A DNA stretch of 64,000 bases from a virus. Each line of letters opens with the position of its first letter. Positions within the stretch are counted from its first letter, which is position 1. This document shows positions 1 to 64,000 of this stretch, piece after piece. The DNA lies in the IMG/VR virus record IMGVR_UViG_3300033485_000002, positions 64,001 to 128,000 of that record; one strand, 5' to 3'. The position numbers and the translations under genes were made by a program. A model generated the notes under the pieces. The model saw nothing but the letters and a program-made list of their open reading frames with translations. It did not search any database and had not been told where the DNA came from.

Positions 1-2
1 TA

Positions 3-1829
3 CTGGACCCGTTTTCGATTCTTGCCTCGGGGGTGATGCGCCAGCATGGAGGGCTGAAGATCACGGGCGATCTGGACTGCCTGCACGGAGAAGCCAGATT
101 CAAACAAGCGTTTGTCAATGCGTGCTACTTCGCTGAGTCGATGACCGTGGTAGGACCGATCGCTCAGCTTATCCAGGAGCATACGGACCCTGCAACGCAC
201 GCAGCGCTGGCATGGCGGGCAACTCCGACGACTGGGGATAACCGTGACTTCTTCAACCAGTTGAAGCAGTTCATGGCCCAGAATAACCTGGACAAGATCC
301 CCTCGGATCTGATCTTCGGTTCCATGTCGGACGTGGACTATCGGCTGCATACGATGCCGGATGTGACGTTGGGGCATAAGCGCAACGACTATGGCTCGGA
401 TGACTTCCAGTCGAGGCTGTTCGAGCAGCTCTTTCAGAGCACGTGGCGGCAGTTCCGGATCGACTCTAGAGCGCGGGCTTTGAGGCCGAATCTGGACCAG
501 TCGTTCTTCACGTATAGACCGGAATCGATCATTAAGGGCAGTCCGGTATCGGCACTGATGGCGGTGATCTTCACCTTCAAGAAGCCGGTGGGGCCTCTGG
601 CGGTGGGAGAGCTGACCAATCTGGCATCGTGGCCACCCGTGGTGTTCCTGCTGCCGGTGTTGGCTCCGGCGTTCGCTTCCATTGATGATGACGATGTCTA
701 CCATAGCCCAGCGGGGGCAGTGGTCCGGAATCAACCGGCGATGATGACCTATCAGCTCCGGATTCCGGAGAGCAACAAGGTGAGGAACCATACGCTGCCT
801 TATGGTCAGCCGTATCGGTTGTCCTCGGTGCATTCGTGGGGCAAGGAGCCGGATACGCTGCGGTCGCTGTCGGACGTGTTCAAGGCTCTGTGGTCGCAGG
901 CCGCGCAGTACTCAGCCTGGAATCTTCGGTATGAGTGGGACGCGAAGGCGACCTCGTTGCCGGTCGGAGAGCTGGCTCTGGATCCGATCGGAGCCGGTCG
1001 GCGTATCCGGAGTCATAACCGGTTCTCCGGCAGGTATCCGCTGCACGCTCCGGCGATGCTGTGGGAGACGGGGATCTATAGCGTATCGGGAGGTAGTGCT
1101 CCGAGGCTGTGGGGTTGGGAACCTGAGCGAGGTGAGAGTCAGTACATGGATTTCGTTCACCGAGCGCATCTGTTCACGAATCAGCTTCGCTCGTATCGTA
1201 GTGGTGGTGGCAAGGAGTTCCTGTTCGTCTTTCCGAGCTACTTCCAAGAGGAAGTGAGCGATCACTTCCTGCCGACTGCTATCACCTTGGCTCGTTGGAT
1301 GCTGGTGAAGCACGCCGGGTTGGAGGACTTCGTGGACGGGCATGTTGTTGCCACGAATAAGCCGGGGGATGGTGGAGCCACAGCGGAAGAGCTGGCGGCT
1401 GACCCGGAGCTGGAGCCTGGGGTTGGCGGACGGTCTCTTGCGGATCGGCTGGCCGATCACCTGGGACAACAGAATATGCAGAACGAGGGTGCGCTGCCGG
1501 TGCATCGGGTGAAAACGCCTATCGGTTTCGATAAGACCGGTGACCCGACTGTGTTCGGGCTGGCGGTTGATACGACTGCCGAAAACGTGATGCACTATCA
1601 CGAAGCGCACAACGGTATCAACATTACCGACGAGAACCTGGAGAAGATGGTCAACGGTGTCCAGGTCCAGGGTAACTTCAAGTTCCTCGATGCTTTCTGC
1701 TCCAAGAGCACGAAGGATCTGACGGACGTGTTCGCCACCGTGAGCAAGAAAGCCGTGTCGAAGATGCGGGCTGGCGAACTCGTGGACGAGAGCATGGTGG
1801 TCGATCTGTTCGACGACATGCTGGACTAA
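3..1829 (+). CDS. Hypothetical phage protein, probably 5'-truncated by the window edge
   Basis: Frame is open from the left edge through the 598-aa ORF; no recognisable motif. Confidence 0.7.
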   Translation: MDPFSILASGVMRQHGGLKITGDLDCLHGEARFKQAFVNACYFAESMTVVGPIAQLIQEHTDPATHAALAWRATPTTGDNRDFFNQLKQFMAQNNLDKIPSDLIFGSMSDVDYRLHTMPDVTLGHKRNDYGSDDFQSRLFEQLFQSTWRQFRIDSRARALRPNLDQSFFTYRPESIIKGSPVSALMAVIFTFKKPVGPLAVGELTNLASWPPVVFLLPVLAPAFASIDDDDVYHSPAGAVVRNQPAMMTYQLRIPESNKVRNHTLPYGQPYRLSSVHSWGKEPDTLRSLSDVFKALWSQAAQYSAWNLRYEWDAKATSLPVGELALDPIGAGRRIRSHNRFSGRYPLHAPAMLWETGIYSVSGGSAPRLWGWEPERGESQYMDFVHRAHLFTNQLRSYRSGGGKEFLFVFPSYFQEEVSDHFLPTAITLARWMLVKHAGLEDFVDGHVVATNKPGDGGATAEELAADPELEPGVGGRSLADRLADHLGQQNMQNEGALPVHRVKTPIGFDKTGDPTVFGLAVDTTAENVMHYHEAHNGINITDENLEKMVNGVQVQGNFKFLDAFCSKSTKDLTDVFATVSKKAVSKMRAGELVDESMVVDLFDDMLD

Positions 1830-1842
1830 GCAGGGGGATAAC

Positions 1843-2751
1843 ATGGACACCTCTCTGGTTCTTGGTCGAACAGGATCGTTTGACGAGGAGACAGGGCTGT
1901 TTGTCCTGACAGGCGGGTATCCCGATTTTGGCTTAACGCCGGAAACGGTGCGTGCTATCGGTAAAAGCCGGGATGGGGTGGAGATGAACTCCACCCTTCC
2001 GTTCATGGACAATAAGCTCCAGACCAAGAACAACGTGATGTTTGTCGATCAGACGCCGGGTGCTTTCAAAGATCCGGTGAAGTTTGCAGGAGGGCTTAAG
2101 ACACTCATCGACCATTGCGAGCGTGTTGCGGTTCATAAGGGAGTTTTTGCACTGGATGTTTCTTCAGACTCGATGTTTTATCGGTGGGGCATCGCGAAGA
2201 TCGCAGAGCGCCGGTACGTGACTGAGTGGATGGGGTTGTTGCCCCCAGAGCATGTACTAAAGGTGATCCTCAAGCAACAGGGGGTGGCAACGAAGCGTAC
2301 CATCCTCTTTGCGACTGGTGTTCCACCGTCAGCCGGTGGCCGGATGTGGTTGGTGTCACCACACGGTTTCCCGTGGTGGGGTGAGCAGTCCAAGGTGGTC
2401 CTCGACATGGGCGGCTCGACTGATATCGAGCAGGCTATGATGATGAATAAGTTCTTGTTCCTGCTTGTCCCACATGCCGTCCCGATGATCTCCGGTCACC
2501 GGAAGCTGCAACAGGATGAGCTAAATCCACGAATCCTCTGCTACGACAGTTTTGACGAAGGGGCTTACCCTCTGGAGGTGGATAGCTTTTTGGCTAAGGT
2601 GATCCAGAGCAGCACGACGTTACAGCAGGGAGCCGATCGCTTGCGGTGGCTGTATGAGAATGCAGCGGCAGGGGCCGGGGTCGCCGCCCAGGCCCAGGAT
2701 TTCGGGGTGGACCACGCCTTGGCCCTGCCCGAGAACGACGAGATGTGGTGA
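1843..2751 (+). CDS. Hypothetical protein (302 aa)
   Basis: Long ORF, GGGGG RBS, tightly packed with neighbours. Confidence 0.75.
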   Translation: MDTSLVLGRTGSFDEETGLFVLTGGYPDFGLTPETVRAIGKSRDGVEMNSTLPFMDNKLQTKNNVMFVDQTPGAFKDPVKFAGGLKTLIDHCERVAVHKGVFALDVSSDSMFYRWGIAKIAERRYVTEWMGLLPPEHVLKVILKQQGVATKRTILFATGVPPSAGGRMWLVSPHGFPWWGEQSKVVLDMGGSTDIEQAMMMNKFLFLLVPHAVPMISGHRKLQQDELNPRILCYDSFDEGAYPLEVDSFLAKVIQSSTTLQQGADRLRWLYENAAAGAGVAAQAQDFGVDHALALPENDEMW

Positions 2752-2754
2752 GGT

Positions 2755-3366
2755 ATGTCCTACGCAAAGACGTATAAGGCTACGTTTCTTGAAGATATCA
2801 GTCAATTCCCCAGGGTTTGGAACTATGGTCAGTACCGGAGCAACAACTACGGTGAGCACACTGTGGCGGTGTCGGTTGGTGGAGTAGACTTTTTCTATAG
2901 CTACAAGACGCTGGTTGCGTTTTCTGATGATAAGACTCTTGTTGTGCATAGCAACAATTGGACCCGAACAACCGGCAAGCACCTGACCTGGATCAAGCGA
3001 GCACGTCCAGCGGGGATGCCTTGCATTACTGCTGATCATCCTACATTCGTAGCGATGCTCTATAACCTGTTGAGAGCAACAGGGTTAGTCGCCCGCAACT
3101 ACGCGAAGAAGGTGCCTTGTAGGGTTCAGGCGTTGGAGACTGGGGAGATTATCGATGGGAATATCCCGTCAGCGGTGACCCTGACCCCTGGGCGAGCGTA
3201 CGTACGAGATCAGGAACGGAAGATGGCGAAGGCAAAGGAGAAGGAGGAGGAGAAGGCGCGTAAGCTGCGCCTTAAGCTCCGGAAGGAACGGCGGTTGGAG
3301 AAGAAGCGACGGGAGGAGATGTTTTCGGGGTTGATGCCCCTTGAGATAGTGGAGGAAATGCTGTGA
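2755..3366 (+). CDS. Conserved-type phage hypothetical protein with basic coiled C-terminus
   Basis: FYSYKTLVA...WTRTTGKHL motif of a type seen in small phage proteins; GAGG RBS. Confidence 0.65.
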   Translation: MSYAKTYKATFLEDISQFPRVWNYGQYRSNNYGEHTVAVSVGGVDFFYSYKTLVAFSDDKTLVVHSNNWTRTTGKHLTWIKRARPAGMPCITADHPTFVAMLYNLLRATGLVARNYAKKVPCRVQALETGEIIDGNIPSAVTLTPGRAYVRDQERKMAKAKEKEEEKARKLRLKLRKERRLEKKRREEMFSGLMPLEIVEEML

Positions 3367-4154
3367 GCCGAGTGGCACTGGCAGAGGCAGTTGAGCAAGG
3401 GCTGGAGAATCCGTTCACGACCGAATATCTGGAAAAGGAAATCCAGTTTTACAACCCGGTGCCGTATGCCAAGGATGGGTTGGTCCTCAAGCTCAAATCG
3501 ATCAAACACCCTGTCCGCATCGATGAGTACCTCAACAAGCAGATGGTGTGTGAGGGACCGGCTATCCCGATCCTTACGTTTGACGGTACGATCTGGATGA
3601 GCCTGACGTGGCTGGAAGTGGAGTCGCATTGGGTACCGTTCCAGACCTTTGGCGGGGATATCCTGGTTGGTGGCCTCGGGATGGGGTATGCGGCGCTTCG
3701 GTTCGCGGCGATGGAGCATGTTGATTCCGTCACCGTGTACGAGACGGACAAGAGGGTGATCGACTTCTTCCAGGCTACCCAAGGAGATCGCCCGGAGCAG
3801 GCTAAGATCCGGGTTATCCACGAGGACATCCACAAGGCCCAGGGCCGCTACGAGTTCGCCTTTATTGATATCTATCCGACGCTATTGCCGGATGAGCTGC
3901 TGAGGGACGCGAGGTTCTTCTGTGAGAGCCGTCCTGGTCTGTCGATCATGGAGACTCCCCACTTCTGGGGGCAGGAGCTTGCGTGGCTGACCCTGATGCA
4001 GCGGCGGGTGTACAAGCCGTTTAGTCTGTCCTATGTCGAGCGTATGTTCTTTGAGTATTGGTGGAAAACAGATAAGCCTGATCTTGCCCGTGAGATCGAG
4101 GATGTTCGCTTCTGTTCATCTTTGGCGAAGGTGATGAGCAGGGTGGAGGACTAA
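3363..4154 (+). CDS. Class I SAM-dependent methyltransferase-like (spermidine-synthase-like fold)
   Basis: ILVGGLGMGY motif I, VTVYETD acidic motif II, FIDIYP. Confidence 0.7.
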   Translation: MSRVALAEAVEQGLENPFTTEYLEKEIQFYNPVPYAKDGLVLKLKSIKHPVRIDEYLNKQMVCEGPAIPILTFDGTIWMSLTWLEVESHWVPFQTFGGDILVGGLGMGYAALRFAAMEHVDSVTVYETDKRVIDFFQATQGDRPEQAKIRVIHEDIHKAQGRYEFAFIDIYPTLLPDELLRDARFFCESRPGLSIMETPHFWGQELAWLTLMQRRVYKPFSLSYVERMFFEYWWKTDKPDLAREIEDVRFCSSLAKVMSRVED

Positions 4155-4155
4155 G

Positions 4156-4356
4156 ATGCCGAATACGTCCAAGCCATGGCGCGTGCAGTATCAGCATCCT
4201 TGTCAGGGTTGTGGTAAACCAACTGAATATGTGTGGTGCCAAGAGTGCTGTGACAAGGGTTTGGCAAAGTGTCCTCATGGGAACAAGGCCGGAGAGTGTG
4301 ATGCCTGTGACCGAGAGGGCGACTTTGCCTATGACTCAGGGAGGGAAAGCCGATGA
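4156..4356 (+). CDS. Small Cys-rich (Zn-binding) protein
   Basis: CxxC pairs (CQGC, CQEC, CPHG, CDAC). Confidence 0.55.
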   Translation: MPNTSKPWRVQYQHPCQGCGKPTEYVWCQECCDKGLAKCPHGNKAGECDACDREGDFAYDSGRESR

Positions 4357-4904
4357 GCAAACGGCAGGTGCTGGTCGAATCGATCACCGAGTGCCTGATC
4401 AAACGTGATCGAGTTGAACTAAACATCAAGCTCTATGATGAGAACCTTGCGACTGTCAATCTTACCAGTAAGAATAATCCTGGTGGAGAAGCATGGGATT
4501 GGGCGCAGGGGAATTGGCCGGAGTTCGTGCCGGAGGAGAAGGAGTTCGAGCTGATCGCCAGTGATGGTAGCCTGGTGAAGGTTAAAGCGCCGGTTAAGTG
4601 GGTGTGCGTGACGGGGGTGGTCGATCCTAAAACTCGCAAGTCCTTGCCGATCGAAGAGTTGCGCGAGAGCCATGCCAGCAACAGAAGGTGGGGGGCGGCC
4701 AAAAGGGGACAGAAGGTCAAGCCGGTCAAGGTCAAGGAGCCAGTCCCACTTCAGGCCCAGAAGACCAAATCAAAGAATTCCCCGAAGGGGAATTCTTTGG
4801 CTAAGACCCCGAATAAGCTGGCCCCGGCGGAGGACGTGGGTGAGGTGGATTTGCAGGCGCTGATTGATGAGAGGGTGCAGGAAGTGATGGGAGAAGAAAA
4901 TTAG
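4353..4904 (+). CDS. Hypothetical protein
   Basis: ATGA-coupled ORF, 183 aa. Confidence 0.65.
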   Translation: MSKRQVLVESITECLIKRDRVELNIKLYDENLATVNLTSKNNPGGEAWDWAQGNWPEFVPEEKEFELIASDGSLVKVKAPVKWVCVTGVVDPKTRKSLPIEELRESHASNRRWGAAKRGQKVKPVKVKEPVPLQAQKTKSKNSPKGNSLAKTPNKLAPAEDVGEVDLQALIDERVQEVMGEEN

Positions 4905-4939
4905 TGACAACAAGAAGAAGGTGATGGTATCCTACGGTT

Positions 4940-6193
4940 ATGGCTAATCTTACTCCCATCTACGATCACAATTGCACGCTCTGCCCCTTACATAAAGTGC
5001 CGGGGGTTACTTGTTTGTCCGGGATCGGCAACCTGGACGACCCGAGCATCCTTATAGTGGGGGATGGGCCGTCGAAGCAGGAGGTGCTGCTTGGTCGGGC
5101 GTTCGGCGATGAGCGGGGTAGGCTGCTCGCTCAGTCGCTCGATGAGATCGGTTTCCCCATCGGGCCTAAAGGCGATGTGTTTGCTACCTACGCCGTTAAG
5201 TGCTTCCCGTCTGGTAAGGTAAAGGTTAAGGATGCCAAGATTTGCGCGGCGAAGTATCTCAACCAGGAGATCGACCTTTTCCGCCCGAAGTTGGTTATAG
5301 CGCTGGGTAAAACCGCCCAATATGCCGTCTTGGGTAGTACTGCACCTATCTCTAAAACTAGGGGCAAGCTGTTCCCCTTAGTTCGTACCGACGCAGCAGG
5401 AAATGAGTGGACAACCCAGGTCATGCCGGTGGATCATCCATTCTCTATCCTCACCACACCGGCCAAGCTGGACCCGTGGCTCGCTGATCTGCGGCGGGCT
5501 AAGGCGGTGTTTTATGGCGACGGAAATCCTTACTGGTCGCCGGAGAAGCTGGAGCGGTTTGACTTTAAAGTGATTGATTCTATCGCGCAGTTCAAAGCAG
5601 TTGCACGGGAGCTTATTGCCAAGCACAGGGGCGAGTACCTAGCTATCGACATTGAAGCTAGTGGTGTTGATGAGGCTATGAACGATGATGACTTTCGGGT
5701 TTTCAGCTTGCAGTTCGGGCTTATAGATTTGGAGGGGCGCGAGGAACATCCGGTCTACTTCCTACCCATCCAGTCGGCGGGGTTCCCGTGGACATCTGAG
5801 GCTAAGTGGCTGGATAATACCGCCCGCCTGCTGAATCGGTTTCTGAGCACGGACTACTTCAAGCTGGTGGGGCATAACCTAAAGTACGATTTGAAAGCGC
5901 TTAGACGGATTGGTGTAACTGAAGCATATGCCGTCTATGACACGCTGATGGCATGGTCAATTGCACATGGTGAAGCACCGTTGTCTCTGAAAACAATTGC
6001 TTACGAGGTTAGTGATTTAGGTGGGTACGAAGTCCTTATGGATCAGTACTTTAAGGAGCACGGTACTTATGACGCCCCCCCCGAAATTCTAATCTCGTAC
6101 AGTTGCCTTGATGTTGTGCTTGTGCGCTACCTTTTTAGTGAGCTGTACAAAACGATCCTTCAAGAGAAAAAGCGTGTTAACATTGGAGTATGA
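4940..6193 (+). CDS. Uracil-DNA glycosylase family 4-like domain fused to DnaQ-like 3'-5' exonuclease (N-terminal half of split DNA polymerase A)
   Basis: CTLCPLH, IVGDGP, AVKCFP...C, LVIALG and HP motifs (UDG-4); ExoI DIEASG, ExoII GHNLKYD, ExoIII YSCLD. Confidence 0.85.
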   Translation: MANLTPIYDHNCTLCPLHKVPGVTCLSGIGNLDDPSILIVGDGPSKQEVLLGRAFGDERGRLLAQSLDEIGFPIGPKGDVFATYAVKCFPSGKVKVKDAKICAAKYLNQEIDLFRPKLVIALGKTAQYAVLGSTAPISKTRGKLFPLVRTDAAGNEWTTQVMPVDHPFSILTTPAKLDPWLADLRRAKAVFYGDGNPYWSPEKLERFDFKVIDSIAQFKAVARELIAKHRGEYLAIDIEASGVDEAMNDDDFRVFSLQFGLIDLEGREEHPVYFLPIQSAGFPWTSEAKWLDNTARLLNRFLSTDYFKLVGHNLKYDLKALRRIGVTEAYAVYDTLMAWSIAHGEAPLSLKTIAYEVSDLGGYEVLMDQYFKEHGTYDAPPEILISYSCLDVVLVRYLFSELYKTILQEKKRVNIGV

Positions 6194-6197
6194 GCTA

Positions 6198-6267
6198 TTG
6201 TCATGGCTGGGTGCGGTGTGGCGAGGCCAGGTAGGGTATGGCATGGTGTGGCTCGGCAAGGCAGGGG
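6198..6267 (+). ncRNA. Orphan gapped-guide (VIPR-like) unit: TTGTC-AT followed by 12 perfect GGY-NN pentamers
   Basis: ggc tg/ggt gc/ggt gt/ggc ga/ggc ca/ggt ag/ggt at/ggc at/ggt gt/ggc tc/ggc aa/ggc ag; same TGTC handle as the array at 32.75-33.4 kb. Confidence 0.75.
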
Positions 6268-6293
6268 AGCCTCGGTTTAGTAAGGGGGTCTAA

Positions 6294-7778
6294 ATGATTC
6301 GGTTCCATTCGGATGCCGAAGGCGGTAGTCCTCGGTGGCTGTGTGATTATCAGTCTCTATTGGTCAATGCTTTTGTCGATATTGAGAGCTGCGGTTTTCC
6401 TTTCGATCCTATTCAACATGCACAGTTTATCGAGAATGCCGAACGTACTTATGCCGAGTACGAACGGCGATTGATGACCAGCCCCCAACTGCAAGCCTAC
6501 ATCCAGCAGAAGGGGCTGCCCGCTACGGGTAAACGGGCGTTTAACCTGTCCTCGGCCACCCAACTCCAGGAGTTCCTCTTCAGCCCGCGTAGTTCAGGGG
6601 GCCTGGAGCTTGTACCCGTAAAGCGCTCTAAGCTGACGGATAAGGCTAGTTCCGACCGAGAGTCCTTGCAGCATTTCGCTCAGGCAGGCAACGCTTTCTG
6701 CTCGGATCTATTGGTGTTACGGAATTTCGGTAAGCTATTGTCGTCGTTTGGTGAGCCGCTCTTAAAGTTCTACTGTCCTCGCACCGGAGCAGTTCACCCG
6801 ACCTACTTCCTGGCCAAGGTGACAGATAGTGCTGGGGTTGCAGGCGGTACTGCGACCGGACGGCTGTCGTGCAAGCACCCCAACATGCAGCAGCTACCGA
6901 AGCGGGATAAAGATGACAAGGGAATTGGGCTGGCGGGGATCGACGTGCGGAAGTCCTTCGTGCCGTTTCCGGGCCACATCCTTATAGAGTGCGACCAGAG
7001 CCAGATCGAGGTGCGGGTCGCCGGGATGTACGCTAAGGATACGACGATGGGTAAGTTCTTCGATGAGGGGGGAGACTTCCACATCCGGGTGGCCTCTCAG
7101 GTGTTCCAACAGGATTTCGATCATATGGTCGAGGTGTTGGCGAATGAGCACCATCCCGAGTACAAGAAGTTCAAGCAATTCCGTACTGCCGCTAAAACCT
7201 TTACCTTTGGTCTGATGTTCGGTATGGGGTTGAATAAGCTGACCAGACAATCCGGGTTGACTGAGGCTGAAGGTAAAGCTTTTATCGATGAGTACTTTGC
7301 TACTTTCCCTCAGTTCGCTTCGTGGCGTGAGGAGATGATTGATTGGGCTACCGAGCACGGATGGGTCCAAACCTTATTCGGGCGTAAAAGAACCATAAAG
7401 ATTAGCGGCTATGAAACGGAGGATGGTCGGGAGGAACGCATTGGCATCAACACTCCGATTCAGAGTGCGGCGGCAGATATTACTCTGTTTGCGCTCAGCC
7501 GGTTGTGGGAGTTCTTGAAGGCCAACGGTTACGGGGCAAAGATTCTTGGCACGGTCCATGACTCTATTATCTTCTCGGTGCCCTACGAGGAGTTCGAGGA
7601 GCTATTACCGGAGATAGCCCGGAGGATGATCCGTCCACCTGGGCTGGAGTGGCTTTTGGATGACGTGCCGATTCCCCTGTCGATTGGCATTGAGGCGGGG
7701 CCTAACCTCAAGGATATGCACAAGTTAGACCTCGATGACGTGCTGACCTGCTCCCTCGACGTAAAGGATTATCTATGA
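6294..7778 (+). CDS. polA: DNA polymerase family A, polymerase domain
   Basis: TATGRLSCKHPNMQQLP, motif A DQSQIEVR, motif B RTAAKTFTFGLMFG, NTPIQSAAAD, motif C TVHDS. Confidence 0.95.
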   Translation: MIRFHSDAEGGSPRWLCDYQSLLVNAFVDIESCGFPFDPIQHAQFIENAERTYAEYERRLMTSPQLQAYIQQKGLPATGKRAFNLSSATQLQEFLFSPRSSGGLELVPVKRSKLTDKASSDRESLQHFAQAGNAFCSDLLVLRNFGKLLSSFGEPLLKFYCPRTGAVHPTYFLAKVTDSAGVAGGTATGRLSCKHPNMQQLPKRDKDDKGIGLAGIDVRKSFVPFPGHILIECDQSQIEVRVAGMYAKDTTMGKFFDEGGDFHIRVASQVFQQDFDHMVEVLANEHHPEYKKFKQFRTAAKTFTFGLMFGMGLNKLTRQSGLTEAEGKAFIDEYFATFPQFASWREEMIDWATEHGWVQTLFGRKRTIKISGYETEDGREERIGINTPIQSAAADITLFALSRLWEFLKANGYGAKILGTVHDSIIFSVPYEEFEELLPEIARRMIRPPGLEWLLDDVPIPLSIGIEAGPNLKDMHKLDLDDVLTCSLDVKDYL

Positions 7779-8128
7779 GCGATGCAGACGAGTTCGAAGC
7801 GACTTTACCCGATGGTAAAGTAGTTGACGATCCAGCCGTGTTCACGAAAGCATGGAAGGAGTTCGCTGCGCTTGTAAGTGAAGAGTTTGATGAGCTTGAG
7901 CTAAAGGCGGTGGCCTTTAACCCAGGTGTTCTCTATGCCTTTGGCCCTGTGGTGAAACAATGGCATAGCCTGGAATTGCCTATGGCTTTTCATAAGGCAT
8001 TGAACGACCGGATCCAGGAGCTTCGACGCCTTCGTGAGTTCTTCTTTGAGATGGTGGAGATCAGCAAGCAGGCTGGTTTCTATACCGAGGTGAAGGACGT
8101 GATCGTGAAGGTGGGAAAGAGGGAGTGA
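7775..8128 (+). CDS. Hypothetical protein
   Basis: ATGA-coupled to polA. Confidence 0.6.
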   Translation: MSDADEFEATLPDGKVVDDPAVFTKAWKEFAALVSEEFDELELKAVAFNPGVLYAFGPVVKQWHSLELPMAFHKALNDRIQELRRLREFFFEMVEISKQAGFYTEVKDVIVKVGKRE

Positions 8129-8129
8129 G

Positions 8130-8552
8130 ATGGCCCATCTGGTGAGCCTCGATAAGTATTTGGTGCAGCACCCGGTTCCGGCATGGGATCATGATAAAAC
8201 TTCGGATGAGAACTTTGCAGCGGAAACAGCCTGGTTAGTAGCTCTGGGCGAGGCTATCCGGCAGGATAACGGTGGGTCGGGAGCTGCTTCTGGGATCATC
8301 GGCGAGGTGGTGAGGTGGCCGCGTGCTGATGGCTATGCCGAGTACATCATCGTGAAAACAAAGCCACTTCAGCTTGCTCATATTCCTCTTGGGGATGGCT
8401 ATATGGTCGAGCCAGCGCTGATCCGAGGGACTACGCTGGCCGAGGTGAAGCGTATGGTAGAGGATGAGCGGCGGTGGAGTAAGCTGTTTGCGGGCAAGGG
8501 CGTTGTCCAGGTTACGATCGATAAGAACGGGGAATTCGTGGAGGCGAAGTGA
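8130..8552 (+). CDS. Hypothetical phage protein
   Basis: Packed ORF with RBS; WPRADGYAEY motif. Confidence 0.65.
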   Translation: MAHLVSLDKYLVQHPVPAWDHDKTSDENFAAETAWLVALGEAIRQDNGGSGAASGIIGEVVRWPRADGYAEYIIVKTKPLQLAHIPLGDGYMVEPALIRGTTLAEVKRMVEDERRWSKLFAGKGVVQVTIDKNGEFVEAK

Positions 8553-8983
8553 AACCGGGACGATTGTTAAAAGGTCGGATTGTGTCAGGTGAGTGGGCCG
8601 GAGAGGACACGCTGGTAACTTACCGTGTACCAGGGCATCTAGTGCTAGAGATTCATGACGCGCTGATATTGGTACTTGGTGATTATCTTTGCCCATACCA
8701 CCAAGAGTCCTTGGGTTGGGACGAGTGCTCGGAAGGTTATGACGGGCGATGTGCTGTGCGTGCTCTCCGCCAGGAACTCTATCGCACCTACAAGTTGCCG
8801 GAGCCGATCTCGTATGGTCCGCCAGACTACGTTAAGGCTGGGGATAGGGCGATGATCCCGTGTCCTTCTTGCAGTAAGCCTCGTGAAGCGGTTCTGTCTT
8901 TGGATGGAGATGGTTGCTTCGAGTTTGAGGTAGGAGCAGCTTGTCCGCACTGTGGGCATCCTGGCGATGAAGAGGAGGATTAG
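8549..8983 (+). CDS. Zn-finger-containing hypothetical protein
   Basis: CPSC and CPHC pairs. Confidence 0.55.
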   Translation: MKPGRLLKGRIVSGEWAGEDTLVTYRVPGHLVLEIHDALILVLGDYLCPYHQESLGWDECSEGYDGRCAVRALRQELYRTYKLPEPISYGPPDYVKAGDRAMIPCPSCSKPREAVLSLDGDGCFEFEVGAACPHCGHPGDEEED

Positions 8984-8986
8984 TCA

Positions 8987-9232
8987 ATGGCCAAGGTTAC
9001 GGTTGATTTCGATTTGGACAACCCCGAAGATCTGAAACGGTTTGGACGGCTGTCTGAGGATTCTACTTGTGCTAACTACGCTAAGTTAGTTGAAGCTCTT
9101 AAACAGTTTGATGCTTGGTTGTTAGCATTGCGGGATGAGATGTCCAATAAGCCAAAGGCCATGCTGGTGGACACGATCCGAACTATGCTTCTCGATAAGG
9201 TCGTGTCGCTTAGCCTGTTCAAGAAAGATTAA
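8987..9232 (+). CDS. Hypothetical protein
   Basis: GGAGG RBS, 81 aa. Confidence 0.6.
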   Translation: MAKVTVDFDLDNPEDLKRFGRLSEDSTCANYAKLVEALKQFDAWLLALRDEMSNKPKAMLVDTIRTMLLDKVVSLSLFKKD

Positions 9233-9254
9233 GGGGGAAAGCCCGGATAGGATC

Positions 9255-9283
9255 TTGACTTTCTTAGTGTTTGGACCTATATT
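9255..9283 (+). promoter_or_regulatory. Sigma70-like promoter for the recombination operon
   Basis: TTGACT-17 nt-TATATT upstream of a GGAGG RBS. Confidence 0.65.
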
Positions 9284-9298
9284 TTCTATGGAGGTGTC

Positions 9299-9775
9299 AT
9301 GAAAGTCCAGATGATCGTGGGGAATGAGCAGCTCGATTTTACCGTCCACACGGAGCTAAACTTCGATCCTGCCAATGTTTTCGATGTGATCGGGGAGCAA
9401 CCCGGCAAGCTGGCATGGTGGACGGCTCTCGTCGCGGTGAAGGAGCAGGAGCTGGCCGACTTCGTGGTGGACATGGAGGCCCGCACTTCCGCTATCGAGC
9501 TGGATATCAGGAAAAACAGCAAGAGCTTGGAGGATCAGTATGGCAAGGTAACCGAAGGTGTGATCAAGGCTGTACTCGCGGCTAATGATGAGGTCGTCCA
9601 GTTGAGTACGAAGATGAACGAGATCAAGCGGGACGCCAACATCCTGCGAGCGATGGCGAAGGGTTTCGACTCTCGCTCGTCGTTGATGGCAACCGCAGGG
9701 TCCATGCACCGGGCCGAACTGGAAGCGGGGTTGCGAGCCTTGACAGGTCGGGCCAAAAAGGGTATGATGGAATAG
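9299..9775 (+). CDS. Helical protein, possibly UvsY-like recombination mediator
   Basis: 158 aa, all-helical pattern, directly upstream of SSB and RecA; function inferred from position and size only. Confidence 0.4.
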   Translation: MKVQMIVGNEQLDFTVHTELNFDPANVFDVIGEQPGKLAWWTALVAVKEQELADFVVDMEARTSAIELDIRKNSKSLEDQYGKVTEGVIKAVLAANDEVVQLSTKMNEIKRDANILRAMAKGFDSRSSLMATAGSMHRAELEAGLRALTGRAKKGMME

Positions 9776-9835
9776 TGTTCGTTACTATCTGTGTTTTCGA
9801 TTAACTTACACGTACACGTAAAAGGAGATAGTAAG

Positions 9836-10915
9836 ATGGATAGACTGAGTGCTGAGCTGAAGCGTGCCGAGAGAGCAACCCGCCAGTTCCTGCCGTTCTT
9901 CAAGTTCCCCATTGGTAAGACGGATCTTAGGATTCTCCCTGCTCCGAAGGGGGAGGATGAAGATGGTTGGTTCGTGCCGGTCGGGTTTCACTACAACTTG
10001 AACGAGAAGCAACCGATCATTTGCCGCGCTGAGACGAATTGGGCGCACGAGGATTGTGCGGTGTGCGCGGCGGTGACCGAGCTTCGGGCGGCGGGGCAGA
10101 ACGATGAGGCGCAGCGCATCGGAGTGCGCCGTCAGTACATCGTTCGCGCCATTGTCCGAGGCCAGGAGGAGAAGGGTATCCAGATGCTGCGACTGCCGAC
10201 CACCGTGTGGCAGTCCATCGGTAAGATCGTGCTGGAGAAGGAGACCTTCGGGGACGTGCTCAGCATGTCACCTAAAGGGCGGGATATCCGGGTGATCAAG
10301 ACCGGGACTGGCTTGGCAACGCAGTACGAGGTGCAAGCCCTGCCACAGACCAAACCGGCTCTGCCGACGCCGGGTGAGGTCAAGGCTGTGATGGAAAAGC
10401 TTGACCCTATCGCCAATCTCGTGAGTATGCCCACGTCAAAGGAAGTGGAGATGTTGGTGAAGGCCAAGCTCGGTTTCGTGGTGAGTACTCCAAGCGTGGG
10501 TGCGGTTGCTACTGTGGATGAGGCCGACGACGAGTGGAACAGCCCGCCCAGCAAGGAAGAGACCGATTGGGACGATGCCGCCGAGGATAAGGCAGCGGAT
10601 GAGGGGGATGATGAGGATTGGGGGGATGAGGGGGGCGATGTCCCTTTTGATGACTCGGAATCTGAGGAAAAGGAAGGTGCCGTTGAGCCGGTGTCGGATG
10701 ACTCGTGGTTGGCAGATGACGATGACGAGGATGACGGCATTGATTACGGCGCGAAGGTGCAGGCGCTGCGGGATGAGCAAAAGAAGAAACAAGCTACGCA
10801 GATGACCGGGCTGACCGAGGGGCTGAGTAAGGAACTGCATAAGACGCACGCTGCCCAGGAACAGGAACCGGAGAGGCGCAAGAAGGGTAAGTCGCGGCAG
10901 CGTTTGGGAGCGTAA
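9836..10915 (+). CDS. Single-stranded DNA-binding protein, T4 gp32-like
   Basis: RILP motif, H...C...CAVC Zn ligands, GRDIRVIKTG.G..T.Y, long acidic tail; AAGGAG RBS before ATG 9836. Confidence 0.75.
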   Translation: MDRLSAELKRAERATRQFLPFFKFPIGKTDLRILPAPKGEDEDGWFVPVGFHYNLNEKQPIICRAETNWAHEDCAVCAAVTELRAAGQNDEAQRIGVRRQYIVRAIVRGQEEKGIQMLRLPTTVWQSIGKIVLEKETFGDVLSMSPKGRDIRVIKTGTGLATQYEVQALPQTKPALPTPGEVKAVMEKLDPIANLVSMPTSKEVEMLVKAKLGFVVSTPSVGAVATVDEADDEWNSPPSKEETDWDDAAEDKAADEGDDEDWGDEGGDVPFDDSESEEKEGAVEPVSDDSWLADDDDEDDGIDYGAKVQALRDEQKKKQATQMTGLTEGLSKELHKTHAAQEQEPERRKKGKSRQRLGA

Positions 10916-10916
10916 A

Positions 10917-11996
10917 GTGCCTAAAGTCAAATCGACTACAACTTCGGGGGCAGCTTCGTCTGCCCCCTCTTCTTCTATCACTTTAGACATTGTCGAACAC
11001 CTTCAAAAGAACAACGAGGCTCATACTGAGCGGATGACGGAAGCTGGTTCCATCGTCACCGTTCCGAAGTATCTGTCCACCGGGTTGCCTATCATCGACA
11101 GTATGCTCGGAGGTGGGGTTCCTGCTGGCCGTATCACGGAGTTGTTCTCCAAGGGTGAAGGCCAAGGCAAGTCCTCGCTTGCTGCCACGCTCATGTACGA
11201 GATGCAGAAGCGAGGCGGTACCGTCGTACTGATGGATACTGAGCATGGTTTCGTTGAAGAACGGTTGAGGATGTTCGGTGTTGACCCGGCCAACGTGATC
11301 TTCGTAGAGCCGAAGCACATCGAGAATGCGTGCGAGGTGATCTCCGACATTCTGAAGTACCTGAAGCAGAAGCCCGAGGTCCAGAGCAACGTCCTTATCA
11401 TCTGGGATAGCGTGACAGCCACACCCAGCAAGGCCGAGTACGAGGCGAGCTATGGTGACCTCCAGATCGCGAGCGCGGCCCGTGCTTGGAGCGCCAGTAT
11501 CAAGAAGTTGAAGGCCGAGATTGCTAGGTCCGAATGTTACGTGGTGATGATCAATCAGACTCGTACCAACATCGGGCAGATGTTCGGGGAGAAGCATCAG
11601 ACGACCGGTGGCATGGCGATCAAGTACTATGCTGATTGCCGACTGGTGCTGTACCGCGAGCAGGCTTCATGGTTGAAAAAGGGTGAGGAGCGGATCGGTT
11701 TCAAGGTCACGATGATGACGGAAAAGTCTCGTGTGGCCGCACCTTTTCAAAAGGCAACCGCGTACTTGTTGTTTGATTCTGGTTTCGACCGGGATCGGGC
11801 ACTCTTTGACCTATTGCTGACGATAGGCGTACTAGAACAGAAGGGTGCGTGGTACGAGTTCGAGGGTGTGAAGTCCTTTCAGCAAAAGGATTTTCTGGAC
11901 GTAGTTAAGAACTTGGATCAGCCTGTAAAAGATAAGATCATAGCGGCGATGAAGAAAGCTCGGGTGACGGACGAGACAATCGCCATGTGGTTCTGA
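10917..11996 (+). CDS. recA: RecA/UvsX-like recombinase
   Basis: STG...D..LGGGVPAGRITELF, P-loop GEGQGKSS, DTEH, IIWDSV, INQTR, TTGG.AIKYYA. Confidence 0.95.
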   Translation: MPKVKSTTTSGAASSAPSSSITLDIVEHLQKNNEAHTERMTEAGSIVTVPKYLSTGLPIIDSMLGGGVPAGRITELFSKGEGQGKSSLAATLMYEMQKRGGTVVLMDTEHGFVEERLRMFGVDPANVIFVEPKHIENACEVISDILKYLKQKPEVQSNVLIIWDSVTATPSKAEYEASYGDLQIASAARAWSASIKKLKAEIARSECYVVMINQTRTNIGQMFGEKHQTTGGMAIKYYADCRLVLYREQASWLKKGEERIGFKVTMMTEKSRVAAPFQKATAYLLFDSGFDRDRALFDLLLTIGVLEQKGAWYEFEGVKSFQQKDFLDVVKNLDQPVKDKIIAAMKKARVTDETIAMWF

Positions 11997-12017
11997 TACC
12001 CTGTAAAGGGGGACAAT

Positions 12018-13151
12018 ATGAGCAAGATCTGCCTAATTGGTGATCCTCACTTCGCCAATCGGAAGCTGTTCGGTTTTCCTACTGCGGTCAAGGGGCGTAA
12101 CACTCGGCTTGACTCTGTCATCCGTGCCTTTGAGTGGATCGATCAGAAGCTGAAGGACGACTACCCCGAGGTCGAGACGGTGTATATCCTGGGCGATATC
12201 ACGCACGACCACGGCATCATGACCCCTGCGGTGTTCGATGCGGTTCAAACTAGTGTGTATGCTCTGACCAAAGGGGGCAATCGGGAAGTCCTGCTACTGA
12301 GCGGCAACCACGATCAGGACATTCACGGGCTGTCGATCATTAAGGTGTTCGGCACCTGTGACGATTGTGAAAGTGCCTCTGTGTTCGACATCGATGAGAT
12401 TTTCCCCAGGCAGTTCGGGGGTATGCAGATCTATCCGGTGTCCTATGGCAGTGATCTTTCACAGCTATGGGTGAAGCTGGCAATTGATAAGGCGAGGAAA
12501 GCTGACCCTGCCATCCTTTTGATGCACCATCATTTCGAGGGCGCGGTTCACGGTCCTCATGAGTTCGAAGTGCCGGGAGGTCTTGCGCTGAAGGATATCC
12601 CCGACAATGTGGCGCTGGTGGTGAGCGGGCATTACCACAAGTGGCAGTGGATCGGGAACCGTGTCCTCTATATCGGTGCGCCCATCCAGCATGACTTTGG
12701 CGAAGCGACTTATCTGCCTGGATTTACGATTTTGACCGTGCATGATGACTCGAAGCGTAAGCCGGATGTGGAGTTTGTCGAGATCCCAGAAGGCGAGGTG
12801 CCGAGGTTCCATATCCTGCCTCATACCCTCACACCTGCTAATTTGCCTGGGATCCCGGCGCTGGACTATTACCGAGTGGATTTGCCGATGGATGTGGACC
12901 CGGCTTCAATTGAGTGGTTGCACAAGGCGGTCCAGCATTTGGCGGTGAAGCCACTTCCGAGCACGACCGAGCTTCGGAGCAGGGTGGAGCAGTATTTCAT
13001 CGAGGCCGGTACCCAGCAGCCAGAAGGACGTGTGGATCTGGGCGAGGTTATTGAGGCGTATACGATGCTCAACGTCGAGGACGAAGGCCGCCAGCAGGAT
13101 CTGATCCGGATCGGGAAAGAAATCGCAAACAAGGTGGTATCAGGATCATGA
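12018..13151 (+). CDS. sbcD: Mre11/SbcD-like nuclease (T4 gp47-like)
   Basis: GDPH, LGD, GNHD and SGHYH metallophosphoesterase motifs; adjacent to Rad50. Confidence 0.85.
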   Translation: MSKICLIGDPHFANRKLFGFPTAVKGRNTRLDSVIRAFEWIDQKLKDDYPEVETVYILGDITHDHGIMTPAVFDAVQTSVYALTKGGNREVLLLSGNHDQDIHGLSIIKVFGTCDDCESASVFDIDEIFPRQFGGMQIYPVSYGSDLSQLWVKLAIDKARKADPAILLMHHHFEGAVHGPHEFEVPGGLALKDIPDNVALVVSGHYHKWQWIGNRVLYIGAPIQHDFGEATYLPGFTILTVHDDSKRKPDVEFVEIPEGEVPRFHILPHTLTPANLPGIPALDYYRVDLPMDVDPASIEWLHKAVQHLAVKPLPSTTELRSRVEQYFIEAGTQQPEGRVDLGEVIEAYTMLNVEDEGRQQDLIRIGKEIANKVVSGS

Positions 13152-13333
13152 GCAGACCTATGAGTATTGCGGAGTTGTTTGAAGAGGCCACTAACTTTAT
13201 AGCTGAGGCTCAGGAGGACTACGAGAACCAAAAGCTGGAAGAAGCTGCGAACGAGGTAGAGGACGCGATGGAGATGCTCACCAAGCTTTTGGAGAAGATA
13301 ACGAAAGAGATCGATGAGGCGGGGGATGCTTAA
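13148..13333 (+). CDS. Small acidic helical protein
   Basis: ORF coupled between sbcD and sbcC. Confidence 0.55.
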   Translation: MSRPMSIAELFEEATNFIAEAQEDYENQKLEEAANEVEDAMEMLTKLLEKITKEIDEAGDA

Positions 13334-15290
13334 GTTCACGAAGCTGACCGCTAAGGATTTTATGGCTCTGGGTGAGGTCGAGTACCTTTTCACGCCGGAT
13401 AAGGTACGCCTGCTGCTTGGCCGCAACGAGGACAGCCTCACCGCTGATGACAATGGAGCCGGGAAGTCGAGCGTGGCCGAGGCGCTTCGTTGGGCGCTGT
13501 ATGGCGAAACGGTGCGACAGTGCTTGGACAAGTCGCTGAGCGTGGACCATGTGATCCGGCGTGGGCAGAAGAAAGCGATGGTGTCCGTTTATTTTGAGGC
13601 ACACGGCAACGAGTATGAGGTGAAGCGCGAGCGGAACACCACTACTCAGAAGCTGACCGTGCAAGTGCTGCGAGGACAGGGACCGTGGCAGGAGTATAGC
13701 GGTAAGGCGGCGCAGGAAATCCTCGATCAGGCGCTTGGTATCAACGTTATCCAGTTCTCCAATTTGGTGTATCTGGACGGCTCGTATCCCCTGTTGTTCG
13801 CTCCGAGCACCGACCGTACCCGGAAGGATATCCTGGCCGATCTGGTGGACGTGGCCATCACGCAGCAGATGGAGGAGGAGGTCAGACAGCAGCTTCTCCC
13901 GATCCAGACTGAGCAGGTTCGGTTGGAGCGGCTTATCGACCATTGTACCCAGGCGATCGAGTACCAGACCGAGTACAAAGGTAGGAAGCATACTCAGGGG
14001 CTGGCATTGACTAAAGAGTGTACCTTGCTGAAAGGCGCAAGCGACCAAGCTCTGCAAGAGGTAGAGGCGCTTCGTCAACAGGTGAATGACTTGCGCAGTC
14101 AGGTCGAAGCTGCGCAATTGAAGCATTTGGATCAGCTCACTAAAAGTGAGAAAGAGCTTGGTATTATCGACCGTAACCTGGAGACGGCTACAGACAATCT
14201 TATGCAGGCGCGTAGCTCATTCCGGGTGGGTGACATCGATCAGGTGCAGAAGCAAATTGATTCTTGTACCAGGGAGATAGTTGCCCGTGAGAAACGGATC
14301 AAAGAGATCCGTTTACTGCAATCCCGAGGTCAGTGTCCTACATGCGGGCAAGCTACGAGTGAGGTCGGCACCAATGAGTGCAACGCCCTGGAGGACCAGA
14401 TCAGGGGGTTTCGAGATGAACTTCAAAAACACCAAGCTGCTCAAGCAGTTCTTGAAACGGAACGAAACGGGTATGTGGATGCCCTTACTACAACCGTCCA
14501 GAGTTTGCGTGAAAAGCGGGTTTTGGCAAACACTGCGCTCCAAGCTATCCGGCAGCAAGGCGCGGGGACGGGTACGCTAACTGATGAATACAATGATCTT
14601 CAGGAGAAATTCAGCGCCAAGCAGAATGAACGTAACGAGCTTCAGTCTGATTTGAAGGCCAAGCGAGCGCTTCTCCAGCAAGCGAAAGAGAACTATATCG
14701 AAGCACGGAAGAAGCTGAAGCAGCTTGTTCAGGACAAGGAGCAAGCAGAAGGAGCGCTGGCTGAGCTGACTAAGCAGGCGGATAAGCTGTCGTTCTGGAA
14801 AACTGGGTTCGGCCCGAAGGGTGTGCCGTCGCTGTTTATCGAGACGGTGCTGCCTCGTATCTCCTCACGTATTCAACATTTTGCTAACATCCTCACGGGT
14901 GGGGATGTGATGGTGCAGTTGAGGGCATACAAGGAGACCAAGAGCAACACGATCCAGGAGGCGATTCAGATTGATGCCGTGAACTCAAAGGGTGCCTCGG
15001 TGTATGGGGCGAACTCTACGGGTGAGCGTAACCGGATCAATCTCGCTGTGACCCTGGGGCTGGTGGATTACTTCCGGTCTACCAAGGTGTTCGCATCCAA
15101 CCTGTTGATCTGCGATGAGGTGTTTGACGGATTGGACAGTATGGGGGTTGAGGCGGCTCTGGAAGCGTTGGGAGAGGCCCACGTGGATCATGTGCTGGTT
15201 GTGTCGCATCACGAGCACCTGAAGCCGCTGTTCCCCGAAATCTTGTACGCCCACAAGAAAAATGGTGTGTCGTCGCTGGTGGAGGTCTAA
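13326..15290 (+). CDS. sbcC: Rad50/SbcC-like SMC ATPase (T4 gp46-like)
   Basis: Walker A NGAGKSS, coiled coil with CPTCGQ zinc hook, signature NSTGE, Walker B LICDEVFDGLD, VSH. Confidence 0.92.
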   Translation: MLKFTKLTAKDFMALGEVEYLFTPDKVRLLLGRNEDSLTADDNGAGKSSVAEALRWALYGETVRQCLDKSLSVDHVIRRGQKKAMVSVYFEAHGNEYEVKRERNTTTQKLTVQVLRGQGPWQEYSGKAAQEILDQALGINVIQFSNLVYLDGSYPLLFAPSTDRTRKDILADLVDVAITQQMEEEVRQQLLPIQTEQVRLERLIDHCTQAIEYQTEYKGRKHTQGLALTKECTLLKGASDQALQEVEALRQQVNDLRSQVEAAQLKHLDQLTKSEKELGIIDRNLETATDNLMQARSSFRVGDIDQVQKQIDSCTREIVAREKRIKEIRLLQSRGQCPTCGQATSEVGTNECNALEDQIRGFRDELQKHQAAQAVLETERNGYVDALTTTVQSLREKRVLANTALQAIRQQGAGTGTLTDEYNDLQEKFSAKQNERNELQSDLKAKRALLQQAKENYIEARKKLKQLVQDKEQAEGALAELTKQADKLSFWKTGFGPKGVPSLFIETVLPRISSRIQHFANILTGGDVMVQLRAYKETKSNTIQEAIQIDAVNSKGASVYGANSTGERNRINLAVTLGLVDYFRSTKVFASNLLICDEVFDGLDSMGVEAALEALGEAHVDHVLVVSHHEHLKPLFPEILYAHKKNGVSSLVEV

Positions 15291-15901
15291 TGGGCAAGAT
15301 GTCGAAGCGTAAGGGGAGCAATACGGAGAACACGCTGGCCAAGATTCTCCGTGAACACTTTATGCCCGACGTTGACCCTAAGACAGCCTACCAGATGGTG
15401 CATCGTACGCCGTTGTCGGGGGGGCATGTGGAGCGGGGCGACCTGATCATCAAGCCCCCCGTCTTGAAGTACTTCCCCTGGTTTATCGAGTGTCGTAACC
15501 GGGAGAACTGGGATTGGCCGCAGATCTGGAAGCAAGCTGAAAAGTCTCTTATCATCAGGTGGTTCTTGGTAGATGCGGTGGAGAAGTGCCACCCTTATGA
15601 TCAGAACGAGAGGTACCAACGGTTGCCGATGCTGGTGTTCACCAAGAACCAGCAGCCGTTGTATTTTGCGGCATGGTTAGAAGATTTGAGCATGCGCGGG
15701 ATTGAAGCTTATCAGTTCGATTCGGTGATGTACGTCCCGATTACAGTTGACAAACAAGTCGAGAAAAAGTATGTTGTTATTGGTGACTTTGAGCGTATGC
15801 TGACGCTTCATCCTGTACCGGATACGAACGTCATGCAGGAGCAGATCAATACGTACCTGGGAGTGACTAATGAGTGCCTTAAAGGTGTTGATTCAGGTTG
15901 A
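15290..15901 (+). CDS. Holliday junction resolvase-like PD-(D/E)xK nuclease
   Basis: SKRKG...E, R.PLSGG, GDLI, IECRN.E. Confidence 0.7.
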   Translation: MGKMSKRKGSNTENTLAKILREHFMPDVDPKTAYQMVHRTPLSGGHVERGDLIIKPPVLKYFPWFIECRNRENWDWPQIWKQAEKSLIIRWFLVDAVEKCHPYDQNERYQRLPMLVFTKNQQPLYFAAWLEDLSMRGIEAYQFDSVMYVPITVDKQVEKKYVVIGDFERMLTLHPVPDTNVMQEQINTYLGVTNECLKGVDSG

Positions 15902-16427
15902 CGTACAGAACGTCTTCTATGGATCACGTAACTTCACGCACGGGCAGAGCCGAGTGGATTACGAAAAGCTGGTTGAGTTTATCAAGCACGCGGTTGTCGA
16001 ACATGCACAAGAGGACAATCGCTTTCTGGCTTCGATAGCGGATGTGGCAACTACAGTATTTGGCTATGTGGTGCAGACGCCACGTTATAAGGGCATGAAC
16101 TTCTTCGCGTTCTTACGTAGGATTGGGTATGTGCTGCGGGTGCGGACCTACCCCGAGGATCTTGAGGTCGAGGATGAGTACTGGCGTGGAACCGTCAGCA
16201 ACATGATCCAAATGGACTATCTCCAGTATGCCCCGGACTTTGACTACGTGGTCATTGTTTCGGGCAGTGGGGTGTATGAACCGGTGTTCAAGGCGTCCCG
16301 ACAGAACTGGCCGAACGTGAAGCGGTGTATCGCGGCGTTTAAGGATACTCTCCACGCCACGTACGGTCGGCGCGAGAATCTTGTATGCTTGGCTATCAGC
16401 TTGGATGAGCAAGTGCTAAGGAGCTAG
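15870..16427 (+). CDS. NYN (LabA/DUF88, PIN-like) domain protein
   Basis: VDVQNV...DYEKL...VVIVSGSG.YEP; some acidic catalytic positions look degenerate. Confidence 0.65.
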   Translation: MSALKVLIQVDVQNVFYGSRNFTHGQSRVDYEKLVEFIKHAVVEHAQEDNRFLASIADVATTVFGYVVQTPRYKGMNFFAFLRRIGYVLRVRTYPEDLEVEDEYWRGTVSNMIQMDYLQYAPDFDYVVIVSGSGVYEPVFKASRQNWPNVKRCIAAFKDTLHATYGRRENLVCLAISLDEQVLRS

Positions 16428-16428
16428 T

Positions 16429-17340
16429 GTGGCAAAACGAGGGGTGTCGAGAACTCGCAAGGACGATGGGCTGTCTCCGGCCCAGGCTAAGAAAGAGCGG
16501 GTGTTGAAGAAGTCCCGTCGTCGTAAGAATCTCCCTGCCTCTCAGCTTCGCACCGTGACAGACCCCACAACTGGGGCCATCACCGTCATGCAGGCGTATG
16601 ATGAATACCCCGACGAGTTTCGTTACATCGCCAAGATGTTGTATCTCACAGGGCAGGCAACGCCAGCCGAAATCTCACAGCGCATGGGCATACCACTAGG
16701 GACTGTTCGATCCTGGTCACAACGGGATAAGTGGACGGCTCTGCGTCGTAACGTTGCTCGTATCGCCAATAAGGACATGGTCAAAGCTGCTCGTAGGGCG
16801 ATGAGCAATTACATGAAGGACATCGACCGTGGGCTGAATACCATCTTGGAAACGCTTAATGCCAGGATGCTAGCCGTGCCTGCGGATAAACAGCTTGATA
16901 ATGAGGGCCAGATCGTTCGTTATCTGCTGGATGTCTGGAGGTTGAAAATCTCCCTTGTCCGTACACTGACTTATGGTGTGCATGGCAAGGCGTTCTTCCC
17001 ACACCCGAGTAACCTTACGTTTGACGATACTGCCGAAGAGCCAACGGCGATGTTGTTCGGCGAGCATGATATCGAGGAGCTGCTGCAAGTTATACCGGCG
17101 TATATGCAGCAGGCGGCCCGCTTGGTCATCGGGGTGGGGCCAGAAGATTTGAGTGAAGAGATGTTGGACGCGGTGCAGATGAGGCTGGACGAGGTGGAGG
17201 AGGAGCAGAAAGAGCGGGAGAAAGAGAGTAAGGAAGCTCGGGCGAAGCAGCGCCGTGAGCAACAAGGTATTGAAGAATGGCCGGAAGGATTAGACCCAGT
17301 CGAGGATGTCATGGACATCGAGGAGGATGATGACGAATGA
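16429..17340 (+). CDS. HTH protein, terminase small subunit-like N-terminus
   Basis: EISQRMGIPLGTVRSWSQRDKW HTH; acidic tail. Confidence 0.5.
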   Translation: MAKRGVSRTRKDDGLSPAQAKKERVLKKSRRRKNLPASQLRTVTDPTTGAITVMQAYDEYPDEFRYIAKMLYLTGQATPAEISQRMGIPLGTVRSWSQRDKWTALRRNVARIANKDMVKAARRAMSNYMKDIDRGLNTILETLNARMLAVPADKQLDNEGQIVRYLLDVWRLKISLVRTLTYGVHGKAFFPHPSNLTFDDTAEEPTAMLFGEHDIEELLQVIPAYMQQAARLVIGVGPEDLSEEMLDAVQMRLDEVEEEQKEREKESKEARAKQRREQQGIEEWPEGLDPVEDVMDIEEDDDE

Positions 17341-18044
17341 GCCGTCCACGAGATTTTAGAGACACGCGCAACCGAGGAGGACGAATTGTTCTTCCTAACG
17401 AAGCGAGGGTAGATGACATGGCCGCACGTAGGGTGGCGGAAGAGCAGGCGGTCGAGAGTAACCCGTTCTTTAAGCTGATTTCCAACGTCCGCAAGGAGCT
17501 GTTGGAGGAGATGGCACGGGTGGCTGAGCAGAATCGACAGCTTACCGTTCGATTGCACGCGCTGTTCGATTACTTGAACTCGATCGGTATTTTGGTGTGG
17601 CACGGCATGGATCAGCAGACCGGCAAGGTGAAGGCAGATGTTCCAACTAAGAGTGAGGACGCCACGCTGCCGGTGTTGAATCTGTTGGTGGATCAGGGTG
17701 CGCTTCCTAATCTTCCACAGCGTGGGTTTGACGCTTACATCGAAGAGCATCTGGCCACCACGGAGATGATCATCAAGCTCCATATCCTGCACGCCAAGCA
17801 GGATGTGCCAATGAAGGAAGTCATTCAAATGGCGCGGGAGTTCAACAACGCCCCTGGTCGCCTGCGTAAGATCAGCGGGGAGCAAATCCCGCTTATCAAG
17901 TATCTTACGGAGAATCCGGACCATCTGGCTGAAGAAGAGTTGGATGCTCTGGCAACTGAGTTCAATCTACGAAAAGAGGAGGAACAGCCAAATGTCGTGG
18001 GAGAGATTCGAGTTACCAGCAACGAGGGATCCAATGTTCACTAA
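17337..18044 (+). CDS. Hypothetical protein
   Basis: ATGA-coupled 235-aa ORF. Confidence 0.65.
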   Translation: MSRPRDFRDTRNRGGRIVLPNEARVDDMAARRVAEEQAVESNPFFKLISNVRKELLEEMARVAEQNRQLTVRLHALFDYLNSIGILVWHGMDQQTGKVKADVPTKSEDATLPVLNLLVDQGALPNLPQRGFDAYIEEHLATTEMIIKLHILHAKQDVPMKEVIQMAREFNNAPGRLRKISGEQIPLIKYLTENPDHLAEEELDALATEFNLRKEEEQPNVVGEIRVTSNEGSNVH

Positions 18045-18411
18045 GAAGGTGCGCCGCTACCGTAGGCAGCAGTGTTGTTTGCGTGCGATCATGAGTCAGC
18101 AGAACCTGAAGCCGATTGATCTTGCTGAGCAGTTGGAAGTTAGCACCAGTACGGTCTGGAATTGGATGCACGGCGTCACGGTCCCCGATGTCTTGATGGC
18201 CGATGATATCTGCCAACTGTTGAAGGTTAAGCTGGTGGATATCTACCCGAGGTGGGATGGTGCTGAGATTGTCGAGGTCGAGGCGGTCCAGCTTCCTCTT
18301 CCGGAAGAGGCGCTTGCTTCTACCACCAATGAAGAGGTGCCGATTACTCCTACTACTACCGTGGACGATGTGAAGGAGGAGCCATGTACGAACCCGGACA
18401 GCGTATCGTGA
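18034..18411 (+). CDS. XRE-family HTH transcriptional regulator
   Basis: LAEQLEVSTSTVWNWMHG...P....ICQLL. Confidence 0.8.
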   Translation: MFTKKVRRYRRQQCCLRAIMSQQNLKPIDLAEQLEVSTSTVWNWMHGVTVPDVLMADDICQLLKVKLVDIYPRWDGAEIVEVEAVQLPLPEEALASTTNEEVPITPTTTVDDVKEEPCTNPDSVS

Positions 18412-18566
18412 TTCGTAAGGATGACGGGACCGAGCAGATGGTGCTGGTCGAGGATGTCCTGGCTGATAACGGTGGACAGAAGCTGCGGGTCAAGGATGTG
18501 GAGACCGGCGTGTCCTCTGTGGTATCCCCGATGGAGACCACCATTGTGGAGCACCTGGAGGATTAG
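18384..18566 (+). CDS. Small hypothetical protein
   Basis: GAGGAG RBS, ends just before a terminator. Confidence 0.6.
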   Translation: MYEPGQRIVIRKDDGTEQMVLVEDVLADNGGQKLRVKDVETGVSSVVSPMETTIVEHLED

Positions 18567-18586
18567 TCGTTTAGTTGCTGCAACTT

Positions 18587-18623
18587 GTAGAAACCCTGGT
18601 CTATACCGGGGTTTTCTACTTTT
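18587..18623 (+). terminator. Intrinsic terminator
   Basis: GTAGAAACCCTGGT-ctat-ACCGGGGTTTTCTAC-TTTT. Confidence 0.7.
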
Positions 18624-18629
18624 AGGGGG

Positions 18630-18658
18630 TTGACAACCGGATCAGAATGTTGTATCTT
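18630..18658 (+). promoter_or_regulatory. Sigma70-like promoter
   Basis: TTGACA-17 nt-TATCTT. Confidence 0.7.
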
Positions 18659-18704
18659 TGCTATGAAATGATGGATGTCAACCACCACAACCAAGGAGTC
18701 GAAC

Positions 18705-20381
18705 ATGGGGACCAAGGTTCGAAGAATCCTATTTGAGGGGCACTTGCTCTTTAGCGTGCCTGATATGACCGAGTACCTAGAGATGGGGGACTTCCGACGC
18801 AAGATGGACAAGGTGGGGCTGATGCCTCTTACCCTGCCTTTGCCCAAGGAACTGAGGACGCAGGCGGGACAGCCCCTTCAGCATGATTGGATGACCTGGG
18901 ACGATGTCTACAAAATGGACCAACGCTTCAAGTGGAGCGGCAGTGAGATCGGCAAGAAGCTGGCGATGGTCCGCATGTGGTCCAGAAACAAGGATGGAGA
19001 TGCGTATCGCCTCACTATGGGGGGCGATATGGTGTTAGTGGAGCAGCGGCCCAAGGTGTTGAAGGATGTTGGGGAGTTCATCGAAACGGTGGTAGATCTG
19101 GAGGTAGCGGACGTGCGTCAGAACAAGGCAAGGGCGAAGGCGAAGCATGAGCAGGATAAGGTAGCAGTGCAACAGTTCCACGATAAGGTCGCCATGCAGA
19201 AGGCAGCCCAGAAGCAGAGCATGGTGCAGGCTATGCGGACGGATAGCCAGCAGGTGGACGAGCACCTCACCCAGGCCAAGCTTGATCTTGGGCAGTTGAT
19301 GGTGGATCTTGATTACATGCCGAAGGTGGATATGTTCGATCATCCGGTGCGGGTGGTGGCGATGGTGATGATCGAGGGAGTGGAGATGCCTCTGCTGCTG
19401 CAACAGGATTTTTGTTTGGCAGTGGGTATCCACCCTACTTCGTCCATGCTCAGTTCGGTACCGGAGACGGATCGTGGCTTTGTGAGTACGACAGGGGAAC
19501 GGAATGCTGGCCCCGCGATGCGGACGATGTGTTGGATCTCACTCCGTGCGGGAGTGGATCTTCTGCGGCGTTCGAATAAGACTAAAGCGCGGGAACTGGC
19601 ACAGCAACTCAATACGGTGGACTGGAGAGTCATCATGACGGGCAAGTATGAACCGAAGGGGATGGGCATTGTCCCGATGCAAGAGCAACAGGCGTTGACG
19701 GTGTCCTCGGATGTCAATTTGGACCTGATGGCAATTGTCGAGAACGTGCAGGTCGAGTCGATCAAGGAACGGCGTGAGATGCGGGCGCAGATGGAGAAGC
19801 TGATCCTTGGTGAGCAGGCCAACACGCAGACGATTGTGCAGGAACTGGCTGGTGTTATCAAGCATATCACCAACAAGTTCGACATGATGTTCCAGGTGGA
19901 TACCACGCAGCAGCCGAAGGTGAACGTGGTGAACTACGAGCCGGAGGTGGTGAAACCCGAGGTTACCCCCGAGGATAACCCGGTCCCAGTCACCACCGAG
20001 CCTGCTGAACCGAAGAAGCGGCGAGTGCGTAAGGGTGGCCCTTTCGTTCCTCAGATCCCGAAGCGTGACCCGCTTCCCGGCCAGCCCAAGATCATCGGGC
20101 AGGATGAGCGTACGCTCAGGTTTGTGCGGGAGAAGGTGGGCAAGGGCTACGACACTACCAAGATGTTCTTGAACAAGCGGGGTAAGCGCACCGACAAGTA
20201 TCAGCTTTCACTGGCACAGCGTGCGAGGGGTGAGCTTGAGCGGCAGGGTAGGCTGCATGAGCTGTACAGCGTCCCTAGCCCGAAGCCGACCAGGGGGCCG
20301 AACCCGAACACCAGCAACGAGAATGCCTATCCTGTTGATGTGTTGGAAAAGGCTTATGCTACTATGGAGTTCGAGGAGTAG
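18705..20381 (+). CDS. Antirepressor-like protein with internal Bro-N-like domain
   Basis: MFDHPVR...PLLLQQDFCLAVG...ISLRAGVDLLRRSNK..A pattern; C-terminal NAYPVDVL; AAGGAG RBS. Confidence 0.55.
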   Translation: MGTKVRRILFEGHLLFSVPDMTEYLEMGDFRRKMDKVGLMPLTLPLPKELRTQAGQPLQHDWMTWDDVYKMDQRFKWSGSEIGKKLAMVRMWSRNKDGDAYRLTMGGDMVLVEQRPKVLKDVGEFIETVVDLEVADVRQNKARAKAKHEQDKVAVQQFHDKVAMQKAAQKQSMVQAMRTDSQQVDEHLTQAKLDLGQLMVDLDYMPKVDMFDHPVRVVAMVMIEGVEMPLLLQQDFCLAVGIHPTSSMLSSVPETDRGFVSTTGERNAGPAMRTMCWISLRAGVDLLRRSNKTKARELAQQLNTVDWRVIMTGKYEPKGMGIVPMQEQQALTVSSDVNLDLMAIVENVQVESIKERREMRAQMEKLILGEQANTQTIVQELAGVIKHITNKFDMMFQVDTTQQPKVNVVNYEPEVVKPEVTPEDNPVPVTTEPAEPKKRRVRKGGPFVPQIPKRDPLPGQPKIIGQDERTLRFVREKVGKGYDTTKMFLNKRGKRTDKYQLSLAQRARGELERQGRLHELYSVPSPKPTRGPNPNTSNENAYPVDVLEKAYATMEFEE

Positions 20382-20589
20382 GCATGCCACGGCGTAATGT
20401 TTATCGTGATCTGTTGATCCGTATCCTGCAACAGACCAGGGCGGGTGCAATTGATTATGATGAAGTACCCAAGGAGCTACTCTCCGAGGCCGCAGAGTTG
20501 TGCGATTTTGACATTGACTCATTGCCCCCCATCATCCTGGGGGCAGATCTATCATCGTTGGGTGCCAAGTGGCATAAGGAAGGTGACGA

Positions 20590-20937
20590 ATGACTGAAAG
20601 AGAGTACCCCAAGACGCCGGAGTTGGACAAGATGCAAGCGTGCAGGGAGGGGGCGCAGACCATCGGGGAGTTCATCGAGTGGCTCCGTGAGGAGCAGAAG
20701 GTGGGCTTTTTCAAGGTGGCGCAAACGGAAGAGGAGGGGGCAGTCCACCTGAGCTACACCCCGTTCTGTGAGGATATCAACGTCCTGCTTGCCAACTTCT
20801 ACAACATCAGCTTGGAAAAGGTTGAGGCGGAACGACAGGAAATCCTTGAGTACATCAGGACTAAGCACGGGGATAAGCCTGCACCTGGGTTCTCCTTGAA
20901 GGCTGAGGGTGAAGAGCTGGGGGATGTGAATGTCTGA
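20590..20937 (+). CDS. Hypothetical phage protein
   Basis: Packed ORF with RBS. Confidence 0.6.
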   Translation: MTEREYPKTPELDKMQACREGAQTIGEFIEWLREEQKVGFFKVAQTEEEGAVHLSYTPFCEDINVLLANFYNISLEKVEAERQEILEYIRTKHGDKPAPGFSLKAEGEELGDVNV

Positions 20938-21378
20938 CAGAGCGGATAGGCGGGGCTGGCACATCTATGCCAGATTGGTGTGCGAGCATCAGCAGTTTAA
21001 CGACTGTGCGAGGCCACAATGGGTGAGGGTGTTGGTGATGTGGCACCCGGTGTTGGGCAAGCTGATATCCGCAAGTGCGGTGTTGCGTTGGGTGCATTGG
21101 GCGTTCCCGGTCCTCATTGGTGGTAGGGCATTGATGTGCGCCAACTGCCACCGGGTGGCGTACCAGAGCAGACTGTCGGAGTGGATCGCTCGTTTCGTAG
21201 CGTTCGTTACGTGTATGGGTGAGGATACCTCTGACGCCATCCTCATGATCGATGAGGATCTGAAACACCTGTCGGAGCGGACGCTGGCTGAGCTTAACCC
21301 TGAAGATATTTAGCTTGACACGCACTACATTTGTGGTGTAATGGTAGATGGGATCAGCTAATTCGAGGGAGCAGAGCA

Positions 21379-21663
21379 ATGAAGATCAAGGAGATCACCA
21401 TTGGTGGTAGCTACACCTACCAACCCGCTGCGTACCACAGCGCGAGGGCAGAGGCTACTTTCACGGTGGAGCTTGATGACGACGAAGATCCGGATGCAGC
21501 TCAGGATGAACTGAGGCAGCAGATCGTGAACTCTATTGTTCACACGCTAGCGGGTGTGGACGAGGTCCACAATCAGGTGTTCAAGAAGGGCATGAACCCG
21601 AAGGACTTGATCAAAGAGTCCAACGAGGGGGATATGTTCGAGGACGAGGAATGGAACCCATAG
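21379..21663 (+). CDS. Hypothetical protein
   Basis: ATG after GAGG; possible TTGACA promoter at 21315. Confidence 0.55.
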   Translation: MKIKEITIGGSYTYQPAAYHSARAEATFTVELDDDEDPDAAQDELRQQIVNSIVHTLAGVDEVHNQVFKKGMNPKDLIKESNEGDMFEDEEWNP

Positions 21664-22398
21664 ACCCCACCAAGCTCAAGCTGGCTGGCGTCAAGGTATG
21701 GGGCGTTATAGCTGAAGGACAATCTTTCGGGCTACGCATCGAAGAGCTTGTGGGTGACGGGCATAAGGTGTTGGCAGTATCAGCGGGTAGAGAAATAGAA
21801 GATGGCTCGTATGAGAGCCTGGACAACCCATCCAAGGAATTCATGATGGGCTTGCTGACTCATATCCTGTACTTCAATTTTGAACCCATGATGACGTTGA
21901 GTGGAGATGCGTTGGCAGCACTTGAAGCGGAGGAAGAAGATAATCTACCACGACAGTAGAAAGGGGACATGAGCATGACGATCTATCTGGACGAGCAGCA
22001 GGAGTACTTCGACGGTGGACAAGGAACGATGGTGCCATCCCCGATGAAAGAGACGCTGAAGACTTATGGCAGGGGATTGGCAGCAGCGGTGGCAGCAGCA
22101 ACCGTCGCGTACACCATCAAGTTTCTGAGTGATGGCTTCATGGCCGACGAGCTTACAGTCTACTACGACGAAGAACCGGATTGAGAGGTAATGCGGGATG
22201 GCTTTCTTGAGCAACTGGCAAATGCGGATCTTCCTTGACGATGAGGAAGAGGTGTCACCTTCCACGCCTACTCCCTCAGCACCCCGTCACACTGGCACCA
22301 GGGGGAAAAGCAGATCCAGTGGAAGGCCATCCCGCCGTTTTCTCACCTCGAAGATCAAGATACTAGAGGATACGGATATGCCCAATGAGGAATCTAAA

Positions 22399-22516
22399 TA
22401 GCAACCCCTGGTCCCGTCAACCATTACCGAGGTTAGGCAGTACCACTGTCTCTGCACATACCTACCTCACATCTCACGCAAATAACAGCCCATCCCACAT
22501 CCACCAGGGGTTGCTA
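22399..22516. repeat. Perfect 14-bp inverted repeat flanking a 90-nt non-coding C/A-rich segment
   Basis: TAGCAACCCCTGGT (22399-22412) ... ACCAGGGGTTGCTA (22503-22516). Confidence 0.8.
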
Positions 22517-22538
22517 ATTCTTCATAAGAACAGGGAGT

Positions 22539-22940
22539 ATGCAATTTATGCCTGAATTACACGCCAAGTTCATAGTCTGGAAAAACAGGATAACAGCGAA
22601 GCTTATCCAAGAGGATAGGTTTGTGTTGATGCCTATTCTGTCTACTCCTCAAGTGATTGATAACAATAGGGTTAGCTGGGCAGCTCATAAACCTGCCTCC
22701 GGAAGTCACTGTATCAACTGCACTTACTACGTAGTGGCAGTAGAGGAAGAGCCAAGTCTTAAGGACGGGGATGACAACCCGTTGCACACAGCCCCCCCAC
22801 AAGTGAATGGGAGCTGTATCTACTTGATGCCCGAGTACCTGATCACCAACGTCAAGGTGACCCAAGGGTGTGAGCTACATGAGAAGCGACCTGATGAGTT
22901 CGTGGACGACGCAATCGAGGACAAGCTGAAGGTGTGGTAA
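22539..22940 (+). CDS. Hypothetical protein (Cys-containing)
   Basis: GGGAG RBS. Confidence 0.55.
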   Translation: MQFMPELHAKFIVWKNRITAKLIQEDRFVLMPILSTPQVIDNNRVSWAAHKPASGSHCINCTYYVVAVEEEPSLKDGDDNPLHTAPPQVNGSCIYLMPEYLITNVKVTQGCELHEKRPDEFVDDAIEDKLKVW

Positions 22941-22944
22941 CAAA

Positions 22945-23631
22945 GTGAACGCGAGAGCAATCAAGAAGCGGATGTTGAAGAATGCCAAGAGGGTGTTCTG
23001 GGGTAGGAGGGCATTCATAGGTCTGAGGTTCCCCCTGGACACCGTACTGCCCCCTAAGCCACCAGATATACAGGTGCCGGATGGGTTCATACCTGATGAT
23101 TGCTTCCCCGGTATCTGGCACCGTAAGAACCAGGATGGCAGTGAGGATTACCTGACTATCCACCATCCTTCGTGTAGCCAACCACCAGACCCGGAAGAGG
23201 GGAGGAGCTATTACCACATGGAGCGTAACAGGTGGGATAGCGCCTACCAATGGTGGGAGGTGTACCAGTCGAGGTCAGTGATTGGTTGTGAGGTAGCGGT
23301 ACAGGTGCCGGTGGACCCCAGCTTGGCAGAGACAATGGCGGGGCAGGCACGTGACCTGGATAGGTGGAGAGACCTGATCATCTTCGGGGATGACGATAAC
23401 ACCTATCCGCTGGTGTGGACCCTCATGGCACCGGAGTGGGCAGCTAAGACTGGCTACCTGTATAAGGACGACACTCACTACTATTGGATCTGGTCGGTGA
23501 AGTACTTCTATGCCTACTTCCTGCGTAGGTTCGTGACCTTGTTCAAGCACAGCTACCTGGAGCTGAAGAAGCAGGGAGTGGACGTTAAGGTGGTGGATAG
23601 CGAGCCAAAGGGCGCTCTCTACCTGTTCTAG
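22945..23631 (+). CDS. Hypothetical protein
   Basis: 228-aa ORF in operon order. Confidence 0.6.
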   Translation: MNARAIKKRMLKNAKRVFWGRRAFIGLRFPLDTVLPPKPPDIQVPDGFIPDDCFPGIWHRKNQDGSEDYLTIHHPSCSQPPDPEEGRSYYHMERNRWDSAYQWWEVYQSRSVIGCEVAVQVPVDPSLAETMAGQARDLDRWRDLIIFGDDDNTYPLVWTLMAPEWAAKTGYLYKDDTHYYWIWSVKYFYAYFLRRFVTLFKHSYLELKKQGVDVKVVDSEPKGALYLF

Positions 23632-23637
23632 GGGGCA

Positions 23638-23871
23638 GTGATGGCTCATGCGAACACAGATGTGTTGAACTCCTATCAGGTGAACACGCTGCTTGAGGCG
23701 CTGTTGGATCTGGTCCAAAACGGGGATGACATCTTCATTCAGCAACAGGAACGGACTGCCCAGTTAAACGAGGATTTGCTTGCTTGTAGAATGCTTATCG
23801 AGCAGCAGCAGAAGCAGATCGAGATGCTGATTAAACGGGTGGATAGCCTGGAAGTACCGGACATGCTCTGA
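23638..23871 (+). CDS. Coiled-coil protein ending EVPDML
   Basis: ORF sharing its 3' end sequence with the next gene. Confidence 0.6.
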   Translation: MMAHANTDVLNSYQVNTLLEALLDLVQNGDDIFIQQQERTAQLNEDLLACRMLIEQQQKQIEMLIKRVDSLEVPDML

Positions 23872-24392
23872 TGAAAGCCGTAAAGAAGCCAGCCACGAAG
23901 CGTACACCTAAGTCTGAGGATTACAGACTTACTACGGAGATATCACCGGAGCTGTCAGCATTATCAGAGCCGGAATTGGATGAGCCGTTCCTTCGCGAGT
24001 TGTTAAAGGAAGCTGTAACCTTCAACAACACTCTGCCTGCCCCTGGTACCTATCACGCAAGCACTGACCCACAGATAGATGGGCCAGTGTTGAAGAAGTG
24101 GGTGCAACTGATACAGCAGCAGCAACAGGCAGAGGCCGAGAAGTCGGCAGCAGTCAATGTGGCCGTGACCCGGTCAGAGGCAGAGCGGCTCATCTTTCAG
24201 CAGATCAACGAGCTACGGTCGGACATGAAAGACGTGCTCCGTTGTCTGATGAAGGTTGAGAACCTCGTACAGTCGATGTTGGATAAGAGCCAGCCTATCG
24301 GGGAGCTGGTTACAGGGCTGAATAAGCTGGTAGACCGCATGGACGATCTTGACCATCGTGTGAAGTCAATCGAAGTACCGGACATGCTCTAA
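23871..24392 (+). CDS. Coiled-coil protein ending EVPDML
   Basis: TGATG-coupled ORF; 19-bp repeat shared with the previous gene. Confidence 0.65.
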   Translation: MKAVKKPATKRTPKSEDYRLTTEISPELSALSEPELDEPFLRELLKEAVTFNNTLPAPGTYHASTDPQIDGPVLKKWVQLIQQQQQAEAEKSAAVNVAVTRSEAERLIFQQINELRSDMKDVLRCLMKVENLVQSMLDKSQPIGELVTGLNKLVDRMDDLDHRVKSIEVPDML

Positions 24393-24408
24393 GAAAGGGG
24401 ATGAGCAA

Positions 24409-24648
24409 ATGGCAACCAAGCGAGTGACGAAGCAAGTGGATAAGAATGTCATTGATACGATTGATCCTGACGTGCATTGCACGGTGAGCGTGGAGATCAC
24501 CATAGAGGATCTGTTGAAGCTGCTGGCCCCCAAGTACCCGATTCTGGATGTTATTGTCCAGGAGGCGAGGAAGGGGGCGGTGCTTGGTGTAGACAACTGT
24601 GACACCGAGTATGGCACCCTGTTGCTCGACATCAGCGTGGAGGATTAA
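24409..24648 (+). CDS. Hypothetical protein, paralog of 25575-25787
   Basis: MATK...VEIT(I/L)..L...LA...P...G....D..V.D shared pattern. Confidence 0.6.
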   Translation: MATKRVTKQVDKNVIDTIDPDVHCTVSVEITIEDLLKLLAPKYPILDVIVQEARKGAVLGVDNCDTEYGTLLLDISVED

Positions 24649-24649
24649 G

Positions 24650-24934
24650 ATGGCCAAGAAGAAGAACACCCGGTTGCTTATCAACGATGACATCTACAAC
24701 CCGGCTGACGGTAAAGGGTATCGCTTGCAGATCACGAGGCTCGATGATGAGGGTACGCGGCTGGACTATGCGCTGTATGTGCAGCACGAGGACTCGTTCG
24801 GCACCGAGTACTGGGAAAAGATCGATGAAACGGCTGACTATGAGGATTTTCCAACTACTCTCGTCCGGGTGTTGAGCTATCTCCTGTTTGAGAGCCGAGG
24901 CATCAACCTGGGCATGGGTGACTTGGAGAAGTGA
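24650..24934 (+). CDS. Hypothetical protein
   Basis: GGAGG RBS. Confidence 0.55.
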   Translation: MAKKKNTRLLINDDIYNPADGKGYRLQITRLDDEGTRLDYALYVQHEDSFGTEYWEKIDETADYEDFPTTLVRVLSYLLFESRGINLGMGDLEK

Positions 24935-25137
24935 TGAAGAACAACAAAGTGGTTGATGAAACTTGGGACCGGGTATTGGATGACTTCGAGGTGTGGTACG
25001 AGAAGGAGAGCCAATCGAAGTACTGTGCGGTGTGCGAGAACACGGAGTATCCCCACCCTGAGTGGGAGGATCAACTGGACCAGTTGTTCAAGCTGGTGAA
25101 GAAGCACTTCATCCTCACTCCGAAAGGTAAGAAGTAG

Positions 25138-25575
25138 ATGTTCACCCTTGATGCTATGGATGGCCGGGAAAAGTATGACACCATCGTGTCTACTATCAAG
25201 CAGCGTAAGCGACAGATCGAGATCGAGGTGGACGAATGGCTCACCCACATCGACTCGGAGGACATCAGTAGGATCGCGCAGCGTCTGGAGTTCAGCACCG
25301 AGGTGGTGCGTGCGGCAGCTTATGGGCAGGTATACACCCAGGTACTGAAAGGGCTGGAAGAGAACGATGAGAAGCCGAAGTACACCTGGGATCTCAGGGT
25401 GCCGCACGTATTCCAGTATGCGCTGCAAGAGGTGTTGAGCAGGTCGCAGAATCCGAGGTTCTCGACCAGCCCGATGGGTAACCTCATCCACCAGTTCACT
25501 TTGTCCGCATGGGCTGATGTGGTAACCCTTATCGATGATGTGTGCCACGTTATCTACAAAGGAGCGAAGAAGTAA
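25138..25575 (+). CDS. Hypothetical protein
   Basis: Packed ORF. Confidence 0.55.
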   Translation: MFTLDAMDGREKYDTIVSTIKQRKRQIEIEVDEWLTHIDSEDISRIAQRLEFSTEVVRAAAYGQVYTQVLKGLEENDEKPKYTWDLRVPHVFQYALQEVLSRSQNPRFSTSPMGNLIHQFTLSAWADVVTLIDDVCHVIYKGAKK

Positions 25576-25787
25576 TGGCGACCAAGAAGGAAGTTTCGGT
25601 TAAGCCCACGGGTATCACCATCACCCACTCCATGATCGTGGAGATCACGTTGGACGAGCTGGTGGACATCCTAGCGCAGCGGGATCCAGCGATCAAGACA
25701 CTACTTGATAATGACAAGCATTTCGAGGTAAATGATGTGACCGCTGATCTGGGTGCCATTCAGATCGACCTGTTGGTGGTTGACTAG
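25575..25787 (+). CDS. Hypothetical protein, paralog of 24409-24648
   Basis: Same shared pattern as 24409-24648. Confidence 0.55.
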   Translation: MATKKEVSVKPTGITITHSMIVEITLDELVDILAQRDPAIKTLLDNDKHFEVNDVTADLGAIQIDLLVVD

Positions 25788-28108
25788 GAGATTCTTGATG
25801 ATGTGGTGGAAGAAGCTCAAAGTCCGCTTTGAGTGCTGGCGTTGGGGCCACGATTGGTGGTACAGCCGGGACTACGATCGAACGTATCGTAACATCGGCA
25901 TGTTCTACATAAATCGTACGTGTCACACCTGTGGTCGGCGTGAGGTGGGGATGCCCAAGCTGGGCGAGACCGCCTATCAGGATGTATATGGAGACCCTGA
26001 CCGCAGCAAGTTCTTCTGGGTGAAGGAGTCAATAAAGTGAGCGATATGGTGAATGCGTTCTTTGCCAGCCAAGTAGGCTCACTCATCGTGGGCATACTGC
26101 TCGGTATTGCGACCTATCGGTTCATCAAGCTGTGGCGGCGGTGGAGGGTACGGGATGACTGAGTGGGTGCTGAAAGAATGTCCAGGTTGTGGCCGTAAAC
26201 AACCCCCTTTTCTCTATGACGAGGGGGTTGAGTTGTGTATGGGGTGCGCGGATAAGGGCACCACCTATACCGACAAGATGCGGAAGCCAAAATTGGCAAA
26301 AAAGAAGTTGACACTCGAAAGCAAGGACACTATCATTGATTCCGTGAAGAAGCGGAAGTACACCAAGCGAACCAAAGTGCTTGAGGTGGGGGAGCTTGAC
26401 CAGACTGCATTGACTCGTTCGCGGATGATGAAGGAGCTGGACGATGAGTGATGCTGGATGGGTGGTACAGATAATGACCAGCATTAACGGCGGCAATGGG
26501 CAGTGGGTGACTATCTGGAATACTGCAAACTGCCACCGGACTGGTGCGATTGCCGAATGGGACAGGTTGTATGGGGCTTATGACGGTGAATGGGAGTATT
26601 GCCGCAAGAGAAAGCTCTTGCGCTGCGTGCGGTGTGAGGTGAAGCCATGAGTGAGCTTACAGAGCGGCTTATCTCCTGGGCGCAGAACGAGGAGATGATC
26701 GACCAGTACTACACGGACCACGGTAAGGATTGTATGGATGCGGTTGATCAGCTTGAGCGGATGCAAGCGCTGCTCCATGAGGTCGCGTGTTGCGGCGTTG
26801 AGTTTGAAGACGAGCGAGTCAGGTACGTGACCATCCAGATTGACAAAGAAACGCTCGACGCCATCCGTGCTCTGGACGGTGTTGATGTTTCAAACTTGTA
26901 ACATCTACCAGGATTCGGAGATCAATAGCCATGTTTCACGGGTCAACGGATAAGCAGACTACGTGGTGTGGTGAGAGCGTCCACTATGTCAGTGGGTGGC
27001 AGGAAGACGCGAACTACGTGGAGTGCATCGAGTGTCTGAGGGCGAAACTTCATGCCCAGCAGCAAGTGGTGGACGAGGTGTTGCGGGTGATCAGAGAGGA
27101 AGTCTACGGTTTGCAGGATCTGCGGAACGCGCTGCGTGAGGGCGGGTTTCTGGAGGTGAAGCATGAGTAGTTTTAAAACTGCTTGGGTTAAGGCTTGTAA
27201 GGGTTATGAGCCACCGGATCTAGAGGCTGAGATCGCCCGCCTCACCGTAGAGAACAAGCGCCTGCTAGCGGTGGTAGACGTAGCGGTGGAGGCTGTTGAG
27301 AACTGGAAGTACGAAGATGACATGGCTGCTTGGGAGAGCATGAAGAAACTGCATGACATCCTCCGCACCATTGGACGTGGGGTGTATCGTGAGTGACCGG
27401 AGCCAATGATGGACACCTTTCAAATCGTTGTGCTGTTTATCTTCCTCCTCGGCTTTGCTTTTGTGGGTGGCATATGGGTAGAGCGGCACACCACGGAGTT
27501 CAATATTTATCGTAGTTTATCGCGTCCTGATAGGCCGTGTCCGACGTGTGGGAGGAAAAATACTCGCCATGAGTGACTGGACTCGCGATGAGATCGTGTC
27601 GGTGTTGAAGGTGGGCCATGAGGCCGAGATCAAAGAGGCCGACGAGTGGCGACCATTGGCGCAGCACGTATTGGACCTGTTGAAGCTGCACGACAGGAAG
27701 TACGAGAAGCTGGTGGCAGTGGCCCACAATGCCAGCCAGAATGTAGGTATCTGGGCGGATAAGCTGGACCGTGCTCTCAAGGAGCTGGAAGGCAAAGACC
27801 CAAGGGTGTGCCCGAAGTGTCAAAGCCAGCCACCACCGTATACGCTGCCGGATCTGTGGCCGGTGAGAGTCATCCCGGTCACCTGTACGGGTTGTGGAAA
27901 GACGTGGGTGTGGGAGGGTCAACGATGGGAGGGGAACTATGACGCAGAATAACGACTATGTGGTGCAGCTCCAGAAGCTGCTCGCTGCCATCGACTGGTT
28001 GCTCCAGTCGCCGACCAACAAGGACGGGGCTATCCCTGGGGATAGCAAGGCATTTAGAAATCTCATCGAAGTGACTGATAAGGTCACGAAGTTCCTGGTG
28101 GGTAAGTC

Positions 28109-28591
28109 ATGAGTAAGGCGTTCTTTGAGGGCTTGGTAGGGAGCACGATGCTGGCGCTTCAGAAGCAGAATGACGCCTTGAAAGTGGAACTTGCCGCAGT
28201 GGTCAAGGAGCGGGATTTAGTCAAGTCGCAGTATGCGCGGGCGATGGAGCTGGGCCAGCAGTCGATGCGGGTGATGGACGCAGCCTGCCGCACCATTGAC
28301 GCCCATAAGAAGGCCCTGGGAGCGATTGCGGAGATCTACCCCATCAGGGCCACCCCTAGCTTGACCAGCGTGTTGGAGGGGCTGCTGGACCAGGAAGAAT
28401 GCGAACTGTGCGAGGGCAAGGGCAGGGTGCCAGCGTCGATGCACGCGGAGTCCATCATGTCGCCCACCTATGACGGTAGGAACTGCGAGTGTCCACTGTG
28501 TAAGGGTAGCGGCATCAAGTACGACGCAGATGGCTATGTGGCGGCTGACTATCTCTGTAAGATGTGCAAGGGCACGGGGAGGGTCAAGTGA
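28109..28591 (+). CDS. Protein with DnaJ-type CxxCxGxG zinc-finger repeats
   Basis: CELCEGKG, CPLCKGSG, CKMCKGTG. Confidence 0.65.
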   Translation: MSKAFFEGLVGSTMLALQKQNDALKVELAAVVKERDLVKSQYARAMELGQQSMRVMDAACRTIDAHKKALGAIAEIYPIRATPSLTSVLEGLLDQEECELCEGKGRVPASMHAESIMSPTYDGRNCECPLCKGSGIKYDADGYVAADYLCKMCKGTGRVK

Positions 28592-30469
28592 TCCATCAGA
28601 TTAGCTTGGAAGTGGGAGATAAGGTCAAGCTTAACCCGGACATCACAAAGCGCATGAGGTGCATCCAGGACCGAACGTTCAAGCTAGTGATCCCTACTGA
28701 TGTGAAGGAGTGGACGGTCAAGTCGTTGGGGGAAACCATGGTGTCGCTGACTGCCCCAGGGTATGGGGAAAGACCCTATGGCAGCGGGTGTATCACGATG
28801 AACAAGATCGACCTGATCATGGCGATGGAGGACTAATGACCGCAAAAGCTGACGTGCTGGAGTGGCTGACTGAGTGTGCTGAGCAGTATGAGGATGGATT
28901 GTCCAGGGAGGAGCGCAAGAACAAGCGCAAGGTGGCGGCGATGAAAGATAACGTATACCGCGCTGCCATCAAGGAGATCAAGGGGTTGAGGAGGGAGATC
29001 GAGCGCACCGACCTCACCCTGTCCGCGCTGATCACTAAGAACCTCAAGATCCTGGGCATGCTCCGCCTGAATGCTAAGAGCATGGATAAGGTAGACCAGG
29101 AGCTGGAGCACCTGAAGAAGTGGAGCAAGGTGGGCAACTGTTTGATCAGGGTGAGGCAGTCAGATCCTCCGATCCTGGTCAAGCACGAGAACGGAATTAT
29201 TACTGCAAACCTTGATGGCTACGCTATTATCCCAAGGGAGGAGATGTTGTATGGCAGCCCCGATGAACCTGCTGTTTGAGCATCAGGCAAAGGATAAGAT
29301 CTGCCCCATCATCTACATCGGCCAAACCCCAGGGGGATACTGTGTTGGGTCAAGCTGCATGATGTGGCGGTGGGCGGGTGAGCGGGCCGAGGGTGACGCA
29401 GACGTGAAGCACCCGGTGGGCTACTGTGGTCTGTCTGAACTGTCCGAGAGGATTGAATGTCATGAGTAGGGAGAACTTGCTCGAACGGTTGGATAAGAGC
29501 CGGATAGAGGTGGACGACTACTGGAGCTACCTATACGACACGATAGGGGAAGTTCAGGAAGACATCACCACTTTGCGGGAACTGGTGTATGATCTGGTGA
29601 TGCAAACCTGTGCGAGCACCACGGTGCCGGATAAGTTGGACAGCATGGCAATCAGCGCTTATGCGGATGCGATGCGTTACCTGGATACTATCGGGAAGAT
29701 CGTGATCACCGAGGAGCGGGGACGGAGAGTTATTGCCCATCTGCCGGGGGATGACAATGGGGATGCCAATCAAGTCGAAGGGCCACACGACGGAGCATGA
29801 TCTCGGGTGCCTGTGGTGTGTCGTCATATTCTTAGTGCTGGTTGCTGTAGGTGCAGTCATCTACTCGATCATGGGGGTAATGTGAGCGAGTTCGTGCAGG
29901 CGCTGTGGGGTGGCTTCGTGGTCGGGGCGATGATGGGGATGTGCATCGGCATGGTGATGGGCTACAAGCTGGGAAGGGACGACCAATGAGTAAGACGCGG
30001 TTGTGCGATCTATGCGCCTGTCCTATCAAGGACACCAGGAAGAGGATTCGAGTGGTGCCTAAGTTCATCTGGCATCTCCCAACGATAAACGGGGATTTTG
30101 AGGGTAAGCTGGACGTGTGCTATGACTGTTGGTCCTGGTTCAAGCGGTTCATCCAAGAGGGCAAGAAGATCCAGTTTAACCCGGTGGAAGGAGCATTCGA
30201 TGGATCATAAGTCGGTTATGATCGAAAAGGTGGATAATGGCTACGTTATCAGGCTTAATGTGGACGGGCCGATATCGAGTGATTCGGTCACGTATGTTGA
30301 GAAGTTGTGGCTTCAAGCGGCGTGTACGGTGACGGAGTTCTTTGACGAGCAGCTTGCCATCAGCCCGGTAGCGCCACCTATTGTCTCTACCTGGAAGGGT
30401 GAGCCGATCACTGGTCCTCCGGTGTATTCGATTGAGCGGGATGACACGGATCGTTGTTGAGGGGGAGAG

Positions 30470-30664
30470 ATGCCTGATATCACCTGTTGTACGGGGGAAG
30501 GTTGTCCGTTGAAGGATAGCTGTTGGCGCTACACTGCGCCCAAGAATGACTATTGGCAGTCGTATTTCGACTCACCACCATGGGACGAAGAGACATACGA
30601 TTGCAAATACTACTGGCCCCTTGACCCACCGAAGAAGAATGGCACGAAGGTTCCGAAAGGATAG
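30470..30664 (+). CDS. Small Cys-rich phage protein
   Basis: MPDITCC.G..CPLK..C.RY...WQSYF...C.YYW pattern. Confidence 0.65.
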   Translation: MPDITCCTGEGCPLKDSCWRYTAPKNDYWQSYFDSPPWDEETYDCKYYWPLDPPKKNGTKVPKG

Positions 30665-30670
30665 GGGCGT

Positions 30671-30964
30671 ATGAGCGCAGATAACGGCGTGTACATCCTT
30701 TGCACCGAGGGGCCGGAGTACCGGGTTCGCCATCTTCAGGCGGTCGAGAACGTGTACTGGGACGATGAGAAGAAGGAAGAGTGTGACAACCCTGATGTCC
30801 ACATCAAGAACGCTAGGGAGATGTGGAACAATTGTAAGGTATTCACTGATCGCATGCAGGTTTTCGAGGAAGCGAGAAGGATCTATAACGAGATCATGAG
30901 TGACGACTTCTGCCCGGTTTGTGAATACGGCATCTGCACTATTTTGGTCCCGAGGAAGTTTTAA
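30671..30964 (+). CDS. Hypothetical phage protein
   Basis: MSADNGVYIL...EYRV...EYGI pattern. Confidence 0.6.
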   Translation: MSADNGVYILCTEGPEYRVRHLQAVENVYWDDEKKEECDNPDVHIKNAREMWNNCKVFTDRMQVFEEARRIYNEIMSDDFCPVCEYGICTILVPRKF

Positions 30965-31330
30965 GAGGAGGGGGAGTTATGCTGTGGTTTATCCTGGGTA
31001 TTGCCGTGGGCATCATCGCTTATCAGTACTTTCTCGAACATCCTGATAAGGTCAAGGCTACCTTCAGCAAGCTGTGGCAGATCATCAAGGCTCCCTTCCA
31101 GAAGAAACGCTGATGATCTGGCTCATTTACTTCGTTGGAGTCGGGGTAGCGTTGATCGCGTGTCTGTACTGCATAAGTGTCGTTTTTGACATGGGTCCGC
31201 TGCAAGCTGAAGACACTCTGATGGCTATGATTGCCGCAGTAGTTTGGCCGGTCATTCTTGTGGTCTTCGTGTTCTGGGCCTTCTGTGAGGGGATTGCGAT
31301 AACGTGGAACATGCTCAGTGCGTACTATCG

Positions 31331-31406
31331 GGGCCGTTAGCTCAGTTGGTAGAGCATTTGTCTTACACGCAAGTGGTCGCTGGTTCAAGTCCAGCACGGC
31401 CCACCA
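31331..31406 (+). tRNA. tRNA-Val(TAC)
   Basis: GGGCCGT/ACGGCCC acceptor stem, CT-TAC-AC loop, GTTCAAGTC T-arm, encoded CCA. Confidence 0.95.
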
Positions 31407-31427
31407 AAAATATTTTCTAAGAACCCC

Positions 31428-31456
31428 TTGACAACATCGACCACTTCACCTATCTT
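31428..31456 (+). promoter_or_regulatory. Sigma70-like promoter of the Cas7-like/array operon
   Basis: TTGACA-17 nt-TATCTT, then AGGAGG RBS. Confidence 0.75.
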
Positions 31457-31476
31457 AGGTACAGGAGGACAATACA

Positions 31477-32259
31477 ATGGTACGTAAGAAGAAAGAAGCG
31501 GTCGCCGAAAACGAAGAGATCCAGGTGTTTAAGGTCGAAAGGGGGGAAGTGTCGTACTGTGTTTTGGGTCTTACTCCACTGATCACGGAAGCGATGAGCG
31601 AGAAGGTGAAGCGGGAGCTGTTGCTGCCCAAGGGCCGTAAGACCGCTGCCGACAAGGCGGGCACGGCCAAGCACGATGTGCTGGAGGAGTACCGCAACAG
31701 CACCTATCAGGCGAAGGACGATACGTCTCCGACTCGGATCGTGATTCCGTCTACTGCCTTCAAGGGTGCGCTCAGGGACGTGGCGACCGATATCCCCGGT
31801 GCCGCAAAGGCGCAGATCGGTCGGTTGGCGTTTGTTAAGGGCTACCATATCCCCGTGTTCGGGGTGCCGCAGCTCATCATGTCGGTGGTTCGTAACTCGG
31901 ACCAGAACCATACTCCTGACATTAGGACTCGGGCGATCCTGCCTCGGTGGGCCTGCTATCTCACGATCGAGTACACGATCCCGCTGTTGAATGATGTTGT
32001 CGTGACCAACCTGCTGGCCGCTGCTGGCCTGATGCGGGGTATTGGTGGTTGGCGTCCGCAGAAGGGGGCTGGTGACTTCGGGCAGTTCACGCTCGTTGAC
32101 CAGGACAACCCCGAGTTCTTGGACATCGTTGCCACTGGTGGGCGTGAGCCGCAGGATCTGGCGCTGGCCGATCCTGAGTGTTTCGATAGCGAGACGGTGA
32201 ACATGCTGTCGTGGTTCATGGCGGAAACCAAGCGGCGTGGTCTCAAGGTTGTGAGCTAG
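31477..32259 (+). CDS. Cas7/RAMP-like (Vipr-like) RNA-guided effector protein
   Basis: RAMP hallmarks: G.TPL in the first strand, IPSTAFKGALRD, C-terminal G-rich loop AG..RGIGGWRPQKG.G.FGQF; directly upstream of the pentamer array. Confidence 0.8.
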   Translation: MVRKKKEAVAENEEIQVFKVERGEVSYCVLGLTPLITEAMSEKVKRELLLPKGRKTAADKAGTAKHDVLEEYRNSTYQAKDDTSPTRIVIPSTAFKGALRDVATDIPGAAKAQIGRLAFVKGYHIPVFGVPQLIMSVVRNSDQNHTPDIRTRAILPRWACYLTIEYTIPLLNDVVVTNLLAAAGLMRGIGGWRPQKGAGDFGQFTLVDQDNPEFLDIVATGGREPQDLALADPECFDSETVNMLSWFMAETKRRGLKVVS

Positions 32260-32267
32260 GAGGAATA

Positions 32268-32747
32268 ATGGAACACGAGCGGACGAAGATCATTCGGGAA
32301 GAGCTGATCCGCCTTGAGAACTCGCTGGGGACGTTGACCCCGGACAAGGTGGTCGAAGCAGCTACTCCTGTGAAGAGTCCAATCCACCCTTGCTTCGATT
32401 GGGACAATACCTCGGCAGGGCACAAGTACCGATTGGAGCAGGCGCGTGGTCTTATCCAGTCGGTGAAGTACCGGGTTACGACCGAGAAGAAGGTGTTTAC
32501 GGTGGCTCGGTATGTGCGTGACCCGAGGGTGGACCCTCAAACGCAGGGGTATGTCTCGGTGCCGAAGCTGAAGGAAGATCCTGCTGCGGCCCTGAAGGCG
32601 GTACAGTGGGAGTTTTCCAGAGTGCAGCAGGCACTGGAGCGTTTGGAGATCTTGGCCACGGTGCTGGAAGCCAAGTCGGTGGTTACGGCAGCCCGTAAGC
32701 ACATGAAGCGGGTGCAGGCTAAGGTGGAAAAGTCTTTTGCGATCTAG
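32268..32747 (+). CDS. Accessory protein of the Cas7-like locus (159 aa)
   Basis: GGAGG RBS; LTP..VV.AA....SPIHPCFDWD...A..YRLEQAR.LI motif; lies between effector and array. Confidence 0.75.
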   Translation: MEHERTKIIREELIRLENSLGTLTPDKVVEAATPVKSPIHPCFDWDNTSAGHKYRLEQARGLIQSVKYRVTTEKKVFTVARYVRDPRVDPQTQGYVSVPKLKEDPAAALKAVQWEFSRVQQALERLEILATVLEAKSVVTAARKHMKRVQAKVEKSFAI

Positions 32748-32752
32748 CCGAC

Positions 32753-33404
32753 ATTGTCACGGTTTAGCTGTCAAGGTACGATCGGGATTGTTCGGGTTTG
32801 TCAAGGAAAGTCAAGATCTGGCGCGGTCGGGTGAGGCTGTCGTGGTTCGGTCAGATCCGTTCAGGGATGTTAGGGAAAGATATGGTGTGTTCTGGTGGGG
32901 GAAGATTCGGATGGGCAAGGTGAGGCTGTCCAGGTAAGGTTCGGTGGGATGGGGCGTGTTACGGCGACTTAGGGTTAGTCATGGGCAGGTTCGGCTGTCA
33001 CGGTATGGCACGTTAGTTTCGGGTTAGTCAAGGACGGGAACGGTGCGATCAGGTCTGATCCGGTCTGACTGTCACGGTACGTGTCGTAGGGTAGGAAAAG
33101 GCAAGGCTCAGCATGTTAGGGTTCGGTGAGGCTAGGCTGTCACGGTGTCGTGAGGATGGGACCGGCAGGGCCGGGTTCGTTGCTGGCGTGGCATATTTTG
33201 GCGGGGCTTGGCTGTCATGGTGATTTTTGCGTTCAGGCGTGATTGGGCCTGACAGGATTCGATTAGGCAGGGCCGGGTAAGGTTTGGCTGTCACGGTGGG
33301 ATATGGACGGATCCGGAAGGGAGAGATGCGTTCTGGCGGGGTCTGGTGGGGCTGGGTGAGACCGGGTGGGACGAGATTTGGTAAGATCCGGTCAGGTCTG
33401 ACTG
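32753..33404 (+). ncRNA. Gapped-guide (VIPR-like) array: 8 units of (G/A)(G/A)CTGTC-NN handle plus G-led pentamers
   Basis: Handles at 32766, 32835, 32924, 32993, 33067, 33135, 33210 and 33286 (spacings 69, 89, 69, 74, 68, 75, 76, i.e. 9+5n with small indels); 5-nt periodic G between handles. Confidence 0.85.
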
Positions 33405-33411
33405 GTATGTT

Positions 33412-33487
33412 GGGGGAGTAGCCCAACGGTAGAGGCGGAGGACTTAAAATCCTTTCAGTGTGGGTTCGAATCCCACCTTCCCCACCA
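33412..33487 (+). tRNA. tRNA-Leu(TAA), short variable arm
   Basis: GGGGGAG/CTTCCCC acceptor stem, GAGGA-CT-TAA-AA-TCCTT, GTTCGAATC, CCA. Confidence 0.9.
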
Positions 33488-33497
33488 ATGTGCTAAG

Positions 33498-33568
33498 GGG
33501 GGTATCACTCAGTGGCCGAGTAGCGGGCTTTTAACCCGCCTACCAGGGTTCGATTCCCTGTGCCCCCA
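33498..33568 (+). tRNA. tRNA-Lys(TTT)
   Basis: GGGGGTA/TGCCCCC acceptor stem, GCGGG-CT-TTT-AA-CCCGC, GTTCGATTC; no encoded CCA. Confidence 0.85.
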
Positions 33569-33708
33569 CTTTTGGAGCTAATATGGACGAGCTTAATCAA
33601 AATGTTGAACGGTTGCTGTGGATCTGGAGTCTGCTCTGCCTCAGCGTAACTGTAGTGGGTTTGTTTATTTGGTGGATAGGGAGATATCGTGATAAGTAGG
33701 AGATAGGA

Positions 33709-33912
33709 ATGGCTTCGACTACGGCACTGGATAAGCGACTCACGGAGCTGGAGAACCTCATGAAGGAGGTTATCCGTGCCTCTGAGACAGCGACTCGTGT
33801 TTATGCTGAGAATCAAGAGCCGATCGAGCGCCGCTTCCATACTTTGGAAGCGAGAGTCAGTGCCGAGATCAACGGGGTCATTGAGCGACTGAATAAGTTA
33901 GAGGGCCGTTGA
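33709..33912 (+). CDS. Small coiled-coil protein
   Basis: AGGAG RBS; coupled to the next gene. Confidence 0.55.
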   Translation: MASTTALDKRLTELENLMKEVIRASETATRVYAENQEPIERRFHTLEARVSAEINGVIERLNKLEGR

Positions 33913-36155
33913 TGGCTACATACTACATGCGGGCTGATGGTAGCGCGACGAAAGCTAATGCTACTGGGCCGTCTTCTGATCCCACCAAGTGCATGAACAA
34001 GACCACGCATGACGCGGCCACGTTTTCCCCTGATGACTTCATCATATGCTCCGGGCTGGGTGGGATCTATCGAGGCTACTTCAGACCACCGTCAAGCGGG
34101 ACGGATGGGCATCCCATCACGTACATCGGAAGCGATTCTCCCCATTTTACGGCGAAAGAGTTAGCGACTGGGTGGACGCTCCATGCCGGGAATGTCTGGA
34201 AAGTAGCGTGGACACGGGGCGGTGATGTTAATGCCCAACACCTTTTTATCGACGGGGTAGATCAGGGATTAGGTCAGTCTGCGCTGGTGAATGTTGATGC
34301 CGAGGGTGAGTGGTTTCTTGATGACCCCGGCAACATGTTGTACTTATATGACAGCGGTGGAGATCCTGACGGGCACGTTGCTCCAGGGATTGAGATTAAC
34401 TCCGTTGAGCGCATCATAGAAGCCGGTAAGTCCTATACCATCTTCGATGGTTTGCACTTATCATGGGCGTCCTACGCACAGATCAGGTCGGATAACGCAG
34501 GAAGTCATGTCACTATCCGGAACTGTACTTGTGAGTACGGTAACCGTGGAATCAGTGCAACGACTACTGCGGGTACTTATACTGACTGGGAAATCTATGA
34601 TAATACGCTGCGTTACTTCTGGAACTCTGGGATTGAGTTTCTTCACGGAGGACGAGAGTCGCGCATCTACAGGAATCACATCCATGACGTTGACCATGAC
34701 TCGTTCGCCATTGGTTCAACTTATACGAACGGGATCAAGCTGTGGGATGACGGTGCCCTCACTGGATCTGTCGAAATCTTTGAAAATCTGATTTATGACA
34801 TTGGCCCAGGTGGTGCAGCGTCTGGCCCTGGTCAAGGATCTGGTATCTGGTTTGACCGTATCCAACCTGAAGCTGGTGACGAGTGTGTGGCGTACCACAA
34901 CTTCCTCTACAACTGCTCGGGGACCGGGGTCTTCATCGAGATCTCAAGGCATTGCATTGCCTACTCCAACGTGATGTACAACTGCGGTTATCACTCTGGA
35001 GGAACCGATGAGTTCAGTCCTTCCGGCATGAGAATCGATACTAGGACCGGGTACAATAGTGAATACAATTATGTGTATAACAACACCGTGTATGGGGGCC
35101 GTTGTGGGATGGTTGTGGCCGGTTACTATGATCATACTGCCGTCATTAGCTATAACGAGGTGAAGAACAACATCTTCATCGGCTGGACGGAGCACGGTCT
35201 TATCGCTCGTAACGGTGGGGATAACACTACGCTTCACGGGACCGGGGTTGGCAACGTCTACGAGCACAATTGCCTGGGGCCGGAATCCAATGCGCTTGTG
35301 CAGTGGAACTACCATCATGTTGGAACCCATGATGGGTGGGAAGCGATTGCTGACACTGCACATCATGTCGTTTTGCAGGATTACTGGCTGGATAATACAT
35401 CTCAGCCAGTTGACGGTAGTGGTGGCTATTGGTGGGGCATTGAAGTCCCGCTGAGTGGTACAGGTACAGTCAATGTTAAGCGGATATTTGCAAGGTTGTG
35501 TCGCGTTGGTACTCCTTCGAACAGCACCGCGAGGATGAGGATCTATGACAACAATGCCGGTGCGCCAGGGACCAGCATTGCGGAGACGACGCTTAATATT
35601 TCTGCCGTCACAACCGACAGCGTTGATGGTGATTGGTATGAGTTCGTCTTCTCTAGTTCGGTTACCCTGACCAAAGGTAGTACTTACTACTTTGTGATGG
35701 TTGGAGACTGGACTCACGATAACAACAACTGCGTTAAGATGTTTGGCAGAACCAGTGGTTACACCGGGGTTCATCATTCTTGGCGCTATAGTGGAACCTG
35801 GACAGAGACGACTGCGGCCACATTTGCTTTTATTGCTTTAGACGATACTTATGTCCCTGGGTGGATGCATAACGTCGAAGGAGATCCGCTTCTTGCAGAT
35901 GTTGAGGCCCACCAGTTCTGGCTCACAGAAACCTCTCCCTGCCTTGAAGCTGGAGTGGACCTTGGAGCGGATTACCGGTCTGGACTTCATCCATCGAGCG
36001 TTTGGCCAGATGGTGTAGTGACGGCCAATCAGAGTGGGGATTGGGATATGGGGGCATATATCTTTCCCTCTTCCGGGGGGCATTCAGCACTCCCACTCGG
36101 TCAAGCTTTTGACCAGGATGTCTTTTTCCCATCGTCAATAACTTGGATCGTATGA
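33912..36155 (+). CDS. Right-handed beta-helix (pectin-lyase-like) protein with C-terminal beta-sandwich; probable virion/tailspike-like protein
   Basis: Repeated I.N N.I/V.. turns (YNNTVYG, KNNIF, YRNHIHD); SPCLEAG...DMGAY motif. Confidence 0.7.
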   Translation: MATYYMRADGSATKANATGPSSDPTKCMNKTTHDAATFSPDDFIICSGLGGIYRGYFRPPSSGTDGHPITYIGSDSPHFTAKELATGWTLHAGNVWKVAWTRGGDVNAQHLFIDGVDQGLGQSALVNVDAEGEWFLDDPGNMLYLYDSGGDPDGHVAPGIEINSVERIIEAGKSYTIFDGLHLSWASYAQIRSDNAGSHVTIRNCTCEYGNRGISATTTAGTYTDWEIYDNTLRYFWNSGIEFLHGGRESRIYRNHIHDVDHDSFAIGSTYTNGIKLWDDGALTGSVEIFENLIYDIGPGGAASGPGQGSGIWFDRIQPEAGDECVAYHNFLYNCSGTGVFIEISRHCIAYSNVMYNCGYHSGGTDEFSPSGMRIDTRTGYNSEYNYVYNNTVYGGRCGMVVAGYYDHTAVISYNEVKNNIFIGWTEHGLIARNGGDNTTLHGTGVGNVYEHNCLGPESNALVQWNYHHVGTHDGWEAIADTAHHVVLQDYWLDNTSQPVDGSGGYWWGIEVPLSGTGTVNVKRIFARLCRVGTPSNSTARMRIYDNNAGAPGTSIAETTLNISAVTTDSVDGDWYEFVFSSSVTLTKGSTYYFVMVGDWTHDNNNCVKMFGRTSGYTGVHHSWRYSGTWTETTAATFAFIALDDTYVPGWMHNVEGDPLLADVEAHQFWLTETSPCLEAGVDLGADYRSGLHPSSVWPDGVVTANQSGDWDMGAYIFPSSGGHSALPLGQAFDQDVFFPSSITWIV

Positions 36156-36803
36156 CACTAATTCATAAGGAGCCGTTGATGTGTCCTCGGGATTGATCAC
36201 TGCCTTGGCGATTATTGGAATATGGCTCGCAGCGGGTGGGCTATTCGCTTTGGCAGTGGGTTGGGTCATTCAACGAGAAAGAGAGAAGTGACATGGGTGA
36301 CATGACCGTAGCCAATGACGCTAGCGTGATTTTCTCCAACAACAGTAACGACACGTACTCCATCAGCGACTCCACGACATGGCCGGGAACGACAGGGAGC
36401 TGTTGCCCGGACTGCGGGATGTCCCAGTCAAACGGGTACGGGATCCACTACGCCGGGTGCCCACGGTTGAACCCTGCGTGGCAGCCGTATGGCACCTACA
36501 TCAACTCTCCCTCCAACTATGAGCAAAAGCTCGATGAGATCCATGCGACACTGAAGGAACTTCTGGTAACGGTTCAACGACTCGTGCGCGAACTCTAGAA
36601 GGGAGCAAGGAGCATGACCGTTGGTGATCTGAAGCGGGAGCTATTACGGTGGGACGACGAGGACAAGGTGATGGTTAGGACAGCGTTTCGTCCGTACAGG
36701 ACATACAAGACGCAGCGGGTGGAGATGGCTGACTATCACAAAGATAAACACACTGTCAGGCCACGAAGGGTGTTAGTCTTGGTTGGAGAAGAGGAGTCAC
36801 GCA

Positions 36804-37277
36804 ATGTCTGAGGACACGCTCGCAATGCACCCAGGACCGGATCTGATCATCCGGCACTATCGCACTCCCGATGTCCAGGGGCTGTTCCAATACGGCTTCG
36901 TCCCGTGCTCCGAGAAGGAAGCGCACTTCATGCTCGAAAAGATCGGGAAGCTGGGACGCAGGAACCGGGAGAGTTATGGCGGATTTACACTTGTCATCGA
37001 CACCAAGCGCCGGGTGATGGGTATTGCCCTCTGCTCCCTCAAGGACCAGTACAACAAGAAGAAGGGCATTCAGCAGGCGATGGAGAAGCTCCTGGCCGCG
37101 TGCTCGGATACTACTGCTGTGTTGGTGCCCGAGGCGAAGAGCCGGGTTGCCAAGGGGCTGTGCAAGGCGGCGGTGTGGGCGGCATGGTCTGAGTACATGA
37201 AGCGGGACTGGCCGCTGGACGAGTTTCACATTGACACCATCAATAACTGTTGGACGCTAACTGAGGTGGTGGAGTAG
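36804..37277 (+). CDS. Hypothetical phage protein
   Basis: G.A.CS.KDQYNKKKG...A motif; GAGGAG RBS. Confidence 0.6.
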   Translation: MSEDTLAMHPGPDLIIRHYRTPDVQGLFQYGFVPCSEKEAHFMLEKIGKLGRRNRESYGGFTLVIDTKRRVMGIALCSLKDQYNKKKGIQQAMEKLLAACSDTTAVLVPEAKSRVAKGLCKAAVWAAWSEYMKRDWPLDEFHIDTINNCWTLTEVVE

Positions 37278-37306
37278 CTTAGGGCTTTATTGAGCGTGGG
37301 GAGAGT

Positions 37307-37702
37307 ATGGCTGAAGTAGATCCGTTTCCGACTTGCTATCTGGAGTTCATGGGGCATACCATCACCGTGATGTTCACCCCGGAACGGCCTATCAGGGATA
37401 ACAAGCCGGGAGAGCTGCTGGACGGTTACCTCGATCCAGGCTCGGAGATCATCTTCATCTACAACGAGCTGCCGGAAGACAGGAAACGCGAGGTGCTCGC
37501 CCATGAGCTGACGCACCTCGTGGACATCGACACCTCCCCCACCAAGCACCTCACCGAGAATCAGATTGGGCGGATCAGTCGTGGGTTCCAGGGTATCTTG
37601 GCAGATAACCCTGATCTGGCCATGTACTTTGCCCGTAAGCTCAAGACAGGCACGCTTATCAAAAGATTGGAGAAGCGCCGCTATGCTGAAACTGACGTTT
37701 GA
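37307..37702 (+). CDS. ImmA/IrrE-like zinc metallopeptidase domain protein
   Basis: IFIY......R...VLAHELTH...E. Confidence 0.65.
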   Translation: MAEVDPFPTCYLEFMGHTITVMFTPERPIRDNKPGELLDGYLDPGSEIIFIYNELPEDRKREVLAHELTHLVDIDTSPTKHLTENQIGRISRGFQGILADNPDLAMYFARKLKTGTLIKRLEKRRYAETDV

Positions 37703-38088
37703 GTTCGAGACCCCACAGGAAGCGGTTGTCGTACTCAAGGCGCAGGAAATGGCTTCGGCGCTCTATGACTTTGATACCTACCTGCGTAACATGTTGAAGT
37801 ATCACCTGGATGAAGCCTCACCAGAGATCGTGGCGAAAGTGGAAGAGATCCGTAAGGAGTTGGCGGAACTTATGAACGACGCGGGCATTATCGAGGTAGT
37901 CTTCAATACATGAACATGAGCAAGTGGTACGTGACGCATCCCCATGACAAAAAAGAAGTACCCGAGACACGCGGCAAGTCCAAGCAGGAGTCGCAAGAAT
38001 TATTTCTGCTCAGGATGTCGATGCTCAAGGGAGTTCACCAGCCGTGGGTCTGGTGGGAGAAGCAGGGGTATAAGGTCCGACGAAGTAC

Positions 38089-38117
38089 TTGACACGGACG
38101 GCAATTCCACCTATTTT
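38089..38117 (+). promoter_or_regulatory. Sigma70-like promoter
   Basis: TTGACA-17 nt-TATTTT. Confidence 0.55.
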
Positions 38118-38147
38118 GGGTATGGGGATAGGAAAGGAGAGTCAATC

Positions 38148-38537
38148 ATGGCCGTGAAGCAGATGAAGCAGCAGAAGTTCAAGAAGGGCCAGAAGGTTGC
38201 CTGGGGATCACAGGCGGGGGGCATCCGTACCACCAAGAAGGGCACGGTTGTCGCGGTAGTGAATACGCCGATGATTGATTTGCCCAAGACCGAGAAGCTG
38301 GCGATCCTTCGAGAGCTTCACCCGGAGTTGTCGAAGAAGGAGCTTGAGCGGAAGGCGATGTTCGTCACCACGGAGCAGGCGTTGAGTGAACAGTACCATC
38401 TGAAGTTTTCTCCGCTTGAGGGCTGGCGGGATAAGAGGAAGGAGCCGGTCCACTATCTGGTGGCTGTGGACCGAGGGCCGAAGCGCAAGAAGGCGCTGTA
38501 CCATCCGGTGACCAAGCATCTGACTCCGATCAAGTAA
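38148..38537 (+). CDS. Basic SH3/KOW-like hypothetical protein
   Basis: FKKGQKVAW.SQAGG....K.G.VV...Y.P; AAGGAG RBS. Confidence 0.6.
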   Translation: MAVKQMKQQKFKKGQKVAWGSQAGGIRTTKKGTVVAVVNTPMIDLPKTEKLAILRELHPELSKKELERKAMFVTTEQALSEQYHLKFSPLEGWRDKRKEPVHYLVAVDRGPKRKKALYHPVTKHLTPIK

Positions 38538-38560
38538 CTGGAAGAGGGAGAGTGTGGTGC

Positions 38561-38596
38561 GCCCCCATGGTTTCGGCCATGGGGGCTTTGTCTTTC
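38561..38596 (+). terminator. Intrinsic terminator
   Basis: GCCCCCATGG-tttcgg-CCATGGGGGC-TTTGTCTTT. Confidence 0.75.
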
Positions 38597-39238
38597 AAGG
38601 GTGCATAGTTAATTGTGGATAGAATGGGTTTTATTTAAGGAGTCTATTCGCCAGGATAACCTATTAGTAGGTGAGTTATATCACGCAATATAAATCATAA
38701 GTGCATCATATGTCGCCACCATGTATATGAGATAACATAACGCAGCATTGACAGATGGGGTGAGACGCAATATGAGCCAGTATGATAGACGATATGACGG
38801 CCCCCCTGCTGGTGAGCTGCGCCGGTATCCGACGCCTCCCATGCCCCAGGACTTCCATGTAAATCTGCCTTCTCCCAAGGGGGCAGTGCATCCGAAGCAG
38901 CTATATTCTTTAACTAGAGGGAAATGGGACGCCAAATCGTACTCTCCGTTCGTTGGGAGAGCGTTGAGGCTGTGGACTCGGGAGTTCGCTGCGGATCACG
39001 TTATCAAAAGACTTAAAGCGTTATTGATGATCGATGATCGGACGGGTGTGGTGTGGGTGGAGGAGCAGGCAACCAAATGTCAACTTAGCCCCGAGTTTTC
39101 CAACCCCTGGTGCTTATTGAACTGGTTGGAGTATGTGGGGCTGACCCGAGGGTGGCTGATGGTCCACTCGTGGGAGAACCGTTATAAGGAACGAGGCGAG
39201 GAAGTTACTCGCCGTGTATTTGAACTTCGGAGGATTTG

Positions 39239-40078
39239 ATGTCTAAAGTGATCCATCTCAGTGACTTGCATGTCGGAAAGGAGGATAAGGATTACCGTAA
39301 GTGGCGCAAAGTCATGTATTACATCCAGGAGATGCATCCGCATGTCCCGGTGCTTATTACTGGCGATATCACTGATAGTGGCTCGGAGTTCCAGTTCGAG
39401 ATGGCGCGGGAGTGGGTGGGTGAGTTGGCGGTTTCAAACCCGGTGCTGATGGTTCCCGGCAACCATGACTATGCCTTCAAAGGCATGTTTCCCTTCCACT
39501 GTGCAGCTACCAACTTCGACAAGTGGTACAAGTACTGCGGCGATCCGCTCGGGTTTCGGTATGCCCCCGACATCCTGAACATGTGGAGGCCCGCAGAGCC
39601 TGCTTTTGAGGGCTATGGCTGCTTTCAGCTTGACGACCACATGATGGCCTTCTATGTGGACTCGGGCGATCCTAGACGGCGTGCAGGCTGTGCCAAGGGG
39701 TGGATTAGCCCCGGCATGTGCAGCACGCTGGCAAATGAGCTGCCCCAGTACGTGTCCTACACCCGGATCGTGATGCTGCACCATCACCCGTTCAGCCACA
39801 CCTTTTATCGTGGGCTGGAGGGATGGGCTAACTTCATGCAGGTGTTACGGGGCAATTGTGAGCTGTTGCTGTTTGGTCATGAGCATCGTTTCGGTGTGTG
39901 GCAGCAGTCGTATCTGCAAAATTATGAAGATTGGGGTATCGAGTGTATTGTCTCGTCCCATCGCACTTTGAACAAGGTATCCGGCACTTTCGGGGTGATC
40001 ACGGTCATCGAGATTGACAACCCCGGTACCCCGCATGTGAAGTTCCGCCCGGTGCTCGAAACGGTAGATTTCAGCTAA
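39239..40078 (+). CDS. Calcineurin-like metallophosphoesterase (CpdA/Icc-like)
   Basis: HLSDLH, TGDITD, PGNHD, LHHHP, GHEH. Confidence 0.85.
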   Translation: MSKVIHLSDLHVGKEDKDYRKWRKVMYYIQEMHPHVPVLITGDITDSGSEFQFEMAREWVGELAVSNPVLMVPGNHDYAFKGMFPFHCAATNFDKWYKYCGDPLGFRYAPDILNMWRPAEPAFEGYGCFQLDDHMMAFYVDSGDPRRRAGCAKGWISPGMCSTLANELPQYVSYTRIVMLHHHPFSHTFYRGLEGWANFMQVLRGNCELLLFGHEHRFGVWQQSYLQNYEDWGIECIVSSHRTLNKVSGTFGVITVIEIDNPGTPHVKFRPVLETVDFS

Positions 40079-42076
40079 TGGTGTGAACTATTGACAACAT
40101 CGATATGTTCATTGACAATAGGAGAAGGAGAGCTAGTGCGGGAAAAGAGGCCACCATGCCGTTAAAGGGAAAGCTAGTTGTAGCTATGCGTTTCGAGGTG
40201 CCGGTGAGCGAGCGGATGTACGCTGCCACACTGCGGGACAAGGGTGCCGTGACGGTGGAGGACATTCTGTCGGTGGAAGAGCAGAACTACCTCGCGGACA
40301 ATGACACCTACCTGTCGGCGATCCTGGAGCATGTGACCGAAGTGTCGTTCAGCTTCGAGCCTACAAAGGAGCGGTGGGATGATAGACCTTCAAGCGAACG
40401 GTGACATCATCATGATGGACGACATCGAGGAGGATAGCGCGGCTGCTCGGGTGGCTACCCTGCTGAAGCAGGTGAACGATCTGGAACGCAGGATGGAGAA
40501 CATGACCCTGCTGCACCAGCAAGCGATGCAACGTCAGGAGCTGGAGCACAAGAAGCAGATCGGGGAGCTGTACGATGAGTTGCTGGCGAAGACCAAGCAC
40601 TTGAGCAGGGTGCAAGAGAGCGTGTTCGCGCTGCGGCGGAAGATCACCGAGTTGTTCGGTGAGGTGTTCAATACTTTGGAGATCCCGACTCCTCCCGCTA
40701 CAAACAACATGAATACATTTACTGTAGAGACAACTAAAGATATCCGGTTAGATGACCGATAGGTGTTTCTGCATCTAATAGGAGTATTGGGTGGTATACC
40801 ATGTATTGTTCATTTACACTCCTTACAAAGAGCCGGAACGTTGGGTGCAGGGGCACAAATCCTTTGAGTGGGACACTCGGCCTGTAACATGGGAGGAGAT
40901 GCAACTTGTGTATCGCTTTCTAAAGTTACATAAGCAAGCGAGTCATGTGTACATCTATGGCATCAAGACAGATGCAGAGTACCAAGCACATCCACATAGG
41001 TGCGTATACAGCAAAGGACCACGTAAGCTGAATAAGGAGGAGGAAGGGGAATATGGCGACGTTGCGTGCGGCTCAGGTTCAGAAAATTAGGAGCCAATGG
41101 CGAGGCAACGGAGGGGATAAGACACTGTATGAGCTTAAGCAACTTTACGAGATGACGGTCAACGAGATGTATTGCATTCTGTCCACATGTGATTTCGAGG
41201 CGATGCGGCGAGCGAACAGTAGGCACGGGTGGAAGGTCCACTCGTACCGAGAGGTGGCATAATGGTCCGATTCCGTGGTGTTCCACGTACGAGGGTCAAG
41301 TATGAGCCTCGTTACAAGACGAAGCGGCAACCAGTAGGTGCAGCAACAAAGTCAACAGTGCTGGCCAGATCGGTGAGAAGAGCCATGGACGCATATCAGA
41401 AGTTGCATTCAGACCCGGACAAGATGCCTATGCGCGGGCGGACTCTTTGGACCGCCTATTACGGGGGGCAACAGGTCTCCATTCGGGCGTCGGCAGTGTC
41501 GCCCCATCAGACCATTCGCCGGATGCTGATCGAGCACCTGGGCTACAATCCGGGGGAGATTATGCTCGTGCAGGCTGGTGGCCTGGGGCAGTACTACGAC
41601 GAGGCCGATAGCCAGTGTGAGGTGGATATCGACCTGTTGCATGAGGACGAGCAGACAGAAAGTTCTCCGTGATTTAGGCTGTCTTGTAAAGTTTTGCGCA
41701 GCTACCTCTTTATTTCTTAGAGGTGCGCAATATGAGCCTTTATGCGTTAACTCAAAATGGTAATCGTGCTCTACTCTTCAGTTTCCTAAAAACCGCTGTA
41801 GTCATCGTTGTTTTCGGTATGATCGTCATAGGGTTTTTAGGAACGCTTTAGTTCCTCTCATGCTTCGCACCTATCCTTTTTCTACAGGGTGCGCCCACCT
41901 ACAAGCGTGAGCTTTACTCCGTTTCAACATAGTCCTTGATCTTGACACCCTTGCCCTTTATTGGTGTGGAAAGGGTGCGTTGAGTTCCGGAAAAAGAAAG
42001 GGCAGTAGCCGACCACGGTTAAGGTCGAGGGTTTTGTCCAAGTTATGTAGTAACAAGCTCCTTTATTTCCTGGAGG

Positions 42077-43945
42077 ATGACCGCCAGGATGGCTAAGCGT
42101 CTAACCGAAATTGCCGTAGACCGCATCACCCCGGCTATGGAGAAGACTGTCAAAATGCTTGACCGCATTATGCGGAACAAGGTCAAGAAGTATGGTGCTT
42201 CTCAGCTTGTGACAAAGAGTAAGCGGTTTGGTAAGGATGCCTTTTTCAACGAGTATAAGGGTAGGGTCATTCGTTTAGGCGGGGGCACTGGCCCGACTGT
42301 TCATGTAACTCGTCTTAGAAAGCCAGCTAAGCTGCGTAAGCATAGGGAAATCCCCGGAGGACAGTTTGACGATTTGAACAATGCGGTAACTATCAATCCG
42401 TCAATTTTTCGGGGCAGCCCAGAGTCGTCACAAAATACTATTGCTCATGAGCTATTTCATAGTACAGATCCTGGTGCTTTGATATCAAGAAGTTACAAAT
42501 TAGGGTCAAAGGGGTACTATCAAGACCCTGCGGAAGTCTCAGCCATAGCTGCAACTGGTTCATTAAGAACTGTTCGCCATTTTCATCAAAACGATATACC
42601 TGACAAAGTTGCCAGGATGAAGATTTCCAGTCGGAACCGAGACGATTGGAGAGATCCCCATCTGTGGATGCTAATGCAGAAGAATAGTGGAAGTTCTAAA
42701 GTAGAGAGGAAGATCCGTCAAAAGGTGGGGAAGAACCTTCATCGAGCTTATGAGCGGGTATACCGCCCCGAGACGTATGTGCCTCGGGCGGTTAAACGGG
42801 CGAAGCTGCCCGAGGGGTTGGCTGAAGCCGTTTCCAAGTGGACTCGGCAGGGGTTGCGTCAGAAGTGGAGCATTTCTCCGACTGTTGATACCCATGTTCC
42901 TAATCCGGAATTCGATCAAGTGTTCTCCTTGTGGCAGATGCAGCACCCTCACAAGAAGGTTGTGGGGAATACTTTGAAGATGGCTAACGAACGTCGTGCG
43001 GCTGTGAGTAAACGTAAGAAACTACCGGAGGATATGAACATGCCCGAGCGTGAAGAGCTGTTAGAGCGTGCCCATGCTTTCTTGAACGAGGGACCAGGAG
43101 CCTATGTGAACTCATTGATTGGTATGGCTCCTCATCAGGAGAATCGGGGGCCAACGTATGAGAAAGCCTACAAAACGTACCAGCACCGGGCAAGAAAAGG
43201 AGCGGTGATCGGGGCTGTGACTGGTGCCGCTGCGGGGTTTGCTGGTGGGGCGCTTGCTGGTGGGATAACTGCGCCTTTTGGAGCTGTGGTTGGGGCACTC
43301 GGTGGTGGTGCTGCTGGGAGTGCAATGGGGCAATATTCTGCTTATCGGAAGATAAAAAAAGCTTCTTACCCGAAACCCGTTAAGCCCACTACCGAAGAGC
43401 TTCTCGACCGTGCCGCTGAGTTTTTGAATGAGGTTGTATCTCGGAAGACTAGAGCCGAGTTGAGTGGGCCGTGGGATGAGCCAGAGGGCAATTACTCATC
43501 TCGGGACCATTTGGCATTGTTAGCTAGTAACCCAGGGGACTGGATGGGGTCAAGGGAGCAACAAGCGGCTCAGAACACCTTACAGATGAACAAAGAACGA
43601 ATGGACGCTTATTCTGCTCAGACTGACGCTGCTATTAAGGGTGATTGGTTTAAGGAGCGTCTTTCGGGTAAAACTCGTAAAGAGATAAAGAATGCTTTTA
43701 AACGTTCGGGAGTAGCTTATCCCCATGGACGGCATCCTCGTAAAGATCGTAGAGGTGGTAGTCTTGACACGCTTATGACCCAATGGCGGAAAGAGCATCC
43801 AACGGAAGAGCTATTAACCCAAGCTCGTGCTTTCTTGGATGAAATTGTTGCCCCTCAACCATCTCTTTCGCAAAGGGTGGAACGGGCAAAAAAGAAGGGG
43901 CCATTGGGTCAGATGTTGGACCCCTACGCCCATGTTAAGTTTTAA
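42077..43945 (+). CDS. Basic modular protein (HExxH module, Gly-rich hydrophobic hairpin, three EELL.RA..FL.E-type linkers); putative head-internal protein
   Basis: IAHELFH; GAVIGAVTGAAAGFAGGALAGG; EELLERAHAFLNE, EELLDRAAEFLNE, EELLTQARAFLDE. Confidence 0.6.
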   Translation: MTARMAKRLTEIAVDRITPAMEKTVKMLDRIMRNKVKKYGASQLVTKSKRFGKDAFFNEYKGRVIRLGGGTGPTVHVTRLRKPAKLRKHREIPGGQFDDLNNAVTINPSIFRGSPESSQNTIAHELFHSTDPGALISRSYKLGSKGYYQDPAEVSAIAATGSLRTVRHFHQNDIPDKVARMKISSRNRDDWRDPHLWMLMQKNSGSSKVERKIRQKVGKNLHRAYERVYRPETYVPRAVKRAKLPEGLAEAVSKWTRQGLRQKWSISPTVDTHVPNPEFDQVFSLWQMQHPHKKVVGNTLKMANERRAAVSKRKKLPEDMNMPEREELLERAHAFLNEGPGAYVNSLIGMAPHQENRGPTYEKAYKTYQHRARKGAVIGAVTGAAAGFAGGALAGGITAPFGAVVGALGGGAAGSAMGQYSAYRKIKKASYPKPVKPTTEELLDRAAEFLNEVVSRKTRAELSGPWDEPEGNYSSRDHLALLASNPGDWMGSREQQAAQNTLQMNKERMDAYSAQTDAAIKGDWFKERLSGKTRKEIKNAFKRSGVAYPHGRHPRKDRRGGSLDTLMTQWRKEHPTEELLTQARAFLDEIVAPQPSLSQRVERAKKKGPLGQMLDPYAHVKF

Positions 43946-43960
43946 TGAGGTAATAAGAAG

Positions 43961-44557
43961 ATGAACCCGAACATCGTTAGAGCCGCAGTGACTGCCGTGA
44001 AGTCGGGTTCGCATACGCCGAATCATGTGATTGCCCTGCGTAAGGCGCATACCTTCTTGTCGGCTAACAAGTCCCACGCTTGGAACAAAAGTCCCTCACT
44101 CCATCAGGCTTTCAACAAGGTTGGGTTAGGCATAAAGACGGAGAGTGCTATGAGCAAGGATAAGGCATTGTTTGCCCAGGTTGTTAACCATCTGATTGAG
44201 GAAGAGGGCAAGAAGAAAGCCCGTAAGCCTTGGCCGATCCGGCCCAGTGAGTTGAGCGGGATGATCAAAGCCAGCCGTGATAAGAAATGGGGTTATGGGC
44301 TTTCGGTGGCGGTGAACCATCCAGAGGTGGGGCAGGTGACCTTCGACAAGTTCTTCAATAAGCCGAACCAAGTGGGGCACCGGTTGGATACGCGCTCCTT
44401 CAGTGATCAGGAGCGGCTTGTGAACTTTCTCAGACGGTATGGAGTGGAGCCTACGATCAAGGGGCCATCCGCAGGTGGGGAAGCTGCTCCGGTCGGCAAG
44501 AAGACCAAGAAGACCAAGAAGCTGAAGGAAACGCTTGATGAGGACCGCGAGTTCTAA
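43961..44557 (+). CDS. Basic hypothetical protein
   Basis: GAGG RBS; AQVVNHLIEE linker-like motif. Confidence 0.6.
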   Translation: MNPNIVRAAVTAVKSGSHTPNHVIALRKAHTFLSANKSHAWNKSPSLHQAFNKVGLGIKTESAMSKDKALFAQVVNHLIEEEGKKKARKPWPIRPSELSGMIKASRDKKWGYGLSVAVNHPEVGQVTFDKFFNKPNQVGHRLDTRSFSDQERLVNFLRRYGVEPTIKGPSAGGEAAPVGKKTKKTKKLKETLDEDREF

Positions 44558-44559
44558 GC

Positions 44560-47238
44560 ATGGGCAAGTGGTCGCTTCTTGAGGTTCGAGGCTTCCCGAG
44601 CATCACCGGGGAGGAGCTGTTGCAGCTTGTCCAGGATGCTCGGTTCAGGGGCGGGAACACACTCAGCTTCAGGGTGGACATCGATGACCCGGTCAAGGGT
44701 TTGTTGTCCTTTCGGCGTTTCCTTGGTAACGGTACCAGTCGAGTCGAGATCCGATCTTTTGCTAACCGGGACAAGCTGATCGCGTTCCTCGGTGAGCATG
44801 GCGTACGTTATAACGTACGGCACCATGTACATGAGGATGTGGGCCACACCTTTACCAGACAGGCTACTGGGATTCCTTTCTACGTTAACGGCAACTTTGA
44901 AGTTTGTATCGGAAAGCCGGGGCAGTTCCACGCCACGATGAAGGGCTATGAAGCTGATGAGCGTACCAAGGGCGTGTTCGCCCGTGGTTACTATCATTCG
45001 GCAAGGCCGATTCAGGATGTGCCATCTGCGTTGCAGTGGTGGACAGAACATCTGCATGATGCCGCAACAATGCAGGAGTTAGAGAGAATAGCGACAGAGG
45101 CTTTTGAGAAAAAGGGATACAGGGTGGAAGAGCCTAACTGGTCCAAGTGGTTGAAGAGGCGCAAAGAGCAAGAGTTTGTGGCACTGCGCAGAGCGGGGAA
45201 GGTCATGCAGCGAGAGGGAGCTATCGAACGAGCTGTTGACCAGCTACTCCATGAACATGAAGCAAAATATACCGGTTATTCTCCATTTGGTGGGGGGATT
45301 AGATCTAAAGAAGCACAATCTCATATGAAAAGACTTGGAGGAGAACTTCGTAAGGAGAAGGGGTTATCATATCTTTTATACCCTGAGTATTACGGCCACT
45401 GTGCTCACTGTCGTCAAGATGACAGTAAAATGTGGTTAACGTCGCATAGACAGTGGAGTAAACTTCCTTTAGAACATCGAGATAAAGTGTTATGTGTGAA
45501 TTGTTTTCGCAAATTAAGTAATCTAAAAGAAGTACATGATATTACCCAAAAGGTTTATAGCGAAGCGGTTGACCATTTGCTTGAGGGGGTTCAGGTGACA
45601 TCAGGTCAAGCTCGACGAGTGGCTGAGCGTATCGGGGCGAATAAGGTTGACCTGGAGCAGCTCCGTCGAGGGCTTGAGGTTGAGCAGGAGCACGGGGACA
45701 AGGACAAGCAGACGGATGTGGTCCCTGGCAAAGATGCTAAAAACCTTGACACCTTCGGCAAGATCGCCTTGGCTCACCTGAAAGAGATTCCGGACTACTA
45801 CACCCGGCTCGCCAAGATGGAGAAGGTAGGCAAGAAGGCGGTCAAGGAAGCGGTAGAGCATCTGCTTCGTGAAGATTCTATAGCTGACACTCTTCAGACT
45901 ATGCTTGCGAAACATCGTAGTACAAAGGTTCGGATCAAAAATCGTCCACCGGTACGAGTAGTTGTCCGTCATAAAGCAACATCTAGATCTCTTACAGGGG
46001 CTTATTATCACCCTGGGGAGCAACAGGTATACGTTGGTAAAAAGGGGAAGAAATTTTCGCCTTTTGAGCGAACAATTTTAGCGCATGAGCTGGGACATCA
46101 CCGGAATTGGAGCCATGTCCCACTTTCTCCGCAGGGGAAAATGAAAATGGCATCAACTGCTCAGGCAGCGTACCAAGCTGGGGCGCTTGCAGGTACGGTA
46201 GGAGCGCTTGGTGCAAAGACTGATAAACAGGCGAAGGCAGCGGCGACTATTGGCACGGTGGCGGCATTACCTCGTTATGGGGATGAGGCGTTGGCTAATG
46301 CACGTGCGCTTGGGCGTACTGTAGCGAAACACGGAGCGCGGGGGCTTTTAGCAGGTAAAGCAGGCCCATTACGTGCTGTTGGTGTGAGTATGGCTAGTTA
46401 TAGCATGTTGCCTGCTATGCCTTGGTTAGCTTATGCCCATCGTCGAGCAATTAGAAAGTCGGCAAACTATCATGCTCTTCAATCAAGAACCCGGAAACAA
46501 ATTCAACATGCTGTTCAACATGGGGAGAGCACAAGGCGTTTAGCTAAAAAGTATGATGTGACGCGGCGGTCTGTGCGGGCGATGGGCAAGAGTACTCGGA
46601 CACCTAAGCCATCGTGGCATAGTCATTCTCCTTACTATGGTTATTTTCTTCAAACAGCTAAAAAGCAACGTCATGGGGTCAAGGAAGCGGTAGAGCATCT
46701 GCTTCGTGAAGGCAGGTTCGATTACAAGTCCTCGGTGGGGGTACAGAGTCAGTTTGCCCCGCAGCAGAAGATGACGTTGCAGAGAGCGGTTAACACGAAT
46801 AAGTATTCGGCACCGAAGGCTTCACAGCAAGCGGTTAAGCCGCAGGTATCGAAGCAACAGGAAGTCAAAGAAGCTGCGGATCAGATGCTTGCCGAGGGGT
46901 TCTTCAAAGATATGTTGTTCTACGACCTGTCCCGACATCACCCTCGTGCCGGTAGGCGGGCTGAGCACATGCGTCCAGCGTCTTCAAAGCCTAAGCCAGC
47001 TTATGAGCCTATGGGGCGGTATAACCCGGCTACGGTGTATCCGGAAGGGCACCCGATGCATCCAGGTACGGTGAAGGCTCCTAGCCCGATAGCAACAACG
47101 GCAAGTAGTTCAGCAAAAGCAGGTACGGCAAAGAAGCTTTTTACGCGACGGAGTGCAGCGGTTTTGGCAGTTCCGCTATTAGCTGTAGGCGGCACGAAAG
47201 CGTATGAGGCATGGGCGACTCGTCGTAAGAAAAAGTAG
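44560..47238 (+). CDS. Modular protein with DUF5661-like module, HExxH peptidase-like module and Zn-finger module, separated by EAV(E/D)HLL.E linkers
   Basis: GLEVEQEH...KIALAHLKEIPDYYTRLAKME; ILAHELGH...EA.A; CAHC...CVNC; five linker copies. Confidence 0.65.
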   Translation: MGKWSLLEVRGFPSITGEELLQLVQDARFRGGNTLSFRVDIDDPVKGLLSFRRFLGNGTSRVEIRSFANRDKLIAFLGEHGVRYNVRHHVHEDVGHTFTRQATGIPFYVNGNFEVCIGKPGQFHATMKGYEADERTKGVFARGYYHSARPIQDVPSALQWWTEHLHDAATMQELERIATEAFEKKGYRVEEPNWSKWLKRRKEQEFVALRRAGKVMQREGAIERAVDQLLHEHEAKYTGYSPFGGGIRSKEAQSHMKRLGGELRKEKGLSYLLYPEYYGHCAHCRQDDSKMWLTSHRQWSKLPLEHRDKVLCVNCFRKLSNLKEVHDITQKVYSEAVDHLLEGVQVTSGQARRVAERIGANKVDLEQLRRGLEVEQEHGDKDKQTDVVPGKDAKNLDTFGKIALAHLKEIPDYYTRLAKMEKVGKKAVKEAVEHLLREDSIADTLQTMLAKHRSTKVRIKNRPPVRVVVRHKATSRSLTGAYYHPGEQQVYVGKKGKKFSPFERTILAHELGHHRNWSHVPLSPQGKMKMASTAQAAYQAGALAGTVGALGAKTDKQAKAAATIGTVAALPRYGDEALANARALGRTVAKHGARGLLAGKAGPLRAVGVSMASYSMLPAMPWLAYAHRRAIRKSANYHALQSRTRKQIQHAVQHGESTRRLAKKYDVTRRSVRAMGKSTRTPKPSWHSHSPYYGYFLQTAKKQRHGVKEAVEHLLREGRFDYKSSVGVQSQFAPQQKMTLQRAVNTNKYSAPKASQQAVKPQVSKQQEVKEAADQMLAEGFFKDMLFYDLSRHHPRAGRRAEHMRPASSKPKPAYEPMGRYNPATVYPEGHPMHPGTVKAPSPIATTASSSAKAGTAKKLFTRRSAAVLAVPLLAVGGTKAYEAWATRRKKK
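45840..46711 (+). repeat. 35-bp exact direct repeat (45840-45874 and 46677-46711) flanking an in-frame module
   Basis: GGTCAAGGAAGCGGTAGAGCATCTGCTTCGTGAAG occurs twice, 837 bp apart. Confidence 0.9.
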
Positions 47239-47295
47239 TTTATCTTGTTGGGACTAGCGATGTAGCTTTATTCTAGGGAGTATAGGAGACTTAAA

Positions 47296-48099
47296 ATGGC
47301 TAAGCAAAAAACTGTATCCTCTAAAGAACATGCAGCGCAAAGTAGAAGGTGGTTAGCCCAAGTTGGAACAGGGGGACTTGGTGGCTATATGGGGGGGCGT
47401 GCTATTGGGTCTGCTATCCCTACTAGTAGTATGACTGCGAAAGCTGCACTTATGACTGCTGGTGGAGTTGGTGGGGCAGTTGGTGGGTATTATGCTGCCA
47501 AATCTCATTTAGGACAGGACTTAAAGCAAATGGAGCGAAGTCCTAATAAGCCAAAGGCAGCTAAAGCTTTTGCTGCTAATCATCCGGTTGCAGCGGTAAT
47601 GATCCTGCCGAAGAATAAGTTTCAACAGCAAAAGTTAGCTTCTCGTGGTACTGGTGGGCACATAGGGCATGCTCTCCTCCGAAATATGGGGGGCGGCCCA
47701 ATGAATATTATCCGGTATGGGGCAAAATCCCATTACGCTAAAGCCGGATATTATCGAGAGGAAGATATGCTTAGAGATGAGCTGATTGAGCAGATTCTAG
47801 TAGCTGCTTTAGACGAAGGTAAGCTCCAGGATCTCGATCAAGCGCTTCATCGTCAGCGGAAGTTTAAGAGCAGGGGGCTTCAGAAGGCTGACAAGTTCTT
47901 ACACCGCCGCCCAGCACAGGATGTTGGACGAGCTGCCCGTCGTGTGAAGCGTGTTGCTAGTGGTGCGGCGCATAAGGCTGTCCGTGGGCTGAAACGAACG
48001 GATCGTAAGCTGCACCGTTCTTATCAATTTAAGAATAAGGGATTGAAGAAGGTGGACAGGTTCCTGCATCGGAAGATTGCCGAGGCTGAACTTGCATGA
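47296..48099 (+). CDS. Basic Gly-rich protein, putative head-internal protein
   Basis: Gly-zipper-like segments; RDELIEQILVAALDE; internal KF(K/Q)..GL.K.D.FLHR-type repeat. Confidence 0.6.
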   Translation: MAKQKTVSSKEHAAQSRRWLAQVGTGGLGGYMGGRAIGSAIPTSSMTAKAALMTAGGVGGAVGGYYAAKSHLGQDLKQMERSPNKPKAAKAFAANHPVAAVMILPKNKFQQQKLASRGTGGHIGHALLRNMGGGPMNIIRYGAKSHYAKAGYYREEDMLRDELIEQILVAALDEGKLQDLDQALHRQRKFKSRGLQKADKFLHRRPAQDVGRAARRVKRVASGAAHKAVRGLKRTDRKLHRSYQFKNKGLKKVDRFLHRKIAEAELA

Positions 48100-48209
48100 G
48101 CGGTAAAGAGTAGTATATTACCTTTTGAAGGTAAGGCAGGTGGGTGTTGGCACAACTGCCACCCCGGCCCCCCATATCACCAACACGGGGACCGGGGCCT
48201 TCTTTTTTT

Positions 48210-48281
48210 AGGGGCATGGTGTAATCGGTAGCACGCAACACTTTGGATGTTGTGGTTGGGGTTCAAGTCCCTGTGCCCCTG
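48210..48281 (+). tRNA. tRNA-Gln(TTG)
   Basis: AGGGGCA/TGCCCCT acceptor stem, CAACA-CT-TTG-GA-TGTTG, GTTCAAGTC. Confidence 0.85.
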
Positions 48282-48745
48282 TTTCGGATTTAGTGTGGGG
48301 GTCTTTTACTATGGAAAGTGGCAAGATGCTTTACCTTCTTGTGCAACGCACGGAAGTTCTTCATGGGCATAATGATATCTACGCTGGTGTTTTCGAACTG
48401 CGCTCAGATGCGGAAGCGGCTATTGCCCAACAACCTATCAACTTGCGTTGGCAGTTCGTGATCTATCCGGTCATGTTTAAGCGGCTACGTACTCCGGAGT
48501 ATTCGCCTCCGTAGTCTTTATTGCATGGGGTGGGATGACCAGTTTACTGTACCTCGGGGCGCTGTTGTTGCTGCTGCTGGTCTGTATCGCTGTCACGAAT
48601 ACCCGCTCCAGTGTTCGTTGCCCTGCTTGTGGGACAATGATGCGGCGGATGGCGAATGCTGGATGGGGCATGACGCTGTATATCTGTCCTATTTGCAAGA
48701 AGTACTTCTATGAAGACGAGGTTGGATAGTTGCGGTTGCACGGGC

Positions 48746-48774
48746 TTGACAAAGATGCTCACGTCATCTACGAT
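48746..48774 (+). promoter_or_regulatory. Sigma70-like promoter
   Basis: TTGACA-17 nt-TACGAT. Confidence 0.6.
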
Positions 48775-48863
48775 TTAGGGGTCATGGGGATGCCCGTTAA
48801 CGCAGCTAAGAGACCTTGAACCGGCCCGCCGTCAGGCGGGTCTTATCATGAAAGGATGACATT

Positions 48864-49223
48864 ATGAATGTTTATGTGTTGTTTGCGCAACGGAAAGAAC
48901 GTTTCCCTGGGCAGTACGCCCCGGAAGCCTTGGCAGTGGTGGACGAGTACGTGTTGAACGATGACGGGGTCTCTCTCGAAGAGATTCAGAAGCGCACGCT
49001 CGAACAGGACAACCCGGATGACTTCGTGTCGGTGAAGTGGGTGATGGTGAAGCTGACGGCTACTCCCGCTGATATCCGGGAGATGTTGGTCGGCATGCCG
49101 ACTATCACGGGGGATGTGCCGGTGCCCCCGGAGCACAAAGGGAACCACCCCTCCTATCAGGGGATGACCGTGACTCAGGGGCGCAAGGGCGGAAAGATCG
49201 AAGATTCCGAGATCATTGACTAG
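48864..49223 (+). CDS. Hypothetical phage protein
   Basis: AAGGA RBS; LFAQRKERFPGQYAPEAL. Confidence 0.6.
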   Translation: MNVYVLFAQRKERFPGQYAPEALAVVDEYVLNDDGVSLEEIQKRTLEQDNPDDFVSVKWVMVKLTATPADIREMLVGMPTITGDVPVPPEHKGNHPSYQGMTVTQGRKGGKIEDSEIID

Positions 49224-49538
49224 GTATCGCTATGGCACAGTATCGACGATATGGCTATGTGACGACTGTTCGGGTTGAAAGAGATGGGGAATTGGTCGAG
49301 GATGCAAACATTGCATTTGACCTCAATCCGGGCTTAGCGAACGATAAGCTTGATGCCGTCATCAACAACCGAGTGCATGCAGATGCACACAATAAAGTAC
49401 TCGAAAATAACATACTTAAGCCTAATGGCGATCTTCAAGGCCAGGAGATTCGTACCGTCTTAATTCGATGTGCGGATGGTGTGACCCTCCGGTTTTCCAT
49501 CCAGAGATGGTACGTGGTTGTCGGGAGGGAGTAACACC

Positions 49539-49934
49539 ATGGGGAGCGGGTACTATGAGAGTGCTTTGCTACGCCTCCGCCGCATCGTGACGTATCTGAA
49601 CGCGAGGTACAATGATGTTTTCGAGGGGCAAGACATCACGCCAACTCAATTCGAAATTCTCCTGTTCGTCGAATCCAATGCGCCATGCAGCGTGTCTGCC
49701 ATAGCGGAGTTCATGCTCGTGGATAAGTCTACCTCGTCGCGAGTTCTCGGGGGCATCCAGGACAAAGGGCTGGTTCAGATAGAGCGGGATACGGTGGACC
49801 GTCGCCGGAATCGAGTGAGTCTGACCCATATGGGGCAGGATGCCGTCACGAGCTTCAAAGCTGCATGGTTCGAGGTGGAAAAGGGCGTCAAGGGCCAGTA
49901 CGATAAGGCAATTGAGCATTTGGAACGTTTCTGA
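49539..49934 (+). CDS. MarR-family winged-HTH regulator
   Basis: ITPTQFEIL...SVSAIAE....DKSTSSR.L......GLV......DRRR..V.LT..G. Confidence 0.85.
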   Translation: MGSGYYESALLRLRRIVTYLNARYNDVFEGQDITPTQFEILLFVESNAPCSVSAIAEFMLVDKSTSSRVLGGIQDKGLVQIERDTVDRRRNRVSLTHMGQDAVTSFKAAWFEVEKGVKGQYDKAIEHLERF

Positions 49935-50461
49935 CCGATAGGAGGCTACTGTGTCCGTACCGATTGATGTGGTATTCGAGAAGCAGGTGGATAATCATTG
50001 GCAACCAGTTCGGAGCGCAGAGTTACGGCCAGGGGACATAGCCAGGATGCGGATGCTCAGTGGCGAGGTTCTACGGGATGACGCAGGGCGGGAGACGTTT
50101 CAAGTAGCCGGGGTGAATGGTCGGGATCCAGATTCTAAGTCACAATTCGATGTCAGTCTCGAACCAATGGTATAGGGGGCACAATGGTAGTTGATCCAAT
50201 AGAGCGTATCCGGGAGCTGTATGGGGACGAAATAGCTGAACGGATGCAGGTGTTCGCTGAGCGTGCTGAAAAAGAGAAGGCTGTAAAAGGTGCCTCGTTC
50301 TCGATTGACCCTCGCCCCATCTTTGTAATCATGACAACAACGGCTCTTTTGTGGGGTAAAGATCCTCGGCAAATACTTACCGCTGAAGTGTACGGTAAGG
50401 TGATGGACCTCATGAATATGTTCTTCAAAGATAAGTAACCACTCCCAAGATGGGATTTAGG

Positions 50462-50492
50462 GCCGAGTCTTTTGACTCGGCTTCTTTATTTT
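50462..50492 (+). terminator. Intrinsic terminator
   Basis: GCCGAGTC-tttt-GACTCGGC-TTCTTTATTTT. Confidence 0.7.
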
Positions 50493-50512
50493 GCGATGGG
50501 AGGCGGCTTTAG

Positions 50513-51961
50513 ATGTCTCTGACCAAAGATGAGCTGCTTGCTTATGTTAGGAATCGTCAGCGGCCAGGGCATCGAGCCGCCGTGTTGAAGAAATATCAGT
50601 CAATGGCACTTTCACCTGCGATGTTGGAACGGGGGAAGAAAGCTAAAGAAGTGGCTGATAAACTTCGTGATAACGTTTTAGTCCGTGCTGCTGTGAAGAA
50701 AACATTTGAAACTGGAGAAGAAGATATGCCCATGAATAGGCTAGATGAGCTACATTTCGATTTAACTAAAACGCGCCAAAGAGAACGGTTAGTTCGTGGC
50801 TCAAGTGATGCTCAAGATGCCTATAAGCGGCGTTATAAGGTAGCCCGAGTCGGACAGGCTGCAACACGACTTGCTGCTCATACGGGAGTAGGATTAGCGG
50901 TTGGGGGTACTGTTGGTGGCCCAATTGGGGCAACTATTGGCGGCGGGCTTGGGTTAGCGTCGGGACTTCATTCAATTAAGTACCCGAGTATGCATCTGAT
51001 GAAACTGCGGCATAAGTATGCGTTGAAGAAGGGGCTTCGGGATGTGAAAAAGAGTGAGAGGCTCCAGCGATGGGGTGAGCGTCGAATGGAAAAGTTTCGG
51101 CGGCAGGGAGAGCGGCAGCAGGCTATTCAGAATTATAAGCGAGAATTTCGTGAGGGGTTGTATGAAGCTCCGATTGTGACTGGACCTGCTGCTGCGGCAA
51201 TTTCTGCTCTTGAGCGGAGTGTTGCTAAGAAAGGCGCTGCCTCGGCTGTTCAGAAAGTTGGTAGACTTGCTGCGGCTAAGAATAAGTTTTTAGCCTCGAA
51301 GTTTGGGCAGTCAAAGTACGTACAGTCGAGTCTTCCGCGTCTTAAGAAGACAGGTGAGTTTTTCGGTGATGTTCGGCATATGCCTAAAACCGCTCGGGAT
51401 CTTGTGTTTGCCCCGAAAGGACCGAAGGGGTTTCGTAGTGGTCTTGCAAAGCGGTTAGGAAGACAGGCGCTGGCCGGTGAGGTGATGCTGACTGGTGGAG
51501 TTATGGCCCATCATAAGATTAAAAAGATGGCCGATCAACATTACGCTCATAAGGCGTATCAGCAGCAAGCAGAGTCTGATGAGTTGTTTAACGCAATTGT
51601 GCCAGGGTTAGATCTGCAAGAATTAGCTATGCGCCGAGACTTGATCAATGAGGCTTGGGGTGCAGCTATCGGTGGTGCTGTTAAGTCTGCTGGTAGTTGG
51701 CTTGGTAGGTCAACGGGTGTGTTTACTGGTGCTGCAAATGTTGTAAGATCAGGTGGTATTAAGGACGTTATGAGAGCACGTGGTATGGCAAAAATTAACC
51801 ACCCGATAGCTGGCCGAGTAAGACAAATTGGTTTAAATAAGATGGCTCCTGGTTTGGCACAGATTAAAGGTGGTTTGGCTCCTGCGGCTACGATAGCTGG
51901 AGCTGCGGGGGCTTATAAACTTGGTCAGCGATCTGGTCGTCGATCGCAGCAAAACTACTGA
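50513..51961 (+). CDS. Basic Gly/Ala-rich protein, putative head-internal protein
   Basis: Gly-zipper hairpin GLAVGGTVGGPIGATIGGGLG; L.E-type junctions (GLYEA, DLINEA). Confidence 0.6.
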   Translation: MSLTKDELLAYVRNRQRPGHRAAVLKKYQSMALSPAMLERGKKAKEVADKLRDNVLVRAAVKKTFETGEEDMPMNRLDELHFDLTKTRQRERLVRGSSDAQDAYKRRYKVARVGQAATRLAAHTGVGLAVGGTVGGPIGATIGGGLGLASGLHSIKYPSMHLMKLRHKYALKKGLRDVKKSERLQRWGERRMEKFRRQGERQQAIQNYKREFREGLYEAPIVTGPAAAAISALERSVAKKGAASAVQKVGRLAAAKNKFLASKFGQSKYVQSSLPRLKKTGEFFGDVRHMPKTARDLVFAPKGPKGFRSGLAKRLGRQALAGEVMLTGGVMAHHKIKKMADQHYAHKAYQQQAESDELFNAIVPGLDLQELAMRRDLINEAWGAAIGGAVKSAGSWLGRSTGVFTGAANVVRSGGIKDVMRARGMAKINHPIAGRVRQIGLNKMAPGLAQIKGGLAPAATIAGAAGAYKLGQRSGRRSQQNY

Positions 51962-51990
51962 AACTAAAGAGATAAGGAGTGAGGTGAACT

Positions 51991-52401
51991 ATGACTCATG
52001 AGGAAATGCGGCAGGAACTGATCGAGGCGATTATTGACGAGGCCCTCAAGGACAAGGCCAAGGCAGCGGCTGGTTGGGTTGGCAGTAAGGCTAAGGCTGG
52101 CGCAAAGGGTGTTGGCCGTGGGGCTAAGTGGGTTAGTCGTAAGACTGGCGCAACTGCTGCCGGTAAGTGGCTTGGTAGCTCCAAGGAAGCGTGGAAGGGA
52201 GCAAAGGGCCTGCGGCGAGCGCGTAAGATGGCGAAGCTTGGTCACCCGGTAGCAGGGGAAGTCCGAGCGGCTGCGATTAAGGCGCTGCGGAAGGGTGCTC
52301 CTCCTGCGGCTGTAGCATCGATGCTTGGTGCCGGTGCTGTTGCTGGTGGGTATGCTGGTGGCAAGAGCCTGCTCCGTCGTCGGCGCGAGGGTAAGTCCTA
52401 G
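51991..52401 (+). CDS. Basic Ala/Gly/Lys-rich protein with acidic N-terminal leader
   Basis: MTHEEMRQELIEAIIDEA leader followed by a K/R/A/G-rich body. Confidence 0.65.
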   Translation: MTHEEMRQELIEAIIDEALKDKAKAAAGWVGSKAKAGAKGVGRGAKWVSRKTGATAAGKWLGSSKEAWKGAKGLRRARKMAKLGHPVAGEVRAAAIKALRKGAPPAAVASMLGAGAVAGGYAGGKSLLRRRREGKS

Positions 52402-52405
52402 TCAC

Positions 52406-53116
52406 ATGGCTTTCTCGTCTTCCACTACCCCAGAGGCGACGTGGAAGCGCATGAAGCGTCACATCGCCAAAAGTGCTCGTCGTCTCGGTAAACGGGGCGA
52501 CGAGTACCGGCGTTATGTCTACGGCGCGTTGAGAGCCAGGGGTTGGAAGCCGAAGCGGGAACGAGTGCATGAGAATGAGCATGCTCGGGTACGTCAAGAT
52601 ATTGACACCGATTATGCTCATCATGCATTGAGGGGTAGCCGGAATCGGGACTTCAAGCACATTGAAAATAGGCGGCGAGGTGTGGTGAAGTTCTCGGTAG
52701 CTACAGAGGGACTTTTAGCTCGGGCTGACCATTGGTTGAACGAAGTGTACGGTGTAGATATTGTTCCTACTTTCCCTCCTGAACCATTAGCGGGGAAGCT
52801 TGCTAAAAACCTTACAAAAAAAGTGCATAAAGAGTTACAGCGTGAAGCTTTTTCTCCTACGCGAAATGTAAAGCGAGCTTTGAGATATCGCCGTAAGGCC
52901 CTGAAAATTAGAAAAACAAATGCCCCTAGAGCAGAAACAATGTTACGTCGAGCGAACGCGGTGTTAAAAAACCGGGTGCCAACATTGGCTGTTACAGGAG
53001 CTGGTTGGGTAGCGGGGCCAGGGTTTGGCACAGGGGAAGTTATGGCCGCGAGTGCTGCAAAAGGAATGAATCGCTACACACGAATGAGACGTGCTCGTTT
53101 TATGAGACGTAAGTAG
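52406..53116 (+). CDS. Basic modular protein
   Basis: EGLLARADHWLNE linker like those in 42077-43945. Confidence 0.55.
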   Translation: MAFSSSTTPEATWKRMKRHIAKSARRLGKRGDEYRRYVYGALRARGWKPKRERVHENEHARVRQDIDTDYAHHALRGSRNRDFKHIENRRRGVVKFSVATEGLLARADHWLNEVYGVDIVPTFPPEPLAGKLAKNLTKKVHKELQREAFSPTRNVKRALRYRRKALKIRKTNAPRAETMLRRANAVLKNRVPTLAVTGAGWVAGPGFGTGEVMAASAAKGMNRYTRMRRARFMRRK

Positions 53117-53125
53117 GAGGGTATA

Positions 53126-53788
53126 ATGCCCGAGCTGAGTTTACCTGCGCCGAGTCTTGTTGTTGGGCGAGATCACTACATGAGCCGTGCGAAAGCATGG
53201 ACTAGCATTCTGAGCGCTCAGTTGACGGTAACGGTTCAAGCCGCAACGCTGCGTTCCTTACTAGAGAGCGTTACGGTTAGCCTTACCGATCAGGCGACTG
53301 GGTGCTACCCGGTTCCGAATAGCTCGGTTAAGAGCTTTTCGGGGACTATCGTTCTGCCAAAGGCGTATACTCAGATTCTTGATGATACCTCTGTGACGTT
53401 CACAGCGACAGTGGGTACAAACCCGGTATCAATCACGGATGACGGGGATGGTGCCCTTACTGGGACGAATGTGACCGGTACGATTGACTATGCGACCGGT
53501 GCGTGGACGTTGGTGTGGTCAACTGGGGCACCGGATACTGGTTCAACCATTACGGTGGACTACACCTACTACTATGTGTTTGGGGCAGAGGATATCCAAG
53601 GAGTTTGGTTATACCCGGCTGGTGACCTTCGAGCCACGTTTGACGGGGTGACGGCACCGACTGCGGGCACAGGTATTGTGCTCAAGGGTGAAGAGGGGCT
53701 TTTCCTGGCGGCACAGCCCGGTCTTATCGGGCAGATGCAGCTTATCGCTGGGGGTAGTGTTCTCCTTGACGTGGAAGTGCTGATGTAA
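53126..53788 (+). CDS. Virion structural protein (beta-rich)
   Basis: TDDGDG.L.G....GTIDYATG motif typical of phage structural proteins. Confidence 0.6.
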   Translation: MPELSLPAPSLVVGRDHYMSRAKAWTSILSAQLTVTVQAATLRSLLESVTVSLTDQATGCYPVPNSSVKSFSGTIVLPKAYTQILDDTSVTFTATVGTNPVSITDDGDGALTGTNVTGTIDYATGAWTLVWSTGAPDTGSTITVDYTYYYVFGAEDIQGVWLYPAGDLRATFDGVTAPTAGTGIVLKGEEGLFLAAQPGLIGQMQLIAGGSVLLDVEVLM

Positions 53789-55476
53789 TGTGGAGACAGG
53801 ACGAGCTTTATCTGCCTCCTTATCCTGGCGCGGGTGAAACCGGTTTAGCTCCGGCATTCCGACAAGCTGGTTTCTTTGGTGGGGAAGATCTCCCATACGA
53901 GGAAGCGTCGTGGAGTCCGACTACCGTGACTCGCCTCGTGGATGGGAATACCGCAAGTGGGTATATCTGGGATCCAAACTCAAGGCATCAGGGCGGGTAT
54001 CTTGCTCCGAGGATGTGGCGTACGTTCCAATGGTGGATGTTTGTACGCACCAATTGGAACTCTACTCCTGGTTTGCGTTACGTTTATGAACCTTCTAGCA
54101 CAAGTGGAGCGCTGTACATTCAGTACAACGCGAATACTGGAACTGGTGCTGGGACATGGCGCATTGGACGTGTTATTACCATTGCGAGCGGATATGTCGA
54201 GTTCACCCATCTTATTACCCGAGGTGAATGGCACCATATTACCGTTGTTTACGATGATAGCGAGCTTCGCTTCTACGTCGATGGCGAATTGGAGTATACC
54301 AACACGTCACGTCGATGGTTTGCGGAGAACCACGAAGGTAATACGACGCTCGGTAATCAGACGACGGTAGCGGTCCAGGGGCATTCTGCCGGTGGTATCC
54401 AACCTGCGTTTACGCATGGGGGAGTGTTCAGAGCCTTTAGCCAAGCCATGGAAGATGCTGAAGTTGCCTCTACTTGGAACAAGGTTTTGTGGCCCGGTTA
54501 TCCTGGGATGACGTATCAGATTGTCGGTCTCGACAATATTGATAGTAGAAACTCAACTTATCAGGATAACTATTGCTGGAATTCGCGCTACGAAGCAGTA
54601 GCTGTCAGTGAGGCGTTGTTCAACCAGACTCCGCCAGTGGCGTTTCCTGAGATATTACATCAGACCGTGTCTAACGTTTCGATTCCTGAAACAGTCCATA
54701 ATATCAATATCAACACATGGACGACTGGGAATGTCAGTGCATGGCCCGAGAATACGCTGAAGACATTTCCTGGTGTTACAACTGATGCGGTTTTTGGCGC
54801 TGTCGTAGACCCAGGTGGGGGTAACCCGAAGTATATGTCGGTTAAACCGGTGGCATCTGGGTTTAAAGCGATGTATTGCTATATTGACCCAGCCGGTGTT
54901 GAGGAGTGGAATACCCAACATGTTGCCAAGGGCGGGTTGTCCATTATTGTTCTTACAAAGGACTTCTACCAGAGTAACAACAGACTTTACTTGTCTTTCG
55001 GTAAGCGACCTGGGTATGTAGACTTCGGTCATTTTGCTTGGAAAATGTCTGATACCTACACTCTTTACGGACTGGATGCCACTGGTTCCCCGGCAGACTC
55101 ATTGGCGACTGCTACTCCAGGTACCGGGGTTACGCGAAATTGGTACTTCCATGAGTTACAGTGGGTTCCAAGTGTACGAAGAAGGGATGGCTGTAGCACA
55201 GGAACGCTGCGTGCCCGTTGGTGGGCAGAGGCAACCGGTATTGATAATCCTCCTGGTTCATGGAATCTGAGTGTCGATGTTTCGGCTAACTCTACGCATA
55301 AAAGGTATCTCGTCGGTGGTGTTGGCAAAGAGTTCTTGAACGCTAATTATCTGGAATATTCAGGATACGAACAAGTGATTCAGCCAAACTTCTTGTTGGA
55401 TTTCCAGTTGAATAATGGCGAGACCGGGTACATTAAGTATATTCGGGTCAAAGAGCTTGCGTACACTGCTTCGTAA
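53788..55476 (+). CDS. LamG/ConA-like domain protein, probable tail/receptor-binding protein
   Basis: GEWHHITVVYD...LRFYVDG motif. Confidence 0.7.
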   Translation: MWRQDELYLPPYPGAGETGLAPAFRQAGFFGGEDLPYEEASWSPTTVTRLVDGNTASGYIWDPNSRHQGGYLAPRMWRTFQWWMFVRTNWNSTPGLRYVYEPSSTSGALYIQYNANTGTGAGTWRIGRVITIASGYVEFTHLITRGEWHHITVVYDDSELRFYVDGELEYTNTSRRWFAENHEGNTTLGNQTTVAVQGHSAGGIQPAFTHGGVFRAFSQAMEDAEVASTWNKVLWPGYPGMTYQIVGLDNIDSRNSTYQDNYCWNSRYEAVAVSEALFNQTPPVAFPEILHQTVSNVSIPETVHNININTWTTGNVSAWPENTLKTFPGVTTDAVFGAVVDPGGGNPKYMSVKPVASGFKAMYCYIDPAGVEEWNTQHVAKGGLSIIVLTKDFYQSNNRLYLSFGKRPGYVDFGHFAWKMSDTYTLYGLDATGSPADSLATATPGTGVTRNWYFHELQWVPSVRRRDGCSTGTLRARWWAEATGIDNPPGSWNLSVDVSANSTHKRYLVGGVGKEFLNANYLEYSGYEQVIQPNFLLDFQLNNGETGYIKYIRVKELAYTAS

Positions 55477-55479
55477 CCC

Positions 55480-55508
55480 TTGACAAATTCAAAGTCAGTC
55501 TATATATT
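55480..55508 (+). promoter_or_regulatory. Sigma70-like promoter
   Basis: TTGACA-17 nt-TATATT. Confidence 0.6.
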
Positions 55509-55593
55509 GTTTTTATGCGACTCGTTCTAGATGACGTGCAAGTTCACGTTACGGTCATTGACAAAAGTACTGTTATCACGTATCCTTTCTCTG

Positions 55594-56214
55594 ATGAGTA
55601 CACGTCTTTTTTGTCGCTTCCTCATCCTCGTAATTTTGCTCGTAACCTCTCCCGTGTTCGGGCAGTTCTGGGAGGTCACGCCGACACCAACGACACCCAT
55701 ATGGTGGCAGACCCCTACTGCTACCAAAACCCCCACCCCACGGCTCACCAATACTCCCACCCGTCCGCCTTCCACAACTCCCCCGACTCGGACACCAACG
55801 AGAACGCCAACGAGAACGCCAACGAGAACACCTACAAGAACGTCAATAATGACGCCCACAATAACTCCGACACCAACAATAACTCCGACACCAACCCCGT
55901 ATCCATGCAACTCCGAAGTAACTTTCAATGCTGCACCCGAAGGTACCGTACACGTCATGGAGTGGTACAAAGCAACCGGGAGCGCACCGTATCCTACTGC
56001 CCCTAGTGGATACGGTTTTGCGTTCCCGGTTGTCCTAGATCGACATCGGGTACGGGTTCAATATATTGGACGTTACCAACATGAAATAGCCCCCGGAGTC
56101 CTGTACACAGATGAACAGGACTTCGTGCTTTTCACAAAATGCCCAGTAGGCTTTATTTTTGGAGATGGTTTCGAGTCTGGTACAACGTCTGCGTGGTCTA
56201 CGACTAACCCGTAA
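55594..56214 (+). CDS. Secreted Pro/Thr-repeat protein with C-terminal IFGDGFESG motif
   Basis: Signal-peptide-like N-terminus, (TPTR)n tandem repeats, IFGDGFESGTTSAWS. Confidence 0.65.
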   Translation: MSTRLFCRFLILVILLVTSPVFGQFWEVTPTPTTPIWWQTPTATKTPTPRLTNTPTRPPSTTPPTRTPTRTPTRTPTRTPTRTSIMTPTITPTPTITPTPTPYPCNSEVTFNAAPEGTVHVMEWYKATGSAPYPTAPSGYGFAFPVVLDRHRVRVQYIGRYQHEIAPGVLYTDEQDFVLFTKCPVGFIFGDGFESGTTSAWSTTNP

Positions 56215-56232
56215 CCCAAGGAGGATGGCACT

Positions 56233-56862
56233 ATGGTAAATCTGGAAAGGGAAATCGCTTTAATGCAAGTTGGTGCGACGTTCCTGGAGATGCTTCAGGA
56301 GCGGCTGGATGGCCGTACTTCAATCGGTGCCTCGACGTGGTTCGAGGATATGGCCTGGGGTATCCGGCTGTTCGTGGAGCAGAAGCTCCCCTTCTTTGGT
56401 GGCGGGAATGCGGCAAGCTGGCTGACTGTGGCGGAGCAGTTCGAGCTGCGTGCCGAGTTCTACAAGACCAAGATGAACTTGCTTGTTCCGGTGGAGGAAG
56501 ATGACGAGGCGTCTGCGATTATCGTAGCCCTCAATAACATCGAGCGTTTCAAGCGTCTTGTCGAGTTCATGATCGGCCTGACTCAGACGGAGGCGTCTGA
56601 CCTCAGTGGTCTGTTGCCGTCTGGGGAGAAGGGGATCACTGTGGGCGAGGCGGTGAAGCTTTCGCGGCAGTTCACGGCGAAGTTCTGGAACTACTCGTAT
56701 AACATGAGCAGCAAGAACCCCAATAAGCCGTGGCTGAAGGCGGTGGTGGACGATCTGATGACCGCGCAACAGACGCTTGGTGAGCCGATGCATGCTGGTG
56801 ATCTGGGTGGGCCTGGGACGGGTGGTACTGGTCCGTTCCCCTGGTCGATGCCAGGGCAGTAG
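56233..56862 (+). CDS. Hypothetical protein
   Basis: GGAGG RBS, 209 aa. Confidence 0.65.
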   Translation: MVNLEREIALMQVGATFLEMLQERLDGRTSIGASTWFEDMAWGIRLFVEQKLPFFGGGNAASWLTVAEQFELRAEFYKTKMNLLVPVEEDDEASAIIVALNNIERFKRLVEFMIGLTQTEASDLSGLLPSGEKGITVGEAVKLSRQFTAKFWNYSYNMSSKNPNKPWLKAVVDDLMTAQQTLGEPMHAGDLGGPGTGGTGPFPWSMPGQ

Positions 56863-57458
56863 GGTTGGATAGAAGCCCCTTCCATGGGGATTTTGTCGGG
56901 CGGGGGCGGGGAGAAATCCCGCCCCTTTTTTGATATACTAGTGAAGACGGGGGCACTGTCATGGAAATCACCCCACAAGTAGCCATCGAACAGTATACGG
57001 ACGCGCTGAAACGTACCGGGGAAAACCCTGATGGGTACCAGTTTCGGTGTGAGTATGGACGGGTTTGTATTGGTGTCCCTAGCCCGCAACTTCCAGGTGG
57101 AGTGCAGTGGGGGATGGACTGGCATACGCCCGAGACTTTGGCTAAAATGGCCAAGATGCGGGTGCTTTTGCACAACTCCCCGGAGTTTGACATCAGAACA
57201 CGGTGATGTTATCTTTAGTTTCGAAAGGAGGAGATGTGAACACGCGACAGCCGACATCCAAGTTAGAGAAGTTTTATGAGGGGCTGAGGATCATCAAGCA
57301 GCACCAGCCTGCTGCTTCCTTGGCTGCTGCGGAGGGTAAACTCTTCGTAGGGAACACGGAAGACGTGCATATTTCTCCGGGAGCGCGTGAGTATCTCAAG
57401 GGGCTGGGGTTTACTGAGGATAAAGATCGGATGATGTTCGTGTTTTCCACACAGAAAA

Positions 57459-57848
57459 ATGAGCGATAAGTATCGTGACCTGAAGCGCTTGGCGCAACAG
57501 AAGCACTTCCGCTTGCGGGCACAGGAGCGGCTAGGATATGCACTGCGAGAGGAAGAGATCGCGGAGTTGCTTCGAAAGATCCAAGCTGGGGAAGCGGAGC
57601 TGATAACTCGTCCTTCAGCACGGTTGGTGCTTTGGCGAGTACTGGTGAATGGACGTTCAATGGTTGCTGTCTATGACCTGGAAACGGATGAACTGGTCAC
57701 GCTCATGGGTGAGACGATCTGGCAGAATCAGGAGATGAGCAAGTCCCCCCATGTGCGGGATGACGGTGTTCTTCGTTCTACTTTAGCGGAAACGCAGGCA
57801 GGAAGAGTGCTTGCGGAACTGTTGGAGAAGAAAAATGGGAACAGGTGA
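57459..57848 (+). CDS. Possible RelE/BrnT-like fold protein
   Basis: KHFRLRAQER....VAVYD.....LVT pattern. Confidence 0.4.
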   Translation: MSDKYRDLKRLAQQKHFRLRAQERLGYALREEEIAELLRKIQAGEAELITRPSARLVLWRVLVNGRSMVAVYDLETDELVTLMGETIWQNQEMSKSPHVRDDGVLRSTLAETQAGRVLAELLEKKNGNR

Positions 57849-58059
57849 TTTGGATGAAGAGGAGAGGCGCTACTGGGGTACGGGAGACTTTGAGCCGACT
57901 GTTTACAATACGGATATTGTGGACAGATCAATAGCGTATTTGCAGCAAGAGTATAAGCGCCCTTATTTGCGCCCAGAGCGAGATCTCGGGCTTGATGAGT
58001 CTTTAGTGGTAAACCTAAAAATGGTTGCGGACACAATGTTTTAGGAGAAGGAGAGCGGT

Positions 58060-58560
58060 ATGAAGAGTTCTAGAGAGCTGAAGGACATGATTCTGCGCCG
58101 GATGGAGGAGCGTCAACAGGAACAGGAGCGGGAGGAGCTTGTAGAGCCTTCCTTCGCGGAAGATGAAGTGAAGATCCCGGAGTTAGATGAATTGGACGCA
58201 GAGGAACTGGTTTGGCAGGAAGAAGAGGACGATATTAACCACACCTTGATTGCGATCGAGGAAGAGGGTTTCGCTAGCTATGTAACGGGTAAACAGAGCG
58301 AGGAAAACCCGTACATGGCGGAAAACGAGATCCTGGCTGAAGCCTGGAATGAGGGCTGGATTAGCGCCCATGTGCAGACCTGCACTACGAACATTCTGTT
58401 GACAGCCAAGCGACTGGTGGAAGCAGAAACCCCCGAGGTTGCAGAGCAGGAAATGGCCAATCTCGAAGAGGCGGTTAATCTTGCTAAGGAAGCCCTCGAT
58501 TTCGAAGAGGCCGAGATGTTTTGGAAGGCTGTCCTCGAAGGTGGAGAGACTTCAGAGTGA
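58060..58560 (+). CDS. Acidic protein with Rmf/CrpP-like motif
   Basis: EEGFASYVTGKQSEENPY......AWNEGW. Confidence 0.55.
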   Translation: MKSSRELKDMILRRMEERQQEQEREELVEPSFAEDEVKIPELDELDAEELVWQEEEDDINHTLIAIEEEGFASYVTGKQSEENPYMAENEILAEAWNEGWISAHVQTCTTNILLTAKRLVEAETPEVAEQEMANLEEAVNLAKEALDFEEAEMFWKAVLEGGETSE

Positions 58561-58938
58561 CCAAGTGGAGCCGTTCTGTTGGTCTGAGCATCGTTCTGGC
58601 GATTTGCGCTGCATTTGCGTGGGCTGGAACCCCGCAAAGCCGCATGTATACCGTGACTTCAAAGAGTTCGGTCACGATCCCGGAACAGTATCGCCAGCCA
58701 ACCCCCCTGTGGGATATTCACGTCGGTAGCTGGTTGAATGAGGCCCGTCACCAAACTGGAGACTTGTATCTACACCGAATCGAGAAACTCGGATGGAAAT
58801 ACAAGATAAAGGATGATAGGGGCCGGATTTTCACATTGTACGCGGGACGAGACTGGAATCTCAGTCCCGGTACGATTTTGATTATCAGTGGTGAACCAGA
58901 CCGTACCGGTGTGTTTATTCCACAGGGGGAACGGTATT

Positions 58939-59379
58939 ATGCCAAATAAGTTTACTCCCCAAGAGTTACTCCAGCGTGCGCTCGTATTGCTTGGGGAAGA
59001 TTATGATGCAGAGAATGATTCGTTTTTCGTTGTGATTACGAAAGACGGCAAGCTTCCAGAGGCGCTGGTGGGTGACCAGCAGATTATCGGGGAACTGAAT
59101 CTCAAGACCGTTATTGCTTTCATCAACGAAGCTATCACTCAACTGTGTGCGACATTCGGAAGGCACCCTTACACTTTTATCGTGCGGCATATCCTCAGCC
59201 ATTTCATCGACCAAGAGCGGGTAGTACTCAACGAAGTACTAATGTCCCGAGCCACGCTGGGTGACATGTCCCCAGGCGAGGTGCTTGCCTTGCAAGCTCT
59301 AGAAGATGAGGGTGAGGATGTAGATACCGGCGCTAGAGCCTTTATCGTTAACCCGGCTATGGACGAGGTGAACAACTAG
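58939..59379 (+). CDS. Hypothetical protein
   Basis: Packed ORF. Confidence 0.55.
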   Translation: MPNKFTPQELLQRALVLLGEDYDAENDSFFVVITKDGKLPEALVGDQQIIGELNLKTVIAFINEAITQLCATFGRHPYTFIVRHILSHFIDQERVVLNEVLMSRATLGDMSPGEVLALQALEDEGEDVDTGARAFIVNPAMDEVNN

Positions 59380-59459
59380 TCGTAGTCAGCGTAGGACGAT
59401 CCTGGCGTTATCCCTCGGGTTTGCTCCCCCCGAGTAGGTAGCTCCCGCACTTCTATCTA

Positions 59460-59487
59460 CCCCCGGTGGCCACCGGGGGTCTTTTTT
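59460..59487 (+). terminator. Intrinsic terminator
   Basis: CCCCCGGTGGCCACCGGGGG-TCTTTTTT. Confidence 0.7.
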
Positions 59488-59514
59488 GCTATAGTGACCG
59501 GGCAGGAGGAGTAT

Positions 59515-59754
59515 ATGCCTAACGTAACCCTTGATAACGTCGTGGAATGTTTTACTTATCATCCGCCTGACGGTGAACAGCAGGTGCTCTATCACACCAT
59601 CCAGGAAGAGACCGTTCGGTTGGCAAAAACAATCTTGGAGTTGTGCCCGGAGTCCAGGGAAAAGGCACTGGCGATCACGAAGCTGCAAGAGGCTCGGATG
59701 TGGGCGAATGCGTCGATTGCGCTGAAGGGTGTGAAGACTAGCGACCTTAGCTAA
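59515..59754 (+). CDS. Acb2/Tad1-like nucleotide-signal sponge (anti-CBASS/anti-Thoeris-type) protein
   Basis: FTYHPP...Q...Y..I......LA..I...CPESREKALAITKLQEARMWANASIA; AGGAGG RBS. Confidence 0.7.
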   Translation: MPNVTLDNVVECFTYHPPDGEQQVLYHTIQEETVRLAKTILELCPESREKALAITKLQEARMWANASIALKGVKTSDLS

Positions 59755-59832
59755 TTAGCACCATCACTTAGCTGAGAGCGAGCTGCCGTCATTTATTGGG
59801 TGGCTCGCTTTTTGTGTGCCCGGAGGTTGTGC

Positions 59833-60417
59833 GTGGCGCTAGTCTACCGAAACATCCTTGGCCCCATTGCAGGACCGGATGGGACGGTACTTGCATCGGG
59901 TGAGTTGCGCGTGAAGCCCCTTGCCCCAATCGTTGATGGCACCACCTTTATCTCACCGGATGAGCTGGTACTGTCGATTGTAGACGGGCTGTTTACGCTC
60001 ACGTTGGCCGCTCCTGCAAACTATGAGTTCCTGGTGATCGATCAGTACAATGAGACGCTATGGAACTTTCAGGCGGGGCTGAGCGGGGAGTCGGCAGCCG
60101 ACATTCGGTTGTCGGAATTGTACTTGCTGTCGGGGGTGGAAGTAGATGATGTTGTCGATCTTTCCTTTACTTTCCCCCAGCTTCTCGATGTTCCGGGGAC
60201 GTATGTCGATCAGGCTAATAAGCTGGTAAAGGTCAACGAGGCCGAAGACGGCTTGGTTTTTACGACGCCACTCCCAATTACAACTGGGAGTGGTAGCCCG
60301 GAAGGGGCTGTGACGGCTGCAATTGGTTCTCTGTTTTTGCGTCTTGATGGTGGTGTAGGTACAACTTTGTACGTCAAAGAATCCGGCACGGGGAATACCG
60401 GCTGGGCAGCTAAGTAG
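59833..60417 (+). CDS. Virion structural protein
   Basis: C-terminal GSGSPEGAVTA.IGSL.LR.DGG..TTLYVKESGTGNTGW motif of tail proteins. Confidence 0.7.
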   Translation: MALVYRNILGPIAGPDGTVLASGELRVKPLAPIVDGTTFISPDELVLSIVDGLFTLTLAAPANYEFLVIDQYNETLWNFQAGLSGESAADIRLSELYLLSGVEVDDVVDLSFTFPQLLDVPGTYVDQANKLVKVNEAEDGLVFTTPLPITTGSGSPEGAVTAAIGSLFLRLDGGVGTTLYVKESGTGNTGWAAK

Positions 60418-60428
60418 GAGGTTTTTCT

Positions 60429-62099
60429 ATGGCTATTGGTGACGACTTCAGCGTTTCTGTTGCTGGTGATATCCGGCACGTAAGCGGGGCAACAACTTAC
60501 ACGGTGCTAGAGTTGCACCGATGGCTCCAGAATCTTGCTGATGACCCGGCAGCTTCTGGCAATGATTATCTTGACATCACGAGTGCTACTCCGTCAGAGC
60601 GGTCAACGGATAACATTATTACGCTTAATAGCCCGTATAACATCGACGCGACCGCTGCCGAGTACCTCTACGACGGCTCGATCTCGCAGGGCGGTGGAGC
60701 CGAGATGTACAGCGGGCTGGTCGTCGTGGGATCGCTTGCTGGTACCACCACCCTCCAGGTGGTGCAGGACAACGCGCTCTATGACACCGACACTCCGTTC
60801 TGGGGCACTGGGCTGAATGCCGATGCCACTCAGAACATTCTGATGCGCTGTTTGATCCTGACCCGTACCGGAAGTGCCGACATCGACGGCAAGCGTATCC
60901 GTGTGTATGCCCGTGAATGGGGCGATACCTACGCGGAGTTCTCGGTGACCATGGGTCTCGGCAACTCGGTCGCGGCTATCTTCACCAACGATGACCTGAA
61001 CAACACCACTGGTTCAGGTACGGTTGCCACCTGGACCGAGATCACCAACGTCGAGGGTTACCAGACTATCGACCTGGGTAACGGCAACGGTGCCCGTCCG
61101 TACTACTCGCAGTGGAACAGGGCTTCTTACACCATCAATCAGCTCTATGAGCGTGCCAAGTACATTACTCGCCGTGGAACCAGTGAAACCATCCACGGGA
61201 TGGACGGAGAACTGTTCCGGGGCATCACGCACCAGTGGGCTTATGACGGAGAGACCGGTACTGCATTCGTTGAGGACGAGGAGCTGTCGTGGGGGACGGG
61301 TGCGACGGCTGGTACGGGCACGTTGCTCGCACTCAAGGATGATGGGAACGCCGGTACGGTGTGGATCCAGCTTCTTACCGGTGTTCCACCGACCGACGAT
61401 CTTGCCTTCGCGGGTGCTACCGCGCAAGCGGTGGTCAACGGCACTGTGACTTCCCGCTCCCTCCCGGCTGTGTTCATCGGGCAGTCCACGGGTTCAGCCA
61501 TCATCGGTGGTTTTGGTATCGGTATCGAATCGGGTGATCTGACCGTTAATGACAAGCTTTTCGACCTGACCAACACCCAGCAGACTCCTCCGAACAACGT
61601 CATCTTCTACGTGTACGGGTTAATCAGTGGTCAGGATCGTCTGTTGGTGACCAACGACAACGGTTCCGTGGGTATCGATACGGATCAGATGTTACTGGCT
61701 ACCACTTTGAACGGTGCCACTGAAACGTCAGTGGTTGTGGGTGCCGCGAGTATTCCGGCTGATACCCCCCAGACTGGTACACTTCGGATTGTGTTGGATG
61801 ATGGACGCCACCGAGCTGTTGCCTACACAGCGCACGATAGTGACGATACCTTCACCATTGCCAGTACTGACTTTACTGACCCGAACGACGCAACTGCCGG
61901 AAACGGTGTTTATATCGCGTACCTCGATAAGGAGGCAACGGCTGCGACCGAGTCGTTCACCGTGGTCTACTCCGCTCCCAGAACTCTGTTTGTACGGGTG
62001 CGTGACGGTGGTGCAACTCCAATCAAGACCTTCCAGACTACTGCTGGGTTAGGTGCTGGCGGTGGTTCGGCGACCGCGATTCGTACTCCGGATGCGTAA
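60429..62099 (+). CDS. Virion structural (tail/baseplate-associated) protein
   Basis: T/G/D-rich 556-aa protein with YTVLELHRWLQ.LADD N-terminus; AGGAGG RBS. Confidence 0.65.
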   Translation: MAIGDDFSVSVAGDIRHVSGATTYTVLELHRWLQNLADDPAASGNDYLDITSATPSERSTDNIITLNSPYNIDATAAEYLYDGSISQGGGAEMYSGLVVVGSLAGTTTLQVVQDNALYDTDTPFWGTGLNADATQNILMRCLILTRTGSADIDGKRIRVYAREWGDTYAEFSVTMGLGNSVAAIFTNDDLNNTTGSGTVATWTEITNVEGYQTIDLGNGNGARPYYSQWNRASYTINQLYERAKYITRRGTSETIHGMDGELFRGITHQWAYDGETGTAFVEDEELSWGTGATAGTGTLLALKDDGNAGTVWIQLLTGVPPTDDLAFAGATAQAVVNGTVTSRSLPAVFIGQSTGSAIIGGFGIGIESGDLTVNDKLFDLTNTQQTPPNNVIFYVYGLISGQDRLLVTNDNGSVGIDTDQMLLATTLNGATETSVVVGAASIPADTPQTGTLRIVLDDGRHRAVAYTAHDSDDTFTIASTDFTDPNDATAGNGVYIAYLDKEATAATESFTVVYSAPRTLFVRVRDGGATPIKTFQTTAGLGAGGGSATAIRTPDA

Positions 62100-62107
62100 G
62101 GTGAGTA

Positions 62108-62596
62108 ATGACAGATGATGCGGTTAATCGTTGTGGAGGTTGTACTTTATGCTGTGACCTGTTAGAGGTCAAAGCCTTAGACAAACCTACACATACGGCA
62201 TGTAAATACTGTAGCTATGGCGTGGGGTGTTCCATCTATGGAGATGAGCAACGCCCCATCGCCTGCTCAGCCTATCAATGTGCCTACCTTTTCAATAAGA
62301 GTTGGCCGGAGTCCTTACGCCCTGATCGTTGTGGGGTTGTTTTCGAACCATTTAACGAAGATGAAAAACTCTGCTTCACAGCCTGTGTTTCTTTAGATTG
62401 GCCGAATGCTTGGCAGGAGGGGGCTGCGGCGGCTGCCATTGACCGCATGATGCGGGAAGATTGCGCTGTGATCGTTGTAGTTGGAGAAAAAAACCACGTT
62501 CTACTGCCCCCAGGTCAAACCCCAGAAATGGTTTGGGCGAGGTATGAACGTGTCGTGAGGCAGCTATGGCCGCACCGACTTACGCAACCGACTTAG
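62108..62596 (+). CDS. YkgJ-like Cys-cluster (Zn/Fe-chelating) protein
   Basis: CGGCTLCC...C.YC...GCSIY...RP.AC..YQC.YL...RPDRCG. Confidence 0.75.
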   Translation: MTDDAVNRCGGCTLCCDLLEVKALDKPTHTACKYCSYGVGCSIYGDEQRPIACSAYQCAYLFNKSWPESLRPDRCGVVFEPFNEDEKLCFTACVSLDWPNAWQEGAAAAAIDRMMREDCAVIVVVGEKNHVLLPPGQTPEMVWARYERVVRQLWPHRLTQPT

Positions 62597-64000
62597 CCGA
62601 TATCACACTGTGTGAGTCGGGGAGTTTTACCGAGTTTACTGGCTATACGGCTGGTACTATCCAGACCGTACCTGAAACCGACTACTTCATCCAAGGTTCT
62701 GGTTGCGTCAGTTCTACTTGCAAAACTACCCTTAACAGCATTGCTTTCAACTATGGTAGTGGGGTAACCGTTCCATCCAATGGGGCTGTCCTCTACTGGC
62801 AAGCTTGCTGGGTGCCCAACTCGATGAACACGTTCACCAGTGGTGGTCAACGTTGTTTCATTGGTACAGATGTTAGTAATTTCAAAGCATGGATATCCGG
62901 TGGTAGCGATTTTCCGCCAAACCCGTATGGTGGTTGGAAGAACGTTGCTATTGACCCAACTGTAACAAATGATTACTCAGCAGGGACACTTACCACCTAT
63001 CAGTACTTCGGGGTTGGGCTTAACCTGCCAACCACCTACCCTGGCAAAGGTGCGATGTTCGGCATGGATGCCATCAGATATGGCCGTGCTGAATTTCGAG
63101 TCTATAACGGTGAGAGTGGAACCCCCGCAACTTTTGCGGGGATGGCGTCCAAGAACGACGCAAATGATGCGACGAATGGCTACAATCGATGGGGGCTGTT
63201 CCAGTCCGTTGCTGGTGGTTATCTGTGGAAAGGGCTGATCACATTAGGCTATTCCGCTGCTGTTTACTTCAGCGATTCGAACAAGACCATCCTGATTGAC
63301 GACTGCCCACGGGTGGGGTCAGCGTTTACCACGTTGGATATCAAGCAGTCGGGCAGTACGGTCATCATGACCAACTGTTCGTTCACAGCGTTAGGGACCA
63401 CTACTCGGGGCACCTGGACGACGACTGATAACGCAACGGTGACGCTGACGAACTGCGTGTTCACCGATATGGGCACCTTCGGTTTCTTGTCGAACACAAC
63501 GGCCACCGGTTGCACCTTCCGTCGTACCGACCAGATCACAGCTCCAGGATCGGATCTGACCGCTTCTAGAGTTGAGCTTAGCCGAGTTGCGGCTGATACA
63601 TCAGCGGTCGTGTGGAACGTAAACACGGATACTGATGGCTATCTAGATGACATGTACTTCAGCAAGGGTACGAATGCCCACCATGCTATCGAATTGGGTA
63701 CATCCAGCCCAACTGAAGTAACCCTTCGTGGCATCACGTTTTCCGGATTCAATGGTTCGAATGCGCAAAATGACTCGGTAATTCATGTTAAACGAACGAC
63801 TGGTGCAGTAGTCATTAACGCATCAGGGTGCAACGGCACCGTCAGCTACAAGACGGATGGTGCTACGGTTTCCGTTGTCAGTGATCCGGTCACTATTACG
63901 ATCACCGTGCAGGAAGTAGACGGCACCAAGATCCAGAGCGCTCGGGTACTGTTAACAGCCTCTGACGGTACCGGGCCTTTCCCCTTTGAAGAGACGGTGA
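62566..64000 (+). CDS. Probable virion structural protein, 3'-truncated by the window edge
   Basis: ATG 62566 after GAGG (MAAPTYATDL...); T/G-rich frame appears open to the end; absent from the ORF track, consistent with no stop in the window. Confidence 0.6.
   Translation, partial: MAAPTYATDLADITLCESGSFTEFTGYTAGTIQTVPETDYFIQGSGCVSSTCKTTLNSIAFNYGSGVTVPSNGAVLYWQACWVPNSMNTFTSGGQRCFIGTDVSNFKAWISGGSDFPPNPYGGWKNVAIDPTVTNDYSAGTLTTYQYFGVGLNLPTTYPGKGAMFGMDAIRYGRAEFRVYNGESGTPATFAGMASKNDANDATNGYNRWGLFQSVAGGYLWKGLITLGYSAAVYFSDSNKTILIDDCPRVGSAFTTLDIKQSGSTVIMTNCSFTALGTTTRGTWTTTDNATVTLTNCVFTDMGTFGFLSNTTATGCTFRRTDQITAPGSDLTASRVELSRVAADTSAVVWNVNTDTDGYLDDMYFSKGTNAHHAIELGTSSPTEVTLRGITFSGFNGSNAQNDSVIHVKRTTGAVVINASGCNGTVSYKTDGATVSVVSDPVTITITVQEVDGTKIQSARVLLTASDGTGPFPFEETV

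What the first reader, a model, noticed from the sequence alone, without database searches (positions are those of the whole stretch)
33210..33285. Unit 7 spells the integrase HxxR box in antisense
NN = AT GA [ttttt] GC CA GT TG CT AG TC TA AG CG AA TT. The reverse complement, AA TT CG CT TA GA CT AG CA AC TG GC TC AT, decodes to [NK][FL]-R-L-Y-[DE]-L-[SR]-[HQ]-T-[CW]-A-S-[IM], i.e. 'RLYDLRHT(C/W)AS', the Y-variant of the HDLRHT motif. This reading treats the one out-of-register stretch (TTTTT) as a degenerate scaffold slot.
Basis: partly seen in the sequence, partly recalled or inferred. Interest (0 to 1): 0.9.

Follow-up and report, generated by a model that had tools for sequence, protein, structure and literature searches.

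The report
Phage VIPR guide aimed at integrases
This 76-base stretch is one guide-RNA unit of a phage-borne VIPR system, a CRISPR-like RNA-guided gene silencer first described in 2026.

Summary
The observation and its interpretation are both confirmed. Window 33210-33285 is unit 7 of eight in a 664-nt gene-free array (32748-33411). The array is built of about 130 pentamers: a G-(G/A/T)-pyrimidine scaffold triplet followed by two free bases (NN). It follows a two-gene operon. The 260-aa product is a Cas7-like RAMP whose family profile hits only 'SUSP1 Vipr protein' in the PDB. The 159-aa product weakly resembles SUSP1 Vap1. This is the VIPR architecture of three 2026 bioRxiv preprints, in which NN pairs with DNA and every third target base is skipped.

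The unrelaxed regex gave 43 hits in metagenome contigs. All 88 lie in frame at box II of tyrosine integrase genes. Three metagenome loci (L103 and L104 share the same box-II peptide, plus L105) match the 12-NN guide 24/24. Unit 6 maps 20 codons downstream in the same genes; in locus L088 unit 6 scores 26/28 and unit 7 scores 22/24. Unit 8's first ten NN hit box I. No guide matches the phage's own genome.

It is a new member of a known kind: recombinase active-site targeting by VIPR is already published, for a serine recombinase. Earlier notes of this scan on this same window proposed the VIPR reading.

The parts
31428..31456 (+). sigma-70-like promoter (10 of 12 consensus positions, 17-nt spacer) upstream of vipr
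   Evidence: Consensus scan. This is a match to a consensus only; no function was shown.
31477..32259 (+). vipr: 260-aa Cas7-like RAMP protein (phrog_4652; no Pfam family)
   Evidence: Profile A1 hits only PDB 36pp_D 'SUSP1 Vipr protein', E 0.0096. hhalign gives 93% probability over the thumb Arg and G-loop. The AF2 model (pLDDT 81) matches Csm3/Cas7 chains at E about 2e-5. More than 1,272 homologues were found.
32268..32747 (+). vap-like accessory gene, 159 aa (phrog_15946)
   Evidence: Called as a 159-aa gene on 16 contigs. Weak BLASTP similarity to SUSP1 Vap1: 23% over 88 aa, pairwise E 6e-4. It occupies the same position as vap1 in the SUSP1 locus.
32748..33411 (+). vrRNA array: 8 units of 12-22 scaffold-triplet/NN pentamers, joined by a 9-nt junction step (GGC-TG-TC + NN) that shifts the phase by -1
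   Evidence: The array is 100% identical in five other metagenome contigs.
33135..33209 (+). unit 6: its antisense reading matches the NPK..ERLGHS segment of integrases, 20 codons downstream of the unit 7 site
   Evidence: 26/28 NN in L088; the 7-NN 3' part is 14/14 in L088, L096 and L102.
33210..33285 (+). unit 7, the finding: junction, GGT-GA, TTTTT, then the 12-NN guide
33224..33228 (+). TTTTT: a 5-nt stretch where a 3-nt scaffold triplet is expected (+2 indel)
   Evidence: Register analysis. A weak terminator-like hairpin plus T-run overlaps it, but such sites are no more frequent here than in shuffles.
33229..33285 (+). 12 in-phase NN of unit 7; the reverse complement read as NNx codons spells box II (Tyr variant of HxxR) of tyrosine integrases
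   Evidence: 24/24 in L103, L104 and L105; 23/24 in eight further loci. All 88 pattern hits are in frame in integrase genes.
33286..33411 (+). unit 8 (22 NN): its sense reading matches box I (catalytic Arg)
   Evidence: The first ten NN give 4 exact IMG/VR hits, all in frame at box I. It scores only 26-28/44 in the genes that unit 7 hits.
33412..33569 (+). tRNA-Leu(UAA) and tRNA-Lys(UUU), directly after the last unit
   Evidence: ARAGORN and Rfam.

Best explanation
Unit 7 is one guide (vrRNA) of a phage-encoded VIPR system. By analogy with SUSP1, the 260-aa Vipr protein would polymerise along the transcript with one protomer per pentamer, hiding each scaffold triplet and presenting the two NN bases. 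The NN bases would pair with DNA while every third target base is skipped. Read this way, unit 7 is complementary to the coding strand of tyrosine integrase genes at box II, in the variant that has Tyr in place of the first His, with the skipped bases on the wobble positions. Units 6 and 8 address the neighbouring LGH segment and box I. The likely role is to silence the integrase or excisionase-partner gene of competing temperate phages, satellites or islands in the host during infection.

Shown here: the anatomy, the protein homology and the target matches. Inferred from the SUSP1 and P. fulva work: transcription, filament formation, silencing and the ecological role.
For: Architecture: promoter-like site, RAMP gene, small accessory gene, then the array, in the same order as the SUSP1 locus.

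Protein: the family profile hits only SUSP1 Vipr in the PDB. hhalign gives 93% over the thumb Arg and G-loop. Foldseek's top hits are Csm3/Cas7 chains at E about 2e-5.

RNA code: 108 in-phase pentamers with a conserved triplet and uniform NN.

Targets: 45 hits against about 2 expected, plus 43 more, all in frame at integrase box II. There are three 24/24 matches. Unit 6 scores 26/28 and unit 7 scores 22/24 in the same L088 gene. The target ORFs are PF00589. A reversed control pattern gave 0 hits against 8 in 401 Acidobacteriota genomes. No guide of 12 NN or more reaches 80% on the phage's own genome.

Literature: the 1-nt skip rule, wobble alignment, targets on both strands and the 80% NN criterion (10.64898/2026.04.26.720920); the filament structure (10.64898/2026.04.26.720927); recombinase active-site targeting (10.64898/2026.10.15.759431).
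Against: There are no expression data, so vrRNA ends and processing are unknown.

The array lacks the conserved ~40-nt 3' tail and pseudoknot of the studied type II vrRNAs.

This Vipr has Gly where SUSP1 has D177, a residue whose Ala mutant lost silencing.

Unit 7 carries a +2 indel (TTTTT, no G) that should interrupt the filament near its 5' end.

Box II is so widespread that the matching loci span many phyla. Neither the host nor the real target element is identified.

The exact pattern has no hit in IMG/VR.
Confidence: 0.82

Rival explanations
1. The guide is genuine, but unit 7 is a decaying or inactive copy. The TTTTT insertion removes a scaffold triplet and shifts the register, so the unit is a fossil of an earlier target rather than a working guide.
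For: Units 5, 6 and 7 are the only ones with indels: -1, +1 and +2. In SUSP1, perturbing the scaffold motifs abolished silencing.
Against: Twelve uninterrupted pentamers remain 3' of the TTTTT, which is within the 9-16 repeats of working vrRNAs, and they still match natural genes 24/24. The array is identical in five other metagenome contigs that carry the same Vap protein, so there is no sign of drift.
Confidence: 0.1
2. The array is a DNA-level element, such as iterons of a replication origin, a packaging or partition site, or a G-rich R-loop region. On this view the integrase-like decoding is coincidence.
For: Eight 12-bp cores at about 70-bp spacing look like iterons. The + strand is 41% G. 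Several assemblies break inside the array.
Against: Coincidence cannot give 88 of 88 in-frame hits in one gene family, three 24/24 matches and a second unit at 26/28 in the same gene. The adjacent gene is a Vipr homologue. Relatives keep the 5-nt period next to the gene pair but not the sequence. GC skew shows no switch here.
Confidence: 0.03
3. The guides act on RNA, with unit 7 as an antisense to integrase mRNA, rather than on double-stranded DNA.
For: Units 6 and 7 are antisense to the coding strand, so they could pair with mRNA. VIPR filaments can take an RNA target strand in vitro.
Against: Unit 8 reads in sense and cannot pair with the mRNA. In SUSP1 the full filament and silencing need a DNA third strand, and targets lie on both strands.
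Confidence: 0.05

Closest known systems
SUSP1 / Pseudomonas fulva type II VIPR systems (bioRxiv 10.64898/2026.04.26.720920 and .720927)
   Same: The locus has the same vipr-vap-array order and the same pentamer scaffold/NN guides. The 1-nt skip rule is aligned to wobble positions, targets lie on both strands, and there is no self-targeting. The thumb Arg and G-loop W-R-P are conserved.
   Different: The protein is longer (260 vs about 200 aa) and only remotely related, alignable over about 50 residues. Scaffold position 2 is relaxed (G/A/T). There is no 3' tail or pseudoknot, and no per-unit promoter-like sequences of the kind seen between SUSP1 units. Units abut through a 9-nt junction and run into two tRNA genes. 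The G-loop has Gly in place of the Asp that reads G1 in SUSP1.
SUSP1 vrRNA4 targeting the F5 satellite recombinase (bioRxiv 10.64898/2026.10.15.759431)
   Same: A phage guide is laid on active-site codons of a competitor's integration/excision enzyme, reading only codon positions 1 and 2. Escape therefore requires breaking the enzyme.
   Different: There the target is a large serine recombinase hit by one short guide. Here the targets are tyrosine integrases, and three guides cover box I, box II and the LGH segment. Function was shown there and is only inferred here.
'Staggered' vrRNA arrays mentioned in the first VIPR paper (its fig. S18 legend)
   Same: [quoted passage not shown] The -1 phase step at each junction here fits that description.
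   Different: Only the figure legend could be read, not the figure or the sequences. Identity of architecture or VIPR type could not be tested.
Class 1 CRISPR Cas7 backbone (Csm3/Cmr4)
   Same: Both use a RAMP fold with a thumb and G-loop that polymerises on a guide RNA and breaks pairing periodically. Csm3/Cmr4 chains are the best Foldseek matches.
   Different: There is no CRISPR repeat-spacer array and there are no other cas genes in the window. Two of every five guide bases pair here, against five of every six in Class 1 CRISPR.

Membership tests
VIPR system | Vipr protein: a minimal RAMP with RRM core, thumb and glycine-rich loop | tested here: met
   The only PDB sequence hit of profile A1 is SUSP1 Vipr (36pp_D, E 0.0096), aligned over thumb Arg152 and the G-loop. 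hhalign probability is 93%. The AF2 model (pLDDT 81) hits Csm3/Cas7 chains at probability 1.00.
VIPR system | G-loop and thumb residues that read the scaffold (SUSP1 R138, D177, W178, R179) | tested here: inconclusive
   The equivalents of R138, W178 and R179 are present. The D177 equivalent is Gly in this protein and in its two closest relatives, but Asp in 26 of the 30 family members aligned.
VIPR system | Minimal two-gene locus (vipr + vap) outside any CRISPR context | tested here: met
   A 159-aa gene follows directly, with weak similarity to SUSP1 Vap1. No Rfam CRISPR family hit was found in 31000-35000.
VIPR system | Flanking non-coding tract of at least 4 tandem pentamers with a conserved triplet and hypervariable NN | tested here: met
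   108 in-phase pentamers: G 95% / G,A,T / pyrimidine 86% / uniform NN. Relatives carry such tracts next to the same gene pair.
VIPR system | NN specify natural targets by the 1-nt skip rule at 80% NN match or better, mostly wobble-aligned in coding sequence | tested here: met
   Unit 7 scores 24/24 in three loci. Unit 6 scores 26/28 in L088. All are in frame with the skipped base at codon position 3.
VIPR system | No self-targeting at the 80% threshold | tested here: met
   With the array masked, the best own-genome matches are 59-71% for guides of 12 NN or more.
VIPR system | vrRNAs are expressed and co-purify with Vipr; silencing is programmable | not testable with these tools
   No RNA-seq or biochemistry exists for this uncultured phage.
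Type II VIPR (SUSP1 clade) | Invariant ~40-nt 3' tail with hairpin and pseudoknot after each repeat tract | tested here: not met
   Units are separated only by the 9-nt junction step. Compare the SUSP1 array read. This locus is therefore not filed as type II.
Tyrosine recombinase (the targets) | Pfam PF00589 catalytic domain with box I Arg, box II HxxR and LGH...Y | tested here: met
   Six target ORFs score 68-96 bits against a cut-off of 27.1. The peptides around all 88 hits show box II followed by LGH and the Tyr region.

The most novel reading that the evidence does not exclude
The guide set is written against protein-level invariant catalytic boxes (box I, box II, LGH) rather than against one competitor. 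Because wobble bases are skipped, a single phage could then silence tyrosine integrases of many unrelated temperate elements. It would do so from a tail-less array type, processed at a 9-nt junction and ending in tRNAs, that has not been characterised experimentally.
Probability: 0.3. Interest if true: 0.7.

Novelty: new member of a known kind. Interest (0 to 1): 0.55.

Why it matters
The result shows that a VIPR guide can be read as a degenerate peptide to name its target class when no host or target genome is known. It extends published recombinase targeting by VIPR, shown for a serine recombinase in E. coli satellites, to tyrosine integrases. The system here sits in a distant and very large Vipr clade: more than 1,272 homologues, no Pfam family, PHROG annotation 'unknown function'. 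It is carried by a 168-kb phage assembled from environmental metagenomes. It also gives concrete 36-nt targets for a reporter test of a VIPR type that has not been studied.

Tried and rejected
Before the VIPR lead I considered several other readings. These were origin iterons, a packaging or partition site, an R-loop or G-quadruplex tract, a TRAP-like ring-protein RNA site, and degenerate tRNA-sized units. None explains the target matches.

A core-pair pattern in IMG/VR gave five loci. They are coding 69-bp repeats or coincidences with no period-5 signal.

Single-protein locus searches with vap and with the downstream beta-helix gene found no relatives.

blastn of the region against GenBank phages hit only the tRNA. 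Rfam gave nothing in the array.

Units 1-5 gave no match of 80% or better in the 88 fetched integrase loci, and unit 3 showed no consistent in-frame position there. The earlier notes on unit 3 and units 1-2 therefore remain untested.

That is not needed: the spacing in L088 fits an ordinary NN (GC, Ala) plus one bulged base.

One metagenome scan failed on a busy server and was repeated successfully.

Full report
WHAT IS THERE. The window is bases 64001-128000 of a 168,260-base virus record. The two ends of the record overlap by about 640 bases, so the assembly closes into a circle of roughly 167.6 kb. Two other assemblies of 167.6-167.8 kb start at different points. The finding lies in a 664-nt stretch that gene callers leave without a gene, at 32748-33411. 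It sits between a 159-aa gene and tRNA-Leu and tRNA-Lys. On the + strand the stretch is 41% G and 16% C. Eight copies of a 12-nt core sit at spacings of 69, 89, 69, 74, 68, 75 and 76 nt. G autocorrelation peaks at every multiple of 5. The period-5 signal is the strongest in the whole genome by a wide margin.

PENTAMER STRUCTURE. Laid out in fives, each unit is a junction (GGC-TG-TC plus two bases, a 9-nt step that shifts the phase by -1) followed by 12-22 pentamers. Over 108 in-phase pentamers, position 1 is G in 95%. Position 2 is G, A or T and never C. Position 3 is a pyrimidine in 86%. Positions 4 and 5 are uniform. Unit 7 has a 2-nt excess at TTTTT (33224-33228).

HOW THE IDENTIFICATION CAME ABOUT. 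I first treated the array as iterons or as a site for a polymeric protein that binds 5 nt per subunit. Distant homologues of the upstream 159-aa protein (42% identity) were followed at once by other period-5 tracts, and the contigs ended inside those tracts. Homologues of the 260-aa protein also carry such tracts between or after the two genes, in unrelated genomic contexts. The gene pair plus a period-5 tract therefore form a conserved cassette whose sequence is not conserved. A literature search then found three 2026 bioRxiv preprints that describe exactly this. In them, Vipr is a minimal RAMP protein that polymerises on vrRNAs made of alternating scaffold triplets and NN. The NN bases pair with DNA while every third target base is skipped. 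Natural targets are mostly coding, wobble-aligned and on either strand.

MEMBERSHIP. A profile of 30 homologues of the 260-aa protein hits one PDB sequence only, 'SUSP1 Vipr protein' (36pp_D, E 0.0096). The alignment covers the thumb Arg and the G-loop. hhalign against the SUSP1 gene product gives 93% probability. An AlphaFold2 model (pLDDT 81) finds Csm3/Cas7 backbone subunits as its best PDB matches. The SUSP1 locus has the same order of vipr, vap and array, and the 159-aa protein weakly resembles SUSP1 Vap1. What does not fit type II is the lack of a 3' tail and pseudoknot. The units abut, which resembles the 'staggered' arrays named in a figure legend of the first paper. I could not test that resemblance.

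THE CLAIM ITSELF.
- The exact 10-NN pattern has no match in the window or in IMG/VR.
- In genome contigs, with Tyr or His allowed at one codon, it gave 45 hits where about 2.2 are expected by chance. Every hit is in frame at box II of a tyrosine recombinase gene, followed by the LGH and catalytic-Tyr segments. Ten carry the Tyr variant, so that variant is a real natural one.
- In metagenome contigs the Tyr-only pattern gave 43 hits, again all in frame at box II.
- Six of the ORFs were scanned and all are PF00589 with N-terminal SAM-like domains.
- The full 12-NN guide matches 24/24 in L103, L104 and L105, and 23/24 in eight further loci. The chance of a 24/24 match is 4^-24 per position.
- In 401 Acidobacteriota genomes the pattern with up to 3 mismatches hit 8 times, and the reversed control 0 times.
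- With the array masked, no guide of 12 NN or more exceeds 71% on the phage's own genome.

SHARED GENES. Unit 6, read in antisense, lands 20-26 codons downstream of the unit 7 site in the same genes. Its 3' seven NN are 14/14 in L088, L096 and L102. The whole 14-NN unit, including the junction NN, is 26/28 in L088, where unit 7 is 22/24. One natural integrase is therefore addressed by two adjacent guides above the published 80% criterion. Unit 8, read in sense, maps to box I about 108-114 codons upstream, but scores only 26-28/44 in these genes. Its first ten NN have four exact IMG/VR hits, all in frame at box I of other integrases. Having both sense and antisense guides fits DNA targeting rather than mRNA targeting.

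OPEN POINTS.
- The reading across TTTTT as one scaffold slot predicts a TC codon (Ser) after the Ala. L105 has TCA there, but 70 of 87 hits have AC (Thr). This detail rests on one locus.
- This Vipr has Gly at the position of SUSP1 D177, whereas 26 of the 30 family members aligned keep Asp.
- The matching loci come from many phyla and from samples other than those that hold the phage. The real competitor and the host remain unknown.
- The L088 integrase sits beside a type I restriction-modification methylase and specificity subunit and a DUF7227 gene. That looks like an integrative island rather than an obvious prophage.

NOVELTY. The system, its code, and the idea of aiming guides at active-site codons of a competitor's recombinase are all published: the recombinase case is, for a serine recombinase of E. 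coli satellites. What is new here is the member. It belongs to a very large, unannotated Vipr clade, sits in a 168-kb phage assembled from environmental metagenomes, has a tail-less eight-unit array, and has at least three guides on the catalytic boxes of tyrosine integrases.

Noticed in passing
L015, L016, L017, L018, L019 (contig ends): Five independent metagenome contigs end inside the pentamer array just after the vap gene. The array seems to break short-read assemblies, so VIPR arrays may be systematically truncated in metagenomes.
   Followed up: partly
L021:6777-6936; L022:6786-7095; L023:6771-6868 and 7359-7810; ends of L018 and L019: Homologous vipr-vap pairs in unrelated phage contexts carry period-5 tracts. 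The contexts are a lambda-like head module, a position after portal and protease genes, and a 182-kb contig. The tracts lie between the two genes, after them, or both. Their sequences are not conserved, but the 5-nt period is.
   Followed up: partly
alignment A1, G-loop column (window protein residues 188-194): G-loop variants may track the scaffold consensus. P0094 has Gly for the Trp that stacks on the second G in SUSP1, and its array (L022) is rich in GAT triplets. The window's protein has Gly for the Asp, and its array also relaxes scaffold position 2. Proteins with the D-W pair (L021, L023) have strict GG. The sample is far too small to conclude anything.
   Followed up: partly
window 31477-32259 (family-wide): The Vipr-like protein has more than 1,272 homologues at 50-65% identity in the large protein collection. 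It has no Pfam family, and PHROGs lists it as phrog_4652 'unknown function'; vap is phrog_15946. Remote homologues (27-29% identity) are annotated 'hypothetical protein' in 25 Mycobacterium and 5 Gordonia phage records.
   Followed up: partly
window 33412-33569: tRNA-Leu(UAA) starts one base after the last pentamer of unit 8, and tRNA-Lys(UUU) follows. tRNA processing could define the 3' end of the last vrRNA.
   Followed up: no
window 32754-32782: A promoter-like site (9 of 12 consensus positions) lies at the very start of the array. It overlaps a ninth, partial junction-like motif at 32755 that lacks the GGC.
   Followed up: no
window 4940-6193 and 6294-7778: The family A DNA polymerase (phrog_17) is encoded as two adjacent ORFs that cover successive parts of the profile. 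It may be a split gene or may be interrupted by an intervening element.
   Followed up: no
window 32775-33134 (units 1-5): Units 1-5 found no target at 80% NN or better in the loci fetched here, so their targets are unknown.
   Followed up: partly

Follow-up and report, generated by a model that had tools for sequence, protein, structure and literature searches.

A VIPR locus of an uncultured 168-kb phage with a guide probably directed against tyrosine integrases of rival elements

Gene content of the locus

The window is a 64,000-nucleotide stretch of a 168-kb phage record (IMG/VR record IMGVR_UViG_3300033485_000002, positions 64,001 to 128,000), and all coordinates refer to it. It contains an operon of two genes followed by a non-coding tract of about 640 nt:

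31428-31456, plus strand: promoter-like site TTGACA-17-TATCTT, found by a consensus scan (10 of 12 matches), a candidate by consensus match only
31477-32259, plus strand: vipr, encoding a 260-aa Cas7-like RAMP protein (AF2 model, Foldseek, HHalign)
32268-32747, plus strand: vap-like putative accessory gene, 159 aa, named for its position after vipr and a weak similarity to SUSP1 vap1
32768-33405, plus strand: vrRNA array of eight guides with 13-22 pentamer units each, a 4-nt CTGT standing before each guide

The proteins encoded by vipr and the vap-like gene had no match in Pfam or among the PDB sequences (phmmer). The AF2 model of Vipr reached a pLDDT of 81.5 and was compared with the PDB by Foldseek. 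Its best matches were all Cas7, Csm3, type VII Cas7 or Cas7-11 chains with E-values of about 1e-5; 79 matches were obtained at E<=0.001, those among the matches listed being Cas7-type chains. A profile of the Vipr family aligned in HHalign with the Vipr of Escherichia phage SUSP1 with a probability of 92.9% and an E-value of 3.6e-7 across the RNA-binding G-loop. The loop motif is GVGDWRP in SUSP1 and in the family consensus (G[VI]GDWRP in the family) and GIGGWRP in the Vipr studied here. In the latter (residues 188-194, 32037-32057) a glycine occupies the position equivalent to D177 of SUSP1 Vipr, which was reported to be essential (VIPR bioRxiv preprints). Three relatives (P0089, P0052 and P0120) read GVGDGRP, with a glycine at the equivalent of W178; in the array of one of them (L121) G-A replaces G-G in 53% of the units, and protein and scaffold may co-vary.

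Homologues of Vipr were numerous in the protein collection (1272 at E<=0.001), those listed being mostly metagenomic. A tblastn search with Vipr retrieved only hypothetical proteins of about 28% identity from Mycobacterium and Gordonia phages, a search of IMG/VR for related loci with the single Vipr protein yielded no relatives, and blastn of 8 kb against the INPHARED phages matched only tRNAs. Six Vipr relatives shared the arrangement of vipr, a downstream gene of about 160 aa and a pentamer array. The similarity of the vap-like protein to SUSP1 vap1 was weak (BLASTP E 6e-4, 23% identity over 88 aa).

The operon and its array are bracketed by tRNA genes (31331-31406, 33412-33487 and 33498-33569). 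A tRNA-Leu starts 7 nt past the last array unit, so that the array transcript could receive its 3' end by tRNA processing. Immediately beyond the array and its flanking tRNAs, a 748-aa protein (33909-36155, plus strand) carries a right-handed beta-helix domain (PF13229, E 5.7e-10) and is probably a tail spike or depolymerase. An ORF of 160 aa further upstream (28109-28591, plus strand) resembles the DnaJ CXXCXGXG zinc finger and anti-TRAP, in both cases weakly and below the cut-off.

The vrRNA array

VIPR (Viral Interference Programmable Repeat) is a CRISPR-like, RNA-guided DNA silencer that was first described in 2026, in three preprints (bioRxiv 10.64898/2026.04.26.720920, 10.64898/2026.04.26.720927 and 10.64898/2026.10.15.759431). 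The protein of such a system, Vipr, is a minimal RAMP with an RRM core, a G-loop and a thumb; it is usually accompanied by a single accessory gene, vap, and by vrRNAs that consist of 9-16 YNNGG repeats. Pairing between the NN dinucleotides and double-stranded DNA leaves out one target base in three, namely that at the codon wobble position, and both strands contain targets (VIPR bioRxiv preprints). In the published structures each repeat is covered by one protomer, with GGY buried and the skipped base of the target turned out into a pocket of the protein. In SUSP1, vrRNA4 silences the excision recombinase of F5 satellites with a guide in codon register and a footprint of six units, or 18 bp (VIPR bioRxiv preprints).

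The tract downstream of the vap-like gene follows this grammar. GG dinucleotides between 32700 and 33420 are spaced with peaks at 5, 10, 15 and further multiples (43, 50 and 39 pairs, as against 5-10 off-phase). Of the 117 regular units, 93% have G at position 4, 67% have G at position 5 and 86% start with a pyrimidine, positions 2 and 3 being near-uniform. The second scaffold G is thus relaxed, with A in 18% and T in 15% of the units, and G is the commonest base of the array. The CTGT units lie at 32768, 32837, 32926, 32995, 33069, 33137, 33212 and 33288. In the Vipr clade the 4-nt delimiters of the guides are always CTGT in the present array and cAgg, cTgg or cGgg elsewhere; they shift the register by -1 and come without a structured tail. 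The arrays of the six relatives (L121, L122, L245-L248) likewise contain a 4-nt unit every 10-18 pentamers. The present array has irregularities of other kinds as well: unit 5 contains the -1 unit tACg, and unit 7 carries an insertion of +2. Repetition is limited to a linker of 10-12 nt. Inverted repeats were not found in 32600-33500, nor was there an Rfam match, and the structured 3' tail or pseudoknot of type II vrRNAs was not seen.

The array was letter-identical in two further metagenome assemblies from different samples (L163 and L164), which shows that its irregular six-base unit, described below, is real and no assembly error. A 183-nt contig identical to 33186-33368 came from one run labelled metatranscriptomic but probably DNA, and the contig shows neither ends nor expression; the data sets listed as holding the array sequence included no RNA library.

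Units 4 and 8 (33051-33071 and 33384-33404) end in a shared GGTCTGACTG motif (repeat family D4), which may mark the ends of two four-guide blocks. A solo tract of the same type lies apart from the operon:

6197-6265, plus strand: solo vrRNA-like tract between two genes about 100 nt apart, composed of TTGTCATGG and then 12 more YNNGG units

It is situated 26 kb upstream of vipr and has no vipr adjoining it. Solo vrRNAs in phages and satellites have been described (bioRxiv 10.64898/2026.10.15.759431).

Sequence and decoding of unit 6

The sixth guide and its two irregular positions are the following:

33137-33211, plus strand: unit 6, CTGT followed by 14 units; antisense guide to the integrase codons N-P-K-I-x-S-E-R-L-G-H-S-T-V
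33181-33186, plus strand: irregular 6-nt unit tGCTgg, in which CT reads the AG of a Ser codon and the extra G has no assigned partner
33188-33189, plus strand: guide dinucleotide GU, alone among the units in never being Watson-Crick paired with natural sites, facing GTn, GCn or ATn

Its letters are CTGT, then cACgg tGTcg tGAgg aTGgg aCCgg cAGgg cCGgg tTCgt tGCTgg cGTgg cATat tTTgg cGGgg cTTgg. The units are of the YNNGG type, with a degenerate scaffold (cg, gt and at) in three of them. When the sequence was re-read, the list of dinucleotides given in the original prediction proved exact, including the single 6-nt unit. The reverse complement, with one base skipped per codon, is AAn CCn AAn ATn ACn AGn GAn CGn CTn GGn CAn TCn ACn GT, and the antisense dinucleotides decode to [KN]P[KN][IM]TS[DE]RLG[HQ]STV. 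The skip-one-base reading that the prediction had used for this decoding is the published VIPR rule.

Integrase targets of unit 6

A set of scans was conducted to locate natural sequences that unit 6 could read. The pattern used for 185,579 species genomes comprised 11 units with 22 specified bases, the 'Thr' unit being left free. By chance, about 0.07 matches were expected (2 x 596e9 / 4^22, with equal base frequencies); 40 exact matches were found. All 40 were in frame in tyrosine integrases reading (N/H)PKI(V/A/I)SERLGHST(V/I/A). The best match comprised 26 of the 28 read bases (93%), above the 80% of read bases that serves as target-match threshold in the preprint. Sites with NPKIVSERLGHSTV reached this score in genomes of Nonomuraea, Microtetraspora, Planomonospora, Acidimicrobiia, Actinomycetota and Blastocatellia, and sites with HPKIASERLGHSTV did so in a Rhizobium genome and an alphaproteobacterial MAG. 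The predicted decoding to an integrase box was therefore correct, natural PF00589 integrases with NPKIVSERLGHSTV matching 26 of 28 read bases. In IMG/VR the 7-codon core SERLGHS occurred at more than 120 places, the best of which were integrases with HPKIASERLGHSTI at 25/28.

The proteins of three target loci (L201, L168 and L154) matched PF00589 with E-values of 1.9e-28 to 4.3e-21. The site read by unit 6 lies inside the PF00589 catalytic domain (e.g. residues 342-355 of 384), just before the tyrosine of the LDxYSH motif (LDTYSH).

More stringent scans were negative. The full 13-unit pattern of unit 6 had no exact match in IMG/VR or the JGI metagenomes, and a 9-unit pattern including the Thr unit had none in IMG/VR. 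Likewise, 11-unit and 12-unit exact patterns for units 7 and 8 returned nothing from IMG/VR, and no exact target for unit 6, 7 or 8 was obtained from IMG/VR, the JGI metagenomes or the species genomes as scanned. The 168-kb phage record itself contained no integrase over the Pfam cut-off, and no self-target of at least 80% was found in the phage's own genome.

Units 6, 7 and 8 on one integrase subfamily

The two guides that follow unit 6 were read in the same way:

33212-33287, plus strand: unit 7, antisense guide to [KN]FRLYDL[SR]HTCA (HxxR box), with a 2-nt insertion (tt) after the second unit
33288-33401, plus strand: unit 8, of which the first 13 units (8a) form a sense-strand guide to TGMRP[SR][DE]ALGLG[CW] (box I, catalytic Arg)

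Unit 7 was decoded after re-parsing with the 2-nt insertion; across this insertion the second codon positions agree at about 68 of 70 sites, and the first positions mostly mismatch. Against 1.35 Mb of integrase-bearing loci unit 7 matched 22/24 bases and unit 8a 21/26, scores reached by 0 and 1 of 100 unit-order shuffles, respectively; in 10-unit windows unit 7 attained 20/20 and unit 8a 19/20. Taken singly, unit 7 scored 23/24 at best (L200) and unit 8a 23/26. For units 1-5, the solo guide and unit 8 at its full length of 22 units, the scores were no better than those of shuffles, either in these loci or in the phage's own genome. An assignment of unit 3 to the catalytic-Tyr box was unsupported in the same 1.35 Mb.

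The second half of unit 8 (33347-33401, the last ~9 units) did not continue the match to integrase box I, and its target was not found; one of its 10-unit windows scored 18/20, the best shuffle reaching 17. Two guides with no CTGT separating them may make up unit 8.

When the two boxes were sought together in metagenomes, as YDLRHT and PK.(V/I).SERLGH with 34 free bases between them, 75 loci were obtained. Their unit 7 site begins precisely 60 nt upstream of that for unit 6, and a TGMRPxE box lies 360-462 nt upstream. The best joint score of units 6, 7 and 8a was 66/78 (L201, L168 and L170). The suggestion that units 6, 7 and 8 all address one integrase subfamily is borne out by these 75 loci, the fixed 60-nt spacing and the joint score. 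A natural integrase matching the three guides together, by which this was to be checked, was found in so far as the same subfamily is matched at up to 66/78; an exact match to all three was not. One sense guide (unit 8) and two antisense guides on one gene fit a targeting of DNA rather than of mRNA. In 8 of the 14 target loci examined a tRNA gene shares the locus with the integrase, the nearest one within about 300 nt where this was compared (L205, L189, L214 and L168), as expected for integrative elements. The guides of two relatives (L121 and L122) had no matches to the integrase set.

The likeness to integrases might in principle have arisen by chance, with the tract serving as replication iterons or as a protein-binding repeat. 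Such a reading can draw on the general risk of reading degenerate peptides from two of three bases, and on this only. It has next to no probability in view of the 40 exact in-frame matches where about 0.07 were expected, the two further guides that match two other boxes of the same protein at fixed spacing, the adjoining Cas7-like gene and the co-occurrence of its family with such arrays; the 40 matches and the joint spacing of units 6-8 already refute it.

The six-base unit

Unit 6 departs from the pentamer grammar at tGCTgg. Units of six bases are rare, with about 3 in 400 across six arrays (<1%, this clade). In the best matches, the target is colinear and in frame on both sides of this unit, the eight units on its 5' side (ERLGHSTV) matching 16/16 bases and the six units on its 3' side (NPKIxS) 10/12. 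The guide thus remains colinear and in frame across tGCTgg, and the extra base costs no target base. This colinearity makes a looped-out 1-nt indel of the ordinary kind the most likely explanation of the extra base.

The original prediction had proposed instead that the normally skipped base was retained, GCT being the complement of a full Ser codon AGC, and that this could hint at how guides are written from target DNA. The extra G would pair with the C of AGC and could wobble-pair with the T of AGT, and the guide does hold the codon register across the 6-nt unit. Among 132 unique natural sites the Ser codon was AGC in 90 (68%) and AGT in 42 (32%), the search pattern itself requiring AG. The codon check put forward for this idea thus gave AGC at most natural sites and AGT at a third of them, and since the exact target was not found the decisive codon gave no answer. 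A G is likely to occur by chance in an array where this base is the most frequent; together with the AGT sites this leaves the retained base unsupported. Counting the extra base as part of the scaffold (TC-GTTG-CT) is just as possible, and the skipped base is flipped into a pocket in the published structure, where it is unavailable for pairing. Nor is the scaffold pyrimidine related to the wobble bases of the targets: a pyrimidine would call for purines among them, yet C makes up 31-38%. A kept wobble base also leaves the -1 and +2 irregularities of the same array unexplained, and the low frequency of six-base units in the six arrays speaks against it as well. A scar of guides copied from target DNA is consequently highly implausible, and the six-base unit is no real evidence on how guides are made. 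A related reading in which the scaffold pyrimidine stands for the third codon base was rejected, as it would give unit 7 a stop and Glu/Gln in place of the required Tyr, Asp and His.

Alternatively, unit 6 could be a decaying or dead guide, whose +1 indel breaks the register of the Vipr filament and which survives only owing to a young, clonal phage population. The failure to find an exact target in four scans of the collections is compatible with decay, as are the two non-Watson-Crick positions in one unit, the three degenerate scaffolds and the rare 6-nt unit; the identity among the assemblies indicates low divergence, not selection. On the other hand, none of the 14 units has lost its colinearity or frame with natural integrases (26/28), and the neighbouring guides address the same gene family. 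Frequent internal degeneracy of vrRNAs has been reported (VIPR bioRxiv preprint), and the SUSP1 tracts as parsed also hold degenerate units. We therefore consider a dead guide unlikely.

The 6-nt unit might also split unit 6 into a guide of eight units (ERLGHSTV) and one of six (NPKIxS), each with its own filament, side by side on the target. A register shift, in the form of the 4-nt unit, does mark guide boundaries in this clade, and the six-unit, 18-bp footprint of SUSP1 vrRNA4 shows that a guide of the shorter length has been reported. However, the boundary signal in this array is always CTGT with a shift of -1, not +1, and the two halves would abut on the target with no spare base, which makes a split guide decidedly improbable.

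G·U pairing at unit 6

The dinucleotide GU at 33188-33189 would read ACn; the natural codons GTn, GCn and ATn are all compatible with G·U wobble, and Ile/Val at codon 4 of the unit 6 site is G·U-compatible as well. When wobble pairs are counted, NPKVVSERLGHSSV in L236 scores 27/28 and L168 reaches 72/78 over the three guides. The G·U-compatible share of the non-Watson-Crick cells was 54% for unit 6, compared with 16% for unit 7 and 25% for unit 8a, an enrichment carried by three positions of unit 6 only. The VIPR preprints do not discuss G·U pairs and bulges. As a hypothesis drawn from these three positions, VIPR may accept G·U pairs at unit 6.

A stronger version would have both irregular units functional, the 6-nt unit reading a full Ser AGY codon and GU reading a Val/Ala/Ile/Thr codon ([AG][CT]n) by wobble, so that unit 6 would be a deliberately degenerate probe of the subfamily and the extra base perhaps a trace of target-DNA templating. 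We regard this combination as very unlikely.

Class assignment and proposed mechanism

The locus 31477-33405 is a VIPR system. A RAMP protein is encoded beside the RNA locus, the units are tandem YNNGG with hypervariable NN, and guides match by the skip rule on the codon register at 80% or more (unit 6 26/28, unit 7 23/24, unit 8a 23/26); the RAMP fold, the array grammar, the homology to SUSP1 Vipr and the in-frame target matches all agree in this. Since the array lacks a structured 3' tail, the locus was not filed as type II. A CRISPR array, recognised by direct repeats of 25-40 nt, unique spacers and cas1/cas2, was considered and rejected, as only a 10-12-nt linker is repeated beside the two-gene operon.

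Taken together, unit 6 is very probably one vrRNA of a phage-encoded VIPR system that would silence the tyrosine integrase of rival elements, the extra base being most likely a looped-out indel. By analogy with the systems of the preprints, RNP assembly, DNA binding and silencing would proceed at this locus in the following manner. The array would be transcribed and, as in SUSP1, the Cas7-like Vipr would polymerise on every guide into a filament. Its protomers would each span five bases, of which the G-G-pyrimidine scaffold would be buried and the two variable ones exposed. The dinucleotides would pair with double-stranded DNA at two of every three bases, which puts the skipped base on the codon wobble position. 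Unit 6 would pair with the integrase coding strand over 14 codons, covering the helix with the conserved His just before the catalytic Tyr. The HxxR box (RLYDLRHTCA) would be the site of unit 7, and the Arg motif of box I (TGMRPxEALGLxW), read on the other strand, that of unit 8. Rival integrative elements, be they prophages, satellites or islands, would probably have their integrase silenced at the level of transcription, and a silenced integrase would hold such elements in the chromosome during infection.

The targeting of an integrase by a VIPR guide is supported, yet it is known biology, as recombinase targeting was already presented in the preprints. The points of interest are the tail-less architecture of the array and the three guides that tile the catalytic boxes of one enzyme. 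The logic of SUSP1, a codon-aligned guide against the core of a rival's recombinase, recurs in an unrelated uncultured phage of 168 kb. It is carried further there, with three guides spread over the Arg, HxxR and His boxes of a single integrase subfamily and over both strands. This supports a general role of VIPR in preventing competitors from excising or integrating. The locus also offers a natural test case of whether a Vipr filament tolerates a 6-nt unit without losing the target register, and another for the acceptance of G·U pairs; both points would matter for off-target rules in any use of VIPR as a tool. About the origin of guides the locus says nothing reliable, and the retained base of the original prediction did not hold as a hint on that question.

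Comparison with known systems

With the Class 1 CRISPR systems (types I, III and VII) the locus shares the Cas7 backbone fold, which provided the best structural matches, and a thumb that periodically interrupts the guide-target duplex. Unlike these systems, it has no repeat-spacer units and no cas1/cas2 or other cas genes. In VIPR the guide has a period of 5 nt and the target one of 3 nt, compared with 6 and 6 in Class 1 CRISPR, and VIPR guides are genome-encoded with no acquisition machinery known.

Within VIPR, the legend of fig. S18 in the discovery preprint describes 'staggered' vrRNA arrays in which adjacent vrRNAs overlap by 1 nt. In the present array the pentamer tract is continuous, the end of one guide is the start of the next, and the -1 shift at each junction fits a 1-nt overlap. 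From that legend we infer that the two share the same architecture.

The closest comparison is with the type II VIPR system of SUSP1 (vipr, vap1 and vrRNA1-4), whose locus we located in NC_028808 as two minus-strand genes (28031-29061) flanked by YNNGG tracts. Both systems are phage-borne and combine a RAMP protein having a G-loop of the GVGDWRP type with a small downstream gene, in the present phage a putative accessory gene. [quoted passage not shown] The Vipr described here is 260 aa in length compared with 195 aa in SUSP1, and similarity is detectable only over about 50 residues. Its guides are separated only by the 4-nt CTGT and have no long 3' tail or pseudoknot, whereas type II as characterised in SUSP1 and P. 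fulva is tailed, with a pseudoknot in the SUSP1 clade. The phage is known from freshwater and wetland metagenomes as an uncultured 168-kb record and is unrelated to SUSP1; JGI 3300009167, 3300009091, 3300009111 and 3300027877 are among the samples that contain it. The target of both systems is the catalytic core of a recombinase of rival elements, which SUSP1 addresses with one footprint of six units and the present phage with three guides of 12-14 matched units that tile three catalytic boxes.

Follow-up and report, generated by a model that had tools for sequence, protein, structure and literature searches.

VIPR systems are encoded by phages and rely on a RAMP protein, Vipr, which polymerises on guide RNAs (vrRNAs) composed of GGY/NN pentamers (10.64898/2026.04.26.720920, 10.64898/2026.04.26.720927, 10.64898/2026.10.15.759431). 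In the system of Escherichia phage SUSP1, Vipr protomers grip each G-led triplet and display 13 variable dinucleotides (NN) (same preprints). The SUSP1 complex binds double-stranded DNA through the NN only, in the pattern NN-x-NN-x..., every third base of the target being skipped and flipped out. The skipped bases sit on codon wobble positions, either strand can be targeted, and the outcome is transcriptional silencing (VIPR preprints). Biochemical proof of this 1-nt skip rule comes from type II SUSP1-like systems only. One of the SUSP1 guides, vrRNA4, silences the serine recombinase of a satellite at its active-site codons, in codon phase, and blocks excision (October 2026, 10.64898/2026.10.15.759431); escape of the recombinase from the guide would need a non-synonymous change (10.64898/2026.10.15.759431). 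The published footprint of vrRNA4 covers only six units. VIPR systems, the skip rule, staggered arrays and a guide directed at a recombinase active site are thus already in print.

The phage that carries the locus described here is uncultivated and has a genome of at least 168 kb. The window (the whole stretch of 64,000 nt analysed, to which all positions refer unless another locus is named) is part of a contig of 168,260 bp, whose completeness is rated at about 77%. The vipr gene encodes a 260-aa protein for which an AlphaFold model built from an alignment reached a pLDDT of 94.8; a fold from the single sequence (pLDDT 39.7) was too poor for use and was discarded. The top fold matches of the model are all members of the Cas7 family, namely Csm3, Cmr4 and type VII Cas7 (Foldseek E ~3e-6, probability 1.00), with Z up to 9.7 against Cas7-family proteins in VIA. 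At the sequence level, the protein belongs to a Vipr family of 1560 clusters and matches phrog_4652; Pfam returned no match for either the vipr or the vap product, and a sequence search of the PDB returned nothing. The SUSP1 Vipr gene was located at NC_028808.2 28474-29061, on the minus strand, by means of the flanking YNNGG tracts and of the published residue numbers (H17, K33, R138, D177, W178, R179). In hhalign, the profile of the Vipr family aligned with SUSP1 Vipr over 53 columns (96.9% probability, E 2e-10), and the alignment spans the thumb Arg and the G-loop, with equivalents of R138, W178 and R179. The G-loop of the window's protein (residues 188-197, GIGGWRPQKG, window 32037-32066) carries a Gly at the position of SUSP1 D177, a residue essential for silencing (SUSP1 VIPR preprints); at least 90% of 65 Vipr family members have an Asp there. 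This Gly goes alongside a relaxed second base of the scaffold triplets in the array.

The 159-aa product of the gene that follows vipr shows a weak similarity to SUSP1 vap1 (BLASTP E 6e-4, 23% identity over 88 aa) and matches phrog_15946. The vipr-vap order is common to SUSP1 and to the closest homologue loci (L357-L359). The closest metagenomic homologue of Vipr, 56% identical, adjoins a pentamer array (L357), and so do more distant ones from two isolated actinophages, Mycobacterium phage Mattes and Gordonia phage Pipp. These related arrays have 7-nt breaks, one base short (GGCAGAC or GGCAGTC in L357, GGCAGGC in Mattes). In Pipp (L205:3181-3361) and Mattes (L206:2137-2359), arrays of GGC/NN pentamers lie beside a Vipr homologue annotated as 'hypothetical protein'; the Pipp array falls within CDS 43/44 of the annotation, two probably spurious genes. 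When the guides of the window were compared with the 168-kb genome of the phage itself, no self-target with at least 80% of NN matched was found, the best self matches (58-69%) being the same as those of shuffled guides. The locus is a VIPR system, because a Vipr of RAMP fold with a profile match to SUSP1 Vipr, a vap-like gene, pentamer arrays beside the homologues and the lack of a self-target all come together; expression and processing of its vrRNAs and their binding by Vipr are predicted.

The array lies in a non-coding region (32750-33411) rich in G and T and strongly periodic. Autocorrelation of G within the array is 0.32 at lag 5, 0.37 at lag 10 and 0.17 at lag 35, with peaks at all multiples of 5 nt that stay above zero up to the longest lags computed, and the array is the top period-5 signal of the entire 168,260-bp contig. 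A protein-coding reading of the region was ruled out by this period of 5 instead of 3, and a CRISPR reading because there is no repeat-spacer structure. About 130 pentamers are spread over eight units (at least four tandem units of a G-led triplet plus variable NN define such an array). Their composition was determined on the five units free of indels, since indels are present in units 5-7. In these, the first triplet position is G in 73 of 75 cases, the second is G in 46, A in 16 and T in 13 (61%, 21% and 17%) and never C, and the third is a pyrimidine in 63 of 75, while all 16 dinucleotides are represented at the NN positions. At each unit boundary the pentamer register moves by one base (9+5n spacing).

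Table 1. Features of the VIPR locus, in window coordinates.
Feature	Position	Strand	Remarks
Promoter-like site TTGACA-17-TATCTT	31428..31456	+	Putative; upstream of vipr; consensus scan only, 10/12 matches
vipr, 260-aa RAMP (Cas7-like) protein	31477..32259	+	Predicted fold; profile match to SUSP1 Vipr
vap-like accessory gene, 159 aa	32268..32747	+	8 nt downstream of vipr
Promoter-like site TTGTCA-17-TACGAT	32754..32782	+	Putative; array head; consensus scan, 9/12 matches
vrRNA array, 8 units	32766..33411	+	7-nt break opens each unit, followed by NN+G(G/A/T)Y pentamers
vrRNA unit starts	32766, 32835, 32924, 32993, 33067, 33135, 33210, 33286	+	Break core (A/G)(A/G)CTGTC, 8 copies
Unit 3	32924..32992	+	Break GGCTGTC 32924-32930; 13 NN + 12 triplets 32931-32992; Tyr-box reading, sense
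Unit 6	33135..33209	+	Antisense reading ...A[DE]RLG[HQ]STV; LGH box 'qelLGHssi'; 13.4 bits, p 6.5e-4
Unit 7	33210..33285	+	Antisense reading (33229-33270) LY[DE]L[RS][HQ]T[CW]A; HxxR box, columns 168-176 'pHtlRHtfA'; 15.4 bits
Unit 8	33286..33411	+	Sense reading TG[IM]RP[RS][DE]ALGLGW...; box I with catalytic Arg; 23-24 NN; ends at tRNA-Leu 5' end
tRNA-Leu(UAA) + tRNA-Lys(UUU)	33412..33569	+	Directly 3' of array; ARAGORN, Rfam

The VIPR locus is flanked by tRNA genes on both sides (31331-31406 and 33412-33569), and unit 8 abuts the first base of the tRNA-Leu, so that the 3' end of the last guide could be set by the 5' processing of this tRNA. The putative promoter at the head of the array shares bases with a partial break motif. 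A terminator-like hairpin occurs within the array, at the boundary of units 6 and 7 (33199-33228), and the T-run that follows it, TTTTT, also upsets the pentamer register of unit 7; the number of terminator-like sites found by the scan does not exceed the chance expectation. An identical Vipr protein is encoded on 18 contigs of this phage, drawn from several JGI, ENA and Logan assemblies. In the four further loci with readable DNA (L366, L367, L368 and L369), which come from other samples, the array sequence is 100% identical; this identity shows that we are dealing with one strain and says nothing on selection. DNA similarity to isolated phages is confined to the tRNAs, which are also the only Rfam matches in the region. 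Elsewhere in the window, two neighbouring ORFs (4940-6193 and 6294-7778) match successive parts (476-828 and 842-1240) of phrog_17, a DNA-polymerase family, which points to a polymerase gene that is split or has another element between its parts.

Unit 3 is parsed as ca-GGT aa-GGT tc-GGT gg-GAT gg-GGC gt-GTT ac-GGC ga-CTT ag-GGT ta-GTC at-GGG ca-GGT tc, in agreement, letter for letter, with the NN list of the first-pass annotation. Its 5-nt register is unbroken across the 13 repeats and 11 of the 12 triplets are G-led; the two off-consensus triplets are CTT, which lacks the leading G, and GGG, which lacks the pyrimidine. The decoding rule adopted in that annotation, with NN as codon positions 1 and 2 and the wobble base skipped, is the one established experimentally for VIPR. 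Under this rule (table 11), unit 3 reads [HQ][KN]SGGVT[DE][RS][Y/stop][IM][HQ]S. It fits the regular expression given in the first-pass annotation for the catalytic-Tyr box of integrases, which a random 13-NN guide of the array's composition would match, in either orientation, with a probability of 4e-6. The status of the first NN (ca) as a guide position is less certain than that of the others, because it directly follows the conserved break GGCTGTC and four of the eight units share 'ac' at this place.

We turned to a profile to avoid judging the guide by a post hoc motif. From 150 PF00589 loci in 25 unrelated genomes, picked blind to the motif, an HMM was built with 145 domains; its emissions were converted into codon-prefix log-odds and every guide was slid over the 250 columns in both orientations. 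The best register of unit 3 is the catalytic-Tyr box itself (columns 195-207, 'HssistTqiYthv'), in sense orientation, with 14.9 bits, a score attained by 4 of 20,000 random guides over the ~480 registers of both orientations (p ~2e-4). When the break-adjacent first NN is left out, the best position is still the Tyr box (columns 196-207), with 11.2 bits and p 0.007. For comparison, the 231 in-register 13-NN windows of four other VIPR arrays (L357, Mattes, Pipp and SUSP1) reach at most 10.6 bits, and none of their in-register 9-NN windows reaches 12 bits. The window's own array was scanned blind in each of the five registers; at least 12 bits are reached by 14 of 117 in-register windows, as against 0 of 315 out-of-register windows, and the hits come in the order unit 8 (box I), unit 7 (HxxR), unit 6 (LGH) and unit 3 (Tyr). 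Since the four other arrays and the out-of-register windows score low, the integrase signal belongs specifically to this array and its NN positions. Raw best-match counts against 56 integrases were insensitive, real guides giving the same values as shuffled ones, and were given up in favour of the profile test. A simple PWM dominated by Xer-type integrases gives unit 3 a fixed-register score of only +2 bits.

The three other guides with integrase likeness read different parts of the catalytic domain. Unit 8 gives the strongest signal: its box I reading is TGMRPSEALGLGW..., and its best position, 'tGlRvsEllaLrv', scores 21-22.5 bits, a value reached by none of 20,000 random guides. A 10-NN seed of this unit was found in four IMG/VR contigs, each time in phase at the TGMRPSEALGL of a tyrosine integrase, and its first 11 NN match unrelated viral integrases perfectly; the seed NN9-18 had no viral hit. 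The first 9 NN of unit 6 also match an unrelated viral integrase perfectly: this 9-NN seed has one viral hit, in phase, at the AERLGHSTV of a tyrosine integrase. The unit carries a 1-nt insertion after its ninth NN. In unit 7, the antisense reading includes LYDLRHT and the pentamer register is broken by a TTTTT run. To judge from these readings, units 6, 7 and 8 would be directed at the three remaining catalytic boxes, probably those of several integrases and not of a single one. Unit 4 (32993-33066) reads T[IM]T[RS]RY[KN]RTA[HQ]LPL and has its best position in the Tyr box too (columns 199-212, 8.4 bits, p 0.075). Its footprint would start where the antisense footprint of unit 6 ends (column 198), and together the two units may cover one integrase, each on a different strand. 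At columns 196-198, where the footprints of units 3 and 6 coincide, five of six bases differ (TC AC GT versus AA TC GG); because of these differences, and assuming near-perfect pairing, we infer that they would address different integrases, as the first-pass annotation had proposed. Units 1 and 2 (32766-32923) have a perfect pentamer register and no integrase likeness (p 0.84 and 0.50).

We then looked for the gene that unit 3 would target. Its eight conserved dinucleotides (H K S ... T E R Y. H) do occur in phase in real integrases that have the expected upstream context, HxxRH followed by LGH, as seen in 12 of 20 viral hits and in at least 20 of 80 metagenome hits; the check proposed in the first-pass annotation was for an upstream LLG/LGH. 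The exact string NN2-13 (12 NN) is absent from IMG/VR, from 185,579 species genomes and from the JGI metagenomes, and the seed NN4-12 has no viral hit. The seed NN5-12 gave 6 viral and 54 genome hits, none of them in an integrase in either reading frame, so that the contiguous 8-NN core occurs in no integrase among these 60 hits; their extensions match at chance level, with 21-22 of 26 matches found at the chance rate. Neither of the two viral hits of seed NN2-9 is an integrase. These searches of the collections used exact seeds and could miss targets with scattered mismatches. The phage record itself contains no tyrosine integrase above threshold. The best integrase match to unit 3 has 21 of 26 bases (L086), with 5 of the 10 free bases matched (p ~0.08 per hit, for dozens of hits). 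At the five non-conserved codons (G G V, I/M and S) no sampled integrase does better than chance. For a typical integrase the match to unit 3 amounts to 17-21 of 26 bases, mostly under the published 80%, and among 51 integrases none is matched well by several guides at once. The target gene of unit 3 is unsampled or absent from the data searched. The Tyr-box reading put forward by the first-pass annotation thus stands at the motif level only, in sense orientation and in phase; a gene that matches the whole guide beyond chance was not obtained.

We consider it likely that unit 3 is the gene of a VIPR guide that spells the Tyr box of a tyrosine integrase and is directed against such a gene in a rival element. 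Unit 3 could also be a genuine guide whose likeness to an integrase is coincidental, its true target being another unsampled gene or site. No integrase fits the full guide, the p value of 0.007 obtained without the first NN becomes ~0.05 once corrected for eight guides, and the Xer-dominated PWM gives little signal, all of which speak for a coincidence. We nevertheless think a coincidence unlikely: the best of ~480 registers falls exactly on the Tyr box, the four other arrays hold no window near the score of unit 3, and three neighbouring guides match the remaining three integrase boxes, which raises the prior for the fourth. This coverage of all four hallmark boxes might instead point to units 3, 6, 7 and 8 silencing many tyrosine integrases through partial pairing, not one gene. 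The perfect matches of the first NN of units 8 and 6 to unrelated viral integrases and the six-unit footprint of SUSP1 vrRNA4 would agree with this; but the 8-NN core of unit 3 is missing from all integrases among the 60 hits, its non-conserved codons resemble those of one particular gene, and the match of most integrases stays below the 80% used in print. We therefore find this explanation quite improbable, and a family-wide action is not supported by the data because the usual match between an integrase and unit 3 is only 17-21 of 26 bases. The same low credence applies to its stronger form, a deliberate four-box set (Arg box I, HxxR, LGH and Tyr) that would tolerate mismatches at non-conserved codons and be family-wide and escape-proof. 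If true, such a set would enable a single large lytic phage to shut down simultaneously the integrases of many satellites and prophages that are unrelated to each other.

Two further explanations bear on the state and nature of the array. Unit 3 might be decayed or inactive, either a relic that selection has ceased to maintain or a guide that does not undergo processing, in line with its two off-consensus triplets out of 12, the indels in the nearby units 5-7 and the failure to find its target. Its perfect register over 13 repeats, with 11 of 12 triplets G-led, makes decay very improbable; the identity of the array in four further contigs also speaks against it, with the reservation that these represent one strain and not selection. 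That the region should be a DNA-level array for protein binding, such as iterons, a packaging site or phased bending sites, instead of a source of RNA guides, has a negligible probability in our view, despite the 12-nt core repeated eight times and the 10-nt periodicity. The array adjoins the gene of a RAMP protein, Vipr, whose homologues adjoin the same kind of array, it shows the scaffold/NN alternation and strand asymmetry of the published vrRNAs, and its in-register dinucleotides hold protein-motif information.

In the preferred reading, that of an integrase-directed guide, unit 3 spells codon positions 1 and 2 of H-K-S-G-G-V-T-E/D-R/S-Y-I/M-H-S, from the His of the LGH box via the catalytic Tyr to the next His. 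The target of the guide would be an integrase gene carried by a rival, whether a temperate phage, a satellite or some other integrative element. By analogy with SUSP1 and the recombinase of its satellite, silencing of the integrase would immobilise the rival, and a guide placed on the amino-acid-determining bases of a catalytic motif would make mutational escape costly. What the locus adds to the published record is modest: the Vipr of this environmental phage belongs to a distant clade, and four guides of its array lie over the four catalytic boxes of tyrosine recombinases. At least four of the eight guides in the array read integrase catalytic boxes, which would extend the active-site logic of VIPR from the serine recombinase of one E. 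coli satellite to the tyrosine-recombinase family. Should the targets come to light, the locus would reveal which mobile elements compete with this phage, and would test the tolerance of VIPR to mismatches at non-conserved codons.

The closest described system is the type II VIPR of Escherichia phage SUSP1 (Vipr AVU07_agp039, vap1 agp038, four vrRNAs). Both loci are encoded by phages of lytic type and combine a RAMP gene, a small accessory gene and guides of G-led pentamers with NN; the G-loop motif G-x-G-x-W-R-P and the thumb Arg of the two Vipr proteins align, and in both a guide reads a recombinase catalytic motif in codon phase. However, the Vipr proteins share only ~25% identity over 55 residues and differ in length (260 aa here, 195 aa in SUSP1), and the equivalent of D177 is a Gly in the window's protein. 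SUSP1 guides carry a pseudoknot tail of ~40 nt, whereas here a 7-nt break, GGCTGTC, separates the units, and the scaffold is GGY in SUSP1 and G-(G/A/T)-Y here. The target in SUSP1 is the serine recombinase of a known satellite, while the motifs read here are those of tyrosine recombinases, matched at the motif level. Abutting guides without long tails also characterise the 'staggered' vrRNA arrays mentioned in the legend of fig. S18 of 10.64898/2026.04.26.720920; the '1 nt overlapping positions' of that legend fit the one-base register shift of our array, and, as far as the wording of the legend goes, the two arrangements would be equivalent. At a greater distance, the backbone proteins of class 1 CRISPR systems (Cas7, Csm3 and Cmr4) have the fold in common with Vipr (Z 8-9.7), as well as polymerisation along a guide RNA and a thumb that interrupts the duplex. 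In contrast to the Cas7-type period of 6 nt with five pairing bases, Vipr has a period of 5 nt with two pairing bases and a 3-base period on the target, and the VIPR locus has no CRISPR repeat-spacer array.

Follow-up and report, generated by a model that had tools for sequence, protein, structure and literature searches.

The stretch of DNA analysed here, hereafter the window, comprises 64,000 nt (positions 64,001 to 128,000) of IMG/VR record IMGVR_UViG_3300033485_000002, the 168,260-bp genome (52.5% GC) of an uncultured freshwater or wetland phage. In it, a gene for a 260-aa RAMP protein is followed by an ORF of 159 aa, by a non-coding stretch of about 660-664 nt built of G-led pentamers and by genes for tRNA-Leu and tRNA-Lys, all on one strand (Table 1). 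The Foldseek PDB matches listed for an AlphaFold model of the 260-aa protein (pLDDT 81, pTM 0.78) were without exception Csm3, Cas7 or Cas7-11 RAMP chains (86 at E ≤ 1e-3, best 8e-6), and an invariant Gly-rich stretch (G184/G188/G190/G197/G202) stands out in the alignment with its homologues, which number 1272 by word-index search and 3031 representatives at E ≤ 1e-3. Neither CRISPR-type repeats nor cas families were found in the neighbourhood of the gene.

Table 1. Features of the locus and of related arrays (positions are those of the window unless another locus is named)
Feature	Position	Strand	Basis or description
vipr, lone RAMP (Cas7/Csm3-like) protein, 260 aa	31477..32259	+	Fold model, Foldseek, alignment
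vap-like accessory gene, 159 aa	32268..32747	+	Synteny with vipr; phrog_15946 match
Staggered vrRNA array	32748..33411	+	8 guide units, 9-nt junctions (G/A)GCTGTCNN, 5-nt G periodicity
Unit 1 guide	32770..32839	+	14 pentamers, both junction pentamers counted; 3' end decodes L-A-R-[DE]
Unit 2 guide	32839..32928	+	18 pentamers GTCGT...GGCTG; core of 16 pentamers, 32844-32923
tRNA-Leu(UAA) and tRNA-Lys(UUU)	33412..33569	+	ARAGORN, Rfam; abut 3' end of array
Single guide unit	6195..6290	+	TTGTCATGG then 13 GGNNN pentamers; inside split family-A polymerase (PolA)
GGCNN array, Mycobacterium phage Mattes	L001:2130-2390		Actinophage array
GGCNN array, Gordonia phage Ecliptus	L003:3112-3340		Actinophage array
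GGCNN array, Gordonia phage Pipp	L002:3153-3385		Actinophage array

The product of the 159-aa ORF matches phrog_15946 (E 3.5e-14) and has no Pfam match; an ORF of 159-163 aa follows the RAMP gene in four metagenomic or MAG contigs (L008-L011) and in every copy of the phage. Pentamer arrays adjoin the RAMP gene in all eight loci examined, namely the window, these four contigs and three actinophages, Mycobacterium phage Mattes and Gordonia phages Pipp and Ecliptus. The actinophage RAMP homologues (Mattes gp52, Ecliptus gp19, Pipp gp42) are 27-29% identical, and the GGCNN arrays that adjoin them are long; that of Pipp carries a protein-coding annotation (gene 43) which is probably wrong. No Escherichia phage was present among 30 tblastn matches at E ≤ 0.01.

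These are the components of VIPR systems, in which a minimal RAMP protein (Vipr) is joined by an accessory gene (vap) and by vrRNAs built of 9-16 GGY/NN pentamers; each pentamer is bound by a single Vipr protomer, the GGY being hidden and the NN presented, and the resulting filament recognises double-stranded DNA reading NNxNNx, the '1-nt skip'; natural targets are mostly coding, lie on either strand with the skipped base on the wobble position, and belong to rival phages, prophages and satellites (bioRxiv 10.64898/2026.04.26.720920, 10.64898/2026.04.26.720927, 10.64898/2026.10.15.759431). The present locus is of this recently described kind, as identified here from its sequence and a predicted fold: the RAMP gene, whose product by model and alignment has the RRM core and the glycine-rich loop, stands alone, outside a CRISPR-cas locus, vap lies next to vipr, and the associated array is one of tandem GGY/NN pentamers, with more than the minimum of four, if the second scaffold position is relaxed. 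A text search of the first VIPR preprint returned none of the words Mycobacteri, Gordonia or Actino.

Architecture of the array

The array is rich in G (41%) and poor in C (16%), and its G residues give one sharp periodicity peak at 5.0 nt (power 4.1, against less than 0.7 at other periods), the highest 5-nt G periodicity of the whole virus record. Among 75 in-register pentamers from units free of indels, position 1 was G in 97%, position 2 was G, A or T and never C, position 3 was T or C in 84%, and positions 4-5, the NN, were hypervariable (0.04 and 0.02 bits). Eight copies of a constant 9-nt junction, (G/A)GCTGTC plus two bases, occur at 32768, 32837, 32926, 32995, 33069, 33137, 33212 and 33288, and each moves the pentamer register by one; in the form GGCTG/GTCNN, one G is common to the neighbouring units.

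Internal register slips of 1-2 nt, such as a TTTTT slot or an extra T, are found in units 5-7 (33076-33285) and are absent from units 1-4 and 8; the former may be guides in decay, or their irregular repeats may be tolerated. The last guide has 22 pentamers and ends 8 nt short of tRNA-Leu (33404-33412), and 5' processing of that tRNA could release the 3' end of the last guide or of the array. The array sequence was identical in four other samples, and the phage recurs in several JGI, ENA and Logan samples, among them JGI 3300009167, 3300009091 and 3300009111, ENA ERZ27228602, ERZ27257599 and ERZ27267272, and SRR8191145 and SRR15532681. Elsewhere in the window, the single guide unit within the split PolA is flanked by the exonuclease ORF (4940-6193) and the polymerase ORF (6294-7778) of that gene.

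Several other readings of the array were dropped in favour of the published VIPR system: an iteron origin or a pac site, a sponge for a TRAP/CsrA-type protein, an array of two-tetrad G-quadruplexes and an antisense rut site. The 12-mer GGCTGTCACGGT resembles the mycobacteriophage L5 stoperator; we treat this as a coincidence, as the motif clusters only in the array, where it marks the unit junctions.

Decoding of unit 2

The first-pass annotation of this DNA had read 17 NN dinucleotides from positions 32835-32923 and translated them as codon positions 1 and 2. We recovered the same series exactly, in pentamers running from 32839 (GT TC CA CC CA AT AG AA AT GT CT GG AA TC TG AA GA), and the translation is correct, with the addition that TG also permits a stop codon. 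Reading the NN in this manner is the published 1-nt-skip rule, so the decoding is not numerology. The peptide obtained is V-S-[QH]-P-[QH]-[IM]-[RS]-[KN]-[IM]-V-L-G-[KN]-S-[CW]-[KN]-[DE]. Its first NN is GT, from the junction pentamer GTCGT, whose G is at the same time the last base of the preceding GGCTG. This NN seems to be part of the unit 2 guide, to which it was assigned because it decodes to a Val that is invariant there in the matching family.

With one base skipped after each, the 17 NN correspond to the turn and recognition helix, (G)VS...I..I..GK.WK, of an HTH present both in HNH homing endonucleases and in phage HTH proteins that are small and stand alone. The decoded peptide has all the conserved columns of the C-terminal half of this HNH-type HTH (V, S, I, S, I, G, K, W, K), including the Trp-Lys after G-K-x which, in an alignment of eight members, is a signature of the family. 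The domain itself (PHROG 59, 20467, 4629 and 517, with a weak match to Pfam HTH_7) is the predicted target and not an element of the array.

To score this likeness we used a profile of eight phage HNH-endonuclease HTH segments, from Escherichia, Vectrevirus, Bacillus (two), Pectobacterium, Gordonia, Acinetobacter and Aeromonas phages, from which the seed gene described below was excluded. The sense reading of unit 2 scored 34.7 bits, aligned exactly at the V of G-V-S, a value reached by none of 5000 shuffles of NN order on both strands (3.7 ± 3.4 bits, maximum 19.6), and all other units and orientations scored 14 bits or less. Scores per column were positive at 15 of the 17 positions, among them V, I, I and W, which are invariant, and G and K, which are nearly so; Pro4 and Leu11 scored negatively and are atypical for the eight HTH members sampled. 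Since the seed that led to the family has the same sequence as the guide's second half, the score of that half is inflated, and we therefore scored the first eight codons separately, only this first-half statistic being independent, with a selection factor of about 10-fold. In fixed register these eight codons reached 15.1 bits, against a null of -6.9 ± 4.5 (P = 5e-6), which withstands the 10-fold correction for choice among seeds.

The same relationship was apparent in the DNA. NN identity between unit 2 and the eight phage HTH genes in fixed register was 16-24 of 34 (47-71%), where 8.5 (25%) would be expected, and a scan of different skips across these genes exceeded shuffles at skip = 1 alone (20.4 vs 17.7 ± 0.34), skips of 0, 2 and 3 remaining at the null. 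The published rule is thereby checked independently, and in a clade that is divergent. The first-pass annotation had likened the peptide both to XRE-like regulators and to HNH-endonuclease-associated domains; the second half of that comparison is borne out by the profile score, while the first is not, the decoded peptide having no Pfam family. An HTH interpretation of unit 2 is thus supported by these comparisons for the HNH type.

Searches for the target

In the phage's own genome the best site for unit 2 matched 20 of 32 bases, equal to the maximum for shuffled guides and hence at chance level, and no homologue of the seed HTH was found there. Self-regulation of a phage gene, proposed in the first-pass annotation, is consequently unlikely. 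Nothing real was found within the 64-kb window with the full 16-NN pattern and up to three mismatches, and an exact scan of IMG/VR with the same pattern gave no match. When the guide was divided, its two halves returned 19 and 4 seeds in IMG/VR, all of which extended at chance (18-21 of 32); in JGI metagenome contigs NN1-11 had no matches and NN8-16 had nine seeds, all at chance; and in GTDB genomes NN1-11 again had none. Two degenerate patterns informed by the family had no matches in IMG/VR.

Ten seeds were found for NN8-16 in the GTDB genomes. Nine were at chance, and one extended to 25 of 32 core NN bases (78%), or 27 of 34 with the 5' GT. This site, the best natural one, is a 54-aa HTH ORF ending ...FGVSATMIRLIVLGKSWKEA on a 38.8-kb Thermodesulfobacteriota MAG contig (JBMORA010000066.1). 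The ORF matches HTH DNA-binding and HNH endonuclease families of PHROG (E 2e-4 to 1e-3) and Pfam HTH_7 (E 0.009), and among the 40 records listed of its 138 tblastn relatives in cultured phages most are annotated as HNH or homing endonucleases. The runner-up for unit 2 on the contig, at 21 of 32, is a second HTH paralogue that no seed had pointed to, and none of the other array units had a site above shuffles there. The surrounding patch (L056:4266-5932) is phage-like: after a gene resembling small terminases (phrog_4102, 4e-24) come two short HTH genes, both of the HNH-associated class. In a set of 5.8 billion proteins, the seed HTH protein had no word-sharing relatives of similar or greater length.

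A search of 401 genomes from the class of the seed genome, allowing up to three mismatches over 24 bases, added two matches, both outside HTH genes. VIPR papers use an 80% NN match as the threshold for a target, and no site attained it in IMG/VR, JGI metagenome contigs or GTDB (exact sub-patterns) or in the 401 genomes (up to three mismatches). The gapped search put forward in the first-pass annotation, covering databases and the phage's own genome, yielded a near-target and no site of 80% or more; the top natural match does lie in an HTH gene, and not outside HTH-coding sequence, where it would have spoken against that annotation.

Profile searches with the decoded peptide returned no Pfam family at E ≤ 10, nothing in PHROGs and, in the PDB, only a chance 7-mer in DDX5. 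A Pfam-type search also missed the integrase-like decoding of unit 8 (see below), from which it follows that such searches have low power for decoded peptides as short as these.

Other guides and the possibility of tiling

Unit 8 (33295-33404) decodes to G-[IM]-R-P-[RS]-[DE]-A-L-G-L-G-[CW].., which is like box I of tyrosine recombinases. An exact seed of eight of its NN found integrase genes reading GMRPSEALGL in three of nine IMG/VR loci (L046, L047 and L052); total identity in these loci was 25-26 of 44, so these genes are not the target of unit 8.

Placed exactly three codons ahead of the Val of GVS, the last four core NN of unit 1 (L-A-R-[DE]) fit the 'LA..' that closes helix 2 in nine of nine HTH genes, matching 3-6 of 8 bases as against 0-3 at neighbouring registers. 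Together, units 1 and 2 (32770-32928) would account for a run of about 32 codons, order and register being preserved, with a gap of one or two codons at the junction. As the 3' end of unit 1 matches codons upstream of GVS in all nine genes, the two units appear to tile one gene. By our own estimate (p ~0.02, for L and A at a fixed register with three registers allowed) this is suggestive only. According to the decoding of the first-pass annotation, units 6 and 7 may tile a recombinase gene in the same fashion, in antisense. The general proposition, that guides next to each other in an array tile an uninterrupted stretch of one target gene in order and in register, is one we hold to be doubtful. 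Were it true, guides would be written codon by codon from the target gene into pentamers, that is, VIPR acquisition would be templated and guides would not originate singly; another possibility is cooperative binding of adjacent filaments. The apparent tiling of adjacent guides offers a testable hint on how VIPR guides originate.

Alternative explanations

It may be that unit 2 is a real guide whose likeness to an HTH is coincidental, its true target being unrelated, or that it is a decayed or orphaned guide without a living target. The absence of a target at 80% or more from every collection scanned is in keeping with this, as is the failure of the Pfam, PHROG and PDB profile searches to return anything relevant for the decoded peptide alone, the latter being tempered by the low power of searches that missed unit 8 as well. 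Coincidence is nonetheless unlikely in view of the seed-independent first half of the guide, the agreement of eight unrelated phage genes well above chance and the confinement of the signal to skip = 1. If the HTH likeness is accepted, the target might still be a temperate rival's XRE/Cro-type repressor (Pfam HTH_3) instead of an HNH-type HTH. The segment V-S-Q-P-x-I-S-x-I also resembles helix 3 of HTH_3. At the position that decodes to Val in unit 2, HTH_3 usually has Glu, and the decoded G-K-S-W-K fits the invariant Trp-Lys of the HNH-type family. Moreover, HTH_3 and related Pfam families miss the decoded peptide, whereas in a positive control a genuine 26-aa fragment of the window's XRE-like gene matched 15 Pfam HTH families. 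A repressor would have precedents, in that published natural VIPR targets include lysis-lysogeny regulators, with an XRE/Cro-type repressor for the VIPR clade of P. fulva; for unit 2 we consider it decidedly unlikely.

Two further readings place the target outside HTH genes altogether. In antisense, unit 2 begins S-[FL]-[HQ]-[DE]-[FL]-P-[RS]-T and would be directed against box II of a tyrosine recombinase (H-x-L-R-H/R-T), in company with the integrase-like units 3 and 6-8, recombinase motifs having been decoded from other units and box I genes found with the seed of unit 8. The codon for the catalytic Arg of H-x-x-R, however, decodes to Pro (CC, not CG), and the residues after Thr depart from the x-A-S/T that usually follows it in box II. 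The antisense reading scores 2.4 bits on the HTH profile on which the sense reading reaches its 34.7, and the first-pass annotation, which had found it the poorer fit, was right in this; we regard it as very improbable. We give least credence to the idea that unit 2 is aimed at the N-terminal strand of rival vipr genes, or that it regulates a gene of the phage itself. VIPR-on-VIPR targeting has been published, and the best peptide match among 120 Vipr homologues was 9 of 18 residues at one conserved site (V..G.I.FCVLG[NK]S), a value reached by 4 of 300 shuffles. Yet this is not significant after correction for about ten tests, the family-invariant Pro34 and the two residues after it are mismatched, and DNA-level matches to eight vipr genes were at chance (15-20 of 36). 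The site of the peptide match, with its VLG[NK]S core, is at 31477-31570 of the window and at residues 16-33 of P0011. Regulation of an own gene is opposed by the lack of a site above chance in the phage genome.

Proposed function and significance

We conclude that unit 2 is probably one vrRNA guide of a phage VIPR system, with a gene for an HNH-type HTH in a competing element as its target: since its NN spell the turn and recognition helix of that HTH, such a gene is the one most likely intended. To judge from the guide and the genome searched with it, the carrier would most likely be a competing phage, a satellite or a homing-endonuclease cassette in the same freshwater or wetland host, and not the phage itself. 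By analogy with the VIPR preprints, the array and the vipr-vap genes would be transcribed together and the transcript cut at the junctions into eight vrRNAs, each of which Vipr would coat with one protomer per pentamer, sequestering the G-led triplet and presenting the NN. The NN of the filament would then pair with double-stranded DNA reading NNxNNx..., and binding of the unit 2 filament would be expected to block transcription of the HNH-type HTH gene in the competing element.

The first descriptions of VIPR date only from 2026, and just a few clades have known natural targets. The uncultured 168-kb phage studied here adds a clean staggered array of eight guides in which the 1-nt-skip code can be verified from sequence alone. 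The HTH common to HNH homing endonucleases and small phage DNA-binding proteins is a target class that is not known to be named in the three VIPR preprints, and a text search of the first of them did not find the word 'homing'. Guides resembling recombinases sit in the array beside the HTH guide. If guides against homing-endonuclease genes prove common, VIPR would constitute a phage defence against the selfish endonuclease cassettes of co-infecting relatives.

Comparison with known systems

The locus resembles published VIPR systems in its lone Cas7-like RAMP gene, the adjoining small accessory gene, its phage setting and the non-coding pentamer array, and further in the combination of a conserved G-led triplet with a hypervariable NN and in a 1-nt-skip code whose skipped bases fall on wobble positions. 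As in those systems, the phage's own genome has no target site above chance, and the guides decode to sequences that resemble MGE genes (recombinase, DNA-binding regulators). The overlap of units by one nucleotide is that of the 'staggered' VIPR arrays (fig. S18), in which neighbouring vrRNAs overlap to the same extent. There are also differences: unlike the type II SUSP1 VIPR clade, the array has only a 9-nt constant junction and no structured 3' tail of about 40 nt or pseudoknot, and its scaffold, G[GAT][TCA], is looser than the strict published GGY, although the VIPR paper permits 'a related consensus'.

Beyond VIPR, the closest parallel is with the crRNA-Cas7 filaments of class 1 CRISPR systems (type III Csm3, type VII Cas7), which share the RAMP fold, provide the best structural match, and likewise have one protomer per RNA repeat and bases flipped out periodically. 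Unlike those systems, the locus is devoid of CRISPR repeats, cas genes and acquisition genes. The period also differs, being 5 nt with 2 pairing bases in VIPR as compared with 6 nt with 5 in class 1 CRISPR, and the activity that the VIPR papers describe is silencing of double-stranded DNA.
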